DNA of 32,000 nt from IMG/VR virus record IMGVR_UViG_3300045988_146431, positions 12,528 to 44,527 of that record. One strand, given 5' to 3'. The position numbers and the translations under genes were made by a program. This document shows positions 1 through 32,000 of this stretch, piece by piece (within the stretch, counting starts at the first letter, position 1; every line of letters starts with the position of its first letter). The stretch is from a virus. The notes beneath the pieces were generated by a model. That model was given only the letters and a program-made list of their open reading frames with translations. It was not told the DNA's origin and ran no database searches.

Positions 1-1154
1 TCTTTTCCAACCCAATACATTCCGAAATAGTCACCGTTTTGTGCTTCATCAAAATCTTTGAATGTATCATTTTCAACGAAATTAACTGTTCTAGCTTTGA
101 ATGTTGCACGTTCTGCACCATCAATAGGATTATATGTTTCTGCATAAACAGGACGATTATTATCGTCGGCCAACGTTTTAATGTTTGCTTCATATGTAGC
201 AGGAGTCATAACAAACTCTGGTTTTAATTTACGCATTGACAATGGAATCTTCGCAAAGAATTTTGTTTGCCATGATTTCCAATCTTTCATTTCTGCTTCC
301 GTAAATTCAATAATGTGATCGGCTTTAATACGTCCTCCACTTACTTTATTAGCTTCTGTTAAAATACCTTCACATTCATTATTTGCAGAGTTACCTGTTA
401 AAATTTCACGATCCATAGCTTCCAAATAAGCTTCTACAATAACTTCTGCTAATTTAGTTTCAAATGCATTTACAGTTAATACAGTTTGTAGTAATGTACG
501 TGCTAAACGAATTTCACCAATCAAATATCCAAATTGTACAAATTCTGTAACAGAACCTGCTTTTTGACGATCAGATACTGTTGTTTCTGTAATACGTTTG
601 AATGTAGCTTTGAATGAACCGATAGGATATTTAACACCACCACGGAAATTTGTATGTAATACTGCATTGTATAAGTAACCACGTGATTTACTTAATTCAG
701 TCATTACTTTCTGAACAATTGTTTCAGGAATTAAAATACCTAAATCAGATGCCACACCTGCTTCTGCGCTACGTTGTCTTAAGATTTCTGACTGTTTTCC
801 TTTTTGAACGAATTCCATGAATGCACTACGATACTCCATATCGTCTTCCATTCCTTTTTTACGTTCTGGCATTTGTGGATGTGCTTTATTACGAGCTTGT
901 TCCTGTTGTGTAATAAAAGTTTCATCTTCATCTTCAATAGATTTTGCCATAGTGTCTAAGAACGCATTACGTTGTGCAACCTGGCCTTTTAATTCTTTGT
1001 CACGTTTTTGCAAGATATCAAATTCTGCCTGTAACATTTCCAAGTTTGTATTAGGATCGTTTTTGTTGACCTCATCTTGAATTTCTTTAAATCTTTTTTG
1101 AATCTGTTCGTGATTCATTGCATTGAATGCTGCTAGTTGTTGCTCTGTAAACAT
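1..1154 (-). CDS. Major capsid protein, HK97-fold family (C-terminal end lies beyond window start)
   Basis: Absent from the ORF track because it runs off the edge. ATG at 1154-1152 overlaps the protease stop (TAATG). Hand translation starts MFTEQQLAAFNAMNHEQIQKRFKEIQDEVNKNDPNTNLEMLQAEFDILQKRDKELKGQVAQRNAF (coiled-coil delta-domain style). It continues ...MEYRSAFMEFVQKGKQSEILRQRSAEAGVASDLGILIPETIVQKVMTELSKSRGYLYNAV..., the usual HK97-type capsid pattern. The gene sits right after portal and prohead protease. Confidence 0.85.
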   Translation of the reverse strand, partial: MFTEQQLAAFNAMNHEQIQKRFKEIQDEVNKNDPNTNLEMLQAEFDILQKRDKELKGQVAQRNAFLDTMAKSIEDEDETFITQQEQARNKAHPQMPERKKGMEDDMEYRSAFMEFVQKGKQSEILRQRSAEAGVASDLGILIPETIVQKVMTELSKSRGYLYNAVLHTNFRGGVKYPIGSFKATFKRITETTVSDRQKAGSVTEFVQFGYLIGEIRLARTLLQTVLTVNAFETKLAEVIVEAYLEAMDREILTGNSANNECEGILTEANKVSGGRIKADHIIEFTEAEMKDWKSWQTKFFAKIPLSMRKLKPEFVMTPATYEANIKTLADDNNRPVYAETYNPIDGAERATFKARTVNFVENDTFKDFDEAQNGDYFGMYWVGK

Positions 1155-1765
1155 TAATTAATAGCCTCCTTAATCTGCAACAACAAACTCAGTCTTTCTC
1201 GTTTCTTTTCATTTTCTTTTTTAACCCGGTCTTCATCCATTAAAGACTTTGCCCTTGCTTCAATAGATGTTTGATCATTTGCAGGAATTGAGACTGCCGA
1301 AACATCATAAATTTTTGATACTTTACGTGTTGTCCACATCTTTTTATCTCTATCATATGATTCCTCATCCACCATGTATCGCCATGACATCTGAGTAACC
1401 ATTCCTGCCTGAATACTGTCGTACAAACGTTTTGCAGCTTCTGTTCTTCCTAAATCTGCTGCAACAAACAATCCGTGTTCATCTACTTCAACAATAAGTG
1501 AACCATTGCTTGTACGTGCATATACCATTCCTCCATGATCAAATTGGAAGATGATATCACTCATATCAGCGTTGTCCAAACTTGAACGCTCAATCAACTC
1601 ATATACATCATTACCTTCATAATCTCGATAAAGAACATAAGGTTCAAATGTTGTAGCATATCCTTCAACATAGTATTGAGTATCAATCCGTTTGTTTTCC
1701 GTCACCGGGTTCATCTGGAACGGGATCGAGCGCATTTGGATTTTGCTGTGGTTCGGTTTCGCCAT
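1154..1765 (-). CDS. Prohead (capsid maturation) protease, HK97 / S78 family
   Basis: 203-aa ORF between portal and capsid. The segment IFQFDHGGMVYARTSNGSLIVEVDEHGLFVAADLGRTEAAKRLYDSIQAGMVTQMSWRY matches the remembered S78 pattern (nHd...D.hGL.v...l...a...i..g....mS.gf). AAGGAGG lies 11 nt upstream of ATG 1765. The gene overlaps the portal 3' end by 83 nt, so an alternative start at ATG 1735 is possible. Confidence 0.8.
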   Translation of the reverse strand: MAKPNHSKIQMRSIPFQMNPVTENKRIDTQYYVEGYATTFEPYVLYRDYEGNDVYELIERSSLDNADMSDIIFQFDHGGMVYARTSNGSLIVEVDEHGLFVAADLGRTEAAKRLYDSIQAGMVTQMSWRYMVDEESYDRDKKMWTTRKVSKIYDVSAVSIPANDQTSIEARAKSLMDEDRVKKENEKKRERLSLLLQIKEAIN

Positions 1766-2966
1766 TGTAACTAATTCCTCCTTGATTTGATTTAGTTACC
1801 TGGATGTATTCACCTCGAATAAAACGTTTCTTACCTTCATCATTTGGTAAAGGCGCTTTGTTCATAATGTTCAATGCCCCATCTGTATCAATCATTCCAC
1901 GGTCAAACATTTGAGTCGCAACATTCAATTTTGTTTGTGTCGAATCATACTGTAAACGATCGCTTGTTAGAATGATTTCACTACCATTCATAATCTGATT
2001 TACGGAATATAACATTCCACTCAACACTTCTCCAACTTCAATAAAGAAAGGTTCGATAATTGATTCATAAAATGCATTCCATTCATCAGGTTTATATTTA
2101 TTTTGTAAAATAGCTTCACTAATTCCAAAATAGCTGTATACACTATTTTCAATTGCTTGCTTCTGCTTGGCATCCACTAATAGTGGTTTACTTTCAATTG
2201 GTTTTACTTCATCAAAACGAGTATCAACAAGGAATACACCTGTTTCATTTTCGTTCAGGTTATTTCTTAAGATCATGTTCTGTTGTTCCTTGTAATCCTC
2301 ATCATCATCAATCGGTGTTGAAATTCTAGCCAAGAATCGAACAATAGAACTCGACTTAATCGCATTGATTGCTCCTTCTTCCTGAGCAAGCATCAATTTA
2401 GCTGTTGTATCAAATGCATCATTCGTATCACCAAAGTAATCATTTTTATACTGCATTTGTCTTAAATGCCCTACTTTGCTGTATTCAATCAATTTTGTTT
2501 CGCCATAGATGAAATTAAAATAAATATAAACTACACCATTGATTTCTTTTAACTGACACTGACTTGGTACTGCGGGCCATAATCCTTTTATATAGCCGTA
2601 CTCATCTTCAATTGGAATAATGAAAGCATTGTTTTCTGCAAAATAGATAGTTGCCAATCTTTTGTAAAATTGACTAGCTGTCATATAAGGATTTGGCTTT
2701 TTCTTAACCAAATAGTTATATATCTTAGCCTTGTAGTCTTTGTTTGTCAGTTCAGGTGAAGCCTTCCCACATGACGTGGCAATTCGATTGATACATGCTC
2801 TGCATAGTCCAATCTCATATATTCCACCATCATATGATGAATACACTGGTGAATATCCACCTAAGCTTGCAAACATAGAGTGTAATTGATTTTGTTTAGG
2901 TGCTGGCTTATTTAGTCCTAACAGACTTCCTAGCAAACCAAATCTTTTTCTTCTGCTTTTAGCCAC
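1683..2966 (-). CDS. Portal protein (HK97-type)
   Basis: 427-aa ORF directly downstream of TerL. GTG start with AGGAAGGTG RBS, sharing 1 nt with the TerL stop. Size, position and acidic/Pro-rich C-terminus fit a portal. Confidence 0.85.
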   Translation of the reverse strand: MAKSRRKRFGLLGSLLGLNKPAPKQNQLHSMFASLGGYSPVYSSYDGGIYEIGLCRACINRIATSCGKASPELTNKDYKAKIYNYLVKKKPNPYMTASQFYKRLATIYFAENNAFIIPIEDEYGYIKGLWPAVPSQCQLKEINGVVYIYFNFIYGETKLIEYSKVGHLRQMQYKNDYFGDTNDAFDTTAKLMLAQEEGAINAIKSSSIVRFLARISTPIDDDEDYKEQQNMILRNNLNENETGVFLVDTRFDEVKPIESKPLLVDAKQKQAIENSVYSYFGISEAILQNKYKPDEWNAFYESIIEPFFIEVGEVLSGMLYSVNQIMNGSEIILTSDRLQYDSTQTKLNVATQMFDRGMIDTDGALNIMNKAPLPNDEGKKRFIRGEYIQVTKSNQGGISYNGETEPQQNPNALDPVPDEPGDGKQTD

Positions 2967-4624
2967 TAATTCACCTTCCTTTTCTTGTTTTCAAGGCGGT
3001 ATTTAAATGTATCCCACCATTTTTGTCTTACTGTATATGCATCAATAACAGATGCATATCCATCAATATGTTTTCTTGGATCAGTTTTAATCATGCGGAC
3101 ACGATTGTCCTCCGCAACTTTCTTTAATGCCACACTAGACATATGTGCTTGTAACAATCCATTTGTTCCTGTATGAACAAATCCATCTCTTACGTATCCT
3201 GTAAATTCATTAATAACCGGTGTAAGGTTAGTACCCTGAATGACATCATCCATCTTGTATCCATATTTCTTCATATCATCCACAAGATACTGAGCCGAAT
3301 AACGGTCATATCCAACGACCACGCAATAAATCTTGTATTTCTTGCGTAGCATTTCAAACCATTCCGTAACATCTTCATACCGTACAAAGTTTTCCCCACT
3401 TGGACTTAAATATCCCAATTGAATAAATCTTGTATATGGTATTTTGTCTCTTTCTTCTAGCTCCTTGATTTTTAATGTTGGAAGCCAAAAATGAGTAAAT
3501 ATGTAGTCCTGCTCTTGAATTCGTATAACTACAGATGCGGCTGTTAAATCGGTTGTTTGTGACAAGTCAATTCCACCAACTGCATATGTATGTGCAAAAT
3601 CTTCAAATCTAAGTTCTTCACCTTTAACTTTGTTAATATCTTCTGCACTAAATAATGCTTCTGTTGAATTCTGTTTGATATTCGCATATTTTGTTATGAA
3701 TTCAGCCTTATATGTCGGTGAGCTATGTGCTTTTAAAATTTCATTCTGCAAATATTCATAAGAAACCGATATTCCAAGGTTTGGCATTGCTTTTCTTAAT
3801 TCAATAGGATCATCCCATTTTTGAATATCATCAATCATATAAAAGAAAGGCAACATTTGTTTTTCATCAGACGTACCAAGTAAAACAGATGTTCCACGAA
3901 CAAATAATTCATCATATAATCCTTCATCAATATAGTTTGCGGTACTTACAGGAATATAAAGTGGATCAGGTCTTGCACCACCTGCCGACAACATAACGTT
4001 GTACATTTTCATACCCGCTTCACCTTCCCAGGCTGCAAACTCATCAAAGATTGTCAAATATGGGTTGAATCCATCTGACTTCTTAGATGCAAAGGCAATT
4101 GGCTCCCATCGACAATTGTTCTGTTTCATGTAGATATCTGTTCTACGTTTTTTCACTCTTTGACTCAACGCTTTAGAGTGTTCCATCATTTGATACAGAA
4201 CATTGTAAATGATCTGCGCTTGTTTTAACTTTGGCGCTATATTGTATATCTGCATACCTGCTTCATCAGAAGTGAATCCAACATCAAGTTCAATACCTGC
4301 ACAAAGAAATGATTTTCCTTGTTTTCGGCCCATAACCGTAGGTATTTCACGAAACTGCCTTTTTCCATTCTTATCAACAAGCCCGAATATGCACGCAATA
4401 TAGTATTTTTGCCAAGGCTCAAGCTTCACTTTTGTTGTTTTTCCTTCTACGTGATGACAAAACGTTTCAATAAACGCTATATGCATTTCCGCTTTTTTCT
4501 CATCATAGAAGAAATCTCCATTTGCTAAACCTCTTTCAACATATTGAAGATTAAGCTTTATCCACTTACCGACTACATCTTCACCCGATTTAATACGTTC
4601 TTTATAAATGTCTAGATATTTCAT
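2966..4624 (-). CDS. terL: Terminase large subunit
   Basis: 552-aa ORF. N-terminal ATPase region (VMGRKQGKSFLCAG Walker-A-like; TIFDEFA Walker-B-like) and a C-terminal nuclease-like region. ATGA overlap with TerS. Confidence 0.9.
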   Translation of the reverse strand: MKYLDIYKERIKSGEDVVGKWIKLNLQYVERGLANGDFFYDEKKAEMHIAFIETFCHHVEGKTTKVKLEPWQKYYIACIFGLVDKNGKRQFREIPTVMGRKQGKSFLCAGIELDVGFTSDEAGMQIYNIAPKLKQAQIIYNVLYQMMEHSKALSQRVKKRRTDIYMKQNNCRWEPIAFASKKSDGFNPYLTIFDEFAAWEGEAGMKMYNVMLSAGGARPDPLYIPVSTANYIDEGLYDELFVRGTSVLLGTSDEKQMLPFFYMIDDIQKWDDPIELRKAMPNLGISVSYEYLQNEILKAHSSPTYKAEFITKYANIKQNSTEALFSAEDINKVKGEELRFEDFAHTYAVGGIDLSQTTDLTAASVVIRIQEQDYIFTHFWLPTLKIKELEERDKIPYTRFIQLGYLSPSGENFVRYEDVTEWFEMLRKKYKIYCVVVGYDRYSAQYLVDDMKKYGYKMDDVIQGTNLTPVINEFTGYVRDGFVHTGTNGLLQAHMSSVALKKVAEDNRVRMIKTDPRKHIDGYASVIDAYTVRQKWWDTFKYRLENKKRKVN

Positions 4625-4995
4625 TTAAATCTGCTCATGAACTCATCCAATTCATCACCTTTTTTTCCGGATACTTCTGTTGTTTTTGAAAGTGAAGTAG
4701 GTGACAAGCCAAGTTCTTTGCAGTACTTCATGATCTGATCACGTAATTGAACGGTAATAATGTAGTATGGTGAGCGCGATAAATTCGTTGCACCGCCCTT
4801 GTTCGTATATTCAACAACCATCTGTAGTGATTTGTAGCCATTTGCTTTACTTGAATCTCTCCATTGCTTCATTGTTGAATCATATTGGGCCAAGGCATCT
4901 GCAAGTGAATCAACCGCAACCGAATATTCAGGAGAAAATGTGCCTAAATTCTCTAGTTGTGAATTGATTCTTTTTTTCCATGCTCCTTTTTGCAT
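4621..4995 (-). CDS. terS: Terminase small subunit (P27-family-like)
   Basis: 124-aa ORF immediately upstream of TerL. GGGAGG RBS 8 nt before ATG 4995. C-terminal ...IMKYCKELGLSPTSLSK... resembles the P27-type TerS motif ElGLTPxSRxK. Confidence 0.7.
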   Translation of the reverse strand: MQKGAWKKRINSQLENLGTFSPEYSVAVDSLADALAQYDSTMKQWRDSSKANGYKSLQMVVEYTNKGGATNLSRSPYYIITVQLRDQIMKYCKELGLSPTSLSKTTEVSGKKGDELDEFMSRFK

Positions 4996-5339
4996 TCATC
5001 ATCCTCCCTTCCACATCCTATAAGCATTCCGTTTTCATCAAACTCAAAAGATGGTTTACGTTTGGAATGTTCTTCAGCATGACATAAGTCACACAACGCT
5101 TCCAAATTGGAATCGCCAAATAGAATGTGTACATCTCTATAGTTGTCCTGGTCAATGTGTGTTTTGTGATGCACACAAGTCGACCTGGTATAGATACCTT
5201 TTTTCAAACATCTTTCACAAAGTGGATGTGCCTTCCTATACGCTTTGCTTTTCTTTTCCCAAGCCTTGCTTGAGTAAAATTTTCTAGCATAATTTCTAGC
5301 ACCTGTTTTTGTTGCTTCTGAACCATAATATTTTTTCAT
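4953..5339 (-). CDS. HNH endonuclease (packaging-associated)
   Basis: CERCLKKG...CVHHKTHIDQDNYRDVHILFGDSNLEALCDLCHAEEH is an HNH/zinc-finger signature. The track ORF starts at a TTG (5396); I prefer the first ATG (5339, MKKYYGSE). The 3' end overlaps TerS by 43 nt. Confidence 0.8.
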   Translation of the reverse strand: MKKYYGSEATKTGARNYARKFYSSKAWEKKSKAYRKAHPLCERCLKKGIYTRSTCVHHKTHIDQDNYRDVHILFGDSNLEALCDLCHAEEHSKRKPSFEFDENGMLIGCGREDDECKKEHGKKESIHN

Positions 5340-5431
5340 ATCGCTACATTCAAAGTTTTGACCATAACTACAGTTAACAGATTTAAAGGACGACAAAAAC
5401 TAACAGTAAACACTTTGAATGCAGTGATATG

Positions 5432-5461
5432 AAAAAGACCCATGTTTCCACAGGTCTTTTT
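5432..5461 (-). terminator. Intrinsic terminator inside the leader of the packaging/late operon (A-run, GC stem, T-run; could act in both directions)
   Basis: AAAAAGACC (5432-5440) pairs with GGTCTTTTT (5453-5461). On the minus strand the hairpin is followed by TTTTTCAT. It lies about 100 nt downstream of the promoter box at 5538-5574 and about 90 nt upstream of the HNH ATG. Confidence 0.5.
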
Positions 5462-5537
5462 CAACGGGCACTAAAATGAAACAATCCAAGAACTACCTTG
5501 TTTGTTCTAGAAGATGTTTTCCAATCTTCACGACTAC

Positions 5538-5574
5538 AGAATATCACGGTTTTTCTTTGTACACTGTACAAAAT
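5538..5574 (-). promoter_or_regulatory. Late promoter box 1: 17-bp palindrome TTTGTACA-N-TGTACAAA, N12, TATTCT
   Basis: The 19-nt string tttgtacactgtacaaaat (5556-5574) is identical to 28264-28282. In both copies a -10-like hexamer (minus-strand TATTCT here, 5543-5538) follows after exactly 12 nt. There is no sigma-A-like -35. Confidence 0.45.
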
Positions 5575-5584
5575 GAAGAAATTC

Positions 5585-5990
5585 AGATTTTACCCCCTTG
5601 TCGCACACCCATGACCCGGTTTTTTTGAACTCCCCACGCCGTTCCCCAAAGTGCAAAAAACTTTTTGAAAGATAGGGGCGGTCTATGCTGATCTGACCCA
5701 TGCTATGGCGCTTTCAGGGTTAAAAATCAAACCTATGCAGCTATCACAACGCCGCCACGTTCACGGCTTCAGTCATATGACATTTATATATTTGTTATTG
5801 TGTTGAAAGATGTTTCAACATGCATTGTTGAAAGCGTTGTTTCATAACATGGCCATGACTACATTAATAGAACACACGCGCACGTTCTTATATATGCAAT
5901 AAGTCTTGCATCACTCCAATATATTGGATTATATATATCAACTCCATACACTCCAACACGTCCATTGTCTTCCTGGAACTGAAGCAAACC
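5585..5990. other. Candidate cos / packaging-initiation region
   Basis: ORF-free stretch upstream of HNH-TerS-TerL. It contains a locally GC-rich block (about 5590-5775, e.g. cccccttgtcgcacacccatgacccgg, ggggcggtc, gccgccacgttcacggc) in an otherwise AT-rich genome. It also has TGTTGAAAG twice (5801-5809, 5826-5834; the first forms a hairpin with 5813-5820) and ACTCCA three times (5913, 5941, 5950). Confidence 0.3.
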
Positions 5991-5995
5991 CCCAC

Positions 5996-6020
5996 AAAAA
6001 AAAGGACGTTCACAACGTCC
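5996..6020 (-). terminator. Intrinsic terminator (minus strand)
   Basis: GGACGTT (6004-6010) pairs with AACGTCC (6014-6020). On the minus strand this is followed by a run of 8 T (plus-strand A-run 5996-6003). Confidence 0.5.
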
Positions 6021-6040
6021 ATACATGTATATATTACTAG

Positions 6041-6146
6041 TCTGTTAACTATATGTTATAAGACTAGAACCGAACACGCTTAAAAGCCTTTTAAATAGGC
6101 ACTTGCGTGCATGTTTGAAAAGATAAAAGCTTTTTGAAAAAATGAG
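6041..6146. repeat. Direct repeat copy A (about 100 bp, imperfect) bracketing the accessory island
   Basis: 6046-6066 taactatatgttataagacta versus 11040-11060 taactatatattatcagacta (19 of 21 identical). Then taaaagcct-N3-aaataggc (6081-6100 versus 11074-11093), followed by a looser shared A/T-rich tail (tttgaaaagataaaagctttttgaaa versus ttttctaaaataaaaactttgtgaaa). Confidence 0.6.
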
Positions 6147-6182
6147 CACTAAAAAAAATAAGTTTAGGAGGTGTAAACATAG

Positions 6183-6214
6183 AAGAAAAAAGACACGCTC
6201 AATTTTGCGTGTCT
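6183..6214 (-). terminator. Intrinsic terminator of the HTH gene
   Basis: AGACACGC (6191-6198) pairs with GCGTGTCT (6207-6214), followed on the minus strand by TTTTTTCTTC. The stop codon at 6213-6215 sits in the stem. Confidence 0.6.
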
Positions 6215-6455
6215 AGTCTTTGTTTTCTTGTATATCATTTATATTTAATTCAATTATTTTTTCTTTTGTTGTCTTGTCAATTATATTTATTTCCAAGCCC
6301 ATCCAATCGCATAACTTTATAAACTCACCTAAATTCATTCTATCGTTTGAAATCGTGTTACTTAATGATTGACGCGTACGGTTTATATGTTTTGCGTATT
6401 CTATTTGTGTTTTGTTTCGCATCGTGAACAACGCTTTTATTTTCTCTTTTAACAT
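6213..6455 (-). CDS. XRE-family helix-turn-helix regulator (80 aa)
   Basis: MLKEKIKALFTMRNKTQIEYAKHINRTRQSLSNTISNDRMNLGEFIKLCDWMGLEINII is a typical short Cro/CI-type HTH. ATG 6455 is preceded by AAAGGA. The 57 upstream codons of the track ORF cover the promoter region and look non-coding. Confidence 0.7.
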   Translation of the reverse strand: MLKEKIKALFTMRNKTQIEYAKHINRTRQSLSNTISNDRMNLGEFIKLCDWMGLEINIIDKTTKEKIIELNINDIQENKD

Positions 6456-6480
6456 TTTTTGCCGTCCTTTCTTTATGTGT

Positions 6481-6582
6481 ATATTATCATATTTACTTTG
6501 TAAATTCAAACTACAACGTTGTAAATAAAAAATATTACATTCTATTATTGACAATGTAATATTTATGATGTACATTGTAAAT
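6481..6582. promoter_or_regulatory. Divergent promoter/operator region of the island
   Basis: Minus strand: TTGAAT (6509-6504), 17 nt, then TGATAATAT extended -10 (-10 at 6486-6481). Plus strand: TTGACA (6548-6553), 17 nt, then TACATT (6571-6576). TTGTAAAT occurs three times (6498, 6519, 6575). An 11-bp perfect inverted repeat AATATTACATT / AATGTAATATT lies at 6531-6541 and 6553-6563. Confidence 0.45.
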
Positions 6583-6619
6583 GTCTTAAGAGACAAGCCA
6601 CACGAAAGGAGGTGCAAAC

Positions 6620-6787
6620 GTGGCAAAGTATAAACGTAGCAAACCGATGAAACGTCGCGATAGAAAAAAGCGCGAAAAAAAAGAGCGCATGATTTCGTAC
6701 CTATCCAAAACGTTCGAAATTATATACACGCTCTTAATCGGTGAAGCCCTCAAGCTTCTTGCTAAATATCTAAGTGACTTATTTTAG
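6620..6787 (+). CDS. Small protein, 55 aa (basic N-terminus, hydrophobic C-terminus)
   Basis: GTG start 7 nt after AAAGGAGG. Hand translation: (M)AKYKRSKPMKRRDRKKREKKERMISYLSKTFEIIYTLLIGEALKLLAKYLSDLF. Below the ORF-track length cutoff. Confidence 0.5.
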   Translation: MAKYKRSKPMKRRDRKKREKKERMISYLSKTFEIIYTLLIGEALKLLAKYLSDLF

Positions 6788-6914
6788 TCACTTAGGTACT
6801 TATATTATACCACGTTTTAAAATATGGAACTACTAAAAATAGCGTTATTACTATCGTTAGCATTTAATGCATATCTTTTAAAAAAAATAATTGAAAAGTA
6901 AGGAGGTAAAGATT

Positions 6915-7415
6915 ATGTGTGAAATGAAAGCTTATATTACAAATTTAGGAAAATATAACGAGGGTGAATTGGTTGGAAAGTGGATCAGTTTCCCAATCGA
7001 TGAGGACGATTTTCAAGATGAACTTGAAAGCATTGGAGTGAAAGAAAACACAATGTATGAAGAGTGGTTTATAACTGATTATTATTGTTCATTGTTCGAT
7101 ATGTATGATGCATTCGGTGAATATCCAAGTATTGACGATATTAACGAAGTGGCTGAAGCATTAGAAGATAATGAAAGTGTATTCACTGCTTTATTGGAAG
7201 TATGCAGCTATGAGGACGCTTTAAAATACTTAAAAAGTGAAAATTATACTTTTTATCAGGGTATGACGTTGGAAGATGTAGCGCATGAATTAATTGAAGA
7301 ATGTTACAACCTCCCAGAAATTGCACAAAAATATTTTGACTATGAAGCGTTTGCGTGTGATCTTGAGTATGATGGATATACTGAAACTTCAAACGGAGTT
7401 ATTTGTTTATGGTAA
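6915..7415 (+). CDS. ardA: ArdA-type antirestriction protein
   Basis: MCEMKAYITNLGKYNEGELVGKWISFPIDEDDF...YEEWFITDY...YFDYEAFACDLEYDGYTETSNGVICLW closely parallels the remembered Tn916 Orf18/ArdA sequence (QVYIANLGKYNEGELVGAWFTFPID...YIDYQAYGRDL...). Highly acidic. AGGAGG lies 8 nt before ATG 6915. Confidence 0.9.
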   Translation: MCEMKAYITNLGKYNEGELVGKWISFPIDEDDFQDELESIGVKENTMYEEWFITDYYCSLFDMYDAFGEYPSIDDINEVAEALEDNESVFTALLEVCSYEDALKYLKSENYTFYQGMTLEDVAHELIEECYNLPEIAQKYFDYEAFACDLEYDGYTETSNGVICLW

Positions 7416-7435
7416 CCCGCAAAGATCTTGACAAG

Positions 7436-7470
7436 ATGAGCGCCTTCAAGGTGCTCATACTTGCATTTTT
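7436..7470 (+). terminator. Possible terminator/attenuator after ardA
   Basis: ATGAGCGCC (7436-7444) pairs with GGTGCTCAT (7450-7458; one G-U pair). The T-run (cattttt) starts only 6 nt later, so this is weak. Confidence 0.35.
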
Positions 7471-7575
7471 AAAATTATATTTAGCAGCGTGCACATCTAC
7501 ATTGATCATGGGTATAATATTGGGCCTTTTAAATATCATACTCCCATTTATTTATTAATTGCAGGAGGTTAAACA

Positions 7576-7848
7576 ATGGAACTTTTAGAAATTAAATTAT
7601 TGCATAAATATGCAAGAATAAGATCATATATGAATGATCTTATTTCTGGTAATTTTGTTATATATGATTTTCTTTATGAATGTCTTGCGGATCATATTAA
7701 ATCATTTATTTATGATCTTGCTTATATCGAAAATGAAAAAGTTATACGCGTTTATTATGATCAACTTTTAGTTGATTCTAAACAAGTAAGCAAAGAACTT
7801 TATACACTTGTTATAACTATTTTTGAAGATAATGAATGGAGGTTTTAA
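7576..7848 (+). CDS. Hypothetical protein (90 aa)
   Basis: AGGAGG 7 nt upstream of the ATG. Co-oriented with and packed into the ardA operon. Confidence 0.6.
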   Translation: MELLEIKLLHKYARIRSYMNDLISGNFVIYDFLYECLADHIKSFIYDLAYIENEKVIRVYYDQLLVDSKQVSKELYTLVITIFEDNEWRF

Positions 7849-7850
7849 AA

Positions 7851-8081
7851 ATGAATAATAAAGAATATATTGAGTTTACAGAAAAAAAACTAGATCGACT
7901 AAATGGATCTAGCTGCAAGCCTTACACAATTACAAAACATTTAAACGGTTTATATGATCTTAACTATGGTTTAGATACCATTGCTTGGATGCTTGAACCG
8001 CGCGAGCTTTGGCTACTTGTAAACACATTATATACATTGGATATTTTAGGAGGGCTAAAAAATGACAATGTGGAAGCGTGA
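7851..8081 (+). CDS. Hypothetical protein (76 aa)
   Basis: ATG 7851 is preceded by GGAGG (the track start 7836 lacks an RBS). Overlaps the next gene by 20 nt. Confidence 0.6.
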   Translation: MNNKEYIEFTEKKLDRLNGSSCKPYTITKHLNGLYDLNYGLDTIAWMLEPRELWLLVNTLYTLDILGGLKNDNVEA

Positions 8082-8652
8082 ACGAAACCATTTTAATTAT
8101 TATGTTACAAACGAAAGAAAACAACCACACATTTACGTTGAAGCGTTAGGAACTCCAAGCGCTTCAACTGAAAAAGTTTTAAAAGATCATGGTTTTAAAT
8201 TTGATCATAATAAATGTATGTATGCAGCAGCTCAAACAAATGACTTGAGGTTGTTCGTGGCGCATGATCTTGACAAGCTTTTCAACTATGATATTCAAAT
8301 ATATTTCAATACTGAAGCTAAAAAAGAACTTTTCGCGCCTGATATCCAAGAAATAAAAGATATCTGTTATTATTTCAAAATTTATAAATGCTATGTTGAT
8401 ATTTTAAATAAGGATCTTTTTAAGATCTGTAAGCCTGGATCAAAAAGCTTGCTAGCAACTTATAATACCAGCTTTAAAACTATAGATGTTTTTAATAGAA
8501 ACAAGCTTATAGAAAGCTATGTGTATAATAATGGTAAAATCGAGAAAATGATCGTAGAAAAAGCTGCACCAAAAAAGAAGAAAGCAGCAACTACAGAAAC
8601 AGAACAACAAAAAATCAATAAAATGTTAGAAGAGTTTGAGTTTCCATTTTAG
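8062..8652 (+). CDS. Hypothetical protein (196 aa), Lys-rich C-terminal tail
   Basis: TAGGAGGG lies 7 nt upstream of the ATG. No family recognised. Confidence 0.65.
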   Translation: MTMWKRERNHFNYYVTNERKQPHIYVEALGTPSASTEKVLKDHGFKFDHNKCMYAAAQTNDLRLFVAHDLDKLFNYDIQIYFNTEAKKELFAPDIQEIKDICYYFKIYKCYVDILNKDLFKICKPGSKSLLATYNTSFKTIDVFNRNKLIESYVYNNGKIEKMIVEKAAPKKKKAATTETEQQKINKMLEEFEFPF

Positions 8653-8665
8653 GGGGTAAAAATAT

Positions 8666-9223
8666 ATGGGATATATTGGAAATAAAATGAGCGTGCGCGC
8701 TTATGAAGCTTATGAAAGTGGTGAAAAGCCACTTTCAAAATGGACTAAAAACGATATTATAGAATGCGTTTTAAATGTTAGAAATGACTTTCAAGAAAAA
8801 GAATTAAAAATTTATAGCAAAGAAGTTTTAAAAGCTTTTCTAATCTGTAGCTCTTGGCATCATACGGGATCATATTTCAATGAAACTAATTTCTATAGTT
8901 TAGATCTTGATTTTATTGAACTATCAAAAATTGAAATAATCCAGGTACTTGAAAAGAAGAAAAAAGATCTTGAAAAAGAGAAAGAAGAAAAAAAGATTTT
9001 AAAACTTCAAAAATGCAAATTTAAATATATTGAATGGGCCGGAACTCGAAAACATCCAAAAGCAATAGAAAAAGAATCATACGGCATCATAAAAGGATCA
9101 TGGATATACTACAAAGACGGCAAAAAGTCATTAAATGGTAAATATGTTCATGTGGTTGAAATGCTTGAACGTGCACCGCGCGGAACTGCTGCACTATTTA
9201 AACAAATTGAAAAGGACTTGTGA
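8666..9223 (+). CDS. Hypothetical protein (185 aa)
   Basis: AGGGGGT RBS. N-terminal MSVRAYEAYESGEKPLSKWTK and SSWHHTGSYFNETNFY motifs look familiar from mobile-element leading-region proteins, but I cannot name the family. Confidence 0.65.
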   Translation: MGYIGNKMSVRAYEAYESGEKPLSKWTKNDIIECVLNVRNDFQEKELKIYSKEVLKAFLICSSWHHTGSYFNETNFYSLDLDFIELSKIEIIQVLEKKKKDLEKEKEEKKILKLQKCKFKYIEWAGTRKHPKAIEKESYGIIKGSWIYYKDGKKSLNGKYVHVVEMLERAPRGTAALFKQIEKDL

Positions 9224-9237
9224 AAGTCCTTTTTTTA
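9211..9237. terminator. Bidirectional intrinsic terminator between convergent genes
   Basis: AAGGACTT (9212-9219) pairs with AAGTCCTT (9224-9231), followed by TTTTTT. An A-run sits on the other side. The stop TGA of 8666..9223 is in the loop. Confidence 0.7.
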
Positions 9238-9786
9238 ATGTCTTCTCATTTCTTTTTGAATCAGCTTTTTTTTGACTGGATTCGATGCGAAAAAGTTCAT
9301 GAAAAGTTTTGTTTTAAACTCGTATTCTTTTTGATCCATTTCTTTTATATCCAAAACTCTTTTAAATATCACTATCGCAATAAAGTTTGCAAACAAGTTT
9401 GCATCTTTTTCTATTTCCTGATTCTCATAGTGTTTGCTGCTTGAATCCTTATAACTTTCAAGTTCATTTTTCCATATAGAAACGCTTCTTTCATCCATAG
9501 AAAATACTTTTTGATTCTTCTTATATACACATGCATATTGATATAAATGTCTAATTTCATGAGCTAGATATATATAAACTAGACTTCTATCTTTGCATAA
9601 ATCCAAGTTCACACAAATTACATTTTCTTTAGGGTATGATGTACATATGCTGGTATCTTTCACTTGAAAAAGTTCTTTATTGATTGGCTTATTTTTAAGA
9701 TCATAAAACTTTTCATTTTCTTTAAAGTAAACTTTTGGAATCTTTATATTTAATAGTGTGCATAGAAAACTTACATAATCATTCAT
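9235..9786 (-). CDS. Putative zinc metallopeptidase (HExxH)
   Basis: 183-aa ORF with YIYLAHEIRHLYQYA (HExxH). Size and context are compatible with ImmA/IrrE-like or SprT-like peptidases. Family not resolved. Confidence 0.6.
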   Translation of the reverse strand: MNDYVSFLCTLLNIKIPKVYFKENEKFYDLKNKPINKELFQVKDTSICTSYPKENVICVNLDLCKDRSLVYIYLAHEIRHLYQYACVYKKNQKVFSMDERSVSIWKNELESYKDSSSKHYENQEIEKDANLFANFIAIVIFKRVLDIKEMDQKEYEFKTKLFMNFFASNPVKKKLIQKEMRRH

Positions 9787-9823
9787 GCATCCATTATATC
9801 TGAAAAACTTTATTTTGAAAAAC

Positions 9824-10111
9824 TTATTTATCTAGGATCAAAAAAACTTTTTCAAGTTGTTCTTGAGACGTTGGAAAAAACTTTTGAGATTCTTTTTCAT
9901 ACTTGCATAGAATCGAACCGTCAAAAAACTTTTCCAGCAACTGAGAAAACTTTTCTTTCTTCACATAATAAACATAATTCACAGGCACATCTTCATCATC
10001 ATGCGCATTGTATTCAAAAACTTTTTCAACAAACTTAGAACAAATAACACCAATCTGTACATTATCATACTTTACAAAAACTTCTTTGTAAGAAAACTTA
10101 TTTGTATCCAT
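9824..10111 (-). CDS. Hypothetical protein (95 aa), paralog of the next gene
   Basis: ATG 10111 lies 7 nt after AGGAG (the track start 10144 would overlap the upstream gene). Rich in K-F / K-V-F dipeptides. Loosely alignable to 10134..10487 (FVKYDN..VIC versus FVQYGD..VCV). Confidence 0.55.
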   Translation of the reverse strand: MDTNKFSYKEVFVKYDNVQIGVICSKFVEKVFEYNAHDDEDVPVNYVYYVKKEKFSQLLEKFFDGSILCKYEKESQKFFPTSQEQLEKVFLILDK

Positions 10112-10133
10112 TTCATCACTCCTAAAAAACTTT

Positions 10134-10487
10134 CTACACATCAACTAATGTTATCATAAACTTTTTATAATCTTCATCTGACTTTAGATAAATCTTATTG
10201 CAACCATTCATTACGTCTTCATAGTTTAAGCAATCAATTTCATTATCTAAAAACTTTCTATATAAACTTTTGAATTGCGGTTCACAAATATAATGTTTAA
10301 TAACGAGTATACCATTCTTATCATAATTACACCTATAAAACTTTTCATCTGCCATATAAACACATACAACACGATCTCCGTATTGTACAAATAAACTTTG
10401 TGTATTATTGATCATAAACAGCTTATTAAGCTCCTCACCTATATTTATATGTTTTTCCCATAAAAACTTTGGTAATTTGTATTTCAT
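10134..10487 (-). CDS. Hypothetical protein (117 aa)
   Basis: AGGAG lies 8 nt upstream of ATG 10487. Confidence 0.6.
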   Translation of the reverse strand: MKYKLPKFLWEKHINIGEELNKLFMINNTQSLFVQYGDRVVCVYMADEKFYRCNYDKNGILVIKHYICEPQFKSLYRKFLDNEIDCLNYEDVMNGCNKIYLKSDEDYKKFMITLVDV

Positions 10488-10536
10488 TTTCTTTTCTCCT
10501 AAAAACTTTTATAAAAAACTTTTCATAATACCGTTC

Positions 10537-10812
10537 CTATTTATCTGCAATCGTTTCTACATAACAATTATAATAAATATATCTTTTTCCATCATAGTCA
10601 AATTTTACATATCCACCATCCTTTGCTTCAATATCAATTCTTCCCTCATAGCTTGCTAAAACTTTTCCATCTGCTGTATACACATTGATTATTCTATCCA
10701 ATCCACCATTCAAATCAGATTTTACATCAGTACCAAAGCGATCCATAGATGCACATCCAAATAAGGAAACGCCAATCATTCCAACCATTAATAATTTGTA
10801 TAATTTATTCAT
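10537..10812 (-). CDS. Small lipoprotein (91 aa)
   Basis: MNKLYKLLMVGMIGVSLFGCASMD is a signal peptide with lipobox LFGC. GAGGA RBS lies before ATG 10812 (the track ORF starts 18 codons earlier). Confidence 0.7.
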   Translation of the reverse strand: MNKLYKLLMVGMIGVSLFGCASMDRFGTDVKSDLNGGLDRIINVYTADGKVLASYEGRIDIEAKDGGYVKFDYDGKRYIYYNCYVETIADK

Positions 10813-10852
10813 TTTATTCCTCTTTTCTTTGACAATCCTATAAAGCACACAT

Positions 10853-11017
10853 TTATTCAAATTCAATATATCTTGTATCTTTCACTTTCCCACATTTCAA
10901 ACACACAAGATACTGAGTCTCACCGCTGATACAATGAAACATCTCATTCTTTACACACCAAGTAAATTCATGCTTACAGAATAATCTTTTAAAAAACCAT
11001 TTAATTTTGTTTATCAT
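10853..11017 (-). CDS. Possible small zinc-ribbon protein (54 aa)
   Basis: Hand translation: MINKIKWFFKRLFCKHEFTWCVKNEMFHCISGETQYLVCLKCGKVKDTRYIEFE (CxH...C...CxxC). Weak RBS. Below the track cutoff. Confidence 0.35.
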   Translation of the reverse strand: MINKIKWFFKRLFCKHEFTWCVKNEMFHCISGETQYLVCLKCGKVKDTRYIEFE

Positions 11018-11030
11018 CTGAACTTCTTTC

Positions 11031-11136
11031 TATGTCCGATAACTATATATTATCAGACTAACTACAAACCTTTTAAAAGCCTAGTAAATAGGCTACTTTG
11101 TAACACTTTTCTAAAATAAAAACTTTGTGAAATTTT
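11031..11136. repeat. Direct repeat copy B (partner of 6041-6146)
   Basis: See copy A. Offset between copies is about 4.99 kb. On the minus strand it contains the hairpin AGCCTA-N5-TAGGCT followed by TTTTAAAA, and then a TGATAATAT extended -10-like element. Confidence 0.6.
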
Positions 11137-11155
11137 CAACCACGTTTTTATGCAA

Positions 11156-11386
11156 TTAATAACACCTTGTTATTGGAATTAAAGTAGTTATTCTTCCATT
11201 GTATACAGGTATAAAAGTAGTGCTGCAATGTGATGATGTATTAGACGATGTATTATTTGAGTCATCAGAAACAACAGCTGCACACAACACAATTAAAACA
11301 ATTGTAGTAATAAGCGTACCAAACAATATTATTTCACAGATATAATCTCCAATCCATTCACCTATTCTTTTTAACATATCAATCAT
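11156..11386 (-). CDS. Small membrane protein (76 aa)
   Basis: One hydrophobic helix (ICEIILFGTLITTIVLIVLCAAVV) and an S/N/T-rich tail. ATGA overlap with the upstream gene. Confidence 0.5.
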   Translation of the reverse strand: MIDMLKRIGEWIGDYICEIILFGTLITTIVLIVLCAAVVSDDSNNTSSNTSSHCSTTFIPVYNGRITTLIPITRCY

Positions 11387-11850
11387 TTGCTTAAATCTCC
11401 CATGACGAGCTTTTTAAGCTCTTTTTTCATTGCGTAATACATTTTCATTCTGCTACAGTACTTTTCTCCTGAAAGCTTCTCAAACGACTCTCCATCGATA
11501 TAATGACGTTTCATATATAAACGAACATCATCATTTGGAATAAGATCAATAATTGTTTCAACTTCTCTCATCTTTCCTAAGATAAGATTCTTGTCATCTT
11601 CAAGCACTTTTTCTTTTGAAATAAACTTTACAAGAACATCATTTGTAATGTCCTTATTTTTCTTTGAATCCAACCTTTGTTCAAATGATGGTGACTTTGG
11701 ATCTGAAAATTCTTTTTTGCGAACCTCCAAATCCTTCAAAATTCCATCTAACGATTTAAACTTTCTTTCATAGATCTTGAACATTTCAAGTTTTTTAATC
11801 AGTGTATCCACCTGAACATCTACATATTCTTCATAATCCGTTTTACTCAT
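11383..11850 (-). CDS. Putative phage transcription regulator, sigma-70 region-4-like (DUF1492/RinA/ArpU style)
   Basis: 155 aa. Coiled-coil N-terminus, then DDVRLYMKRHYIDGESFEKLSGEKYCSRMKMYYAMKKELKKL. This parallels the remembered DUF1492 C-terminus (..vl..rYi.g.t.eeIa.e...S.r.v...h..AL). AGGAG RBS. Confidence 0.5.
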   Translation of the reverse strand: MSKTDYEEYVDVQVDTLIKKLEMFKIYERKFKSLDGILKDLEVRKKEFSDPKSPSFEQRLDSKKNKDITNDVLVKFISKEKVLEDDKNLILGKMREVETIIDLIPNDDVRLYMKRHYIDGESFEKLSGEKYCSRMKMYYAMKKELKKLVMGDLSK

Positions 11851-11858
11851 TTTCTCTC

Positions 11859-12005
11859 CTATGCAATTTCTTCAATTTCCTCAATGCTGCATGATGGAAA
11901 TTTCATATAGAACTTATACATTGCCATGCTTTTTGATTCATCCATAACTTCCATCACACAAATATTATTGTCTTTGATATATTTAATTCTGAATTTTTTT
12001 AACAT
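11859..12005 (-). CDS. Small hypothetical protein (48 aa)
   Basis: AAAGGA RBS. Hand translation: MLKKFRIKYIKDNNICVMEVMDESKSMAMYKFYMKFPSCSIEEIEEIA. Fills the gap between flanking genes. Confidence 0.4.
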   Translation of the reverse strand: MLKKFRIKYIKDNNICVMEVMDESKSMAMYKFYMKFPSCSIEEIEEIA

Positions 12006-12035
12006 CTTTTTCCTTTCTAAAATCAGTCACACTCA

Positions 12036-12332
12036 TTATTCATCATCCTTTAAGTAATCAAACTCTTTCATTAACTCATCCTTTGTTCTTTCAAACTCTG
12101 ATTCAATTTGTTTCTGTACATCAATCTTAGTTTGTTTAAACCATTTCTTTTTGAACTTAGTAACTGATTCACGATAACGTTTTTCATCACAGTCACACGA
12201 CTGCCACCACTCTAAATCATGCAGCACTTTAACTAAATCTTTCATCATTTCATTTAATTGAGAATCGTACATTCTATTAACGCATTCTTCCTCAACTCTT
12301 GAATATATATAACTATAACTTCCACCGCTCAT
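12036..12332 (-). CDS. Hypothetical protein (98 aa)
   Basis: GAGGA RBS. MSGGSYSYIYSRVEE... is a small acidic phage-type protein. Confidence 0.6.
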   Translation of the reverse strand: MSGGSYSYIYSRVEEECVNRMYDSQLNEMMKDLVKVLHDLEWWQSCDCDEKRYRESVTKFKKKWFKQTKIDVQKQIESEFERTKDELMKEFDYLKDDE

Positions 12333-12429
12333 CGTCTATCCTCGCTTTTACACATAATATCAAATCTATTAACAGTCTTGTAATGGTAAATGATACACAG
12401 AAAATAGTTATTATCATATTTCCTTCCAT

Positions 12430-12630
12430 TTACTGTACCTCCTCAAAGTCTTCATAAGAACCGCGATACATACATTTGTATGCTCGCAAGTCCTTTTTCT
12501 TTTGTTCCAATTCGTGCATTAACACTTCATTCTGATATTCTAAATTGTTGATTCTTCCAGATACAACAATCGAATACAACATCATTGCTGCAATGCTACC
12601 GAAAAAGAGTCCTGCAATAAAATAAATCAT
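12430..12630 (-). CDS. Small membrane protein (66 aa)
   Basis: N-terminal TM (IYFIAGLFFGSIAAMMLYSIVV) plus a coiled coil. ATG 12630 shares 1 nt with the upstream stop. Confidence 0.55.
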   Translation of the reverse strand: MIYFIAGLFFGSIAAMMLYSIVVSGRINNLEYQNEVLMHELEQKKKDLRAYKCMYRGSYEDFEEVQ

Positions 12631-12860
12631 CACTCATTCTCTCCGACAAATTCAATCTGTTCTCTGTCTACGCAAAATCTAGCACCATCATTAAACTCAA
12701 TGTCATATAAATATTCATTTGAGCTAACAATTCCACGTATATTTTGTTTGTGTATTACGTTTCCAATCTTACCTACATAATAACTTTTGTATTTTCTAGT
12801 ACTGCTAATCAATTCATTTTCGTATTTATCAACTAAATATAATAATCTAGCTTTACGCAT
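12630..12860 (-). CDS. Hypothetical protein (76 aa)
   Basis: ATG 12860 (TAATG junction, GAGGTAA RBS) is preferred over the track TTG at 12878. Confidence 0.55.
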   Translation of the reverse strand: MRKARLLYLVDKYENELISSTRKYKSYYVGKIGNVIHKQNIRGIVSSNEYLYDIEFNDGARFCVDREQIEFVGENE

Positions 12861-13090
12861 TAGTCGATTACCTCGCAATTTCTTAAAATCTCATTGATTG
12901 ATACATTATCCGGAACATTTCTAAAAAGTCCATATTTCTTTACTTCCAGTAAAGACACATATCTATTTATTGGCTTATTTCCAAGATTTCCTTCAAACAT
13001 CAGCAATATACAGTATTCATTTTGTCTTAACCTGTATAAAGGCTCCTTGTATTCTTTTCTAGGAAGCATCAATCCTGCTTGTCGTATCAT
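12860..13090 (-). CDS. Stand-alone copy of the NCEV-tail domain (76 aa)
   Basis: Aligns to the C-terminal ~65 aa of the 167- and 173-aa paralogs (YK..LY.L.Q.E......LLEVKKYGLFRNV....INEILRNCEVID). ATGA overlap with the upstream gene. Confidence 0.55.
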   Translation of the reverse strand: MIRQAGLMLPRKEYKEPLYRLRQNEYCILLMFEGNLGNKPINRYVSLLEVKKYGLFRNVPDNVSINEILRNCEVID

Positions 13091-13590
13091 TGAATAACCT
13101 CACAATTTTTTAAAACATCCTGAATCTTTGTATCGTGATCAATACATTTGAAATATCCTTTATCTTTTAACTCTATTAATTGCTTAAACTCTGAAATTTT
13201 ACAACTTTCATGACAATCACGGTATGTTTGAATTATATCAAATTCAAACTGGCTCAATTTATATGGTAGCTTTTTGTATGGCTGCTTTAACCATCTAAAT
13301 TTTCCTTCGATACAATCACCATTAAAGTCACATTCACTACACTGTGTGACCGAGCACTTCGTAACTCTTCCATCAATTAGAGCAAAATCACCCATGTTTA
13401 GTTTTGACAAGTATTCAAAATAATGTTCGAAATTTGTTTCTTGTTTATCTTCAAAATGCTCATTTACTAATCCGAGAAGTAAATTGAAATCTTGGATAAA
13501 CATTCCTACTGCACTAATAGATCTATCAAAATTATTATACGCATTATCAATTCGATCTAACGCTAATAAGTATTCTTCCTTTGTTTTCAT
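13087..13590 (-). CDS. Cys-cluster protein, paralog B2 (167 aa)
   Basis: MKTKEEY...VNEHFEDKQETNFEHY...KCSVTQCSECDFNGDC...KDKGYFKCIDHDTKIQDVLKNCEVIQ. TAATG junction and GGGTGG RBS, as in its paralog. Confidence 0.65.
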   Translation of the reverse strand: MKTKEEYLLALDRIDNAYNNFDRSISAVGMFIQDFNLLLGLVNEHFEDKQETNFEHYFEYLSKLNMGDFALIDGRVTKCSVTQCSECDFNGDCIEGKFRWLKQPYKKLPYKLSQFEFDIIQTYRDCHESCKISEFKQLIELKDKGYFKCIDHDTKIQDVLKNCEVIQ

Positions 13591-13808
13591 TAAATCCACC
13601 CTAATTCCTTACACTGTTGATTAATCGCTTTTACCAATTTACAGTCTAAGAATTCGTGCCCTAAACCATGTTGTGTTGAAATTCCAACTCCATTGGTGCA
13701 AAAGTTTACCCATGTAAATGGGTCATTCTTCTTGATATACACAGGACTTATGCATTCATCACATTTTTTGTATCCTAATTCTTCAAACATCTCCTTAGCA
13801 CTTTTCAT
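13590..13808 (-). CDS. Small protein, paralog A2 (72 aa)
   Basis: MKSAKEMFEELGYKKCDE...QQCKELGWI. ATG 13808 lies 7 nt after GAGGTG. Confidence 0.6.
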   Translation of the reverse strand: MKSAKEMFEELGYKKCDECISPVYIKKNDPFTWVNFCTNGVGISTQHGLGHEFLDCKLVKAINQQCKELGWI

Positions 13809-14316
13809 CTTTAACCACCTCACAATTATCTAAGATTTCACAAATTGGAATATTTGTACCAATGTCTTTAAAATATCCTTTTTTATACAATTCAAGCAAA
13901 GTACCGTAATTTGAAATACACTGCCGCATTCCACTATTTTTATATGCATTCAATAAATTGCATTCGCATTGTGTTAATTTGTATGTTGTTTTTTCATATG
14001 TGCTAGCTAACCATTCTTTTATCTTTTCGCTACATCCATGTCCTGTACTAAATCCGCAATTGCTACAATTAACACTACTGCATTTACAAAGCTTTCCGCC
14101 GACTAGCGCTAAAGTAAAGCCGGAATCTTCTATGATTTCATCTTTGTAATGCTCGTAATTAGTTTCTGGATGTTCTTCAAAATGCTCATTAATTAATGAT
14201 GATAAAAAATCTAAGTTTACCGCAATTTGTTCTAACGCCCATTCGTCACAAATTGAAGAATAAAACGCTTCTCTAATCTTTTTTATAGCTTTTTCATATT
14301 CTTCTTTTGTTGTCAT
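13795..14316 (-). CDS. Cys-cluster protein, paralog B1 (173 aa)
   Basis: MTTKEEY...INEHFEEHPETNYEHY...KCSSVNCSNCGFSTGHGC...YKKGYFKDIGTNIPICEILDNCEVV. Confidence 0.65.
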   Translation of the reverse strand: MTTKEEYEKAIKKIREAFYSSICDEWALEQIAVNLDFLSSLINEHFEEHPETNYEHYKDEIIEDSGFTLALVGGKLCKCSSVNCSNCGFSTGHGCSEKIKEWLASTYEKTTYKLTQCECNLLNAYKNSGMRQCISNYGTLLELYKKGYFKDIGTNIPICEILDNCEVVKDEKC

Positions 14317-14543
14317 TAAATCCACCCCAATTCATTCATCTGTTGTTGAACCGCTTGTAACTCATTTGCAGTTAAACTTTTTATTTGATTTGCCATTCCA
14401 CATTTCGTATACGAATCAAAATTTTTATCTTCTAAATTAAATTGAATTACGTGAGGCATAATACTTCCTTTTTTATAAACAACACAATCGCCAAAAGCAC
14501 ATTTTTTATACCCTAGCTTTTCAAACATTTCTCTAGCAGTCAT
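14316..14543 (-). CDS. Small protein, paralog A1 (75 aa)
   Basis: MTAREMFEKLGYKKCAF...QQQMNELGWI. Same termini as A2. Confidence 0.6.
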   Translation of the reverse strand: MTAREMFEKLGYKKCAFGDCVVYKKGSIMPHVIQFNLEDKNFDSYTKCGMANQIKSLTANELQAVQQQMNELGWI

Positions 14544-14812
14544 TTATCTTCACTTCTTTCATATTCTTTAATTCCTAAAAATAATTTTTCACATTCGTCA
14601 TGTGTGCATTTAACACCATTTATTCGTGTTGGATAAATCTTATCTACCCAACCACAATGACCGCAGTGTAACAAAGCCCACATACCAGCACCGTTACACA
14701 AAATTGAATAAGCAAGATTATATCTTTCTTCGTTATTCAATTTTTCCGTTCTTTTACAATTAGGGCATTTATGTGATTTTGCGATTCCTAGACTATTTAT
14801 TCCTTTTATCAT
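14540..14812 (-). CDS. Zinc-finger-like small protein (90 aa)
   Basis: CPNCKR...HCGHCGW...CTHDEC. ATGA-type coupling with neighbours. Confidence 0.6.
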   Translation of the reverse strand: MIKGINSLGIAKSHKCPNCKRTEKLNNEERYNLAYSILCNGAGMWALLHCGHCGWVDKIYPTRINGVKCTHDECEKLFLGIKEYERSEDK

Positions 14813-15024
14813 AAATCTACCTCACTATTAAGCCACTTTTCTTTGCATTTAAAACACATTTCTCTTGTTGGAAGTTCAGAGTTTTTATTACACAACGCTC
14901 TTTTATCTTCGCCAAAATACGGACAAGCAACATTGTAATAAACAGTTGATTCATAACTAGCACCACTATCATCGATATAATCAGGGTCGCTCAATTGATT
15001 TATTAAGTACTTTCTGTTTGTCAC
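14809..15024 (-). CDS. Cys-rich small protein (71 aa)
   Basis: GTG start overlapping the upstream stop (GTGA). CPYF...C...CFKC. Confidence 0.55.
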   Translation of the reverse strand: MTNRKYLINQLSDPDYIDDSGASYESTVYYNVACPYFGEDKRALCNKNSELPTREMCFKCKEKWLNSEVDL

Positions 15025-15296
15025 TCTTCTTCACTCCAATCTAGTGCCTGTCCACAGTCAGGACAATACTTTTGATTGCTAAATACTCTATTAGGTTTAC
15101 CACCTAGTTTATTGAGTTCGCCTTTGCAAACAGGGCATAATCCCCATTTAACAACTGGAGTACATACATCTAATGGTTTTTTTGGAGTTGCTCTTTCAAC
15201 CAATTCTTGTAATGTTTCGCATGAACTGAAATAAAAGTTTTGTAAATACTTTGCAATGGAAGTAATTCTTTTAACTTCATACTTCCACCCTATCAT
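15021..15296 (-). CDS. Zinc-ribbon small protein (about 91 aa)
   Basis: CPVCKGEL...YCPDCGQ. Start set at the internal ATG 15296 (MIGWKY) to limit overlap with the upstream gene. Start is uncertain. Confidence 0.55.
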   Translation of the reverse strand: MIGWKYEVKRITSIAKYLQNFYFSSCETLQELVERATPKKPLDVCTPVVKWGLCPVCKGELNKLGGKPNRVFSNQKYCPDCGQALDWSEEE

Positions 15297-15489
15297 CTGG
15301 AGGCATATGGAATATGTCGTCATCTTGAAATGGAAACCACGATTCAATCTCATTTAGAACTGTTAAAGCTTTTCGTTCTGTAGAATATTCTCCAAGTAAT
15401 GAACCACTACCCCATATTTGATTAGCACTATCAACTTCTAAATCGTGAGTTTCAGTTAAAATCCTTAAATCCTGACTTCTAATCCACAT
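15277..15489 (-). CDS. Hypothetical protein (70 aa)
   Basis: MWIRSQDLRILTE...GEYSTERKALTVLNEIESW... resembles a widespread small phage protein type. Confidence 0.55.
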   Translation of the reverse strand: MWIRSQDLRILTETHDLEVDSANQIWGSGSLLGEYSTERKALTVLNEIESWFPFQDDDIFHMPPDDRVEV

Positions 15490-15490
15490 C

Positions 15491-16006
15491 TTAATACCCT
15501 TCTTTCAATCGTTGATAATTGATTTTGTTCTTATAACAATAACATTCATATACTTGCTCAATTGTGAAACCTAAGTATTCTGAGATTGCAATTAATACCG
15601 GAATAATTGAACTTTCAAAAATAACTAAACGAGTTAATACTTTAGACAGATTACTTTTTTTAGTTCTTAACCGTTTTAACATTCCATTCGATAGTTCTTC
15701 CTCGTTTAAATAACTTAATCGTGCTTCTTCTCCGAAATTAAAATGATTCTGATAACTTAACACGAAATGCCAAATATCAACTAATTCGCCTAACACTTTT
15801 TCTTTATCAACAGGAGCTTGCGTTTTCTTCCACCAACACCAGTTAGCTTTAAGTTCGTGAGTTAATTCTCCCACTTCATCAAGGATTGCCATTCTTAAAT
15901 TCTCTTCATCAATTTCATCTAATCCGTATTCTTTCATAATTGCTTCATCTAACTTTTCCTGCATTTGAAGCATTTCTTTAATTAAATTGTATTCTTTACT
16001 TGTCAT
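15491..16006 (-). CDS. All-alpha NTP pyrophosphohydrolase, dimeric dUTPase-like
   Basis: LRMAILDEVGELTHELKANWCWWKK...EKVLGELVDIWHFVLSY matches the remembered dUTPase_2/MazG-like pattern (Al.vE.gEl.ne...fK.Wsk...llEE.vD.lHF.ls). AAGGAG RBS. Confidence 0.6.
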   Translation of the reverse strand: MTSKEYNLIKEMLQMQEKLDEAIMKEYGLDEIDEENLRMAILDEVGELTHELKANWCWWKKTQAPVDKEKVLGELVDIWHFVLSYQNHFNFGEEARLSYLNEEELSNGMLKRLRTKKSNLSKVLTRLVIFESSIIPVLIAISEYLGFTIEQVYECYCYKNKINYQRLKEGY

Positions 16007-16018
16007 TTGTTTCTCCTT

Positions 16019-16582
16019 TTATTCATCTATAAAATTTATGATATACGTTAATTCTTTCATTCTTTCTACCGCTTCTTCTTTAATGAATTGCAAAGTTGCT
16101 CTCTTTGCTACTTCAAAACTTTTAAACGGATGAACAATGCTTATTGTTTCTCCAAAATACAATGTGAAATATACATAAAACAATTTTGGCTCACTCTCGT
16201 TAAGTTGGTGCTCTTCAATTGTTGCGATTGCTCTGTTTTCATTGTAGGCATCAGTCAATACAAGTCGTGTTATTTTTTGCCCGTCAAATCTATTTTTTTT
16301 CCATATTAATTTCATATTTTTCTCTTCGGCAACAACTTCAGATTTTTTATCTTTTGTTCTTTTATGTTTTACATGATCTTTTCCAGTTAATAGTCTATGT
16401 AACCAAATTGTACAAAGTGGGTAATCAACACCTTTAAAATCAAGGTACATTGATCGTAATTCTAATTCTTCAGTAAAATAACATGGATTGTATTTTTTTA
16501 ACTCACCATCCACGTCAAATGCATCATATGGTTCTAAACCATTTTCTTCCATGAATTTCTCAATCACTTTTGATTCAATCAT
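16019..16582 (-). CDS. Hypothetical protein (187 aa)
   Basis: GGAGGAA RBS 7 nt upstream. No family recognised. Confidence 0.6.
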   Translation of the reverse strand: MIESKVIEKFMEENGLEPYDAFDVDGELKKYNPCYFTEELELRSMYLDFKGVDYPLCTIWLHRLLTGKDHVKHKRTKDKKSEVVAEEKNMKLIWKKNRFDGQKITRLVLTDAYNENRAIATIEEHQLNESEPKLFYVYFTLYFGETISIVHPFKSFEVAKRATLQFIKEEAVERMKELTYIINFIDE

Positions 16583-16785
16583 TCTATTTCCTCCAATTCC
16601 AATTCTTCACATATTTTTACGATTATAAACCCTTCTCTTGAACGCTTTTGTATTCCTCTTTTCTGTTTGGAACACATGGATCTAAATCCATTGATTGTTG
16701 TTTCTAAAAACGATGCACATTCATCTTCTGTTCCAATACAAACAGGAAGATCATCCTTGTATATTCCGTATATTTTTCGTGCCAT
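16579..16785 (-). CDS. Hypothetical protein (68 aa)
   Basis: ATG 16785 (MARKIYGIYKDD) lies 7 nt after the upstream stop, with AAGGT. The track start 16812 would overlap the upstream gene. Confidence 0.5.
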   Translation of the reverse strand: MARKIYGIYKDDLPVCIGTEDECASFLETTINGFRSMCSKQKRGIQKRSREGFIIVKICEELELEEIE

Positions 16786-16792
16786 ATTTACC

Positions 16793-17503
16793 TTATAAAA
16801 ATCGAACATCAAACATTGGCTTTTTCACTTTTCCATGACATGTGTCTAAAACTGTTTGATAACTGCATAATAAATCTTTAGCAGCTTTTCTGCATGATGG
16901 CCAAGATCTAACCAATACACCATGCTTAAATAATCCAACATTTTTTCTTTCATACCTTGAACTAGCTAAAGAACCTGTAATGCTTGCACATTTGCTTCTG
17001 TCAACAACCTCAATCGCATCTAGCTTAAGCTTATCTCCATAAACAAGAACATAATCATCTGAATTTAAATCTCTTTTTATAAAAGCTTTCGCATAAAGCC
17101 TTGCTGCATTCACTTCTTTTTTATTTATCTTTACCATCCATTTTGTTTTATGCTTATAATTCGCCAGTGTTCTCATGCCACCTCTTTTTTTTGTGTATCT
17201 CACTGTACAATCTGGAAAAGCATAATATTTTCTGCCACTTTCTGTGGTAAGAATCAAAACCGGCTCATTTGTTAAATATCTCTTATCTTTTGTTTCTTTT
17301 TCAATCAAAACACAACCTCTATAAAACGGTGCAAGTACCGAAACATAATTATTAAATGTAGATTGTTTAATTTTTAGGGTTGCCATAACTTCTAAATCTG
17401 TTACCTCACCCTTGATATCTAATGGATCATCCGGATTTTGCATCAAATAAACAACACCCTTCGTTCTTACTTTTCTAAGAACTTTATATTTTTTCTTTGC
17501 CAT
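16793..17503 (-). CDS. Homing-endonuclease-related DNA-binding protein, apparently degenerate
   Basis: 236 aa. The middle part resembles the NUMOD4/HNH_3 layout (YYAFPDCTVRY...VNAARLYAKAFI...) but I cannot find the catalytic His/Asn residues. The C-terminus (SWPSCRKAAKDLLCSYQTVLDTCHGK) looks like a NUMOD1/IENR-type HTH. Confidence 0.45.
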   Translation of the reverse strand: MAKKKYKVLRKVRTKGVVYLMQNPDDPLDIKGEVTDLEVMATLKIKQSTFNNYVSVLAPFYRGCVLIEKETKDKRYLTNEPVLILTTESGRKYYAFPDCTVRYTKKRGGMRTLANYKHKTKWMVKINKKEVNAARLYAKAFIKRDLNSDDYVLVYGDKLKLDAIEVVDRSKCASITGSLASSRYERKNVGLFKHGVLVRSWPSCRKAAKDLLCSYQTVLDTCHGKVKKPMFDVRFL

Positions 17504-18294
17504 CAGTTCAACCTGTAATTCTTTCCAGGCTCTTTCTCGATTTCAAAGAAGAAACCATTGCACTTTTCAACAATTCGGCCAACTACCGCTTCATTTATAT
17601 CAATCATTTCCTGGCTTGTTCTTTCACAAGATATGATCGTCTGCATGTTGTTGTTATAGCGATAATCAATCAAATCAAAGATTGCTTTATCATCCAACTT
17701 ATTTGCACTAGATTTAAACAAATCATCTAGATACAAGATTTGAGCGTGTTTAGCACGTTCTAGAAGCGAATAATCAAAGTTGCTAATAGAATTACTCAAC
17801 TCAATGTATCTGACGTACAGAACGCGTTTATTTTGTTCAAGCAACCAATTACTGATTCCTGAACATAGATGTGTTTTCCCACATCCGCTCTGTCCTAAAA
17901 ACATCAACCAATTGCAAGGCATGTGTTCTGCAAAATTGTTTTTACAATCCTGGATGTAATTCACTGCCATTTTTTTGATTGCTTCCTGCCAAGGATCAGA
18001 TGCATTAAAACTATTGATTCGTTTGTTCAACAAATCTTTTAAACCACTGTTCTTTTTGTTCTTCTCAATCCACTCACTGCGATAGCTTGATAGTTTCTCA
18101 CAGTCATTTCTTTTTGAACAGAACACCTTTGTTGCAGCAACCAAGTATTTCCCGTCATAATAAGCTGGCTTTTCCCAAATACCACATGCCCCGGCTGCCA
18201 TGCATTTGTCACAATCACTTTGGCAATGTTTGCTTTTAAGATATTTCTTATTTTCTTCATTTTGTTTTTGGATTATTTCACTAACTGACTGCAT
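17503..18294 (-). CDS. DnaC/IstB-like AAA+ helicase loader
   Basis: Walker A LGQSGCGKTHL and Walker B ILYLDDLF. Cys-rich N-terminus. TAATG junction with the replisome organizer. Confidence 0.8.
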   Translation of the reverse strand: MQSVSEIIQKQNEENKKYLKSKHCQSDCDKCMAAGACGIWEKPAYYDGKYLVAATKVFCSKRNDCEKLSSYRSEWIEKNKKNSGLKDLLNKRINSFNASDPWQEAIKKMAVNYIQDCKNNFAEHMPCNWLMFLGQSGCGKTHLCSGISNWLLEQNKRVLYVRYIELSNSISNFDYSLLERAKHAQILYLDDLFKSSANKLDDKAIFDLIDYRYNNNMQTIISCERTSQEMIDINEAVVGRIVEKCNGFFFEIEKEPGKNYRLN

Positions 18295-19094
18295 TACATC
18301 TTCATTCCTTTCGCGATCACAAAATTATTTGTTTTTTGTTTAGGTGCTACACTGTTCAGATAAATTTCAAACTTAGATCCAAACAACGTGTCAGGCCTTA
18401 GATACTTGTTCATTTTTGTATCGTTTAACCAATCATAAGCTTTAACATCAATCACAAGCTTAAAGTCTTCTAATCTGAATCCCTCATTCCATCTAGCATG
18501 AATCTTCTCTCTAGCAATGCGATTACTGTGTTTGTAACGCTTTGAACATTTAGAATTCAAGTAGTCAATAATTTCAACATAAGGGATTGTTTCTGATGCT
18601 GATAAATCAGTGTCGTCGGAACTTTCTTTTATATTTCTTTTATTAACTGTGTTACTAACTGTGTATATAACTGTCTTAGATTGGTCATTTTTGACCATTG
18701 TACATTGGTCATTTTTGACTATTCTACAATTGCCATTTTCGACCGTTCGATTAGTCACTTTTGACCAATCGATAGATAAGGCACTTTTTAGTTTTTCTCC
18801 TACTTCTCCAAACGCATACCAAGTTGTATGATTCCATGGATTTTCGTTATAGTTTCCCTTTACTAACAAGTCCAGTTCAACCATTTTATTTAAAATTCTT
18901 TTTATCTTTTGAACATTCCAATAAGGGAACATTTTATGCAATCCTTCATATGTATTGAACGTCCAATATTTCCCGTCCTGGAAGTTGTAATTATTTGCTT
19001 CGTTCTTGCTGATCCAAAAACAAAACATATCGAACATGATAGCTATTTCAACTCCATATTCATTTGCAATTTCCGCATCAAAACTATGTTTCAT
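18294..19094 (-). CDS. Phage replisome organizer / DnaD-like initiator
   Basis: The N-terminal winged-helix-like region (...EGLHKMFPYWNVQKIKRILNKMVELDLLVKGNYN...) and the C-terminal IPYVEIIDYLNSKCSKRYKHSN...RWNEGFRLEDFKLVIDVK...YLRPDTLFG match the remembered replisome-organizer N-domain plus conserved phage C-terminal (Phg_2220_C-type) pattern. Confidence 0.75.
   Translation of the reverse strand: MKHSFDAEIANEYGVEIAIMFDMFCFWISKNEANNYNFQDGKYWTFNTYEGLHKMFPYWNVQKIKRILNKMVELDLLVKGNYNENPWNHTTWYAFGEVGEKLKSALSIDWSKVTNRTVENGNCRIVKNDQCTMVKNDQSKTVIYTVSNTVNKRNIKESSDDTDLSASETIPYVEIIDYLNSKCSKRYKHSNRIAREKIHARWNEGFRLEDFKLVIDVKAYDWLNDTKMNKYLRPDTLFGSKFEIYLNSVAPKQKTNNFVIAKGMKM
18681..18775. repeat. Four tandem ~24-bp iterons inside the replisome-organizer gene (candidate ori)
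   Basis: The four units are ttggtcatttttgaccattgtaca, ttggtcatttttgactattctaca, attgccattttcgaccgttcgat and tagtcacttttgaccaatcgatag. The best copy contains the palindrome GGTCA-N4-TGACC. The repeats are translated as repeated VKNDQ-type octapeptides. Confidence 0.65.
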
Positions 19095-19101
19095 ACTATC
19101 C

Positions 19102-19365
19102 TCAAAATAAAGATATTTCCTTTATTCTCTTTCTATTCCTTATATTACTTTTAGGCAGAATCACAAGCTTATAAAGCCTTCCATCCACCTGATAAAAACG
19201 ATATGCTGCACCCATACAAGAAACATTTTTTCTTTGTACGAGAGCAGCTGTAATTCCATATTCTTCAAACATATAAACTGCATCAGGAACTACCTGTAGA
19301 ACCTCATATGATGCATTTTGAACCTGGATAACATCACCTGTATTAACATTAGTAGCTTCTTTCAT
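19102..19365 (-). CDS. Hypothetical protein (87 aa)
   Basis: GGGAG RBS 7 nt upstream. Precedes the replication genes. Confidence 0.55.
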   Translation of the reverse strand: MKEATNVNTGDVIQVQNASYEVLQVVPDAVYMFEEYGITAALVQRKNVSCMGAAYRFYQVDGRLYKLVILPKSNIRNRKRIKEISLF

Positions 19366-19411
19366 TTGTTTCTCCCGTCTTGTATAATTACCTCGAAAAG
19401 AGGTAACTAAA

Positions 19412-19840
19412 ATGTTAAATATTGATCCAAATTATATTCTTGCCCTCATTACTTTTGTAGCACTTATTTCTCCGTCTATTGCAAATTATATAAACTGCAA
19501 ATACAACACTAAAATACGTAAATTTGAAATACTAGAAGACAGAAATTATCAGTTGTCAATTTTCAAAAGAGATATTTATTTAAATTATCTTGAATGTGCA
19601 TCTTACATTATTGTTTCTAAAACAATGAATATACAAAGCGAGCAACAATATAAAACATATTTTTTAAAAGCTTTATCTATTTCAGATAATCAAATCACTG
19701 AATATTTAATCAGTATTAATGATTTAATTACTGATAAAAAATACCAAGATGCATTTGATTTGCTTCAAGAGCTATCTCCATTAATCCACAATCTAATTGA
19801 ATTCGATATCTCTTTACACGAGCAAAAGACTGACAAGTAA
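19412..19840 (+). CDS. Membrane-anchored hypothetical protein (142 aa) on the opposite strand
   Basis: AGAGGT RBS and a consensus TATAAT about 20 nt upstream. N-terminal TM (YILALITFVALISPSIANYI) followed by a helical domain. Confidence 0.6.
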   Translation: MLNIDPNYILALITFVALISPSIANYINCKYNTKIRKFEILEDRNYQLSIFKRDIYLNYLECASYIIVSKTMNIQSEQQYKTYFLKALSISDNQITEYLISINDLITDKKYQDAFDLLQELSPLIHNLIEFDISLHEQKTDK

Positions 19841-19963
19841 TACAATCACTATCTCATAGATCCAATAAATAACCACTCCTGGAAAATCCCATACAAAACA
19901 ATTAACAACCGCTAAAATAAGGGCCATAATAATTATTACCGCCATTGTTGTTGTTGCTGTCAT
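19814..19963 (-). CDS. Possible very hydrophobic 49-aa peptide downstream of recombinase 2
   Basis: Hand translation: MTATTTMAVIIIMALILAVVNCFVWDFPGVVIYWIYEIVIVLLVSLLLV. Starts 5 nt after the recombinase stop. The 3' end overlaps the convergent 142-aa gene by 27 nt. Confidence 0.35.
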   Translation of the reverse strand: MTATTTMAVIIIMALILAVVNCFVWDFPGVVIYWIYEIVIVLLVSLLLV

Positions 19964-19968
19964 ATTAC

Positions 19969-20868
19969 CTACTTTCTTTTAGCATAACTCAATGATTCAA
20001 GATTCTGCTTTTTCATTTTCCTTGTTGTACGAACATAGATTCTTGTAGTTTCTAAACTAGAATGGCCCAAAATGTCAGCTAGTTCAGTAATCGCATTTTC
20101 ACCATTCTGCATCAAATACTGAATCGCAAACAAATGTCTGAATGCATGAGGATGTACTTTACCAAGCTTAATCCCTCTGCATTTACCAGCAATCATCTTT
20201 AAATCTCTAGACAACACACGAGCGTTTACAGGACTTTTCTTATCAGAAGATGTAAATATACACCCTTCTTCAATTTTGTTGTCCTTGCAATATTTTAGAA
20301 GCTCTCTGCGCAAGTCTGAACGTAGAATGATTCCTCGACCTTTTCCTTTGTTCATAACATACACATTGTCATCCGTTACTGCTTCTACAGTAAAAAACTG
20401 TAATTCGCTCAAACGAATGCCCGTATACCCAAACACCTTCATGATCTCGTATAAGTCCATACGATTGATTTCTCGGGCTTTTTTCAATAGCCTTTGAAAT
20501 TCATTAGGTTCTAGAATATCATCCAAAGAATCATCTTTCTGGACTCTTACGTTCTTCAATAAGTTCTTTGAATAATATTTCTTTAGCTTAAGAAAATTGA
20601 AATCATCATCTAAATCAATGATTTCGCTATACTTAACAAATTTATTAATAATCACGATATAATTATTCACTGTACTGATTTTATAATCATGCAGCAGTTT
20701 ATCTTTAACAGTAACTATATCGCTCTTTTTTATTTCACCATCAGGCAATGAGTTAACAAACAAAGTAGCAACATGCTTGTATTTACGAATGGTATTCTTA
20801 CTTTTCTCATCCGCTGTTTCTTCTTCAATAAACCCGTCAATTTTTGTTTGTAACTCATCCTTAGTCAT
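19969..20868 (-). CDS. Second tyrosine recombinase (XerC/D-like, 299 aa)
   Basis: GIRLSEL (Arg box), HPHAFRHLFAIQYL (HxxR) and LGHSSLETTRIYV (His and Tyr nucleophile). No arm-binding N-domain like the 365-aa integrase. Confidence 0.85.
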   Translation of the reverse strand: MTKDELQTKIDGFIEEETADEKSKNTIRKYKHVATLFVNSLPDGEIKKSDIVTVKDKLLHDYKISTVNNYIVIINKFVKYSEIIDLDDDFNFLKLKKYYSKNLLKNVRVQKDDSLDDILEPNEFQRLLKKAREINRMDLYEIMKVFGYTGIRLSELQFFTVEAVTDDNVYVMNKGKGRGIILRSDLRRELLKYCKDNKIEEGCIFTSSDKKSPVNARVLSRDLKMIAGKCRGIKLGKVHPHAFRHLFAIQYLMQNGENAITELADILGHSSLETTRIYVRTTRKMKKQNLESLSYAKRK

Positions 20869-20869
20869 A

Positions 20870-21091
20870 TTACTTAACTACCTGTATGATTGTTGTAGCC
20901 AAGATCTTAGTAGATAAAAATACGCATACATTCAATGCAAGTAAAGCAATATTAATGAATGTACATGCAACTACATAATTCTTTGGCTTAGGTTTCAAAT
21001 TAATGAGATACTTGTCATCTAACTTATTAATCTCATAATTATCGAAATTGGGAATCACCCAATTTTCTTTTTCTTCTTTTTCTTTTGTCAT
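20870..21091 (-). CDS. Small membrane protein (73 aa) upstream of recombinase 2
   Basis: ATG 21091 lies after AGGAGA. C-terminal TM (VVACTFINIALLALNVCVFL). The stop is 1 nt from the recombinase ATG. Confidence 0.55.
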   Translation of the reverse strand: MTKEKEEKENWVIPNFDNYEINKLDDKYLINLKPKPKNYVVACTFINIALLALNVCVFLSTKILATTIIQVVK

Positions 21092-21132
21092 TTTATATCT
21101 CCTTATATAATAGTGATTGGAGGTGAAAAGAA

Positions 21133-21348
21133 ATGTCTGATTTAGCAATTCAAATCCATAAATTTGTCCTAGCAAACAAACGTGGAGAAGAAAAACTATG
21201 CAGTTTAGAAGATGTCACAGATGCGTTCCCTACTCATTCTGAAGATCAAGTCAAGAAAGCACTTCACGAATTAGGTGATAACGGCTACATCCGTTCCTTT
21301 ATGAACGCCGACAACTTCATTTATTACGTATTCAGTGTGATAGAATAA
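21133..21348 (+). CDS. Small hypothetical protein (71 aa), possibly winged-helix
   Basis: GGAGGTG RBS 7 nt upstream. Own terminator at 21354-21380. Divergent from the recombinase-2 operon. Confidence 0.6.
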   Translation: MSDLAIQIHKFVLANKRGEEKLCSLEDVTDAFPTHSEDQVKKALHELGDNGYIRSFMNADNFIYYVFSVIE

Positions 21349-21351
21349 GTA

Positions 21352-21642
21352 TTAGCACTCTTTTGAGTGCTTTTCTTTTTGCCTTACCCTTTCATGAATC
21401 GAATATGCTCTATCTTGATGATCTATTCTTTTCACCAAAATCCAATCCTTAGCCAAAATATCTTTTGTTGTAATTCCTGCCATGCGAACAATATATCCTT
21501 TAAAAGGAATATAAGCACCATAGCCATAAATAGCATTATCAAACGGCACTAAATAGCCATTTACAGTTGTTAGGAATGAGTTCTTACGTACCATTCCCAT
21601 TTTTCTTTTCTTTGCCAACTTAGTAGCTTTAACAATATTCAT
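21352..21642 (-). CDS. DUF2829-like small protein (Tad2-type family?), 96 aa
   Basis: AAGGAG RBS. The C-terminal GITTKDILAKDWILV resembles the remembered DUF2829 hallmark (W.ps..DllAeDWeiv), and the N-terminal IVKATKLAKKRKMGMVRK resembles its FgeAlealk.Gkkv.R start. The usual GW is not seen, so the assignment is tentative. Confidence 0.45.
   Translation of the reverse strand: MNIVKATKLAKKRKMGMVRKNSFLTTVNGYLVPFDNAIYGYGAYIPFKGYIVRMAGITTKDILAKDWILVKRIDHQDRAYSIHERVRQKEKHSKEC
21354..21380 (+). terminator. Intrinsic terminator
   Basis: AGCACTC-tttt-GAGTGCT followed by TTTTCTTTTT. The stem is embedded in the last codons (…EC stop) of the convergent gene 21352..21642. Confidence 0.6.
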
Positions 21643-21668
21643 TTTTTTATTTCTCCTTTTAGAAACTG

Positions 21669-21740
21669 TGATATAATGAATGTGTAGTACATTAAAGGGC
21701 CTACTGCCCTAGCACTCTTGGCCAAGAGTGCTTTTTATTT
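21669..21740 (+). ncRNA. Candidate ~55-nt antisense small RNA
   Basis: Extended -10 TGATATAAT (21669-21677) comes first. Then two GC-rich hairpins: AGGGC/GCCCT (21696-21710) and the 22-bp perfect palindrome agcactcttggccaagagtgct (21711-21732). These are followed by TTTTTATTT. No plus-strand gene is available to be terminated here. Confidence 0.3.
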
Positions 21741-21969
21741 GTTCCTTCCAAATGTCATTCAATGCGCTTCTAGTCTCAGGAAAATACTCAACAAACAACG
21801 GAGTGGGAACTGCAAGAATCTTTCCAAGCATAGTGTCTCGATATGATCCTTCAAATATTTCACCCTTTTTATTTTTTTGTCTGCGTAGATTATGTAAAAT
21901 CTTTCTAGCCTGTGTATCCTTTACAGGTAAAACAAGCATCACATCTCTAACAGTCACATATGCTTTCAT
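21709..21969 (-). CDS. Excisionase/MerR-like HTH early protein (86 aa)
   Basis: MKAYVTVRDVMLVLPVKDTQARKILHNL is an Xis-type HTH. ATGA overlap with the 49-aa ORF. The track ORF begins 19 codons upstream without an RBS. Confidence 0.6.
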   Translation of the reverse strand: MKAYVTVRDVMLVLPVKDTQARKILHNLRRQKNKKGEIFEGSYRDTMLGKILAVPTPLFVEYFPETRSALNDIWKEQIKSTLGQEC

Positions 21970-22115
21970 TTTTCTTCGTTCTCCTTTCCTTTTGAATCTT
22001 GAATTTTGCTTCGATCTAAAATACACGCGATATATCCTTTGTCATATTCTTCGATGTCGTATCCCATCTTTTTTATCTTTTCCAAGGTTTCTTTGACATT
22101 TTCATCAGCTGACAT
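21966..22115 (-). CDS. First early gene, 49-aa acidic protein
   Basis: GGAGGG RBS. Hand translation: MSADENVKETLEKIKKMGYDIEEYDKGYIACILDRSKIQDSKGKENEEK. Lies directly downstream of the consensus early promoter. Confidence 0.5.
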   Translation of the reverse strand: MSADENVKETLEKIKKMGYDIEEYDKGYIACILDRSKIQDSKGKENEEK

Positions 22116-22147
22116 CACATCCCTCCTTTCAAGTTAATTACATTAAT

Positions 22148-22224
22148 ATTATAGTTAGTTAAAATAACTTTGTAAACAATAATTTGTTATTTTAGTTAAC
22201 TTCTACATTTTCTTTTGTTATAAT
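22148..22224. promoter_or_regulatory. Lysis-lysogeny switch: divergent promoters and operators
   Basis: Minus strand: TTTACA (22176-22171), 17 nt, TATAAT (22153-22148). Plus strand: TTAACT (22196-22201), 17 nt including TGt, TATAAT (22219-22224). An imperfect inverted repeat ttagttaaaataac (22155-22168) / gttattttagttaa (22186-22199) matches at 12 of 14 positions. Confidence 0.6.
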
Positions 22225-22253
22225 ACATTTAGCTATAGAAAGCTGGTGACCTC

Positions 22254-22658
22254 ATGGAAGAAACAATTGGGCAACGGATAAATGTTGTCAGAAAGAAATT
22301 AAATTTAACACTTGAAAAATTTGGTGAAAAAATCGGAATTTCAAAAGTTTCCGTTAGAGCCATAGAAAAAGGAATAAATAACCCATCAGAACAAACTATA
22401 AAATTAATTTGTAGTGTATATAACGTTGACTATGCATGGTTAACTCAAGGTGTTGGAGAAGATATTTTTATTTCCATTCCTGAGTCAAAGATAGATCAAA
22501 TCATGGAAGATTATGGCTTAACTGAAAAAGAGCGACCACTTGTTCGAGGATATTTGGAAGCACCCGAAGAAGTCAGACAACAAGTTGCCGATTATTTAAA
22601 TTCAATTGTTGAAAGAGAAATAGCTAGAAGAGAAAAAGAAAAGAGTAACAAGAAATAA
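22254..22658 (+). CDS. CI-like repressor (XRE HTH, 134 aa)
   Basis: IGQRINVVRKKLNLTLEKFGEKIGISKVSVRAIEKGINNPSEQTIKLICSVYNVDYAWL. One of the few plus-strand genes, and divergent from the early operon. Confidence 0.8.
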   Translation: MEETIGQRINVVRKKLNLTLEKFGEKIGISKVSVRAIEKGINNPSEQTIKLICSVYNVDYAWLTQGVGEDIFISIPESKIDQIMEDYGLTEKERPLVRGYLEAPEEVRQQVADYLNSIVEREIARREKEKSNKK

Positions 22659-22677
22659 CTTGTTACTCTTTGTTTTA
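22643..22677. terminator. Bidirectional terminator (repressor / lipoprotein)
   Basis: The 10-bp stem GAGTAACAAG/CTTGTTACTC (22643-22668) has the repressor stop in its loop. T-rich runs on both sides. Confidence 0.65.
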
Positions 22678-22695
22678 TGATTCTATTGGATTGTT

Positions 22696-23478
22696 TTAAT
22701 CTTCTGAATCTTCATTTGATATTTTTGCAGATGGAAACGCTATAACTATTTTGTAATCATCATAAGTTGATGCATCGTCTAAGTCAACGTGGTTTGGACT
22801 TATATTAAAATTTTGTTTGTCTTTATAATCTAAATCGCTAATATACTTACCTGTTGAACCAATTAATTTTTTATCTTTATAGAATACACCTATAACTTCT
22901 ACTTCCGATACCCCTTCAGGATATTCCTCCAGGTCACTACAAATTGATCCAACTAATTCTTTATGTGTTTTACCTTCAGGGTTAGAACCATAATTTTTCA
23001 CATCATCAATTCGAGTATCTTTTAATTTGAAAAGATCATTTGATTTTTTTCCTTTAGCTAAAGGTTCAGAAAATCCACCTGAGTTTTCAATATCTTCTAT
23101 TCTAAATTTAACTTTAGCAGGTTTTTCACTCACTGCGGTTACGTACCAAGAAATATATGTATGATTTTTAGCTAATATATAACCAGTATACATTCCTTCT
23201 TCTTTAATGCTATATCCATCTTCATCTTGGCAATCAATAAATAACCCTTGGTAATTGTTTGCATCATATGAATTTGGGTTAATCACTTCTACTGAATAAT
23301 ATACATCCCATATACCATCTCCTCTATCTTGAATATCATAGTAAGATTCTCCAATTTCCAACGATTGATTTTTTATAGCATTATCTTTATTTTCTGTTGA
23401 TGATGTATTGTTGTTTGAACATCCAATTAAACATATAACCATCATTAAAGATAATGCTAATGATAAGTACTTTTTCAT
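22696..23478 (-). CDS. Lipoprotein (260 aa)
   Basis: MKKYLSLALSLMMVICLIGCSNNN has lipobox LIGC. Located in the lysogeny region, convergent with the repressor. Confidence 0.75.
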   Translation of the reverse strand: MKKYLSLALSLMMVICLIGCSNNNTSSTENKDNAIKNQSLEIGESYYDIQDRGDGIWDVYYSVEVINPNSYDANNYQGLFIDCQDEDGYSIKEEGMYTGYILAKNHTYISWYVTAVSEKPAKVKFRIEDIENSGGFSEPLAKGKKSNDLFKLKDTRIDDVKNYGSNPEGKTHKELVGSICSDLEEYPEGVSEVEVIGVFYKDKKLIGSTGKYISDLDYKDKQNFNISPNHVDLDDASTYDDYKIVIAFPSAKISNEDSED

Positions 23479-23600
23479 AATTCACCTTGCATGCCCTTTC
23501 ATATTTAATATTAAACGATTTACGATAATTATTCTAGGATTTCATCCTATCTTCTACTTATTTTTTAAAATTTGCGCACTAATACCTATATGTATTAGTG

Positions 23601-23720
23601 TTATTCATTTTTAGATGATAACAGAAGTCTTTGTGCATGATTATATAGAATTTGCAAATCATCCACATTAAGTTTTTCTACTAGGATAATTAATTTTGTT
23701 ATCCATAAATCCCTTTTCAT
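23601..23720 (-). CDS. Possible 39-aa protein
   Basis: GAAAGGGA RBS 8 nt upstream. Hand translation: MKRDLWITKLIILVEKLNVDDLQILYNHAQRLLLSSKNE. Confidence 0.4.
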   Translation of the reverse strand: MKRDLWITKLIILVEKLNVDDLQILYNHAQRLLLSSKNE

Positions 23721-23756
23721 AAGATCATCCCTTTCCATTCAGTTTTTATGAACAAA

Positions 23757-23807
23757 AAGGAAAACGTTTTCCTTATTCTAATATAAGTCTTAAATTTTAT
23801 ATGTCAA
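23757..23807 (-). promoter_or_regulatory. Promoter-like element with overlapping 18-bp palindrome
   Basis: Minus strand: TTGACA (23807-23802), 16 nt, TATATT (23785-23780). The perfect palindrome AAGGAAAACGTTTTCCTT (23757-23774) sits at about +1 and is followed by TTTTTG. It could be an operator, or a terminator for upstream transcription. Confidence 0.35.
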
Positions 23808-23892
23808 TGCCTGCTTTGTATTAAATTGTACAAATATAATACTAATATGTACAAGTGGTTATATATTACATTACCAGTCTCGAATTTTCTTC

Positions 23893-23901
23893 GGGGGGGG
23901 G
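23893..23901. repeat. G9 homopolymer tract
   Basis: ttcttcGGGGGGGGGtagaa, counted directly. Lies in an intergenic, very AT-rich context. Confidence 0.9.
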
Positions 23902-24078
23902 TAGAATTTTTAATGAAATTTTGGCTATATTATTAATAACCGATTTTGCTTTGTAAATATTTATTAATATTTTGCATTTTTCATTACTATTTTTAAAATG
24001 TGATGTTATTATTCATGTGTACATGATAAATATTTTAGGCTTTTTTCTATTTTCTCAAGAAAAGATTAGCAGAGAATG

Positions 24079-24121
24079 AAAAACAGATAGTGGTGTTGAG
24101 CAGCATACACTATCTGTTTTT
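24079..24121. terminator. Bidirectional intrinsic terminator after the cargo pair
   Basis: AAAAACAGATAGTG (24079-24092) pairs with CACTATCTGTTTTT (24108-24121), 10 nt from the stop of 24131..24895. Confidence 0.65.
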
Positions 24122-24130
24122 CTTTTTATA

Positions 24131-24895
24131 TTAGCTAAATAAGCCTTTCTCTTTTTCAAGATCACTGAATGGAACTGTCATTATTCCATATTGTTTAAAA
24201 CCTTGCACGATATCGCTTTTTATTGTTTGAGCATCGTTTAGAATTACAATGCATTTCGCATCGTTTCTAGTCTTTTCTATATCCAACCACGCAAATACTG
24301 TAGTAGTCAGACTATCTCTAGTAGGATTGTTGATTGCCTTGCATAAGCGCTCGTTGTGATTTTTATTTCTTTGAAAGCATAGATCAAATTTTTGAGTTAG
24401 TCCTGACCTTCCAACAAATGAAACGTTATCCGAAAAATAAATATCATTTTTAATAAAAAAGTTTGTTACATCTTCCAAGAAATATGATGTAGTACGAACT
24501 GTATTGGTTAAATACATATCGTCAATTTGAAGCATTGTCATTGCTAATTGATGCACTTTAGATGGTAAATCCTCTTCAGATGATAAAACAGTCATTTCAT
24601 TATCATCACTTAAGGAAACCCCTGACAACATACAAATTTGTTCAATGGTTTTTCTTCTGCTGGATTTCTTACCAATATTCATGCCTGTATCGATAAGATT
24701 ATTTATAATATATCCATCATCGGAAACCAAAAACATACCGTTTTCTTTTTTATCATCCACATAGCAAACTATTGAATCTCCTATGTGATCTTCAAAAGGA
24801 AGGACTATTTCATGTGCAGTTTCTATTTTTTTTACAGATAAATTGGATTTTAAAAAATTCAAATAATTCTTTGCAAAGTCTTTTAAATTTTCCAT
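24131..24895 (-). CDS. Hypothetical protein, DUF1828+DUF1829-like architecture (254 aa)
   Basis: GGAGG RBS 9 nt upstream. The N-terminal part (VLPFEDHIGDSIVCYVDDKKENGMFLVSDDGYIINNL) and the C-terminal part (VGRSGLTQKFDLCFQRNKNHNERLCKAIN...VFAWLDIEKTR...IVILND) resemble my memory of the DUF1828/DUF1829 pair. Function unknown. Confidence 0.7.
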   Translation of the reverse strand: MENLKDFAKNYLNFLKSNLSVKKIETAHEIVLPFEDHIGDSIVCYVDDKKENGMFLVSDDGYIINNLIDTGMNIGKKSSRRKTIEQICMLSGVSLSDDNEMTVLSSEEDLPSKVHQLAMTMLQIDDMYLTNTVRTTSYFLEDVTNFFIKNDIYFSDNVSFVGRSGLTQKFDLCFQRNKNHNERLCKAINNPTRDSLTTTVFAWLDIEKTRNDAKCIVILNDAQTIKSDIVQGFKQYGIMTVPFSDLEKEKGLFS

Positions 24896-24922
24896 AACAC
24901 CATTCCTCCCTACAAAAACATT

Positions 24923-25408
24923 TTAACAAAATCTAGGCATTTCCACCACGCTATTTTTGTTTAATTCAATTACTTTAAATTTTCTTAAAAATTCTACACA
25001 ATAGTTTACCAAGTTAGGATTATTGATATCAAACTTTGTTGCATATTTATCTTGGTATTGTTCGGTAAATATATGTAGATGAGTTCCATAAATAATTTCT
25101 CCATCCGGATTTTTATGAGCGTGGTTATCAGGAACTACATCCAATCGCATCAAAGGTAATTTTGCTTCTTTATCTAAGGCAAGATATGTTAGTTTATCAG
25201 ATTGTCTGTTACCTCTACGCAAAATAATTTTGAATTTATGTTTAAATTCTTCTATAAGATAAGCTTCATATTCATTTCTTTCAGCTGGATTTGGAATTTC
25301 AATTTGTTTTTCTTGTAATCTCTTAAGTCCATCTAATAATTTTCTGATTTCTTCTTCTTTCATTTCCTCGTGCACCTCTATATTAATTTTAATATCGACA
25401 TTATTCAT
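24923..25408 (-). CDS. Hypothetical protein with His-rich HxNPDG...HLH motif (161 aa)
   Basis: ATG lies 6 nt after the integrase stop with no obvious SD, suggesting translational coupling (alternative start at Met16). Charged helical N-terminus. C-terminal LMRLDVVPDNHAHKNPDGEIIYGTHLHIFTEQY. Confidence 0.65.
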   Translation of the reverse strand: MNNVDIKINIEVHEEMKEEEIRKLLDGLKRLQEKQIEIPNPAERNEYEAYLIEEFKHKFKIILRRGNRQSDKLTYLALDKEAKLPLMRLDVVPDNHAHKNPDGEIIYGTHLHIFTEQYQDKYATKFDINNPNLVNYCVEFLRKFKVIELNKNSVVEMPRFC

Positions 25409-25414
25409 GTCTAT

Positions 25415-26512
25415 TTATAACAACTTATTCATCATATCTACAATACTCTTGTCTTTTGTATCAAACCAGTGTGCATATGTACTATGCAATGTTTCAACTG
25501 TATCTCCTAAGCGTTTGGCTATGTCAAAATCTGAGAATCCAGCTCCTGCCATGTTATTAATTAGAAATGATGCGTGTGAATGTCTAAAATCATGAATTCT
25601 TATTTTAGGCAATCCATCATCTTTTTCTTTTGCCTTATTGTATGCATCATCAAATCTTCTTTGTACTGTCTGAGGTGATATTGGTTTATAATATCCAAAC
25701 ACAAATTTATCTTTTGTGAAATCATCCCATTTAGAACATTCTAAAAACCATTCTCGAAGCATTTTAGACAATGTATTAGGCATTGTGATAGTTCTATAGC
25801 TATTGTTTGTTTTTGGCGGTGTAAGCCATTTATTAGGGTCTTTCTCTTTGTATCTATATGTTTTGTTGATGTCTATAGTTTGCTTCCTAAAATCAATGTC
25901 CTTCCATTGTAGGGCCATTGCTTCGCCTTTTCGTAATCCCATATAGAATAAAACAGAATAAAAGCATTTCATCATTTGTTCATCTACTTCTTCAATAAAC
26001 AAATCAAAATCATATTGCTGCCATATTGTCATTTCTTCTTTTCTTTCATTCAATCTAAGATCACGTTTTACATATGTCATTGGATTGGTTGGAATGTATT
26101 CAGAAGTAACGCCAAATTTATATAGCTTATTTAAAAAGAAATATATTCTAGATACATATGCCTTTGAATATTTCTCATCAAATTTGTTGATCAAGTTTTG
26201 CATTTGCCTTTTATCTAAAAAATCAATATCTTTCATTTCCTTAGAAAGAACATTGTACAAATATTCATCAGATTTTAGTGTTGATTCTTTTACATACTTT
26301 TTATTATATTCTTTAAAAGCTTTATATAGTCTGTCAAAATTCATGTCGGATGGAAGCATAAAGAAATCTTTCCTGAATTCAACCTCAGCTTTTTGTGCTT
26401 CCCATTTAGAATCAAAACCACGCTTACGATATCTCTTTATACATTTACCATCTTTGTATATTTTCCCGGCAAACATATATTTTCCTGTCTTCTTATCTAA
26501 TTCAACTGCCAT
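25415..26512 (-). CDS. int: Tyrosine integrase (phage-type, 365 aa)
   Basis: N-terminal arm-binding-like domain (MAVELDKKTGKYMFAGKIYKDGKCIKRYRKRGF). Catalytic LRKGEAMAL, RIHDFRHSHASFLI and LGDTVETLHSTYAHW. GAGGG RBS. Confidence 0.9.
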   Translation of the reverse strand: MAVELDKKTGKYMFAGKIYKDGKCIKRYRKRGFDSKWEAQKAEVEFRKDFFMLPSDMNFDRLYKAFKEYNKKYVKESTLKSDEYLYNVLSKEMKDIDFLDKRQMQNLINKFDEKYSKAYVSRIYFFLNKLYKFGVTSEYIPTNPMTYVKRDLRLNERKEEMTIWQQYDFDLFIEEVDEQMMKCFYSVLFYMGLRKGEAMALQWKDIDFRKQTIDINKTYRYKEKDPNKWLTPPKTNNSYRTITMPNTLSKMLREWFLECSKWDDFTKDKFVFGYYKPISPQTVQRRFDDAYNKAKEKDDGLPKIRIHDFRHSHASFLINNMAGAGFSDFDIAKRLGDTVETLHSTYAHWFDTKDKSIVDMMNKLL

Positions 26513-26828
26513 TTTTTGTGCCCTCTTATATGTCCATAATATGCAAAAAAAGGGTATAATTCAATATTTTAATATCAAATTATACCCCAAAGTACCCCAA
26601 GACAAATAAAAAAGCCTTTAAATAAAGGCTTAAATTTCAATGGAGCAGATGAGGGGATTATATAAATACCTCATATCTATTGATATTTGATGTTATTTAC
26701 ATCGTTATCTACGTGTTTTGATAGCACTTTGTTGTTTTGTACCCCAAAATGTACCTCACTGCTTCACGCAAGAAAAATAATACAGTATAAACTATATTAT
26801 GTCAAACAATTTTTTATATTTTTTTATT
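26513..26828. other. attP-like region between endolysin and integrase
   Basis: No credible ORF. Contains a 34-bp imperfect palindrome (26553-26586) and TACCCCAA three times (26583, 26593, 26740). Also has a promoter-like TTGACA-17-TATTAT on the minus strand (26805-26777) and a terminator hairpin. Confidence 0.45.
26602..26631 (-). terminator. Intrinsic terminator (end of late/lysis transcription)
   Basis: AAGCCTT (26612-26618) pairs with AAGGCTT (26625-26631), followed on the minus strand by TTTTTATTTG. Confidence 0.6.
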
Positions 26829-27905
26829 TTATTCAATTTCTGTTAATGGTGTTGGGTCAACCCAAACGCCACCAATCTTGACAATATTCTTTTGAACATT
26901 CACTGCATCGACTCTGATTCTAGATACATAGACTACTGCATTTGTGGTATGCAACACATTGTCATTATATCCGTCTGAGTTTGGCACTTTGTCGACCAAT
27001 CGAATTGGAAACCAACCGCCTAATTGAGATAAGTAACAACATAAATCATCACCAATCTTTTTCAAGCCTTGATTACCAATTTTCATATGTACAGATGTAA
27101 CATAGCTACCTTCATGCAAAATTTGGTCGATAGCTTCTGCGCTAGACTGTGTGGCGCCAACTGGCACATGAGGGTCTGTATCAATACCAGCATCATTAGT
27201 CCATCCAATCGCTACTCCATTACGATCAACACGATATGGATATTTTGTTCCTTTAATTACTCTACCAATGACACCTGACCAATCACCTTTTTTAACTGTA
27301 GAAGTTCCGTAGCAATTCACACTCAATGTGTTTGTACAGATAGGTAAATTAACTGAATATTTTTCTCCACTTGGAGTTGTAGGTTTTGGTGTTTCAACCT
27401 TTCCATCTAATTTTGCATTTACTTCATTAGCCAATTGTGGCATACGTGCTTCCAACCATGCTCCAGGGCATGATGTAGCCGCAAACATTTTGTGCATAGT
27501 CAATGATCCGCTAGAATTTCCTGTATAGTTCAATCTAAATCCATATCGTTTACAAATATCTACACATAGATTCACCAAGCTATCCCAAGTAGCTTGCGTC
27601 ATTTCTCCAGTTGCGTTATTAATGTTTCCACATTCAATTGTAATTGATTGAGAATCATTCAACCAATTTGAACTTGTCCATGCAGCATTTTCTTCATCAA
27701 CACTGCATGCAATGTCTCCATTAATTCCAATACAATAATTGGAAGATGCTTGACGAGTATTTCGTGCAAAATAATCTGCACATTGTTTACCACTCCATGC
27801 CGCAGCCATGTAGTGTGGAGTGATTTTACAAACCTTATATCCAAAACGACCATCATAATGTTGTGATGTTCTGTTACAATATGTTGCTAATCCGGAATAC
27901 GACAT
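26829..27905 (-). CDS. Endolysin: N-acetylmuramoyl-L-alanine amidase (Amidase_2/PGRP-like) with C-terminal wall-binding repeats
   Basis: KITPHYMAA...SSNYCIGINGDIACSVDEENAAWTSSN...SITIECGN...MHKMFAATSCPG fits the amidase_2 pattern. The C-terminal half looks SH3-like and repeated. Directly downstream of the holin. Confidence 0.85.
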   Translation of the reverse strand: MSYSGLATYCNRTSQHYDGRFGYKVCKITPHYMAAAWSGKQCADYFARNTRQASSNYCIGINGDIACSVDEENAAWTSSNWLNDSQSITIECGNINNATGEMTQATWDSLVNLCVDICKRYGFRLNYTGNSSGSLTMHKMFAATSCPGAWLEARMPQLANEVNAKLDGKVETPKPTTPSGEKYSVNLPICTNTLSVNCYGTSTVKKGDWSGVIGRVIKGTKYPYRVDRNGVAIGWTNDAGIDTDPHVPVGATQSSAEAIDQILHEGSYVTSVHMKIGNQGLKKIGDDLCCYLSQLGGWFPIRLVDKVPNSDGYNDNVLHTTNAVVYVSRIRVDAVNVQKNIVKIGGVWVDPTPLTEIE

Positions 27906-28000
27906 TCTTCATCTACACCTTCTTCCTTGCCATTGCTTAATTCTTCTTTTGCTTCTTCTGATAGATTCTCATAATCTACTACTTTTTCTTCATCATTCAT
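27887..28000 (-). CDS. Possible 37-aa acidic peptide bridging holin and endolysin
   Basis: GGAGGA lies 4 nt before the ATG. Hand translation: MNDEEKVVDYENLSEEAKEELSNGKEEGVDEECRIPD. Overlaps the endolysin start by 19 nt. Could be a non-coding spacer. Confidence 0.3.
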   Translation of the reverse strand: MNDEEKVVDYENLSEEAKEELSNGKEEGVDEECRIPD

Positions 28001-28002
28001 TA

Positions 28003-28224
28003 TTATTCCTCCGGTACACTAATTTCAGGCAATCCGCCAATACTAGTCAGCAACGAGACGATGCCTGACAAAACCGCTGACGAAATTACAACTCGCCAAT
28101 CAACGGCTTCCAATAATGCAGATGCTCCAATAACACCAACAGCAGTTTGAGCAATTGTCTTTAATGCTCTGATACTTGCATAATAGCCATATTGAATCCA
28201 CCATTCTTTACTATATTTTTTCAT
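28003..28224 (-). CDS. Holin (73 aa)
   Basis: Two hydrophobic helices (IRALKTIAQTAVGVIGASALLEAV and VVISSAVLSGIVSLLTSIGGL) and an acidic tail PEISVPEE. Resembles the Phage_holin_1/phi LC3-type pattern. Immediately upstream of the lysin. Confidence 0.7.
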   Translation of the reverse strand: MKKYSKEWWIQYGYYASIRALKTIAQTAVGVIGASALLEAVDWRVVISSAVLSGIVSLLTSIGGLPEISVPEE

Positions 28225-28245
28225 TTACAAATACCTCCTATCCTA

Positions 28246-28282
28246 ATAATAGTATTTAAATCGTTTGTACACTGTACAAAAT
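28246..28282 (-). promoter_or_regulatory. Late promoter box 2 (same palindrome, N12, TATTAT) in front of the holin
   Basis: 28264-28282 is identical to 5556-5574. The minus-strand -10 TATTAT (28251-28246) follows after exactly 12 nt. The holin ATG is 22 nt downstream of the -10. Confidence 0.45.
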
Positions 28283-28303
28283 AAAAGACCGTATTTAACG
28301 GCC
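28281..28303 (-). terminator. Intrinsic terminator closing the five-gene cassette
   Basis: Minus strand: GGCCGT-taaat-ACGGTC (one G-U pair) followed by TTTTATTTT. Starts right after the stop at 28304. Confidence 0.5.
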
Positions 28304-28777
28304 TTATTGATACATATTAAACATGTCTCGAATATGTGTCTTAATCATTGTTTTTTCTTCATCTGAATCAACGCATCCATGAATCATAGTTACGATTTGT
28401 TGCATACATTTCATTGTCTTATCCAATTCACGATGAGACTTTTCTAAGTCCATATCACCTTTTGTACGCTCATATTCTTCTTTGAACGCTTTATATTTTT
28501 TCAAATGTTCTGCAAGCTTATAAACAATATCTTCTGTTTCTGGATCATGAATATTATATCCATCATTATCTTCTTTTAATCGAGCTACAGTTGAAACTCC
28601 ATCTTTTCCTATCTCAATTTGATATTTGTTTCTCATTGCTTCTATAGTTTCAATGTCTTTGATATTATCTAAAGCTTGAGATAATGCATGGAAATAAGAT
28701 TCTGCATATCCATATTTCTCTAACATGTTTACTGACTCATGCATTATCTTCTCATTAACTTCCATTGCTTTATGCAT
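28304..28777 (-). CDS. Cassette gene 5: acidic helical protein (157 aa)
   Basis: ATG 28777 lies 5 nt after AGGTGA (the track GTG 28786 abuts the upstream stop). No family recognised. Confidence 0.6.
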   Translation of the reverse strand: MHKAMEVNEKIMHESVNMLEKYGYAESYFHALSQALDNIKDIETIEAMRNKYQIEIGKDGVSTVARLKEDNDGYNIHDPETEDIVYKLAEHLKKYKAFKEEYERTKGDMDLEKSHRELDKTMKCMQQIVTMIHGCVDSDEEKTMIKTHIRDMFNMYQ

Positions 28778-28786
28778 ATATTTCAC

Positions 28787-29206
28787 CTACGCAATCTTTT
28801 TAATGATAATGTTTGCATTTTGAACAGATAGATCTAAACCACTGTCATTTGCTAATGCAATTGTATAAGATGCGCCACATGGAACTTGAATTAGAGTGTC
28901 TCCACTTACATTTCCATACGCACTTGCAGTTGCAACAGTATAAATAGATTGTGTTCCACCAATTGCTTCTCCGTTTAGTTCAAGCACTAAAGAAGCTTGT
29001 CCTGCCGCTGCACTCGTAATATCCGCAGTATAAGTTACTTCATAGATACCTGGCTTTGTTAGTGTAAACAATCCACTTCCTAGATCATGAGCAAGCCAAC
29101 CTTTACATGGACACTGGCAGGATTTACTTCTTACACGATCTGTAGGAAACAATACATTATTTGAATTATCGACTGTCTGAACAGCCGTAGCAATACTATT
29201 AATCAT
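28787..29206 (-). CDS. Cassette gene 4: BclA-C-terminal / C1q-TNF-like jelly-roll protein (139 aa)
   Basis: AGGAGGA RBS. ...CQCPCKGW...GIYEVTYTADITSAAAGQASLVLELNGEAIGGTQSIYTVATASAYGNVSGDTLIQVPCGASYTIALANDSG...NANIIIKKIA parallels the remembered BclA C-terminal domain pattern. No collagen GXX repeats. Confidence 0.55.
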   Translation of the reverse strand: MINSIATAVQTVDNSNNVLFPTDRVRSKSCQCPCKGWLAHDLGSGLFTLTKPGIYEVTYTADITSAAAGQASLVLELNGEAIGGTQSIYTVATASAYGNVSGDTLIQVPCGASYTIALANDSGLDLSVQNANIIIKKIA

Positions 29207-29292
29207 TTTTTTGTCCTCCTATTAAAATAGGGATAGCCTTTCGACTATCCCGTTAAATCCAAAGGCAATTGCCTAATCACATATGTGCTAGA

Positions 29293-29916
29293 TTATAAGT
29301 TGTTGTAGCCATTACATCCACATCCGTTGTTATAAGCGTAATATGGTGAACATGTAATGTAAGCTGGTTTTGGTGTTGGTTGCAAAGTATTAATGATGTT
29401 TGCTGATTGTGCCTGTTGACTTAATTGGAAATTAGCCGTCAATAAATCACGATCACGATCAGCTAAACGATCACGTAATTCTTGCATAGTGTTTGCATTG
29501 ATCAACGCACGTGTTGCTTCACCTTCTGAATGAATTGCTGTTGTAATGTCACAAGTATTTTTGAAACTTTGAGCATTTACATTGTCAATTGCTCGTTGAG
29601 TGTTGCAGCAGCATTCTTGTTGCTGAGCTTGCAAGTTTTGAAGTCCTAACTGATTAGTATAGCGACTTTCTAATACATCACGTTGAGTTTGACAACCTGT
29701 TTGAGATACATTTGTGTTTGTGTTAAAAATGTCTCGTTTAATGAATTCTTCATTTAATAAAGAATCATTTGTTAGGTTTCCGTTGCCATATCCTCCATAT
29801 CCAAATAACACGAAGATTAGCAAGATCCAAATCCACCAACCTCCGCCGTTTCCAAAGCCGTCATCTCTTTCAGCTAAGTTGTAAGTTGGTTGAATTCCCA
29901 TTCCATTTTCCATCAT
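29293..29916 (-). CDS. Cassette gene 3: membrane protein with Cys clusters and coiled coil (207 aa)
   Basis: AAAGGAG RBS. TM GGGWWIWILLIFVLFGYGGYG. Motifs QQQECCCNTQRAID, EGEATRALINANTMQELRDRLADRDRDLL and the tail CSPYYAYNNGCGCNGYNNL. Confidence 0.6.
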   Translation of the reverse strand: MMENGMGIQPTYNLAERDDGFGNGGGWWIWILLIFVLFGYGGYGNGNLTNDSLLNEEFIKRDIFNTNTNVSQTGCQTQRDVLESRYTNQLGLQNLQAQQQECCCNTQRAIDNVNAQSFKNTCDITTAIHSEGEATRALINANTMQELRDRLADRDRDLLTANFQLSQQAQSANIINTLQPTPKPAYITCSPYYAYNNGCGCNGYNNL

Positions 29917-29957
29917 ATATGTTCTCCTTTCTTTCTATAATAACGGTTTATCCGTTG

Positions 29958-30200
29958 TTACCTGATTCCAAATTGTTTTGCCATTTGTTGAAGTTGTTGC
30001 TTTTGTTGTGGATTTAAATTACCCATCATCTGATTTAAAATCATTTGTGGATTTTGACCACTGTTCATAAGCATTTGAAATTGTTGAAATGCTTGTGGAT
30101 TTTTCTGTGATAGCATATTCATTAACATTTGTTGGGGATTTCCCATATTCATCATATTCATTGGATTCATATTACCCATAATACTTTTTAAAGGATTCAT
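29958..30200 (-). CDS. Cassette gene 2: Met/Asn/Gln-rich NPQ-repeat protein (80 aa)
   Basis: AAAGGAG RBS and ATGA overlap with gene 1. My count is 16 Met, 13 Asn and 17 Gln out of 80 residues. Four NPQ units (GNPQQML, KNPQAFQ, QNPQMIL, LNPQQKQ). Confidence 0.6.
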   Translation of the reverse strand: MNPLKSIMGNMNPMNMMNMGNPQQMLMNMLSQKNPQAFQQFQMLMNSGQNPQMILNQMMGNLNPQQKQQLQQMAKQFGIR

Positions 30201-30637
30201 TTTGTTTGTGCTCCTTTCTTTGGTTGCTCATTAGCTTGTTTTGGTGGTTTGCTTAATGCACATATCAAATCATCTAATTTCTTTTCGATTCCATTTACAC
30301 GATTTTCGATACTGTTAGAAGTATCTTCCGTGATTTCTTCAAATTTAAATTTTTTAAATGTTCCATCTAAAGATTTCATATAAAAAATAGATTTATTGTT
30401 ATCAAATAAAATCGTTGGTAAATTTGCATTCGCAAAGTTTCTAGCTTCCTGCTCATCGTTCACCCATTTTCCATTAAAATCAAAATTACCTTGTTGTTGT
30501 GGTGTAATCTGATTATTAATATTGATAGGTGGAATATTTGCATACTGTTGTACTTGCTGAATTTGTTGATCTATCATTTGTCTTTGCTGCATCAAACTGT
30601 CAATTCGTGCTTGTGCTGGATTATAATTGTTATACAT
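30197..30637 (-). CDS. Cassette gene 1: Q/N-rich N-terminus plus small globular domain (146 aa)
   Basis: ATG 30637 lies 6 nt after GAGGTGG (the track GTG 30646 is inside the RBS). QQRQMIDQQIQQVQQYANIPPININNQITPQQQ, then FDFNGKWVNDEQEARNFANANLPTILFDNNKSIFYMKSLDGTFKKFKFEEI. Confidence 0.6.
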   Translation of the reverse strand: MYNNYNPAQARIDSLMQQRQMIDQQIQQVQQYANIPPININNQITPQQQGNFDFNGKWVNDEQEARNFANANLPTILFDNNKSIFYMKSLDGTFKKFKFEEITEDTSNSIENRVNGIEKKLDDLICALSKPPKQANEQPKKGAQTK

Positions 30638-30663
30638 TTCAACCACCTCTTTATTACGCTTTA

Positions 30664-30692
30664 ATTATATGGTTACGCAACAAATAATTTAA
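30664..30692 (-). promoter_or_regulatory. Promoter-like element of the five-gene cassette
   Basis: Consensus minus-strand TATAAT (30669-30664), with a weak TTAAAT-like -35 17 nt upstream. Lies between the upstream terminator and the cassette RBS. Confidence 0.35.
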
Positions 30693-30719
30693 TACTCGAA
30701 TAATACTCATAAAATACCC

Positions 30720-30752
30720 AAAATAAAATGAGCAACCATTATAGATTGCTCA
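30720..30752 (-). terminator. Intrinsic terminator after the sigma-r4-like gene
   Basis: TGAGCAA (30729-30735) pairs with TTGCTCA (30746-30752), followed on the minus strand by TTTTATTTT. Confidence 0.6.
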
Positions 30753-30972
30753 CATATTTATCGAACATTTTTCTTGCTTTGCATACTCTGTTCCTTATGG
30801 TTTGTACTTCCATATGTAATGCATCTGCAATTTCGGTACATGACATATCATATACATATCTCATAATCAAAATCTGTTCATATTTCTTTCTTAATCCAAC
30901 AGATTTGATAAGTATTAATGCATCATTAGGACGTATCTCTTTTAATCTGTTAGCTTTGTTAATATAAACCAC
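30739..30972 (-). CDS. Small sigma-70 region-4-like HTH protein (77 aa)
   Basis: RKKYEQILIMRYVYDMSCTEIADALHMEVQTIRNRVCKARKMF is a typical sigma region-4 / LuxR-like HTH. GTG start 8 nt after the upstream stop, so the start is uncertain. Confidence 0.55.
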   Translation of the reverse strand: MVYINKANRLKEIRPNDALILIKSVGLRKKYEQILIMRYVYDMSCTEIADALHMEVQTIRNRVCKARKMFDKYVSNL

Positions 30973-30980
30973 CGCCTTAA

Positions 30981-31214
30981 TTAAATTCGTTGGTTTGAAT
31001 TAGCTTCGCAAGAACAATTATTCACATGATCATCTTTCCAATAACCACAACAAATAATAGTAGAATAAAGAACAATAATCACTAAAACCAATACTGTAAT
31101 AATCGTTCTACTTGTTTTATAGTTTCTATCAATTAATTTTGAGCAAAAACCATAAATGTTATCTACTTTTTCTTCTACATTTTGAAGTTTCTTGTTTGCA
31201 TCTTTAATATCCAT
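30981..31214 (-). CDS. XhlA-like membrane protein (77 aa; assigned on topology only)
   Basis: N-terminal coiled coil (KKLQNVEEKVDNIY) then TM (IITVLVLVIIVLYSTIICCGYW), the same layout as PBSX XhlA. Position fits between XkdX-like and the lysis genes. Confidence 0.45.
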   Translation of the reverse strand: MDIKDANKKLQNVEEKVDNIYGFCSKLIDRNYKTSRTIITVLVLVIIVLYSTIICCGYWKDDHVNNCSCEANSNQRI

Positions 31215-31497
31215 TTTTATTACGATCCTCCAACGCTTCTACACGTTTAAACAAAGTAGTTATTTGTTCTTTTATTTGAGAAAGCTCCACTTCCATTGAA
31301 TTGCTTCCTTTTTTAATTTCTGAAATTGAATCTTTAATATCACTTAAATCTGATTTAATATGTTCTAATTCATTCTTCAAAAATGCCATGTTGGATATTT
31401 GCTCTCCATCCATCTTACGTGTGCCACGATTATACGTAATAAATGCAATTACAAGCATGCATGCAGAAATAATAACACTAAGATATTCTCCACTCAT
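31204..31497 (-). CDS. Membrane-anchored coiled-coil protein (97 aa)
   Basis: AGGTGA RBS. N-terminal TM (YLSVIISACMLVIAFITY) then heptad-like LKNELEHIKSDLSDIKDSISEIKK...IKEQITTLFKRVEALE. Confidence 0.55.
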   Translation of the reverse strand: MSGEYLSVIISACMLVIAFITYNRGTRKMDGEQISNMAFLKNELEHIKSDLSDIKDSISEIKKGSNSMEVELSQIKEQITTLFKRVEALEDRNKNGY

Positions 31498-31508
31498 AAA
31501 AACATCAC

Positions 31509-31631
31509 CTATTTATTAACGATAGAATTTTTTTGTTCTACACTAATCCATCCAATAGAAGCAAAAATTTCTAAATCATTATTTGTAAATAAACCTAATT
31601 CATAATACGATTTGATTAATTCATAACTCAT
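31509..31631 (-). CDS. XkdX-family small protein (40 aa)
   Basis: Below the track cutoff. Hand translation MSYELIKSYYELGLFTNNDLEIFASIGWISVEQKNSIVNK parallels the XkdX pattern (..ik.yY.lGl.t..dv..fv..g.It.e....I). Confidence 0.6.
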   Translation of the reverse strand: MSYELIKSYYELGLFTNNDLEIFASIGWISVEQKNSIVNK

Positions 31632-31632
31632 A

Positions 31633-31977
31633 CTACTTCACCCCATTCAATTGAGCTTTTAATTGTGCAATTTGTAACATTAATTGTGCATTAATCTTAT
31701 CTTGCTCAGTAGGCACTGATTTTGGTTCTTCAATTGTAGGTTTGTCTCCTTCTGCAACCTCAATCACTTTGCCTTCTACATATTTGTAGTTATATCTTCC
31801 ATGTTCGTCTACTAATTCTTTTTCTAGATATTGACCTTGAGCATGAGCGTATTTATCGCCTTTCCCTTGGTCAATTTCTGTCATAATTGACATTTCTTCT
31901 TGTGATAAGAAAATATCTGAATTAATAGATGTGATGTATCCATCTTGTAAGGATACGTATACTTTATGTTCGTTCAT
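31633..31977 (-). CDS. XkdW-like tail-end accessory protein (114 aa)
   Basis: AGGAGGAA RBS. Small acidic protein ending in a heptad-like QDKINAQLMLQIAQLKAQL, directly preceding the XkdX-like gene as in PBSX-type late regions. Confidence 0.5.
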   Translation of the reverse strand: MNEHKVYVSLQDGYITSINSDIFLSQEEMSIMTEIDQGKGDKYAHAQGQYLEKELVDEHGRYNYKYVEGKVIEVAEGDKPTIEEPKSVPTEQDKINAQLMLQIAQLKAQLNGVK

Positions 31978-32000
31978 AGCTTCCTCCTAGTAAATTTCTG

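Follow-up and report, generated by a model that had tools for sequence, protein, structure and literature searches.

Old, fixed, promoter-like control elements bracket a gene-shuffling accessory region in a gut/oral phage family

The two direct repeats that flank about 5 kb of accessory genes in the phage IMGVR_UViG_3300045988_146431 are a real pair of promoter-like control elements, old and fixed in a gut/oral phage family, and they bracket a region in which genes are shuffled. They do not mark the recent insertion of an excisable island, and as a kind of feature the pair is ordinary. The two copies, A and B, are probably paralogous cis-regulatory cassettes of one phage lineage, each with a weak hairpin and a promoter/operator. 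The DNA analysed (the window, 32,000 nt, positions 12,528 to 44,527 of the record) is part of a complete phage genome of 44.5 kb. The phage genes run on the minus strand of the window, and the repeats are read on that strand.

The repeat pair and its position

Local alignment of positions 6000-6220 with 10990-11210 matches 6034-6140 to 11027-11133 over about 107 nt at 79% identity. The score of 68 compares with 19.3±2.6 (maximum 28) in 500 shuffles and at most 39 among 1000 random pairs of real 221-nt windows, confirming the imperfect direct repeats of about 100 bp reported in a preliminary description. Its 21-nt core (19/21 identical) and its spaced element also hold; the latter, TAAAAGCCT-N3-AAATAGGC, is present in the window only at 6081-6100 and 11074-11093. 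A 27-nt core (6040-6066 and 11034-11060) is identical at 23 of 27 positions, and a degenerate core pattern has two occurrences only and none in shuffles. Searching the complete 44.5-kb genome with an nhmmer profile recovers these two copies and no others, and the half-sites of the dyads likewise occur there in A and B alone. As the preliminary description had also proposed, the minus strand of each copy reads as a homologous unit with a small hairpin, a T-run, and a -10-like dyad:

11027..11133, minus strand: repeat copy B, a conserved block of about 107 nt with an A/T-tract arm, a small hairpin and T-run, and a dyad with -10-like hexamers
11078..11094, minus strand: small hairpin of copy B, AGCCTA-TTTAC-TAGGCT followed by TTTAAAA
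11034..11060, minus strand: dyad core of copy B, GTCTGATAA-N7-TTATCGGAC, overlapping GATAAT/TATAGT/TAATAT, which are -10-like
6034..6140, minus strand: repeat copy A, a paralogous block where the variable region gives way to the conserved cos region
6086..6100, minus strand: small hairpin of copy A, GCCT-ATTTAAA-AGGC followed by TTTT
6040..6066, minus strand: dyad core of copy A, GTCTTATAA-N7-TTAACAGAC, a degenerate palindrome
5996..6020, minus strand: intrinsic terminator from a terminator scan, GGACGTT-GTG-AACGTCC + T8, about 20 nt downstream of the copy A dyad

The location originally assigned to the region, between a late-regulator gene and cos/HNH/terS, is correct:

11383..11850, minus strand: late transcriptional regulator gene, DUF1492, LtrB-type (PF07374, 24.4 bits against a cut-off of 21.5)
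5631..5641, minus strand: cos cohesive end, 11 nt (CGGCGTGGGGA on the minus strand), absent from both physical ends
5557..5571, minus strand: palindromic box, TTGTACAcTGTACAA + N12 + TATTCT, about 175 nt before HNH
4953..5396, minus strand: HNH endonuclease gene, the first of the packaging operon
4621-4995, minus strand: terS, packaging operon
2966-4624, minus strand: terL, packaging operon

Four contigs share one start position (GTTCAAAAAAAC...), immediately preceded by Illumina adapter in two of them, and one contig terminates in ...GGGGAA followed by adapter. Since the 11 nt of cos are missing at both ends, a 3' overhang is indicated. The adapter-tagged contig ends put cos about 390 nt beyond copy A, which makes the accessory region the right end of the genome. 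If packaging and injection proceed as in lambda and SPP1, that end would be packaged last and injected first, and likely enters the cell first.

Mosaic gene content, age, and excision

The region between the repeats consists of two convergent transcription units of mosaic content, and a further variable slot lies between Ltr and copy B (percentages give presence in relatives as nucleotide coverage among 50 loci):

11156..11386, minus strand: orf76, a small membrane protein in the slot between Ltr and copy B (about 34-37%)
9235..11017, minus strand: accessory unit 1, downstream of copy B
10853-11017, minus strand: zinc-ribbon ORF, PHROG match (34%)
10537-10866, minus strand: lipoprotein, PHROG match (about 90%)
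10134-10487, minus strand: par1 (100%)
9824-10144, minus strand: par2 (100%)
9235-9786, minus strand: HExxH protein (74%)
9210..9233: hairpin between the convergent units, a stem with A-run and T-run, called as a minus-strand terminator
6891..9223, plus strand: accessory unit 2, running inward from the right genome end, ArdA followed by proteins of 90, 81, 196, and 185 aa (48-94% for the genes other than ArdA)
6891-7415, plus strand: ArdA, PF07275, E=5e-35 (34%)
6213-6458, minus strand: 81-aa ORF (about 8%)
6191-6214, minus strand: hairpin terminator of the 81-aa ORF, from the terminator scan

The gene assignments of the preliminary description fared unevenly. The opposite-strand operon led by ArdA, the lipoprotein, and the zinc-ribbon ORF are borne out by these matches, and the two small genes, par1 and par2, are weak paralogues (26% identity, E=0.001). 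The HExxH peptidase is present as a protein, with a sub-threshold DUF6782 match as its only domain support, and the 81-aa ORF taken for an XRE regulator has no HTH family match even at E<=1. The ArdA slot is occupied by four mutually exclusive alleles in 43 genomes (ArdA in 16, alt1 in 11, alt2 in 8, and alt3 in 5), the last three matching no known family, and the alternatives in the orf76 slot include a Phage_VG64-family lipoprotein. An inward ArdA operon near the right end would fit early anti-restriction.

Both repeats are carried by all of about 50 related IMG/VR phages, one Solobacterium MAG prophage, and one divergent relative, L176 (Ltr 78% identical), where they are again present as diverged A and B types. 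Two copies were found at 84 loci, and every relative long enough shows the distinct A and B types. Orthologous copies resemble each other more (87-91% identity) than paralogous copies do (77-79%), which dates the duplication as old; this pattern and the fixation of both copies in all relatives speak against duplication of the unit by a horizontal insertion in recent times. The sequence that they enclose and that surrounds them would be an accessory region, shuffled by recombination, at the right end of the virion DNA.

The preliminary description had instead envisaged an island of about 5 kb, horizontally acquired by an insertion that duplicated a terminator-promoter unit and lost or exchanged via the repeats. 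The bracketing of accessory genes by direct repeats is consistent with this, as is a slightly low GC content (29.5% versus 32.9%), too mild a difference to mark the segment as foreign. L123, a different phage lineage, has homologues of the HExxH (84%) and XRE-like (87%) genes at the same position, yet its terS is only 37% identical; however, it has these island genes without the repeats. Such an island is very improbable given the remaining evidence. None of the 50 Ltr-anchored loci is a single-copy empty site, the Ltr-to-HNH gap being always about 4.5-7.5 kb, and no B-left/A-right hybrid was found in IMG/VR, where a positive control gave 41 contigs, nor any hybrid junction in JGI metagenomes (searched without a positive control). 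A search for a circle junction found none, and no recombinase genes are encoded inside the island. With 79% overall identity and short exact-match runs, A and B would be a poor substrate for homologous recombination. Nor does the segment behave as a single unit, since par1 and par2 are universal while its other genes occur in 8-94% of relatives, and variability runs past copy B to the Ltr stop codon. What stands of the proposed exchangeable anti-defence module is its mosaic accessory content, including an anti-restriction gene; its excision does not.

Candidate functions of copies A and B

Copy B is present in 50/50 relatives at 96-100% identity and is the most conserved block in the Ltr-to-cos interval (100% coverage, 98% identity), with variable DNA on both sides. 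Three different genes, depending on the relative, begin directly after it, and whichever gene comes first in the accessory operon, its start codon lies about 20-27 nt past the dyad with an RBS between. The minus strand contains a sigma-70-like match (TTTAAA-17-GATAAT), and variants of the dyad recover full palindromic symmetry (GTCCGATAA in 6 relatives, TTATCAGAC in 1), making the dyad core, as read from sequence, a candidate operator and core promoter. Each cassette would thus comprise, on the minus strand, an A/T-tract arm (TTCAnAAAGnTTTT), a small hairpin and T-run that is possibly a weak insulator against upstream transcription, and a 25-bp dyad over -10-like hexamers, for which we infer core promoter and operator activity. 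Copy B would drive a self-contained operon (zinc-ribbon ORF, lipoprotein, par1, par2, HExxH) closed by the hairpin terminator.

Several features fit this cassette model less well. The small hairpin of copy B, at best a weak terminator, receives no call by the terminator scan, and that of copy A is likewise too weak for it; the loop, moreover, is conserved, a property not required of a plain terminator. Upstream of the -10 element, conserved sequence extends for about 80 nt, beyond the needs of a simple promoter, and the -35-like hexamer is not conserved across copy A variants.

Copy A, which lies about 635-750 nt upstream of HNH in every relative, is 82-98% identical within its type. Its dyad arms pair at only 82%, with two positions usually mismatched; its small hairpin is 98.7% paired, with one-sided substitutions only. 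The copy faces cos, and its transcript would be stopped about 35-55 nt on by the conserved intrinsic terminator, leaving only a short RNA unless termination is overridden. In 39 relatives the terminator shows covariation at one pair (UG 21, UA 11, GC 6) with 91% pairing, and because of the U-G pairs only minus-strand RNA fits the stem. It is retained with compensatory changes in L176 and deleted in L026, and conservation falls directly past it. A target for the short copy A RNA was sought and none was found; a promoter followed immediately by a terminator has no obvious product, an observation at odds with the cassette model.

A more specific version of the cassette model, possible but of rather low probability, makes A and B response elements of the DUF1492 regulator, with the arm repeats as binding sites and the dyad region as promoter. 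On this view late transcription would in fact start at copy A, and polymerase would have to read through the 5996-6020 terminator, cos, and a second leader hairpin by a logic like that of lambda Q and PR'-tR', and copy B would place the accessory operon under the same late control. Ltr proteins are late transcriptional regulators that act on short direct repeats, and in experimentally characterised phages the Ltr binding repeats, the ltr terminator, and a regulated late promoter all lie downstream of ltr (PMC3753634). Copy B is the first clade-wide conserved block past ltr and holds three AAAGT repeats, and the conserved promoter-proximal terminator behind copy A also fits. However, copy B lies 250-600 nt from the ltr stop, across a variable slot, rather than immediately distal to it, the arm repeats are degenerate in copy A, and Ltr proteins are described as activators, not antiterminators. 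Ltr targets in packaging and lysis are better matched by the palindromic box, of which a second identical copy at 28265-28279 precedes lysis-side genes and which is conserved throughout the clade and missing from distant lineages. This TTGTACAnTGTACAA box, before packaging and lysis-side genes, is on sequence grounds an equally good or better candidate late promoter than A/B, and an alternative candidate for the Ltr-dependent one.

The motif TTCAnAAAGnTTTT suggests a role outside transcription, in which A and B are architectural or protein-binding sites for DNA handling (packaging, end protection, bending) that share a factor with a cos-adjacent site. This 14-nt motif occurs exactly three times, always on the minus strand: once 16 nt away from the cos nick and once in the arm of each copy. 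The related AAAGTTT shows about 40-fold enrichment, with a single orientation, across the universal par1/par2 region of the island, and does so in all relatives. The motif is, however, an A-tract/T-tract of low information, and allowing one mismatch gives 6 matches versus 1.6 expected, which is only modestly significant. Copy B is 5.4 kb from cos, and the dyad, the -10-like hexamers, and the fixed start-codon distance are left unexplained; we regard such a role as unlikely.

The dyads also resemble core sites of a tyrosine recombinase, with 9-bp arms, a 7-bp spacer, and an ATAA/TTAT inner motif; the arm-spacer-arm geometry and central TATATA(G) recall dif-type sites. The candidate enzyme is the phage's second, Xer-like recombinase in the early region (19969-20868; 299 aa, PF00589, E=2e-18), which has no obvious att partner and is kept in L176. 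The one-sided arm of about 80 nt would be accessory sequence as in cer/psi, with cassettes excised or exchanged between co-infecting phages in a pdif-like manner, and gene content does switch right beside the copy B dyad. Even so, this is improbable: two active direct sites should delete the segment, yet all of about 50 genomes retain it, and the searches for excision and circle junctions found none. In addition, the copy A dyad is degenerate, only about 6/11 bases per arm match a typical Firmicutes dif in a comparison by eye, and L123 shares the island genes without such sites. The fixed, short distance from copy B to the start codon is more simply explained by a promoter.

Comparison with known systems

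The closest known arrangement is the ltr-terS control region of Gram-positive phages (RinA/ArpU/LtrB/LtrC; Quiles-Puchalt et al. 2013, PMC3753634), where a DUF1492-family gene likewise lies upstream of cos/HNH/terS and a conserved downstream block holds short direct repeats, a hairpin and T-run, and a promoter-like element. Here, two diverged copies of the block lie 5 kb from each other on either side of the accessory region, the packaging-side copy is followed by a terminator and then cos, a separate palindromic box directly precedes HNH, and a role of Ltr at A and B is a prediction. The lambda PR'-tR' region with Q is similar in its upstream regulator gene and in a promoter-like element followed by a close conserved terminator before cos and the late genes. 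In contrast to Q, the regulators of the present family are described as activators, a close terminator of this kind is missing at copy B, and the likeness to antitermination is one of layout. Xer sites (cer/psi) and the pdif modules of Acinetobacter plasmids share the direct dyads, AT-rich spacer, one-sided accessory conservation, and bracketed module, whereas here the search for recombination products came up empty, the dyad of one copy is degenerate, and the sites lie at promoter distance from start codons.

Morons of lambdoid phages, a concept of Hendrix and Juhala, are gene units with their own promoter and terminator that are present or absent among relatives. The B unit is alike in its order of promoter, small genes, and terminator, in its varying gene presence, and in adjoining the genome end, but its core, par1/par2, is universal in the clade and its promoter element recurs on the opposite side of the region. 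Anti-restriction genes at leading ends include Ocr, gene 0.3 of T7, and ardA in the leading region of conjugative plasmids and of Tn916. ArdA here similarly comes first in an inward operon, 1.25 kb from the end that we infer to enter first, but it is one of four alternatives in its slot.

The paired repeats and the phages that carry them

The repeat pair on either side of the accessory DNA is real. Local alignment of 6034-6140 with 11027-11133 gives a match of ~107 nt (score 68); shuffled sequences scored 19.3±2.6 (maximum 28), and 1000 random pairs of real 221-nt windows reached at most 39. The preliminary description was right on the core identities and on the TAAAAGCCT-N3-AAATAGGC element, and core and element each occur only twice in the window. 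The two copies, referred to as A and B and read on the minus strand, lie as follows relative to the late regulator and packaging genes.

2966-4624, minus strand: TerL
4621-4995, minus strand: TerS
4953-5396, minus strand: HNH
6034-6140, read on minus strand: copy A
11027-11133, read on minus strand: copy B
11383-11850, minus strand: late regulator gene (Ltr), DUF1492, LtrB-type

The window covers bases 12528-44527 of its source virus record (44.5 kb), which is rated 99% complete in IMG/VR. Neither megablast of the region nor tblastn of Ltr matched any cultured phage record. The closest TerL matches (Butyrivibrio phages and fecal phages) are about 47-48% identical, with no cultured phage closer. 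A prophage of the same clade is present in an uncultured Solobacterium MAG, suggesting that the host is probably an Erysipelotrichaceae bacterium. The lineage is abundant and uncultured and probably infects Solobacterium (Erysipelotrichaceae) in the human mouth or gut.

For comparison, 50 regulator-anchored and 79 HNH-anchored loci were collected from IMG/VR. The search for Ltr homologues returned close relatives only, and L176, with a regulator 78% identical, is a more distant one. The distant HNH relatives L116-L132 are without the DUF1492 gene, the repeats, and the palindromic box described below, and are therefore uninformative on an ancestral single-copy state. Copy B is present in 50/50 regulator-anchored loci (96-100% identity) and copy A in every locus that reaches far enough (82-98%). 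Both copies are found in 84 loci, and all single-copy loci are fragments that end early. The preliminary description had allowed for a promoter family spread over many intergenic sites; an nhmmer profile instead matches the complete genome at exactly two places. Across IMG/VR, the GTDB species representatives, and 151 host-family genomes, the element is limited to this clade, and in the latter two sets it occurs in one prophage only.

A and B are two stable types with type-specific differences, and L176 also carries both. Identity between orthologous copies is 87% (A) and 91% (B), compared with 77-79% for paralogues within one genome, indicating that the duplication is older than this radiation and that the copies do not homogenise. 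In a conservation profile over the relatives, B forms a peak (coverage 100%, identity 98%) between stretches of variable DNA, and A marks the boundary between the variable region and the conserved cos region.

Gene content and mobility of the enclosed segment

The same profile indicates that the segment between the repeats is not a single unit. Its genes are arranged convergently in two units, one on the minus strand behind B and one on the plus strand headed by ArdA, and their occurrence among relatives differs widely.

Features within and beside the segment, with the share of relatives that have each gene
6213-6458: 81-aa ORF labelled XRE, 8%
ArdA, 34%
185-aa gene (p185), 48%
196-aa gene and 81-aa gene of the plus-strand unit, 92-94%
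90-aa gene, ~55%
HExxH peptidase-motif protein, 74%
9210-9233: hairpin between the convergent units, called by a scan as a minus-strand terminator
9824-10487: par1/par2, two weakly paralogous small genes, 100%
Lipoprotein, ~90%
Zinc-ribbon ORF, 34%
11156-11386: slot between Ltr and B, holding orf76 (small membrane protein) in the window and elsewhere a 95-aa protein, a Phage_VG64 lipoprotein or a 144-aa protein

The label XRE given earlier to 6213-6458 does not hold, as this ORF has no match to an HTH family even at E<=1 and its sole match is an unannotated PHROG. As expected of morons, the variable genes are present or absent among similar phages; par1/par2, however, are universal. Morons also have their own promoter and terminator; candidates for these are a sigma-70-like match in B and the putative terminator hairpin at 9210-9233. 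The variability continues outside B, where the Ltr-to-B slot differs among genomes; the Phage_VG64-family protein found there is a lipoprotein of 130 aa (PF25682, E=7e-33). The accessory genes are organised on a fixed scaffold, made up of the two paralogous putative control elements and the universal pair par1/par2, with slots whose genes are swapped.

The motif AAAGTTT is unevenly distributed. The minus strand of the genome (44.5 kb) has 28 copies, of which 18 lie within 9712-10665 (par1/par2 and the lipoprotein gene), in a single orientation and ~40-fold above expectation. The cluster is kept in 43/43 relatives (mean 17.7 forward versus 3.2 reverse), and L176 has 13 copies.

The preliminary description proposed that the segment is a horizontally acquired, possibly excisable or exchangeable island, for which we found neither an empty site, nor a junction, nor a recombinase inside. 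Among regulator-anchored loci reaching HNH there are no empty sites, and the Ltr-HNH spacing is always 4.5-7.5 kb. A deletion junction combining the B-specific left flank with the A-specific right flank has no match in IMG/VR, where the A-type control matches 41 contigs. The same hybrid pattern has none in JGI metagenome contigs, a weaker null because the positive control was run in IMG/VR alone. The reciprocal circle junction likewise has no match in IMG/VR or, again as a weaker null, in JGI metagenome contigs. Also bearing on excision, A and B are only 79% identical. Pfam, PHROG, and PADLOC scans of the ORFs between the repeats detected no integrase, transposase, or recombinase, and PADLOC gave no match to any of the encoded proteins. 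The difference in base composition is mild, the GC content being 29.5% compared with 32.9% for the genome (6.5th percentile of equal-sized windows).

Some of these genes also occur in phages of another lineage. L123, whose HNH and TerS are 68% and 37% identical to those of the window phage, has homologues of the HExxH gene (84% identical), the XRE-like gene (87%), and the 185- and 196-aa genes in the same position. The flanking repeats are absent from L123, so gene sharing is independent of them. In this lineage (L123:6221-9289 and L119; HNH 59-68% and TerS 37-40% identical, no DUF1492 regulator), the homologues of the 185- and 196-aa genes are directly upstream of HNH. These homologues are evidence that such genes have been exchanged between lineages.

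On the loci and contigs searched, the segment is not a mobile or excisable island. The feature is real, well conserved, and of an ordinary kind, namely a pair of control elements that arose by duplication and frame mosaic accessory DNA at the end of a phage genome. It is a cautionary case, since direct repeats flanking accessory genes need not signal a mobile element.

Genome ends and the ArdA slot

The position of the genome end comes from contig termini. Four contigs share one start base (GTTCAAAAAAAC...), which in two of them comes straight after Illumina adapter sequence, and one contig terminates with ...TTTCGGGGAA followed by adapter. In the numbering of the window, the right end runs up to 5642 and the left end sets in at 5630. 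Both ends lack the intervening 11 nt (CGGCGTGGGGA, 5641-5631), as expected if library preparation removed 3' overhangs. This implies an HK97-like cos with an 11-nt 3' overhang, consistent with the HNH gene. The contig ends place cos ~390 nt past copy A, with ~235 nt left to HNH, making the accessory segment the right end of the virion DNA. At the right cos end lies the 3' end of the strand that carries AAAGTTT.

An alternative role of A and B, as architectural or packaging sites, is suggested by the distribution of the 14-nt sequence TTCAnAAAGnTTTT, which is found exactly at three places only, all on the minus strand: 5656-5669, 16 nt from the cos nick, and 6125-6138 and 11118-11131, in the upstream arms of A and B. 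The one-orientation AAAGTTT cluster in the universal par1/par2 region, kept in all relatives, also suggests such a role, which leaves unexplained the dyad (inverted-arm core) within each copy.

In lambda and SPP1, the right end is packaged last and ejected first. By analogy, the right end of this phage would enter the cell first. With its start ~1.25 kb from the right end, the ArdA operon reads inward, a position that would be sensible for anti-restriction genes. The identification of ArdA stands (PF07275, 121.7 bits with the gathering score at 27, covering positions 1-153 of the 155 in the profile), its activity being predicted. Its slot (6891-7415, with equivalents in L004-L053) is the first gene of the operon and has four mutually exclusive alleles in 43 genomes: ArdA (16), alt1 (11), alt2 (8), and alt3 (5). 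The proteins alt1 and alt2 share the acidity of ArdA (41 D/E versus 9-12 K/R). None of the three alternatives matches Pfam, and a PDB sequence search with alt1 and alt2 returned nothing meaningful. All three are candidates for new anti-restriction proteins or DNA mimics, and the slot is a practical hunting ground for the former. The operon leader contains a hairpin with a 13-bp stem (6767-6798, plus strand) in a block common to ~40% of relatives.

Putative control elements or recombination sites, and the late regulator

On the minus strand, each repeat consists of an arm of A/T tracts (TTCAnAAAGnTTTT), a small hairpin carrying a T-run, and the dyad GTCTGATAA-N7-TTATC(A/G)GAC, which overlies the -10-like hexamers [T/G]ATAA[C/T] and TATAGT. 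A and B are best read as putative promoter/operator elements on this strand, for which four observations argue. In every variant the first gene after B (the zinc-ribbon ORF, the lipoprotein, or a par-like gene) starts ~20-27 nt past the dyad, with its RBS between dyad and start codon. The block is better conserved than the adjoining coding DNA, a perfect palindrome is restored in B variants, and the dyad half-sites occur nowhere else in the genome, including the immunity region. Weak points are that the -35-like hexamer is not kept in A, that the small hairpin is not called by the terminator scan and has a conserved loop, and that conservation runs ~80 nt upstream. At its 3' end the zinc-ribbon cassette carries a possible partial copy of the dyad, which was judged too weak. 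Around the small hairpin, a possible outer stem (CACGC...GCGTG in A, TACAAA...TTTGTA in B) at first appeared to covary; it was rejected because pairing is 81% in 39 sequences with many broken pairs, and B variants are without compensation.

Copy A is followed ~20 nt past its dyad by a hairpin with T8 (5996-6020). In 39 relatives the helix is 91% paired, one pair being UG in 21, UA in 11, and GC in 6, and L176 retains the structure with compensatory changes. The U-G pairs fit only a minus-strand RNA, demonstrating a real intrinsic terminator, directly beyond which conservation falls. Copy A would thus give only an RNA of ~55 nt, or need antitermination. A target search with this putative RNA found no complementarity above chance (a 12-nt match is an A-run), and folding of A, B, and the RNA gave z-scores of -0.2 to -4.0, nothing decisive. 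An Rfam scan of 5200-11500 returned chance-level matches only. In L026, a deletion of ~170 nt takes out the terminator and the variable stretch behind it.

The arm-spacer-arm geometry of the dyads would also suit sites for an Xer-like tyrosine recombinase, and the phage encodes a second, early one (19969-20868, minus strand, 299 aa, PF00589, E=2e-18), with a 299-aa PF00589 gene at the same early-region position in L176. On that reading, the stretch from Ltr to cos would be an array of cassettes open to site-specific exchange, the phage equivalent of pdif modules or integron platforms, and the switch in gene content right beside the B dyad would be explained. We consider this highly improbable: no recombination product was found in the junction searches, the spacing to genes is promoter-like, and the A dyad is degenerate (its arms pair at 82%, with two positions usually mismatched, compared with 8-9/9 symmetric arm positions in B). 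By eye, the dyads resemble a typical Firmicutes dif sequence and the Fur 7-1-7 box in half-sites only, with the wrong spacing.

If A and B are promoter/operator elements, the regulator could be Ltr, although it seems rather unlikely that they are Ltr-responsive elements. The DUF1492 gene is present, with B beyond a variable slot of 250-600 nt and A 5 kb away, and AAAGT occurs three times in B and in degenerate form in A. Another element, however, fits the 'packaging and lysis' targets of Ltr at least as well. This is a palindromic box, identical at two sites and followed by N12 and TATTNT; every clade member has it ~175 nt upstream of HNH, and distant lineages lack it.

5557-5571: box TTGTACAcTGTACAA, followed 12 nt later by TATTCT, directly before HNH/terS
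28265-28279: box TTGTACAcTGTACAA, followed 12 nt later by TATTAT, directly before lysis-side genes

The box is a candidate late promoter, and probably the real one. In characterised systems, Ltr binds short direct repeats in the region after ltr, which also contains the ltr terminator and the late promoter (PMC3753634); A and B have an arrangement of this kind.

Follow-up and report, generated by a model that had tools for sequence, protein, structure and literature searches.

What is the function of the two genes that lie between the integrase and the repressor of a temperate gut phage? The window analyzed here is the whole stretch of 32,000 nucleotides taken from IMG/VR virus record IMGVR_UViG_3300045988_146431 (positions 12,528 to 44,527). 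The phage is temperate, and its host is Holdemanella (Erysipelotrichaceae, human gut). Two genes, termed A and B, follow the integrase gene int on the minus strand; an earlier note, made from the sequence alone, had proposed that they form a two-component anti-phage or abortive-infection system or a toxin/immunity pair. With a probability of about 0.55, we regard the pair as a copy of PDC-M24 that acts as a candidate nuclease-based two-component anti-phage system and is carried as dispensable cargo beside int.

Organization of the int-A-B locus

Coordinates and strand of the 161-aa and 254-aa open reading frames which the earlier note had described downstream of int were confirmed (Table 1). 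Their location in the int-to-repressor interval was corroborated by a Cro/C1-type HTH repressor gene found on the other side of the pair. Genes A and B are separated by a 27-nt spacer, as described before, and the GGAGG ribosome-binding site proposed for the 254-aa gene was recovered within the sequence GGGAGG. The strong terminator reported after the pair, with a 14-bp stem at positions 24079-24121, was also found, here with a 15-bp stem; the hairpin has a dG of -19.8 kcal/mol and a z-score of -5.36, an equally good fold was obtained in 0 of 200 shuffles, and the terminator is kept in relatives with other cargo. A search for terminator-like hairpins between int and A returned none; co-transcription of A with int is therefore plausible. 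A promoter scan gave 37 promoter-like sites as compared to 31.9 expected from shuffles; this is no enrichment, hence no firm promoter was assigned. The attP core, a 16-mer which occurs once in the window, was located at the point where the homology of the window to integrated copies breaks off, and ARAGORN identified tRNA-Gly at positions 6181-6254 of locus L009. Homologs of the integrase are named "site-specific integrase [Holdemanella biformis]".

Table 1. Features of the int-A-B locus and its surroundings (positions within the window; residues of A numbered from M16).
Feature	Position	Strand	Remarks
Cro/C1-type HTH repressor	22254-22658	+	A-B pair lies between int and this gene
Intrinsic terminator	24078..24122	-	closes int-A-B; probably bidirectional; 15-bp stem, A5/U5 flanks
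Gene B, DUF1828+DUF1829 / PDC-M24B	24131..24895	-	254 aa
DUF1829 domain of B	24161..24412	-	residues 162-245; candidate effector nuclease
DUF1828 domain of B	24524..24799	-	residues 33-124; alpha/beta; Pfam coordinates
Ribosome-binding site of B, GGGAGG	24905..24910	-	read from sequence; 9 nt before the B ATG
Gene A, DUF6978 / PDC-M24A, from M16	24923..25363	-	146 aa
Gene A, open frame with upstream extension to ATG 25408	24923-25408	-	161 aa
Conserved core of A, H83-K-N85-P86-D87-G88 ... G-x-H95-x-H97-x3-E101	25061..25117	-	M16 numbering
Shine-Dalgarno-like element of the M16 start, GAGGTG	25373..25378	-	read from sequence; invariant across aligned relatives
Tyrosine integrase	25415..26512	-	365 aa; first in the int-A-B cluster; Pfam Phage_integrase 4.6e-19 and weak Arm-DNA-bind_4
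Candidate int(-A-B) promoter, TTGAAT-17-TATTAT	26536..26564	-	consensus scan, weak call; downstream of att-side terminator hairpin
attP core, 16-mer	26641..26656	-	identical to 3' end of host tRNA-Gly(GCC); marks int-side prophage end

Translational start of gene A

The 161-aa form of A begins 6 nt after the int stop codon without a Shine-Dalgarno sequence, and the earlier note had taken this as a sign of translation coupled to int. The claim did not hold, as this ATG (position 25408) is not conserved: it is present in 4 of 27 close alleles and replaced by ATA in the other 23. Nineteen close alleles have an upstream ATG at codon 6 instead, and four have no upstream ATG at all. In contrast, the ATG of codon 16 (M16, position 25363) is the sole start of A conserved in all 27 close alleles. 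Position 1 of the Pfam DUF6978 profile aligns to residue 16 of A, the distant A homolog P0005 begins at the residue aligned with M16, gene callers assign 146 aa to A in seven close relatives (loci L008-L014), and the sequence AGAGGTG ends 9-11 nt upstream of M16. Hence, A most likely comprises 146 aa and starts 51 nt past the int stop codon from its own weak-to-moderate Shine-Dalgarno sequence. The coupling which is typical of PDC-M24 is that between A and B, rather than between int and A.

Identification of the pair as PDC-M24

Comparison with the PADLOC profiles revealed matches of A to PDC-M24A (PDLC04536, 8.1e-23, profile positions 5-139 of 148; PDLC04538, 2.1e-21) and of B to PDC-M24B (PDLC04539, 4.9e-67, profile positions 1-249 of 255). 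Both genes are adjacent on the minus strand, A followed by B, which is the cassette order FAM_00129>>FAM_00065. Judged by both profile sets, gene order, and adjacency, the window pair is a copy of the candidate defense system PDC-M24. PDC-M24 is one of 145 candidates obtained by "guilt-by-embedding" (Payne et al., bioRxiv 10.1101/2024.01.29.577857); it was defined from cassettes that lie within loci of RefSeq genomes encoding BREX, DISARM, or type I R-M systems, and mobilome-associated families were left out during curation (bioRxiv 10.1101/2024.01.29.577857). The window pair differs from these cassettes in being prophage cargo beside an integrase gene instead of being embedded in such a locus, and in having a 27-nt spacer and a separate ribosome-binding site for B where the usual PDC-M24 has a 4-nt overlap. 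The earlier statement that the DUF1828+DUF1829 architecture has no assigned function was correct in essence; however, the pair already has an entry as PDC-M24 and is neither a new kind of system nor a discovery. The genome-scan match is a sound lead, namely the re-finding of a catalogued candidate. Searching the literature for tests of PDC-M24, we found no published one; other PDC candidates failed on testing (PMC12409345).

Co-occurrence of the two families proved very strong. Of the 78 B loci in reference genomes that could be assessed, 69-70 have A directly upstream; the loci belong to Bacillota, Planctomycetota, Acidobacteriota, Verrucomicrobiota, Chloroflexota, Proteobacteria, and others. 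The two genes form an obligate-looking operon, A then B, kept across bacterial phyla, and they overlap in 49 of 69 reference loci (by 4 nt in 42 and by 1 nt in 7). An overlap of this kind in most genomes points to coupled translation and probably to a stoichiometric A:B complex. The two-gene module proposed in the earlier note is thus borne out both by the pairing of the families across phyla and by the paired PADLOC models PDC-M24A and PDC-M24B. Of the conditions which the note had listed as refuting, missing co-occurrence and homology to an integration factor such as an RDF were both checked, and both outcomes favor the note. The reverse question, whether B is found beside every A, was addressed for close relatives in viral and metagenome collections and for phage genomes. 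Among intact alleles, dN/dS was 0.07 for B and 0.25 for A.

Genomic neighborhoods and sister phages

Four isolated temperate phages also have the PDC-M24 pair in their lysogeny modules, in each case between repressor and int: Staphylococcus phage 37 (ORF031/ORF014), phiSP119-3, Streptococcus Javan642, and Lactobacillus Lj965. Phage homologs of A were identified as neighbors of B and by Pfam and PADLOC; tblastn of A against phages gave no match at E≤1e-5, and the 5-kb region surrounding the locus had no megablast match in INPHARED either. Among the 150 nearest neighbors in reference genomes, the commonest families were type I R-M HsdS (4-5), type I methyltransferase (3), and MADS mad2 (3), all given as raw counts; the neighborhoods are heterogeneous, with 173 Pfam families across these 150 neighbors. 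All 80 reference-genome loci are on contigs of bacterial or archaeal genomes, which represent many phyla, and integrases do not rank with the most frequent nearest neighbors; therefore, the pair is not confined to phages. In some genomes, B was found with partners other than A, such as an AriA/PtuA-like ABC ATPase (locus L066) or DUF5131.

Sister phages carry frameshifted versions of the pair, have lost it, or have other cargo in its place, and the neighboring slot in sister Holdemanella phages is occupied by MazEF, Ltp, a YbjQ-like protein, or a PBECR toxin. A 1-nt deletion was found in A of loci L095, L096, L098, and L099, and an independent 2-nt deletion breaks A in locus L007; B is intact in all five. 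Furthermore, in sister phages that retain an intact int, a clean deletion has removed A, and B is truncated. Because it is broken, lost, or swapped in this way, we regard the pair as dispensable cargo and not as an integration factor. Frequent loss and breakage fit a costly accessory cargo but also a pair of little benefit. In some of the prophages with a frameshifted A, int is truncated as well. The arrangement with respect to int varies, being int-A-B here and A-B-int elsewhere, and no integrase gene is annotated in the neighborhood of the pair in locus L005/L006.

Family, fold, and histidine site of A

Protein A matched Pfam DUF6978 (PF22398) over the entire profile (positions 1-133 of 133) with 84 bits and an E-value of 1.5e-23, exceeding the gathering threshold of 29.6 bits. 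The AF2 model (pLDDT 96.5, pTM 0.90) is all-beta. A Foldseek search of this model against PDB and BFVD returned nothing below E 0.03, the best PDB match having an E-value of 0.034; FlgE-D2, OspA, and Rpn13 were rejected as structural relatives with TM values of about 0.2-0.3. A and B had no meaningful match in PDB by single sequence and family profile, and the matches to Ku80, peroxiredoxin, and YbgF (E>0.1) were dismissed as noise. NCBIfam profiles contain no family for either protein, and PHROGs yielded unknown-function families only. No DNA-binding or HTH domain and no recognizable NTP-binding motif were detected in A. Longer homologs of A were searched for fused domains and none was found; their extensions look like mis-called starts.

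The conserved core of A comprises residues which are nearly invariant among 215 distinct family members: H83 (99%), N85 (98%), H95 (99%), and H97 (98%), followed by E101 (85%). In the model, the histidines are placed on adjacent predicted beta strands, and we consider H83, H95, and H97, with E101, a candidate metal or catalytic site. Of the His-rich core pointed out earlier, three residues proved near-invariant (H98, H110, and H112 in the 161-aa numbering), but the first histidine of the H-x-H motif in NHAHK is not conserved. The A homolog of Javan642 lacks both His95 and His97. Cupin motif 1 has the form G-x5-HxH-x3,4-E-x6-G, and cupin metal sites consist of three histidines and one glutamate. 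The sequence G88-x6-H-x-H-x3-E-x6-A108 of A resembles this motif, and A is likewise a small all-beta protein; its third histidine, however, is located upstream of HxH and not in a downstream motif 2. An assignment of A as a cupin was rejected, with no cupin among the Foldseek PDB matches (best E 0.034) and no Pfam cupin match.

Domains and nuclease fold of B

The DUF1828+DUF1829 architecture noted earlier for the 254-aa protein agrees with Pfam: DUF1828 (PF08861; 61.5 bits, 9.6e-17) is followed, from N- to C-terminus, by DUF1829 (PF08862; 78.5 bits, 5.6e-22), each above its gathering threshold. An AF2 model of B was obtained with a pLDDT of 91.9. Foldseek comparison of this model with PDB gave AF1548 (1y88; E 7e-4, probability 1.00, rmsd 3.2 Å over 114 columns) and further matches to VC1899, DdmD, Avs4, and the nuclease domains of Cdn1, Can2, R2 RLE, PspGI, MspJI, and NucS/EndoMS. 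According to the model, DUF1829 of B has a PD-(D/E)xK restriction-endonuclease-like core fold of the order alpha-beta-beta-beta-alpha-beta, in line with the earlier suggestion that the C-terminal half of B could be restriction-endonuclease-like.

Among 219 sequences, residues D171, E182, R183, N189, D205, N220, and D221 of DUF1829 are conserved to at least 94%. With regard to the signature, D171 (94%) is on beta2 and E182 (97%) opens beta3, whereas position +2 is hydrophobic. The canonical lysine of D...(D/E)xK is not evident, hence nuclease activity of DUF1829 is not assured; R183 (98%), which comes right after E182, or K163, an arginine in the window copy, might substitute for the catalytic lysine. 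The DUF1828 region, with a predicted topology of alpha-beta4-alpha-alpha-beta, contains a near-invariant acidic cluster formed by E29, D36, D40, D59, and D60 (219 sequences), a candidate sensor or second catalytic site. The window protein departs from the family consensus by R37H, H38I, N39G, H168Q, and K163R; all positions conserved to at least 95% in the A and B families are retained in the window copy. A PADLOC match of B to BnzA (Bunzi) was discarded as too weak (E 0.003, 14 bits). The homologs of B, which stem from bacteria and archaea, make up more than 6,400 clusters when grouped at 90% identity.

Comparison with known systems

DS-6/HipAD is a validated two-gene anti-phage system in which the second protein contains DUF1829 (DefensePredictor, Science 2026, PMC13092281). 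DS-6B combines DUF3037 with DUF1829, whereas B of the window combines DUF1828 with DUF1829; the partner in DS-6/HipAD is a HipA-like kinase and the active toxin, as opposed to the DUF6978 protein A, and its DUF1829 protein was modeled not as the effector but as a partner that binds DNA and resembles an antitoxin (PMC13092281). PARIS (AriA/AriB), Septu (PtuA/PtuB), and Gabija, in which a PD-(D/E)xK or Toprim nuclease is combined with an ABC ATPase, resemble the pair in being small operons of a nuclease effector and a separate sensor or regulator, and in locus L066 B follows an AriA/PtuA-like ATPase in place of A. They differ in that A is not an ATPase, DUF1828 of B has no counterpart there, and sequence homology is absent.

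The top Foldseek matches of full-length B were the CARF nucleases Can2, Card1, VC1899, and Cdn1 (E 2e-4 to 3e-3), which share with B an N-terminal alpha/beta domain and a C-terminal PD-(D/E)xK nuclease. TM values of 0.31-0.37 and an rmsd of 10-13 Å limit the superposition to the nuclease domain, and the predicted DUF1828 topology of B is not the Rossmann-like CARF fold. Cyclase or CRISPR genes were not found near the pair.

Proposed function and alternative explanations

In the reading we prefer, a nuclease-based two-component defense, A and B would be transcribed in the lysogen, probably from the int-proximal promoter, and the A:B complex would stay inactive until another phage infects. Upon such a cue, for instance a phage protein or DNA that is foreign or being replicated, the DUF1829 nuclease of B would cut DNA and block the invader directly or by abortive infection. 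Expression in the lysogen, complex, trigger, and target are all parts that we infer. A may be a subunit with a metal-dependent sensory or regulatory role, or it may provide a second enzyme, and B, sometimes found with other partners, would be the more portable effector. A more speculative version, which we consider distinctly improbable, involves a new immune logic: A, with a previously unseen all-beta fold and a putative 3-His-1-Glu metal center, would make, destroy, or sense a signal, either a small molecule or a nucleic-acid modification, and the acidic DUF1828 pocket of B would read this signal and turn on the DUF1829 nuclease. By analogy, this may be a signal-and-effector scheme like that of the CARF-nuclease systems, built from unrelated parts.

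A toxin-antitoxin or addiction module which stabilizes the prophage or mobile element and has no direct anti-phage role appears unlikely. The toxin would be either B as a nuclease or A as a metal-dependent enzyme, and the other protein would neutralize it. A compact operon of overlapping genes with the small gene first is found in many type II toxin-antitoxin pairs, the pair resides on mobile elements and beside MazEF in sister phages, and DS-6/HipAD, the sole validated DUF1829 system, is read as toxin-antitoxin-like. Alleles with a broken A and an intact B would be compatible with A as the toxin; on the other hand, two independent A frameshifts beside an intact B with its own strong ribosome-binding site indicate that A is not an essential antitoxin, which disfavors the toxin/immunity reading of the earlier note with A as the antitoxin. 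Furthermore, searches of Pfam, NCBIfam, PADLOC, and PHROGs with both proteins gave no toxin-antitoxin family. A is devoid of DNA-binding and HTH domains, and its homologs carry no fused domains. Both functions are not exclusive, as many toxin-antitoxin pairs function as abortive-infection systems. A selfish or mobility cassette for DNA processing, e.g., an accessory subunit combined with a nuclease of the homing type or one linked to recombination, that spreads between R-M loci and prophage ends, propagating itself or promoting cargo exchange, and that has no role in host defense, is still less probable. The PD-(D/E)xK fold would suit such a cassette, as would recombination-prone sites beside integrases, within type I R-M loci, and in a cargo-exchange hotspot with clean module-boundary breakpoints. 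However, its vertical stability suffices for strong purifying selection, the A-then-B order and overlap are conserved in 69 reference genomes from many bacterial phyla, and PDC curation had excluded mobilome-associated families.

We give little credence to a counter-defense cargo that shields the phage or lysogen from host immunity, e.g., by degrading a signaling molecule or defense nucleic acid. It would agree with the carriage of the pair by temperate phages, with a 3-His(+Glu) site in A that could belong to a small-molecule hydrolase, and with the weak, architecture-level Foldseek matches of full-length B to CARF nucleases activated by cyclic oligoadenylate. Against it stand the bacterial and archaeal location of all 80 reference loci, in which integrases do not rank among the commonest neighbors, the embedding within R-M, BREX, and DISARM loci, which is opposite to the behavior of anti-defense genes, and the position in Firmicute phages, where the pair belongs to the lysogeny module and runs in the direction of the repressor instead of being grouped with the early lytic genes. 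Finally, an accessory factor for integration or excision (RDF or similar) working with the adjacent integrase is suggested by the position next to int here and in Staphylococcus, Streptococcus, and Lactobacillus phages, but it is effectively refuted by the deletion alleles, in which int stays intact although A is deleted and B truncated. Profile searches found neither homology to an RDF or accessory factor nor an Xis or HTH domain; int may precede or follow the pair, and the pair also occurs without an annotated integrase neighbor (L005/L006).

Prophages of Firmicutes commonly carry PDC-M24 as cargo, among them phages that infect S. aureus or commensals of the human gut. If it works in defense, it offers a testable anatomy consisting of a PD-(D/E)xK domain, an acidic DUF1828 pocket, and a three-histidine partner for which PDB and BFVD gave no structural relative. 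The pair would then shape which phages superinfect lysogens, with a bearing on gut phage ecology and on the host range in phage therapy, and a mechanism for the B family would annotate thousands of "DUF" genes. B proteins of the DUF1829 and DUF1828 type were also observed in archaea, and the system is widespread in bacteria. Additionally, a DUF6978-like protein of S. aureus was detected by proteomics and dropped about threefold under ciprofloxacin, a weak hint at expression (bioRxiv 10.64898/2026.05.15.725322).

Gene layout and identity of the pair

Two minus-strand genes, A and B, are located between the tyrosine integrase gene int and a Cro/C1-type HTH repressor gene. Re-reading of the minus strand confirmed the ORF coordinates, the spacing and the int-to-repressor location described in the earlier note. 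The ribosome-binding site GGGAGG was found 9 nt 5' of the B ATG, and the hairpin 3' of B (dG -19.8 kcal/mol, z -5.4) folded better than each of 200 shuffled sequences (0/200 as well); both elements had been recognized before.

Features of the window discussed in the text (window positions)
Feature	Position	Strand	Remark
139-aa protein	28787-29206	-	BclA C-terminal (C1q/TNF-like) domain; between tail genes and holin
Holin	28224-28003	-	
Amidase endolysin	27905-26829	-	
Gap, 316 nt			between endolysin and tyrosine integrase
Near-consensus promoter TTGACA-17-TATTAT (11/12)	26777-26805	-	directly after endolysin stop, upstream of attP
Attachment core	26641-26656		
Terminator-like hairpin	26631-26612	-	immediately after attP core
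Tyrosine integrase (int)	26512-25415	-	
161-aa ORF (A)	25408-24923	-	
254-aa ORF (B)	24895-24131	-	
Hairpin	24078-24122		3' of B on minus strand; stem 15 bp, flanks A5 and U5
Near-consensus promoter TTGACA-16-TATATT	23807-23780		
45-aa ORF		-	between hairpin and 260-aa lipoprotein gene
260-aa lipoprotein	23478-22696	-	lipobox LIGC
Bidirectional terminator	22640-22671		perfect 13-bp stem; between convergent lipoprotein and repressor genes
Cro/C1-type HTH repressor	22254-22658	+	minus-strand cluster convergent with this gene
Divergent promoter-like sites	22148-22224		
Second tyrosine recombinase, 299 aa	19969-20868	-	early/replication region; Phage_integrase 2.4e-18

Pfam searches identified A as DUF6978 (1.5e-23) and B as DUF1828 (9.6e-17) plus DUF1829 (5.6e-22), the architecture already proposed for the 254-aa protein. 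The paired PADLOC-DB models PDC-M24A and PDC-M24B were matched by A (8.1e-23) and B (4.9e-67), respectively; the pair re-finds PADLOC's already catalogued, untested candidate PDC-M24. PDC systems were collected from genes embedded within BREX, DISARM and type I R-M loci and curated to 145 candidates, declared untested by the authors, in whose supplement the cassette FAM_00129>>FAM_00065 bears the entry 'Assign as candidate PDC-M24' (Payne et al., bioRxiv 10.1101/2024.01.29.577857). A literature search found no paper naming or testing PDC-M24. The one validated defence precedent for DUF1829 is DS-6/HipAD, where DS-6B carries this domain in an architecture different from that of B (PMC13092281).

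Co-occurrence of A and B

The earlier note had suggested checking whether both families co-occur. We analyzed 80 reference-genome loci with B from Bacillota, Planctomycetota, Acidobacteriota, Verrucomicrobiota, Chloroflexota, Proteobacteria, Spirochaetota, archaea and others, two of which were not assessable with B at a contig edge. An A homologue was located directly upstream of B on the same strand in 69-70 of the 78 assessable loci. The end of A overlaps the start of B by 4 nt in 42/69 loci and by 1 nt in 7/69; therefore, the characteristic coupling of the system (49/69) is that of A with B. The B family comprises >6,400 clusters at 90% identity, and its length hardly departs from about 254 aa. 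For A, a smaller family, 465 representative clusters at 50% identity were counted.

At loci lacking A, B is preceded by other partners. These are a DUF5131-sized (240-aa) gene just 5' of the archaeal B in Methanomicrobiales loci L049 and L054, confirmed as DUF5131 and itself PDC-M41B/M30B-like in L054, an uncharacterised 388-aa gene in Methanomicrobiales loci L071 and L079, and an AriA/PtuA-like ABC ATPase in the bacterial locus L066. The PDC supplement gives a further pairing, FAM_01408>>FAM_00065. Such alternative partners suggest that B acts as a portable effector module. In the set of 150 nearest neighbours, specificity subunits of type I R-M (4-5), type I methyltransferase (3) and MADS mad2 (3) were the most frequent families, and neighbourhoods were otherwise heterogeneous; these counts, obtained without a genome-wide control, are only supportive.

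Start of A and its relation to int

A had also been regarded as coupled to int, since its codon-1 ATG, 6 nt past the int stop, lacks an SD. This part of an otherwise largely correct observation was not supported: the codon-1 ATG occurs in 4/27 close alleles, an alternative ATG at codon 6 in 19/27 and neither in 4/27, and the ATG of codon 16 (M16) is present in 27/27. Furthermore, the DUF6978 profile starts at residue 16 of the 161-aa ORF, an invariant AGAGGTG lies 5' of M16, and gene callers called the resulting 146-aa A in seven close relatives (loci L008-L014). The first residue of the distant homologue P0005, which has its own strong SD and near-consensus promoter in gut locus L001, also aligns with M16. 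Variant P0001 carries Trp at position 16, making an upstream start obligatory there, and thus some ambiguity on the start of A stays. No terminator-like site was found between int and A in the window; co-transcription of both genes is therefore plausible.

Structural models of A and B

The model of A (127 sequences, pLDDT 96.5, pTM 0.90) is all-beta, and a fold search revealed no significant neighbour in PDB or BFVD. H83, H95 and H97 (counted from M16) are conserved at 98-99%, likewise N85, R73, D75, E101 and A108. The G-x6-HxH-x3-E-x6-A pattern is reminiscent of cupin motif 1; despite this, the fold search gave no support for a cupin. Gene 0003 of Streptococcus phage Javan642 (L100 3003-3470) is a DUF6978 homologue with Arg and Asn instead of His95 and His97; this copy may have degenerated or changed its function.

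B was modelled (121 sequences, pLDDT 91.9) as two domains connected by a long helix. Foldseek placed the C-terminal DUF1829 domain among PD-(D/E)xK nucleases (AF1548, VC1899, the Cdn1 and Can2 nuclease domains, R2 RLE, PspGI, MspJI, NucS/EndoMS, DdmD and Avs4), so that the predicted fold agrees with the restriction-endonuclease-like one suggested earlier. Conserved D171 and E182 match the beta2 and beta3 positions; because the canonical lysine is absent after E182, we only infer that this candidate nuclease would be catalytically competent. DUF1828 contains a near-invariant acidic cluster (E29, D36, D40, D59, D60). All positions conserved at ≥95% are retained in A and B of the window.

Host, related phages and turnover of the locus

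Integrated copies are flanked by thrS and smpB named as Holdemanella (H. biformis / H. porci), which identifies the host. The attachment core CCCCTCATCTGCTCCA is identical to the 3' end of the tRNA-Gly(GCC) gene that lies downstream of thrS and tRNA-Ser/Asp in the host; the adjoining hairpin probably takes over from the tRNA operon terminator upon integration. No obvious gene lies between the promoter after the endolysin gene and this hairpin. One 120-kb contig (ASCI21-1 scaffold_72; L013 and L014) harbors two int-A-B copies at a distance of 45.3 kb; host thrS precedes one of them and phage lysis genes the other. This indicates a tandem double lysogen or, alternatively, an assembly in which integrated and circular forms were joined.

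Pfam and PADLOC confirmed A-B in the lysogeny module of the isolated temperate phages Staphylococcus phage 37 (ORF031/ORF014), S. pseudintermedius phiSP119-3, Streptococcus Javan642 and Lactobacillus Lj965 (Ljo_0292/0291), between repressor and integrase and co-directional with both. The more distant L001 has the order A-B-int with a dedicated promoter, as opposed to int-A-B in the window; thus, placement relative to int varies and the int-repressor interval is constant.

Sister Holdemanella phages showed three states: A-B intact; B intact but A broken, in many samples by loss of 1 nt and independently by a 2-nt deletion; and, in L129-L133, a clean excision of A together with an exchange of the DUF1829 half of B precisely at the border of the domains, where some phages have a PBECR-type toxin cassette instead. 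In the third state int and the terminator are retained, and a 134-aa DUF1828-only protein remains, recurrent in many samples. Depending on the relative, MazEF, Ltp, a YbjQ-like protein or the 260-aa lipoprotein occupies the slot downstream of the terminator. Among intact alleles, dN/dS was lowest for int (0.03), followed by B (0.07) and A (0.25). Together, these states, the slot turnover and the dN/dS values identify A-B as accessory cargo under selection when present.

Possible function

The evidence best supports a two-component defence system that is based on a nuclease and expressed from the prophage, and the earlier proposal of a candidate defence pair is reasonable. B would act as the nuclease effector and A as a metal-dependent sensor/regulatory subunit or a second enzymatic subunit; an A:B complex, the trigger, the target and expression in the lysogen are presumed. 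In a proteomics preprint, a DUF6978-like protein of S. aureus was detected, with a lowered level under ciprofloxacin; this is only a hint of lysogen expression.

An integrase accessory factor is less well supported than defence, and a role of A-B in integration or excision is ruled out by the turnover of the locus in the sister phages. A pure addiction or TA module is likewise less well supported: alleles with A disrupted and B intact argue against B being lethal without A, although some of these prophages also have a truncated int. The same grading applies to a selfish DNA-processing cassette and to counter-defence cargo.

Additional features of the window

The stretch from the B terminator to the repressor (slot at 22696-23807) is a hotspot of cargo exchange. 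It holds a promoter, the 45-aa ORF and the lipoprotein gene in the window, and MazEF, an Ltp-type exclusion lipoprotein, a YbjQ-like protein or a PBECR3 nuclease-toxin cassette in L007-L014, L095-L099 and L129-L133. The divergent promoter-like sites look like a lysis-lysogeny switch. The second tyrosine recombinase is kept in all sister phages, and the BclA-domain protein may serve in receptor binding or as a fibre tip.

What the first reader, a model, noticed from the sequence alone, without database searches (positions are those of the whole stretch)
28281..30752. Self-contained five-gene cassette beside the holin: Q/N-rich, Met-rich NPQ-repeat, Cys-cluster membrane, C1q/BclA-CTD-like and helical proteins
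Architecture seen on the minus strand:
- The sigma-r4-like gene ends in a hairpin plus TTTTATTTT (30720-30752).
- About 50 nt later there is a consensus TATAAT (30669-30664) and a GAGGTGG RBS before ATG 30637.
- Five tightly packed genes follow (ATGA overlap at 30197-30200; the 28786/28787 genes abut).
- The unit closes with another hairpin plus T-run (28281-28303), just before the holin promoter box.
This is classic moron architecture, wedged between tail-end genes and the lysis cassette.
The products are atypical for that position:
1. 146 aa with a Q/N/I-rich N-terminus and a small globular C-domain.
2. 80 aa in which 46 residues are Met, Asn or Gln, with four NPQ repeats. This is reminiscent of Met-rich client-binding segments (STI1/ubiquilin-type, SRP54 M-domain).
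3. 207 aa with a Gly/Trp-rich TM, a CCC triplet, a coiled coil and a CGCNGY-type tail.
4. 139 aa with a BclA-C-terminal/C1q-like jelly-roll pattern but no collagen repeats, preceded by CQCPCKGW.
5. A 157-aa acidic helical protein.
Inference: this is a lysogenic-conversion or virion-decoration module that builds a Cys-crosslinked, C1q-like surface assembly (exosporium/spore-coat-like, or receptor masking), with a dedicated Met-rich chaperone. I know of no described system with this gene set.
Basis: partly seen in the sequence, partly recalled or inferred. Interest (0 to 1): 0.72.

Follow-up and report, generated by a model that had tools for sequence, protein, structure and literature searches.

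The report
Conserved orphan gene module in gut phages
The five genes are real and belong to a six-to-eight-gene module with its own small regulator that recurs in thousands of phages of anaerobic gut bacteria; its function is unknown, and a spore-coat role is unlikely.

Summary
Five tightly packed minus-strand genes lie at 28304-30637, bounded by terminator-like hairpins, and the 139-aa product scores above Pfam's threshold for BclA_C.

The genes do travel together. In 93 loci the order is g1, g2, g3, then a beta-rich fourth gene, then helical partners.
- The sigma-region-4 gene at 30739-30972 belongs to the module. A homologue lies upstream of g1, at a median gap of 110 nt, in 61 loci. A hairpin plus T-run lies between them in 38 of 43 distinct gaps.
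- The BclA_C-like protein is not essential. 43 loci carry an unrelated Cys-rich protein in that slot.

The constant core is g1, g2 and g3. g3 is a single-pass membrane protein with an invariant CCC motif and a Cys-rich C-terminal tail. None of these three has a Pfam family.

Hosts include non-spore-formers. None of g1, g2, g4 or g5 has a hydrophobic N-terminal segment, and there are no collagen repeats. An exosporium-like surface coat is therefore unlikely.

My best guess, held at low confidence, is a self-regulated operon that builds a membrane-anchored, thiol- or metal-stabilised complex. I found no description of this gene set.

The parts
30739..30972 (-). 'sig': a 77-aa protein with only sigma-70 region 4 (a helix-turn-helix), GTG start. 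Conserved regulator gene at the head of the module.
   Evidence: Pfam Sigma70_r4_2 at E = 2.2e-10. A weak match to the Q antiterminator family scores 22.5 bits, below the cut-off of 26. Sigma70_r4 families are the most frequent among genes upstream of g1 in related loci. By HMM, a homologue lies upstream of g1, at a median gap of 110 nt, in 61 loci.
30728..30753 (-). Hairpin plus TTTTATTTT that overlaps the sig stop codon. It is terminator-like, or possibly a regulatory inverted repeat.
   Evidence: A hairpin plus T-run is present in 38 of 43 distinct sig-g1 gaps in other loci, against 37% of shuffled sequences.
30664..30669 (-). TATAAT hexamer about 27 nt before the g1 start. Candidate -10 element.
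   Evidence: Read. The promoter scan does not call it, because the -35 is poor. In many related loci a -10-like hexamer directly follows the T-run.
30197..30637 (-). g1, 146 aa: an N-terminal Gln/Asn-rich helix, a disordered linker, a small alpha/beta domain and a C-terminal helix.
   Evidence: AF2 mean pLDDT 73, with elements H7-32, E56-98 and H110-129. No significant PDB fold match. BFVD matches at E <= 1e-3 are metagenome-assembled phage proteins, mostly unnamed. The family is present in 80 of 93 loci.
29958..30200 (-). g2, 80 aa: Met/Asn/Gln-rich with NPQ repeats, ending QFGIR.
   Evidence: 46 of 80 residues are Met, Asn or Gln. The family is present in 69 of 93 loci, always directly after g1.
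29293..29916 (-). g3, 207 aa: the core protein. It has a Gly/aromatic-flanked hydrophobic segment near residue 28, an invariant CCC motif, a long helix, and a P-x-P-A-Y...C-S-P-Y...GCGC tail.
   Evidence: 5218 relatives, none with a Pfam domain among the 120 listed. Present in 93 of 93 loci, which were mostly retrieved with g3 as the query. Invariant columns C102-C104, C122, P182, P184 and C201. The AF2 model is poor (pLDDT 46) but predicts helices at 27-39 and 115-169.
29230..29251 (-). Internal hairpin plus T-run between g3 and g4. Possible attenuator.
28787..29206 (-). g4, 139 aa: a stand-alone BclA_C-type domain with no collagen repeats.
   Evidence: PF18573 at 41.8 bits, cut-off 38. Weak direct matches to BclA chains in the PDB, E about 0.1. 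An exhaustive HMMER search finds 339 cluster representatives, nearly all 130-150 aa. This slot is filled by an unrelated Cys-rich family in 43 loci.
28304..28777 (-). g5, 157 aa: an acidic helical protein, fast-evolving.
   Evidence: The word-seeded search found only 5 relatives. An HMM detects the family in 33 loci. Other loci carry DUF7841 or a ferritin-like protein at this end of the module.
28285..28305 (-). Terminator-like hairpin plus T-run that closes the unit.
28003..28224 (-). Holin (flank). Part of the same 3.5-kb block that is conserved in relatives.
   Evidence: Phage_r1t_holin at E = 1.8e-11. Window 27992-31498 is 96.4% identical to L009.
30981..31497 (-). Two small proteins, each with one hydrophobic segment and a coiled-coil-like stretch (97 aa and 77 aa). 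Flank, inside the same conserved block.
   Evidence: Sequences. Block identity.

Best explanation
This is one copy of a widespread, undescribed accessory operon of tailed phages that infect strictly anaerobic gut and rumen Bacillota.

Shown:
- The conserved layout is sig (a sigma-70 region-4-only protein), then a hairpin with a T-run, then g1, g2, g3, then a beta-rich Cys-bearing protein, then one or more helical proteins.
- The beta-rich protein is either BclA_C-like, as here, or from an unrelated Cys-rich family.
- The helical proteins are g5, DUF7841 or a ferritin-like protein. Some loci add a papain-like Cys-His-Asp protein.
- The unit sits at different places in different phage genomes.

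Inferred:
- The sig protein controls transcription across the roughly 100-nt gap, either by activating a promoter that overlaps the hairpin or by antitermination. That would time the operon independently of the flanking late genes.
- g3 inserts into the host cytoplasmic membrane through its single hydrophobic segment and oligomerises through its long helix.
- The invariant CCC motif and Cys-rich tail hold the complex together, by metal-thiolate sites in the reducing cytoplasm or by disulfides once cells lyse.
- g1, which is coiled-coil-like with a small oligomerisation-like domain, and the Met/Gln-rich g2 act as obligate assembly partners or chaperones for g3.
- g4 is an exchangeable, probably trimeric head piece that docks on g3.
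- Because no partner has an export signal, the complex is built inside the cell. It then acts at the membrane during the end-phase of infection or is released at lysis.
For: Family size and synteny:
- g3 has 5218 relatives.
- Gene order is conserved in 93 loci: g1 in 80, g2 in 69, g3 in 93, g4 in 43, the alternative fourth gene in 43.

Regulator:
- sig lies upstream of g1 in 61 loci at a median gap of 110 nt, and Sigma70_r4 is the top Pfam family among upstream neighbours.
- A hairpin plus T-run occurs in 38 of 43 distinct gaps, against 37% of shuffles.
- In the window, terminator-like sites lie at both ends of the unit.

Core protein:
- The Cys columns of g3 are invariant, and the tail motif is kept whichever fourth gene follows.
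- g3 has a single hydrophobic segment. The partner families are essentially free of one.

Phage context:
- No plasmid matches.
- Most contigs are of phage size.
- The module is present in Ceridwen, which has no annotated integrase.
- It sits inside head operons upstream of the scaffold gene in 7-10 loci.
- A group I intron-like element with an endonuclease ORF splits g3 at the codons of the CCC motif in L033. Introns of this kind usually sit in conserved, expressed phage genes.

In this lineage the module is part of a 3.5-kb block with the holin that is 96% identical between phages whose endolysin and tail-fibre regions differ.
Against: - There is no direct evidence for any protein-protein contact, for metal binding, or for the time of expression.
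- The g3 structure model is unreliable, at pLDDT 46.
- g3 topology is ambiguous: mean Lys+Arg is 1.37 on the N-terminal side and 1.36 in the 25 residues after the hydrophobic segment.
- The g3 tail does not visibly co-vary with the type of fourth gene, so docking of g4 on that tail is a guess.
- The hairpins may simply end an upstream transcript.
- TATAAT in the window lacks a -35.
- Fold searches of g1 gave no functional lead.
- The 80 genome loci were retrieved through g3, so g3's universal presence is partly by construction.
Confidence: 0.33

Rival explanations
1. The products are virion-associated accessory parts. They could be a decoration or side fibre with a trimeric BclA_C/TNF-like knob that binds gut glycans, or internal proteins that are ejected into the host. 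They would be packed or attached during head or tail assembly.
For: The module lies in late regions. In 7-10 loci it sits between the minor capsid gene and the scaffold and major capsid genes. It is present in a phage with no annotated integrase. Established knowledge: TNF/C1q-like knobs are common at fibre tips and can act as lectins. All source phages come from gut or rumen samples.
Against: Structural genes rarely carry their own regulator and terminators inside a late operon. g3 has a strongly hydrophobic segment. The module occurs with many different head and tail types. The knob slot is filled by two unrelated families. I could not obtain any virion proteome that covers these genes.
Confidence: 0.2
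2. It is a lysis or egress accessory. A membrane complex would tune holin timing or help breach the envelope at the end of infection.
For: In this window the unit sits inside the lysis block, between two small membrane/coiled-coil proteins and the holin. It is inherited with them as one 96%-identical block. Roughly 12-15 of the related loci have lysis genes within two genes of the module. g3 is a membrane protein.
Against: In many loci the module is far from lysis genes, in head operons or next to integrases. There is no match to any holin, antiholin, spanin, XhlA or BhlA family. A cassette of six to eight genes is large for lysis control.
Confidence: 0.15
3. It is a prophage-borne defence or superinfection-exclusion system. 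A cytoplasmic sensor (g1, g4 or g5) would be coupled to a membrane effector (g3).
For: It has moron-like insulation and its own helix-turn-helix regulator. Its position in the genome varies. In temperate members it lies near lysis genes or the integrase, a typical cargo zone. Established knowledge: membrane effectors are common in abortive-infection systems.
Against: No PADLOC match for any component. There is no nuclease, NTPase or other typical defence enzyme. The module is present in a phage with no annotated integrase. Endonuclease and intron insertions point to a widely shared, conserved phage gene.
Confidence: 0.1
4. It is a redox or metal-handling module for phages of strict anaerobes. 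The Cys-rich and Met-rich proteins and a ferritin-like partner would buffer iron, copper or oxidants during infection or after release.
For: Every cultured host and every isolate named among the loci is an anaerobic gut or rumen bacterium. CCC and the Cys-rich tail are invariant. g2 is Met-rich. 17 loci carry a ferritin-like gene that matches PDB ferritins at E = 6e-5 to 2e-3.
Against: The ferritin-like gene is optional and is absent from this window. The Met content of g2 homologues varies widely. g5 has no conserved metal-ligand pattern: only one nearly invariant column. This reading does not explain the beta-sandwich proteins or g1.
Confidence: 0.1
5. One reading: a lysogenic-conversion unit that builds an exported, disulfide-cross-linked, C1q-like surface layer resembling exosporium or spore coat, or that masks a receptor.
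For: g4 is a BclA_C-type domain. The Cys motifs are conserved. The compositions are low-complexity, as in spore-coat proteins.
Against: The closest hosts are, to my knowledge, non-spore-formers. There are no collagen repeats or BclA N-terminal region. No partner has a hydrophobic N-terminal segment. The module is present in a phage with no annotated integrase. There is no match to the families of the endospore appendages, DUF3992 and DUF4183.
Confidence: 0.07

Closest known systems
BclA C-terminal domain (Pfam PF18573; C1q/TNF-like jelly roll of the Bacillus exosporium nap)
   Same: g4 scores above the Pfam cut-off. It aligns over model positions 33-128, including the C-terminal strand.
   Different: g4 is a 139-aa stand-alone domain. 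It has no collagen-like GXY region and no N-terminal exosporium-targeting region. It is phage-encoded, and its hosts include bacteria that to my knowledge do not sporulate. Unrelated proteins replace it in half of the modules.
Endospore appendage systems of Bacillota (S-/L-ENA with DUF3992; F-ENA with DUF4183, F-Anchor and F-BclA; PMC12357932)
   Same: Both use small beta-sandwich subunits that lack signal peptides and have Cys-bearing or hook-like N-termini. Both have a separate anchor protein and a BclA_C-type tip. In both, assembly is inside a cell that later lyses.
   Different: There is no DUF3992 or DUF4183 match. The anchor here is a membrane protein rather than a collagen-like or exosporium protein. 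The genes are on phages, including phages of hosts that to my knowledge do not sporulate. No fibre has been observed.
Morons: autonomous transcription units inserted in phage late regions
   Same: The unit is flanked by terminator-like hairpins and placed between genes of unrelated function. Its position in the genome varies.
   Different: It has six to eight genes with a dedicated regulator. Its base composition matches its surroundings. It is also present in a phage with no annotated integrase. The promoter is not established.
Small sigma-region-4-type phage activators (RinA, ArpU, LtrC) and the lambda Q antiterminator
   Same: sig is a small helix-turn-helix protein of the sigma-70 region 4 type, placed directly upstream of the operon it presumably controls, with a terminator in between.
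   Different: It is only 77 aa. It heads this accessory module rather than sitting upstream of the small terminase gene. It scores below the cut-off for the Q family: 22.5 bits against 26. No binding site has been defined.
Accessory proteins of PBSX-type lysis cassettes (XkdW, XkdX, XepA, XhlA, XhlB, XlyA)
   Same: The position is the same here: after a 40-aa ORF that by eye resembles XkdX, and before the holin and amidase. Both contain non-enzymatic accessory proteins of unknown role.
   Different: No module protein matches XepA, XhlA or BhlA families. In other phages the module is not tied to lysis genes.

Membership tests
BclA_C domain family (PF18573) | Profile HMM score above the curated gathering threshold | tested here: met
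   41.8 bits against a cut-off of 38, E = 1.2e-10, residues 39-139 on model positions 33-128.
BclA_C domain family (PF18573) | Trimeric TNF/C1q-like jelly-roll fold | not tested
The only other evidence is weak sequence matches to BclA crystal chains, E about 0.1.
BclA-type exosporium glycoprotein | Collagen-like GXY repeat region and an N-terminal exosporium-targeting segment ahead of the C-terminal domain | tested here: not met
   g4 is 139 aa with no GXY repeats. Its relatives are nearly all 130-150 aa.
BclA-type exosporium glycoprotein | Encoded by a spore-forming host and deposited on spores | tested here: not met
   The genes are phage-borne. The closest g3 relatives are named Holdemanella biformis, and the module is also in a Butyrivibrio phage and in Dialister and Phascolarctobacterium records. 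That these hosts do not sporulate is my own knowledge, not a tool result.
Endospore appendage subunits (DUF3992 / DUF4183) | Match to the DUF3992 or DUF4183 profile, or to solved Ena chains | tested here: not met
   No Pfam hit for the alternative Cys-rich fourth-gene family. No Ena chain in a profile search of the PDB. g4 matches BclA_C instead.
Moron | Own terminator downstream | tested here: met
   Hairpin plus T-run at 28305-28285.
Moron | Own promoter | tested here: inconclusive
   TATAAT is present at 30669-30664, but the scan calls no promoter there. -10-like hexamers follow the T-run in many related loci.
Moron | Base composition different from the surrounding phage genes | tested here: not met
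   GC is 0.29-0.37 in the module and 0.28-0.39 in the flanks.
Moron | Expressed from the repressed prophage | not testable with these tools
   Needs RNA-seq of a lysogen.
Sigma-70 / ECF sigma factor | Region 4 helix-turn-helix | tested here: met
   PF08281 at E = 2.2e-10. Matches to the region-4 end of many NCBIfam sigma models.
Sigma-70 / ECF sigma factor | Region 2 (core binding and -10 recognition) | tested here: not met
   The protein is 77 aa and matches only the C-terminal parts of sigma models. All scores are far below the family cut-offs.
Phage Q antiterminator (PF06530) | Profile score above the gathering threshold | tested here: not met
   22.5 bits against a cut-off of 26. The gene-then-terminator layout is suggestive only.
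Known anti-phage defence systems (PADLOC-DB 2.0) | Any component matching a defence-system profile | tested here: not met
   No meaningful hits for the window's five proteins and sig, or for four partner proteins from related loci. The only hit is JetA at E = 0.009 on a low-complexity stretch.
Holin / XhlA / BhlA-type lysis membrane proteins | Profile match of g3 to a holin-type family | tested here: not met
   None in Pfam or PHROGs.

The most novel reading that the evidence does not exclude
The module builds a phage-encoded supramolecular structure. A membrane-nucleated anchor (g3) would carry polymerising or capping beta-sandwich subunits (g4 or the alternative Cys-rich family), locked by thiol chemistry. 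This would be analogous in principle to endospore appendages, but made in vegetative cells of non-sporulating anaerobes during phage growth and set free by lysis. It would be a new class of phage-directed extracellular or particle-associated structure, under its own sigma-region-4-type switch.
Probability: 0.15. Interest if true: 0.85.

Novelty: categorically new. Interest (0 to 1): 0.62.

Why it matters
Most gene families in gut phages have no known function. This is a large, sharply defined piece of that unknown:
- At least four co-inherited orphan families (g1, g2, g3 and g5, or the alternative fourth gene) plus a dedicated regulator.
- The g3 family alone has more than 5000 relatives at E <= 1e-3.
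- The context is always phage, in human, primate, ruminant and rodent gut samples.

If the module forms a membrane-anchored, thiol-stabilised assembly, it would reveal a step of the phage life cycle in anaerobes that the model phages of aerobes do not have.

The sig-hairpin-operon layout would also give a compact, portable regulatory switch to study.

The module can be tested, because cultured phages carry it: Butyrivibrio phage Ceridwen, several Clostridium perfringens phages of the CPD1 type, and Holdemanella prophages.

Tried and rejected
Searches that gave nothing useful:
- Megablast of the region against GenBank phages: no match.
- A protein search of plasmids with g3: no match.
- NCBIfam and PADLOC scans of the five proteins: nothing meaningful.
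- Pfam on 127 diverse members of g1, g2, g3, g5, the small optional protein and the alternative fourth gene: no recurrent family.
- Rfam on the region: nothing.

Structure:
- The g1 model (pLDDT 73) has no significant PDB neighbour. The best hits are weak matches to the collagen XVIII trimerisation domain. BFVD hits at E <= 1e-3 are metagenome-assembled phage proteins, mostly unnamed.
- The g3 model is unusable at pLDDT 46.

Homology tests:
- Profile-profile comparison finds no link between g4 and the alternative fourth gene, or among g5, DUF7841 and the ferritin-like family.
- PDB profile searches gave nothing for the alternative fourth gene, the papain-like protein or g5.
- The small optional protein is not related to the window's 97-aa or 77-aa membrane proteins.

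Ideas rejected or left open:
- I checked the F-ENA system as a possible match and rejected it. F-ENA is built from DUF4183, not BclA_C.
- The positive-inside rule does not settle g3 topology.
- The g3 tail does not co-vary with the type of fourth gene.

Practical failures:
- I looked for virion proteomics of C. perfringens phages that carry the module. The key paper (PMC4127328) is not held, and other searches were unproductive.
- The homologue search for g5 returned only 5 proteins, too few for an alignment.
- Two alignments were too diverse for the locus finder.

Full report
**What is in the window**

On the minus strand the ORF list and the sequence show, in order:
- a 114-aa ORF (31633-31977) and a 40-aa ORF (31509-31631), which by eye resemble the PBSX proteins XkdW and XkdX;
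- two small proteins, each with one hydrophobic segment and a coiled-coil-like stretch (97 aa at 31204-31497 and 77 aa at 30981-31214);
- a 77-aa sigma-70 region-4 protein, 'sig' (30739-30972);
- the five genes of the finding: g1 (30197-30637), g2 (29958-30200), g3 (29293-29916), g4 (28787-29206) and g5 (28304-28777);
- an r1t-type holin (28003-28224), an Amidase_2 endolysin (26829-27905) and a 365-aa ORF (25415-26512) that I take to be the integrase.

Further along the same strand are the small and large terminase subunits, the portal and the prohead protease. The window is therefore most of a temperate tailed-phage genome.

- The ATGA overlap, the abutting g4/g5 ORFs, TATAAT at 30669-30664 and the AGAGGTGG ribosome-binding site are all present.
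- g2 has 46 Met, Asn or Gln residues out of 80 and four NPQ repeats.
- g3 has the CCC triplet and the CGCNGY-type tail.

The consensus scan finds terminator-like hairpins on the minus strand at 30753-30728, 29251-29230 and 28305-28285. That is part of 6 sites in the region, against 1.3 +/- 1.2 in shuffles. The scan does not call a promoter at the TATAAT.

**What the proteins are**

- g4 is above Pfam's threshold for BclA_C (41.8 bits, cut-off 38). It matches PHROG 20016, of unknown function.
- sig is a region-4 helix-turn-helix (PF08281, E = 2.2e-10). It also has a sub-threshold match to the Q antiterminator family.
- g1, g2, g3 and g5 have no Pfam, NCBIfam or PADLOC family. g1 and g3 match only PHROGs of unknown function; g2 matches none, and g5 only marginally.
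- An AlphaFold2 model of g1 (pLDDT 73) shows a helix, a disordered linker, a small alpha/beta domain and a second helix. It has no significant PDB neighbour. Its BFVD neighbours at E <= 1e-3 are metagenome-assembled phage proteins, mostly unnamed.
- The g3 model is unreliable (pLDDT 46), but it places a hydrophobic helix at 27-39 and a long helix at 115-169.

**Do the genes travel together?**

They do, and this is the main result.

tblastn against GenBank phages showed g3 and g4 side by side in gut and rumen phages. Reading the neighbours by eye showed all five gene types in the same order in Dulem viruses, Clostridium perfringens phages (CPD1, PMQ04), Butyrivibrio phage Ceridwen and human-gut contigs.

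g3 has 5218 relatives at E <= 1e-3 in the 5.8-billion-protein collection. None of the 120 listed has a Pfam domain, and most sit on contigs of 35-55 kb. The nearest cluster carries the NCBI name Holdemanella biformis. It lies in a prophage next to host genes.

A scan of GTDB genomes gave 207 relatives, of which 80 loci were kept. I built HMMs from the first loci and searched all ORFs of 93 loci. The order is nearly invariant: g1 (80 loci), g2 (69), g3 (93), then either g4 (43) or a different Cys-rich family of 110-160 aa (43).

After the fourth gene come one or more of the following:
- g5, in 33 loci;
- DUF7841 (PF25223), in 34 loci;
- a ferritin-like protein, in 17 loci. It matches PDB ferritins at E = 6e-5 to 2e-3;
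- a 125-aa protein with an invariant Asp-Cys...His...Asp pattern typical of papain-like enzymes, in 19 loci;
- a small protein of about 70 aa, in about 20 loci.

The two families that fill the fourth slot are not detectably related. Members of both often begin Met-x-Cys and carry Cys near the C-terminus.

**The regulator belongs to the module**

Pfam counts over the genes upstream of g1 put Sigma70_r4 families first. By HMM, a sig homologue lies upstream of g1 in 61 loci, at a median gap of 110 nt. In a few of these loci the gene instead encodes an AgrB-like membrane domain fused to a helix-turn-helix.

In 38 of 43 distinct gaps there is a strong hairpin followed by a T-run, against 37% of shuffled sequences. 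The T-run is often followed directly by a -10-like hexamer.

The unit is sig, hairpin, then the operon.

**Where the module sits**

- After tail genes and before the holin: this window, L009-L014.
- After the lysis genes: CPD1, PMQ04, Ceridwen.
- Next to an integrase.
- Between the minor capsid gene and the scaffold and major capsid genes. A scaffold protein is a downstream neighbour in 7-10 loci.

No plasmid carries g3. Base composition matches the flanks.

In this lineage, window 27992-31498 is 96.4% identical to L009. That block runs from the holin through the 97-aa gene. The endolysin catalytic part and the region beyond 31498 do not align. The block is therefore exchanged as a mosaic unit.

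Homing-endonuclease ORFs sit between module genes in several phages. In L033, g3 is split at the codons of the CCC motif by a 1.1-kb insert. The insert holds an endonuclease ORF that looks GIY-YIG-like by eye, and a sub-threshold match to the group I intron family (31 bits, E = 1.5e-5).

**What this says about function**

The exosporium or spore-coat reading is unlikely, for these reasons:
- Hosts include Holdemanella, Butyrivibrio, Dialister and Phascolarctobacterium, which to my knowledge do not form spores.
- g4 has no collagen region, and its relatives are nearly all stand-alone domains of 130-150 aa.
- None of g1, g2, g4 or g5 has a hydrophobic N-terminal segment.
- Ceridwen carries the module but has no annotated integrase.
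- The endospore-appendage families, DUF3992 and DUF4183, are not matched. F-ENA is a DUF4183 system.

What remains is a self-regulated operon whose constant core is g1, g2 and the membrane protein g3 with its invariant Cys motifs. It also has an exchangeable beta-rich partner and exchangeable helical partners.

I infer a membrane-anchored complex stabilised by thiols or metal. It would be assembled inside the cell, and would act at the membrane late in infection or be released at lysis.

This is an inference from anatomy, not a demonstrated mechanism. g3 topology is unresolved, and no interaction has been tested.

Four rivals stay open and are listed with their tests:
- a virion accessory;
- a lysis accessory;
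- a defence or exclusion system;
- a redox or metal buffer.

**Novelty**

None of the library scans or paper searches turned up a description of this gene set or of the core families.

The separate parts have known relatives: a region-4 helix-turn-helix, a BclA_C domain and, in other loci, a ferritin. The system as a whole does not match any known kind, so I rate it as new. Its function is unknown, and the interest score is moderate rather than high for that reason.

Noticed in passing
L033:6510-8330 (also L038:631-2392): g3 is split at the codons of its CCC motif by an insert of about 1.1 kb. The insert holds a 272-aa endonuclease ORF that looks GIY-YIG-like by eye, and a sub-threshold match to the group I intron family (RF00028, 31 bits, E = 1.5e-5).
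   Followed up: partly
L002:5005-5655, L003:6377-7240, L005:4401-4952: Free-standing homing-endonuclease-like ORFs are inserted between module genes in C. perfringens phage CPD1, Butyrivibrio phage Ceridwen and Dulem virus 33.
   Followed up: no
L018:6580-7137, L030:1927-2553, L054:6434-7009 (also L072, L073, L080): In some loci the small sig gene is replaced by a protein with an AgrB-like membrane domain (PF04647, E about 1e-5) fused to a C-terminal helix-turn-helix. This looks like a membrane-tethered version of the module's regulator.
   Followed up: partly
window 27992-31498, compared with L009: This 3.5-kb block (97-aa gene, 77-aa gene, sig, g1-g5, holin) is 96.4% identical to a contig that carries the Holdemanella-type g3. 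The endolysin catalytic region (Amidase_2 here, CHAP there) and the region beyond 31498 do not align. These are clean mosaic joints.
   Followed up: partly
window 29230-29292: The 86-nt gap between g3 and g4 holds a strong hairpin with a T-run (29251-29230) and a palindrome, AGGCAATTGCCT. It may be an internal attenuator that sets the g3:g4 ratio.
   Followed up: no
L012:1073-1521: In one metagenome contig g1 is broken into two ORFs (86 and 60 aa). This is either a frameshifted copy or an assembly error.
   Followed up: no
protein P0140: A 221-aa ENA protein is 96% identical to g1 over 92% of g1's length and also carries a BclA_C domain. It may be a natural g1-g4 fusion or deletion variant, or a chimeric assembly.
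   Followed up: no
window 24131-25408 (minus strand): Directly after the putative integrase gene lie DUF6978 and DUF1828/DUF1829 genes. This is a typical prophage cargo position and may hold an unrelated accessory or defence gene pair.
   Followed up: no
window 30728-30967 (plus strand): A 79-aa ORF runs antisense across the whole sig gene. In relatives my longest-ORF filter picked the antisense ORF over sig. It is probably spurious, and it explains why sig is unannotated in some contigs such as L009.
   Followed up: partly
L004:4604-5197, L002:7322-7849 and 15 other loci: A distant ferritin-like protein of 175-230 aa is an optional module member. Its profile matches prokaryotic ferritins in the PDB at E = 6e-5 to 2e-3. 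I did not check whether the iron-binding residues are kept.
   Followed up: partly
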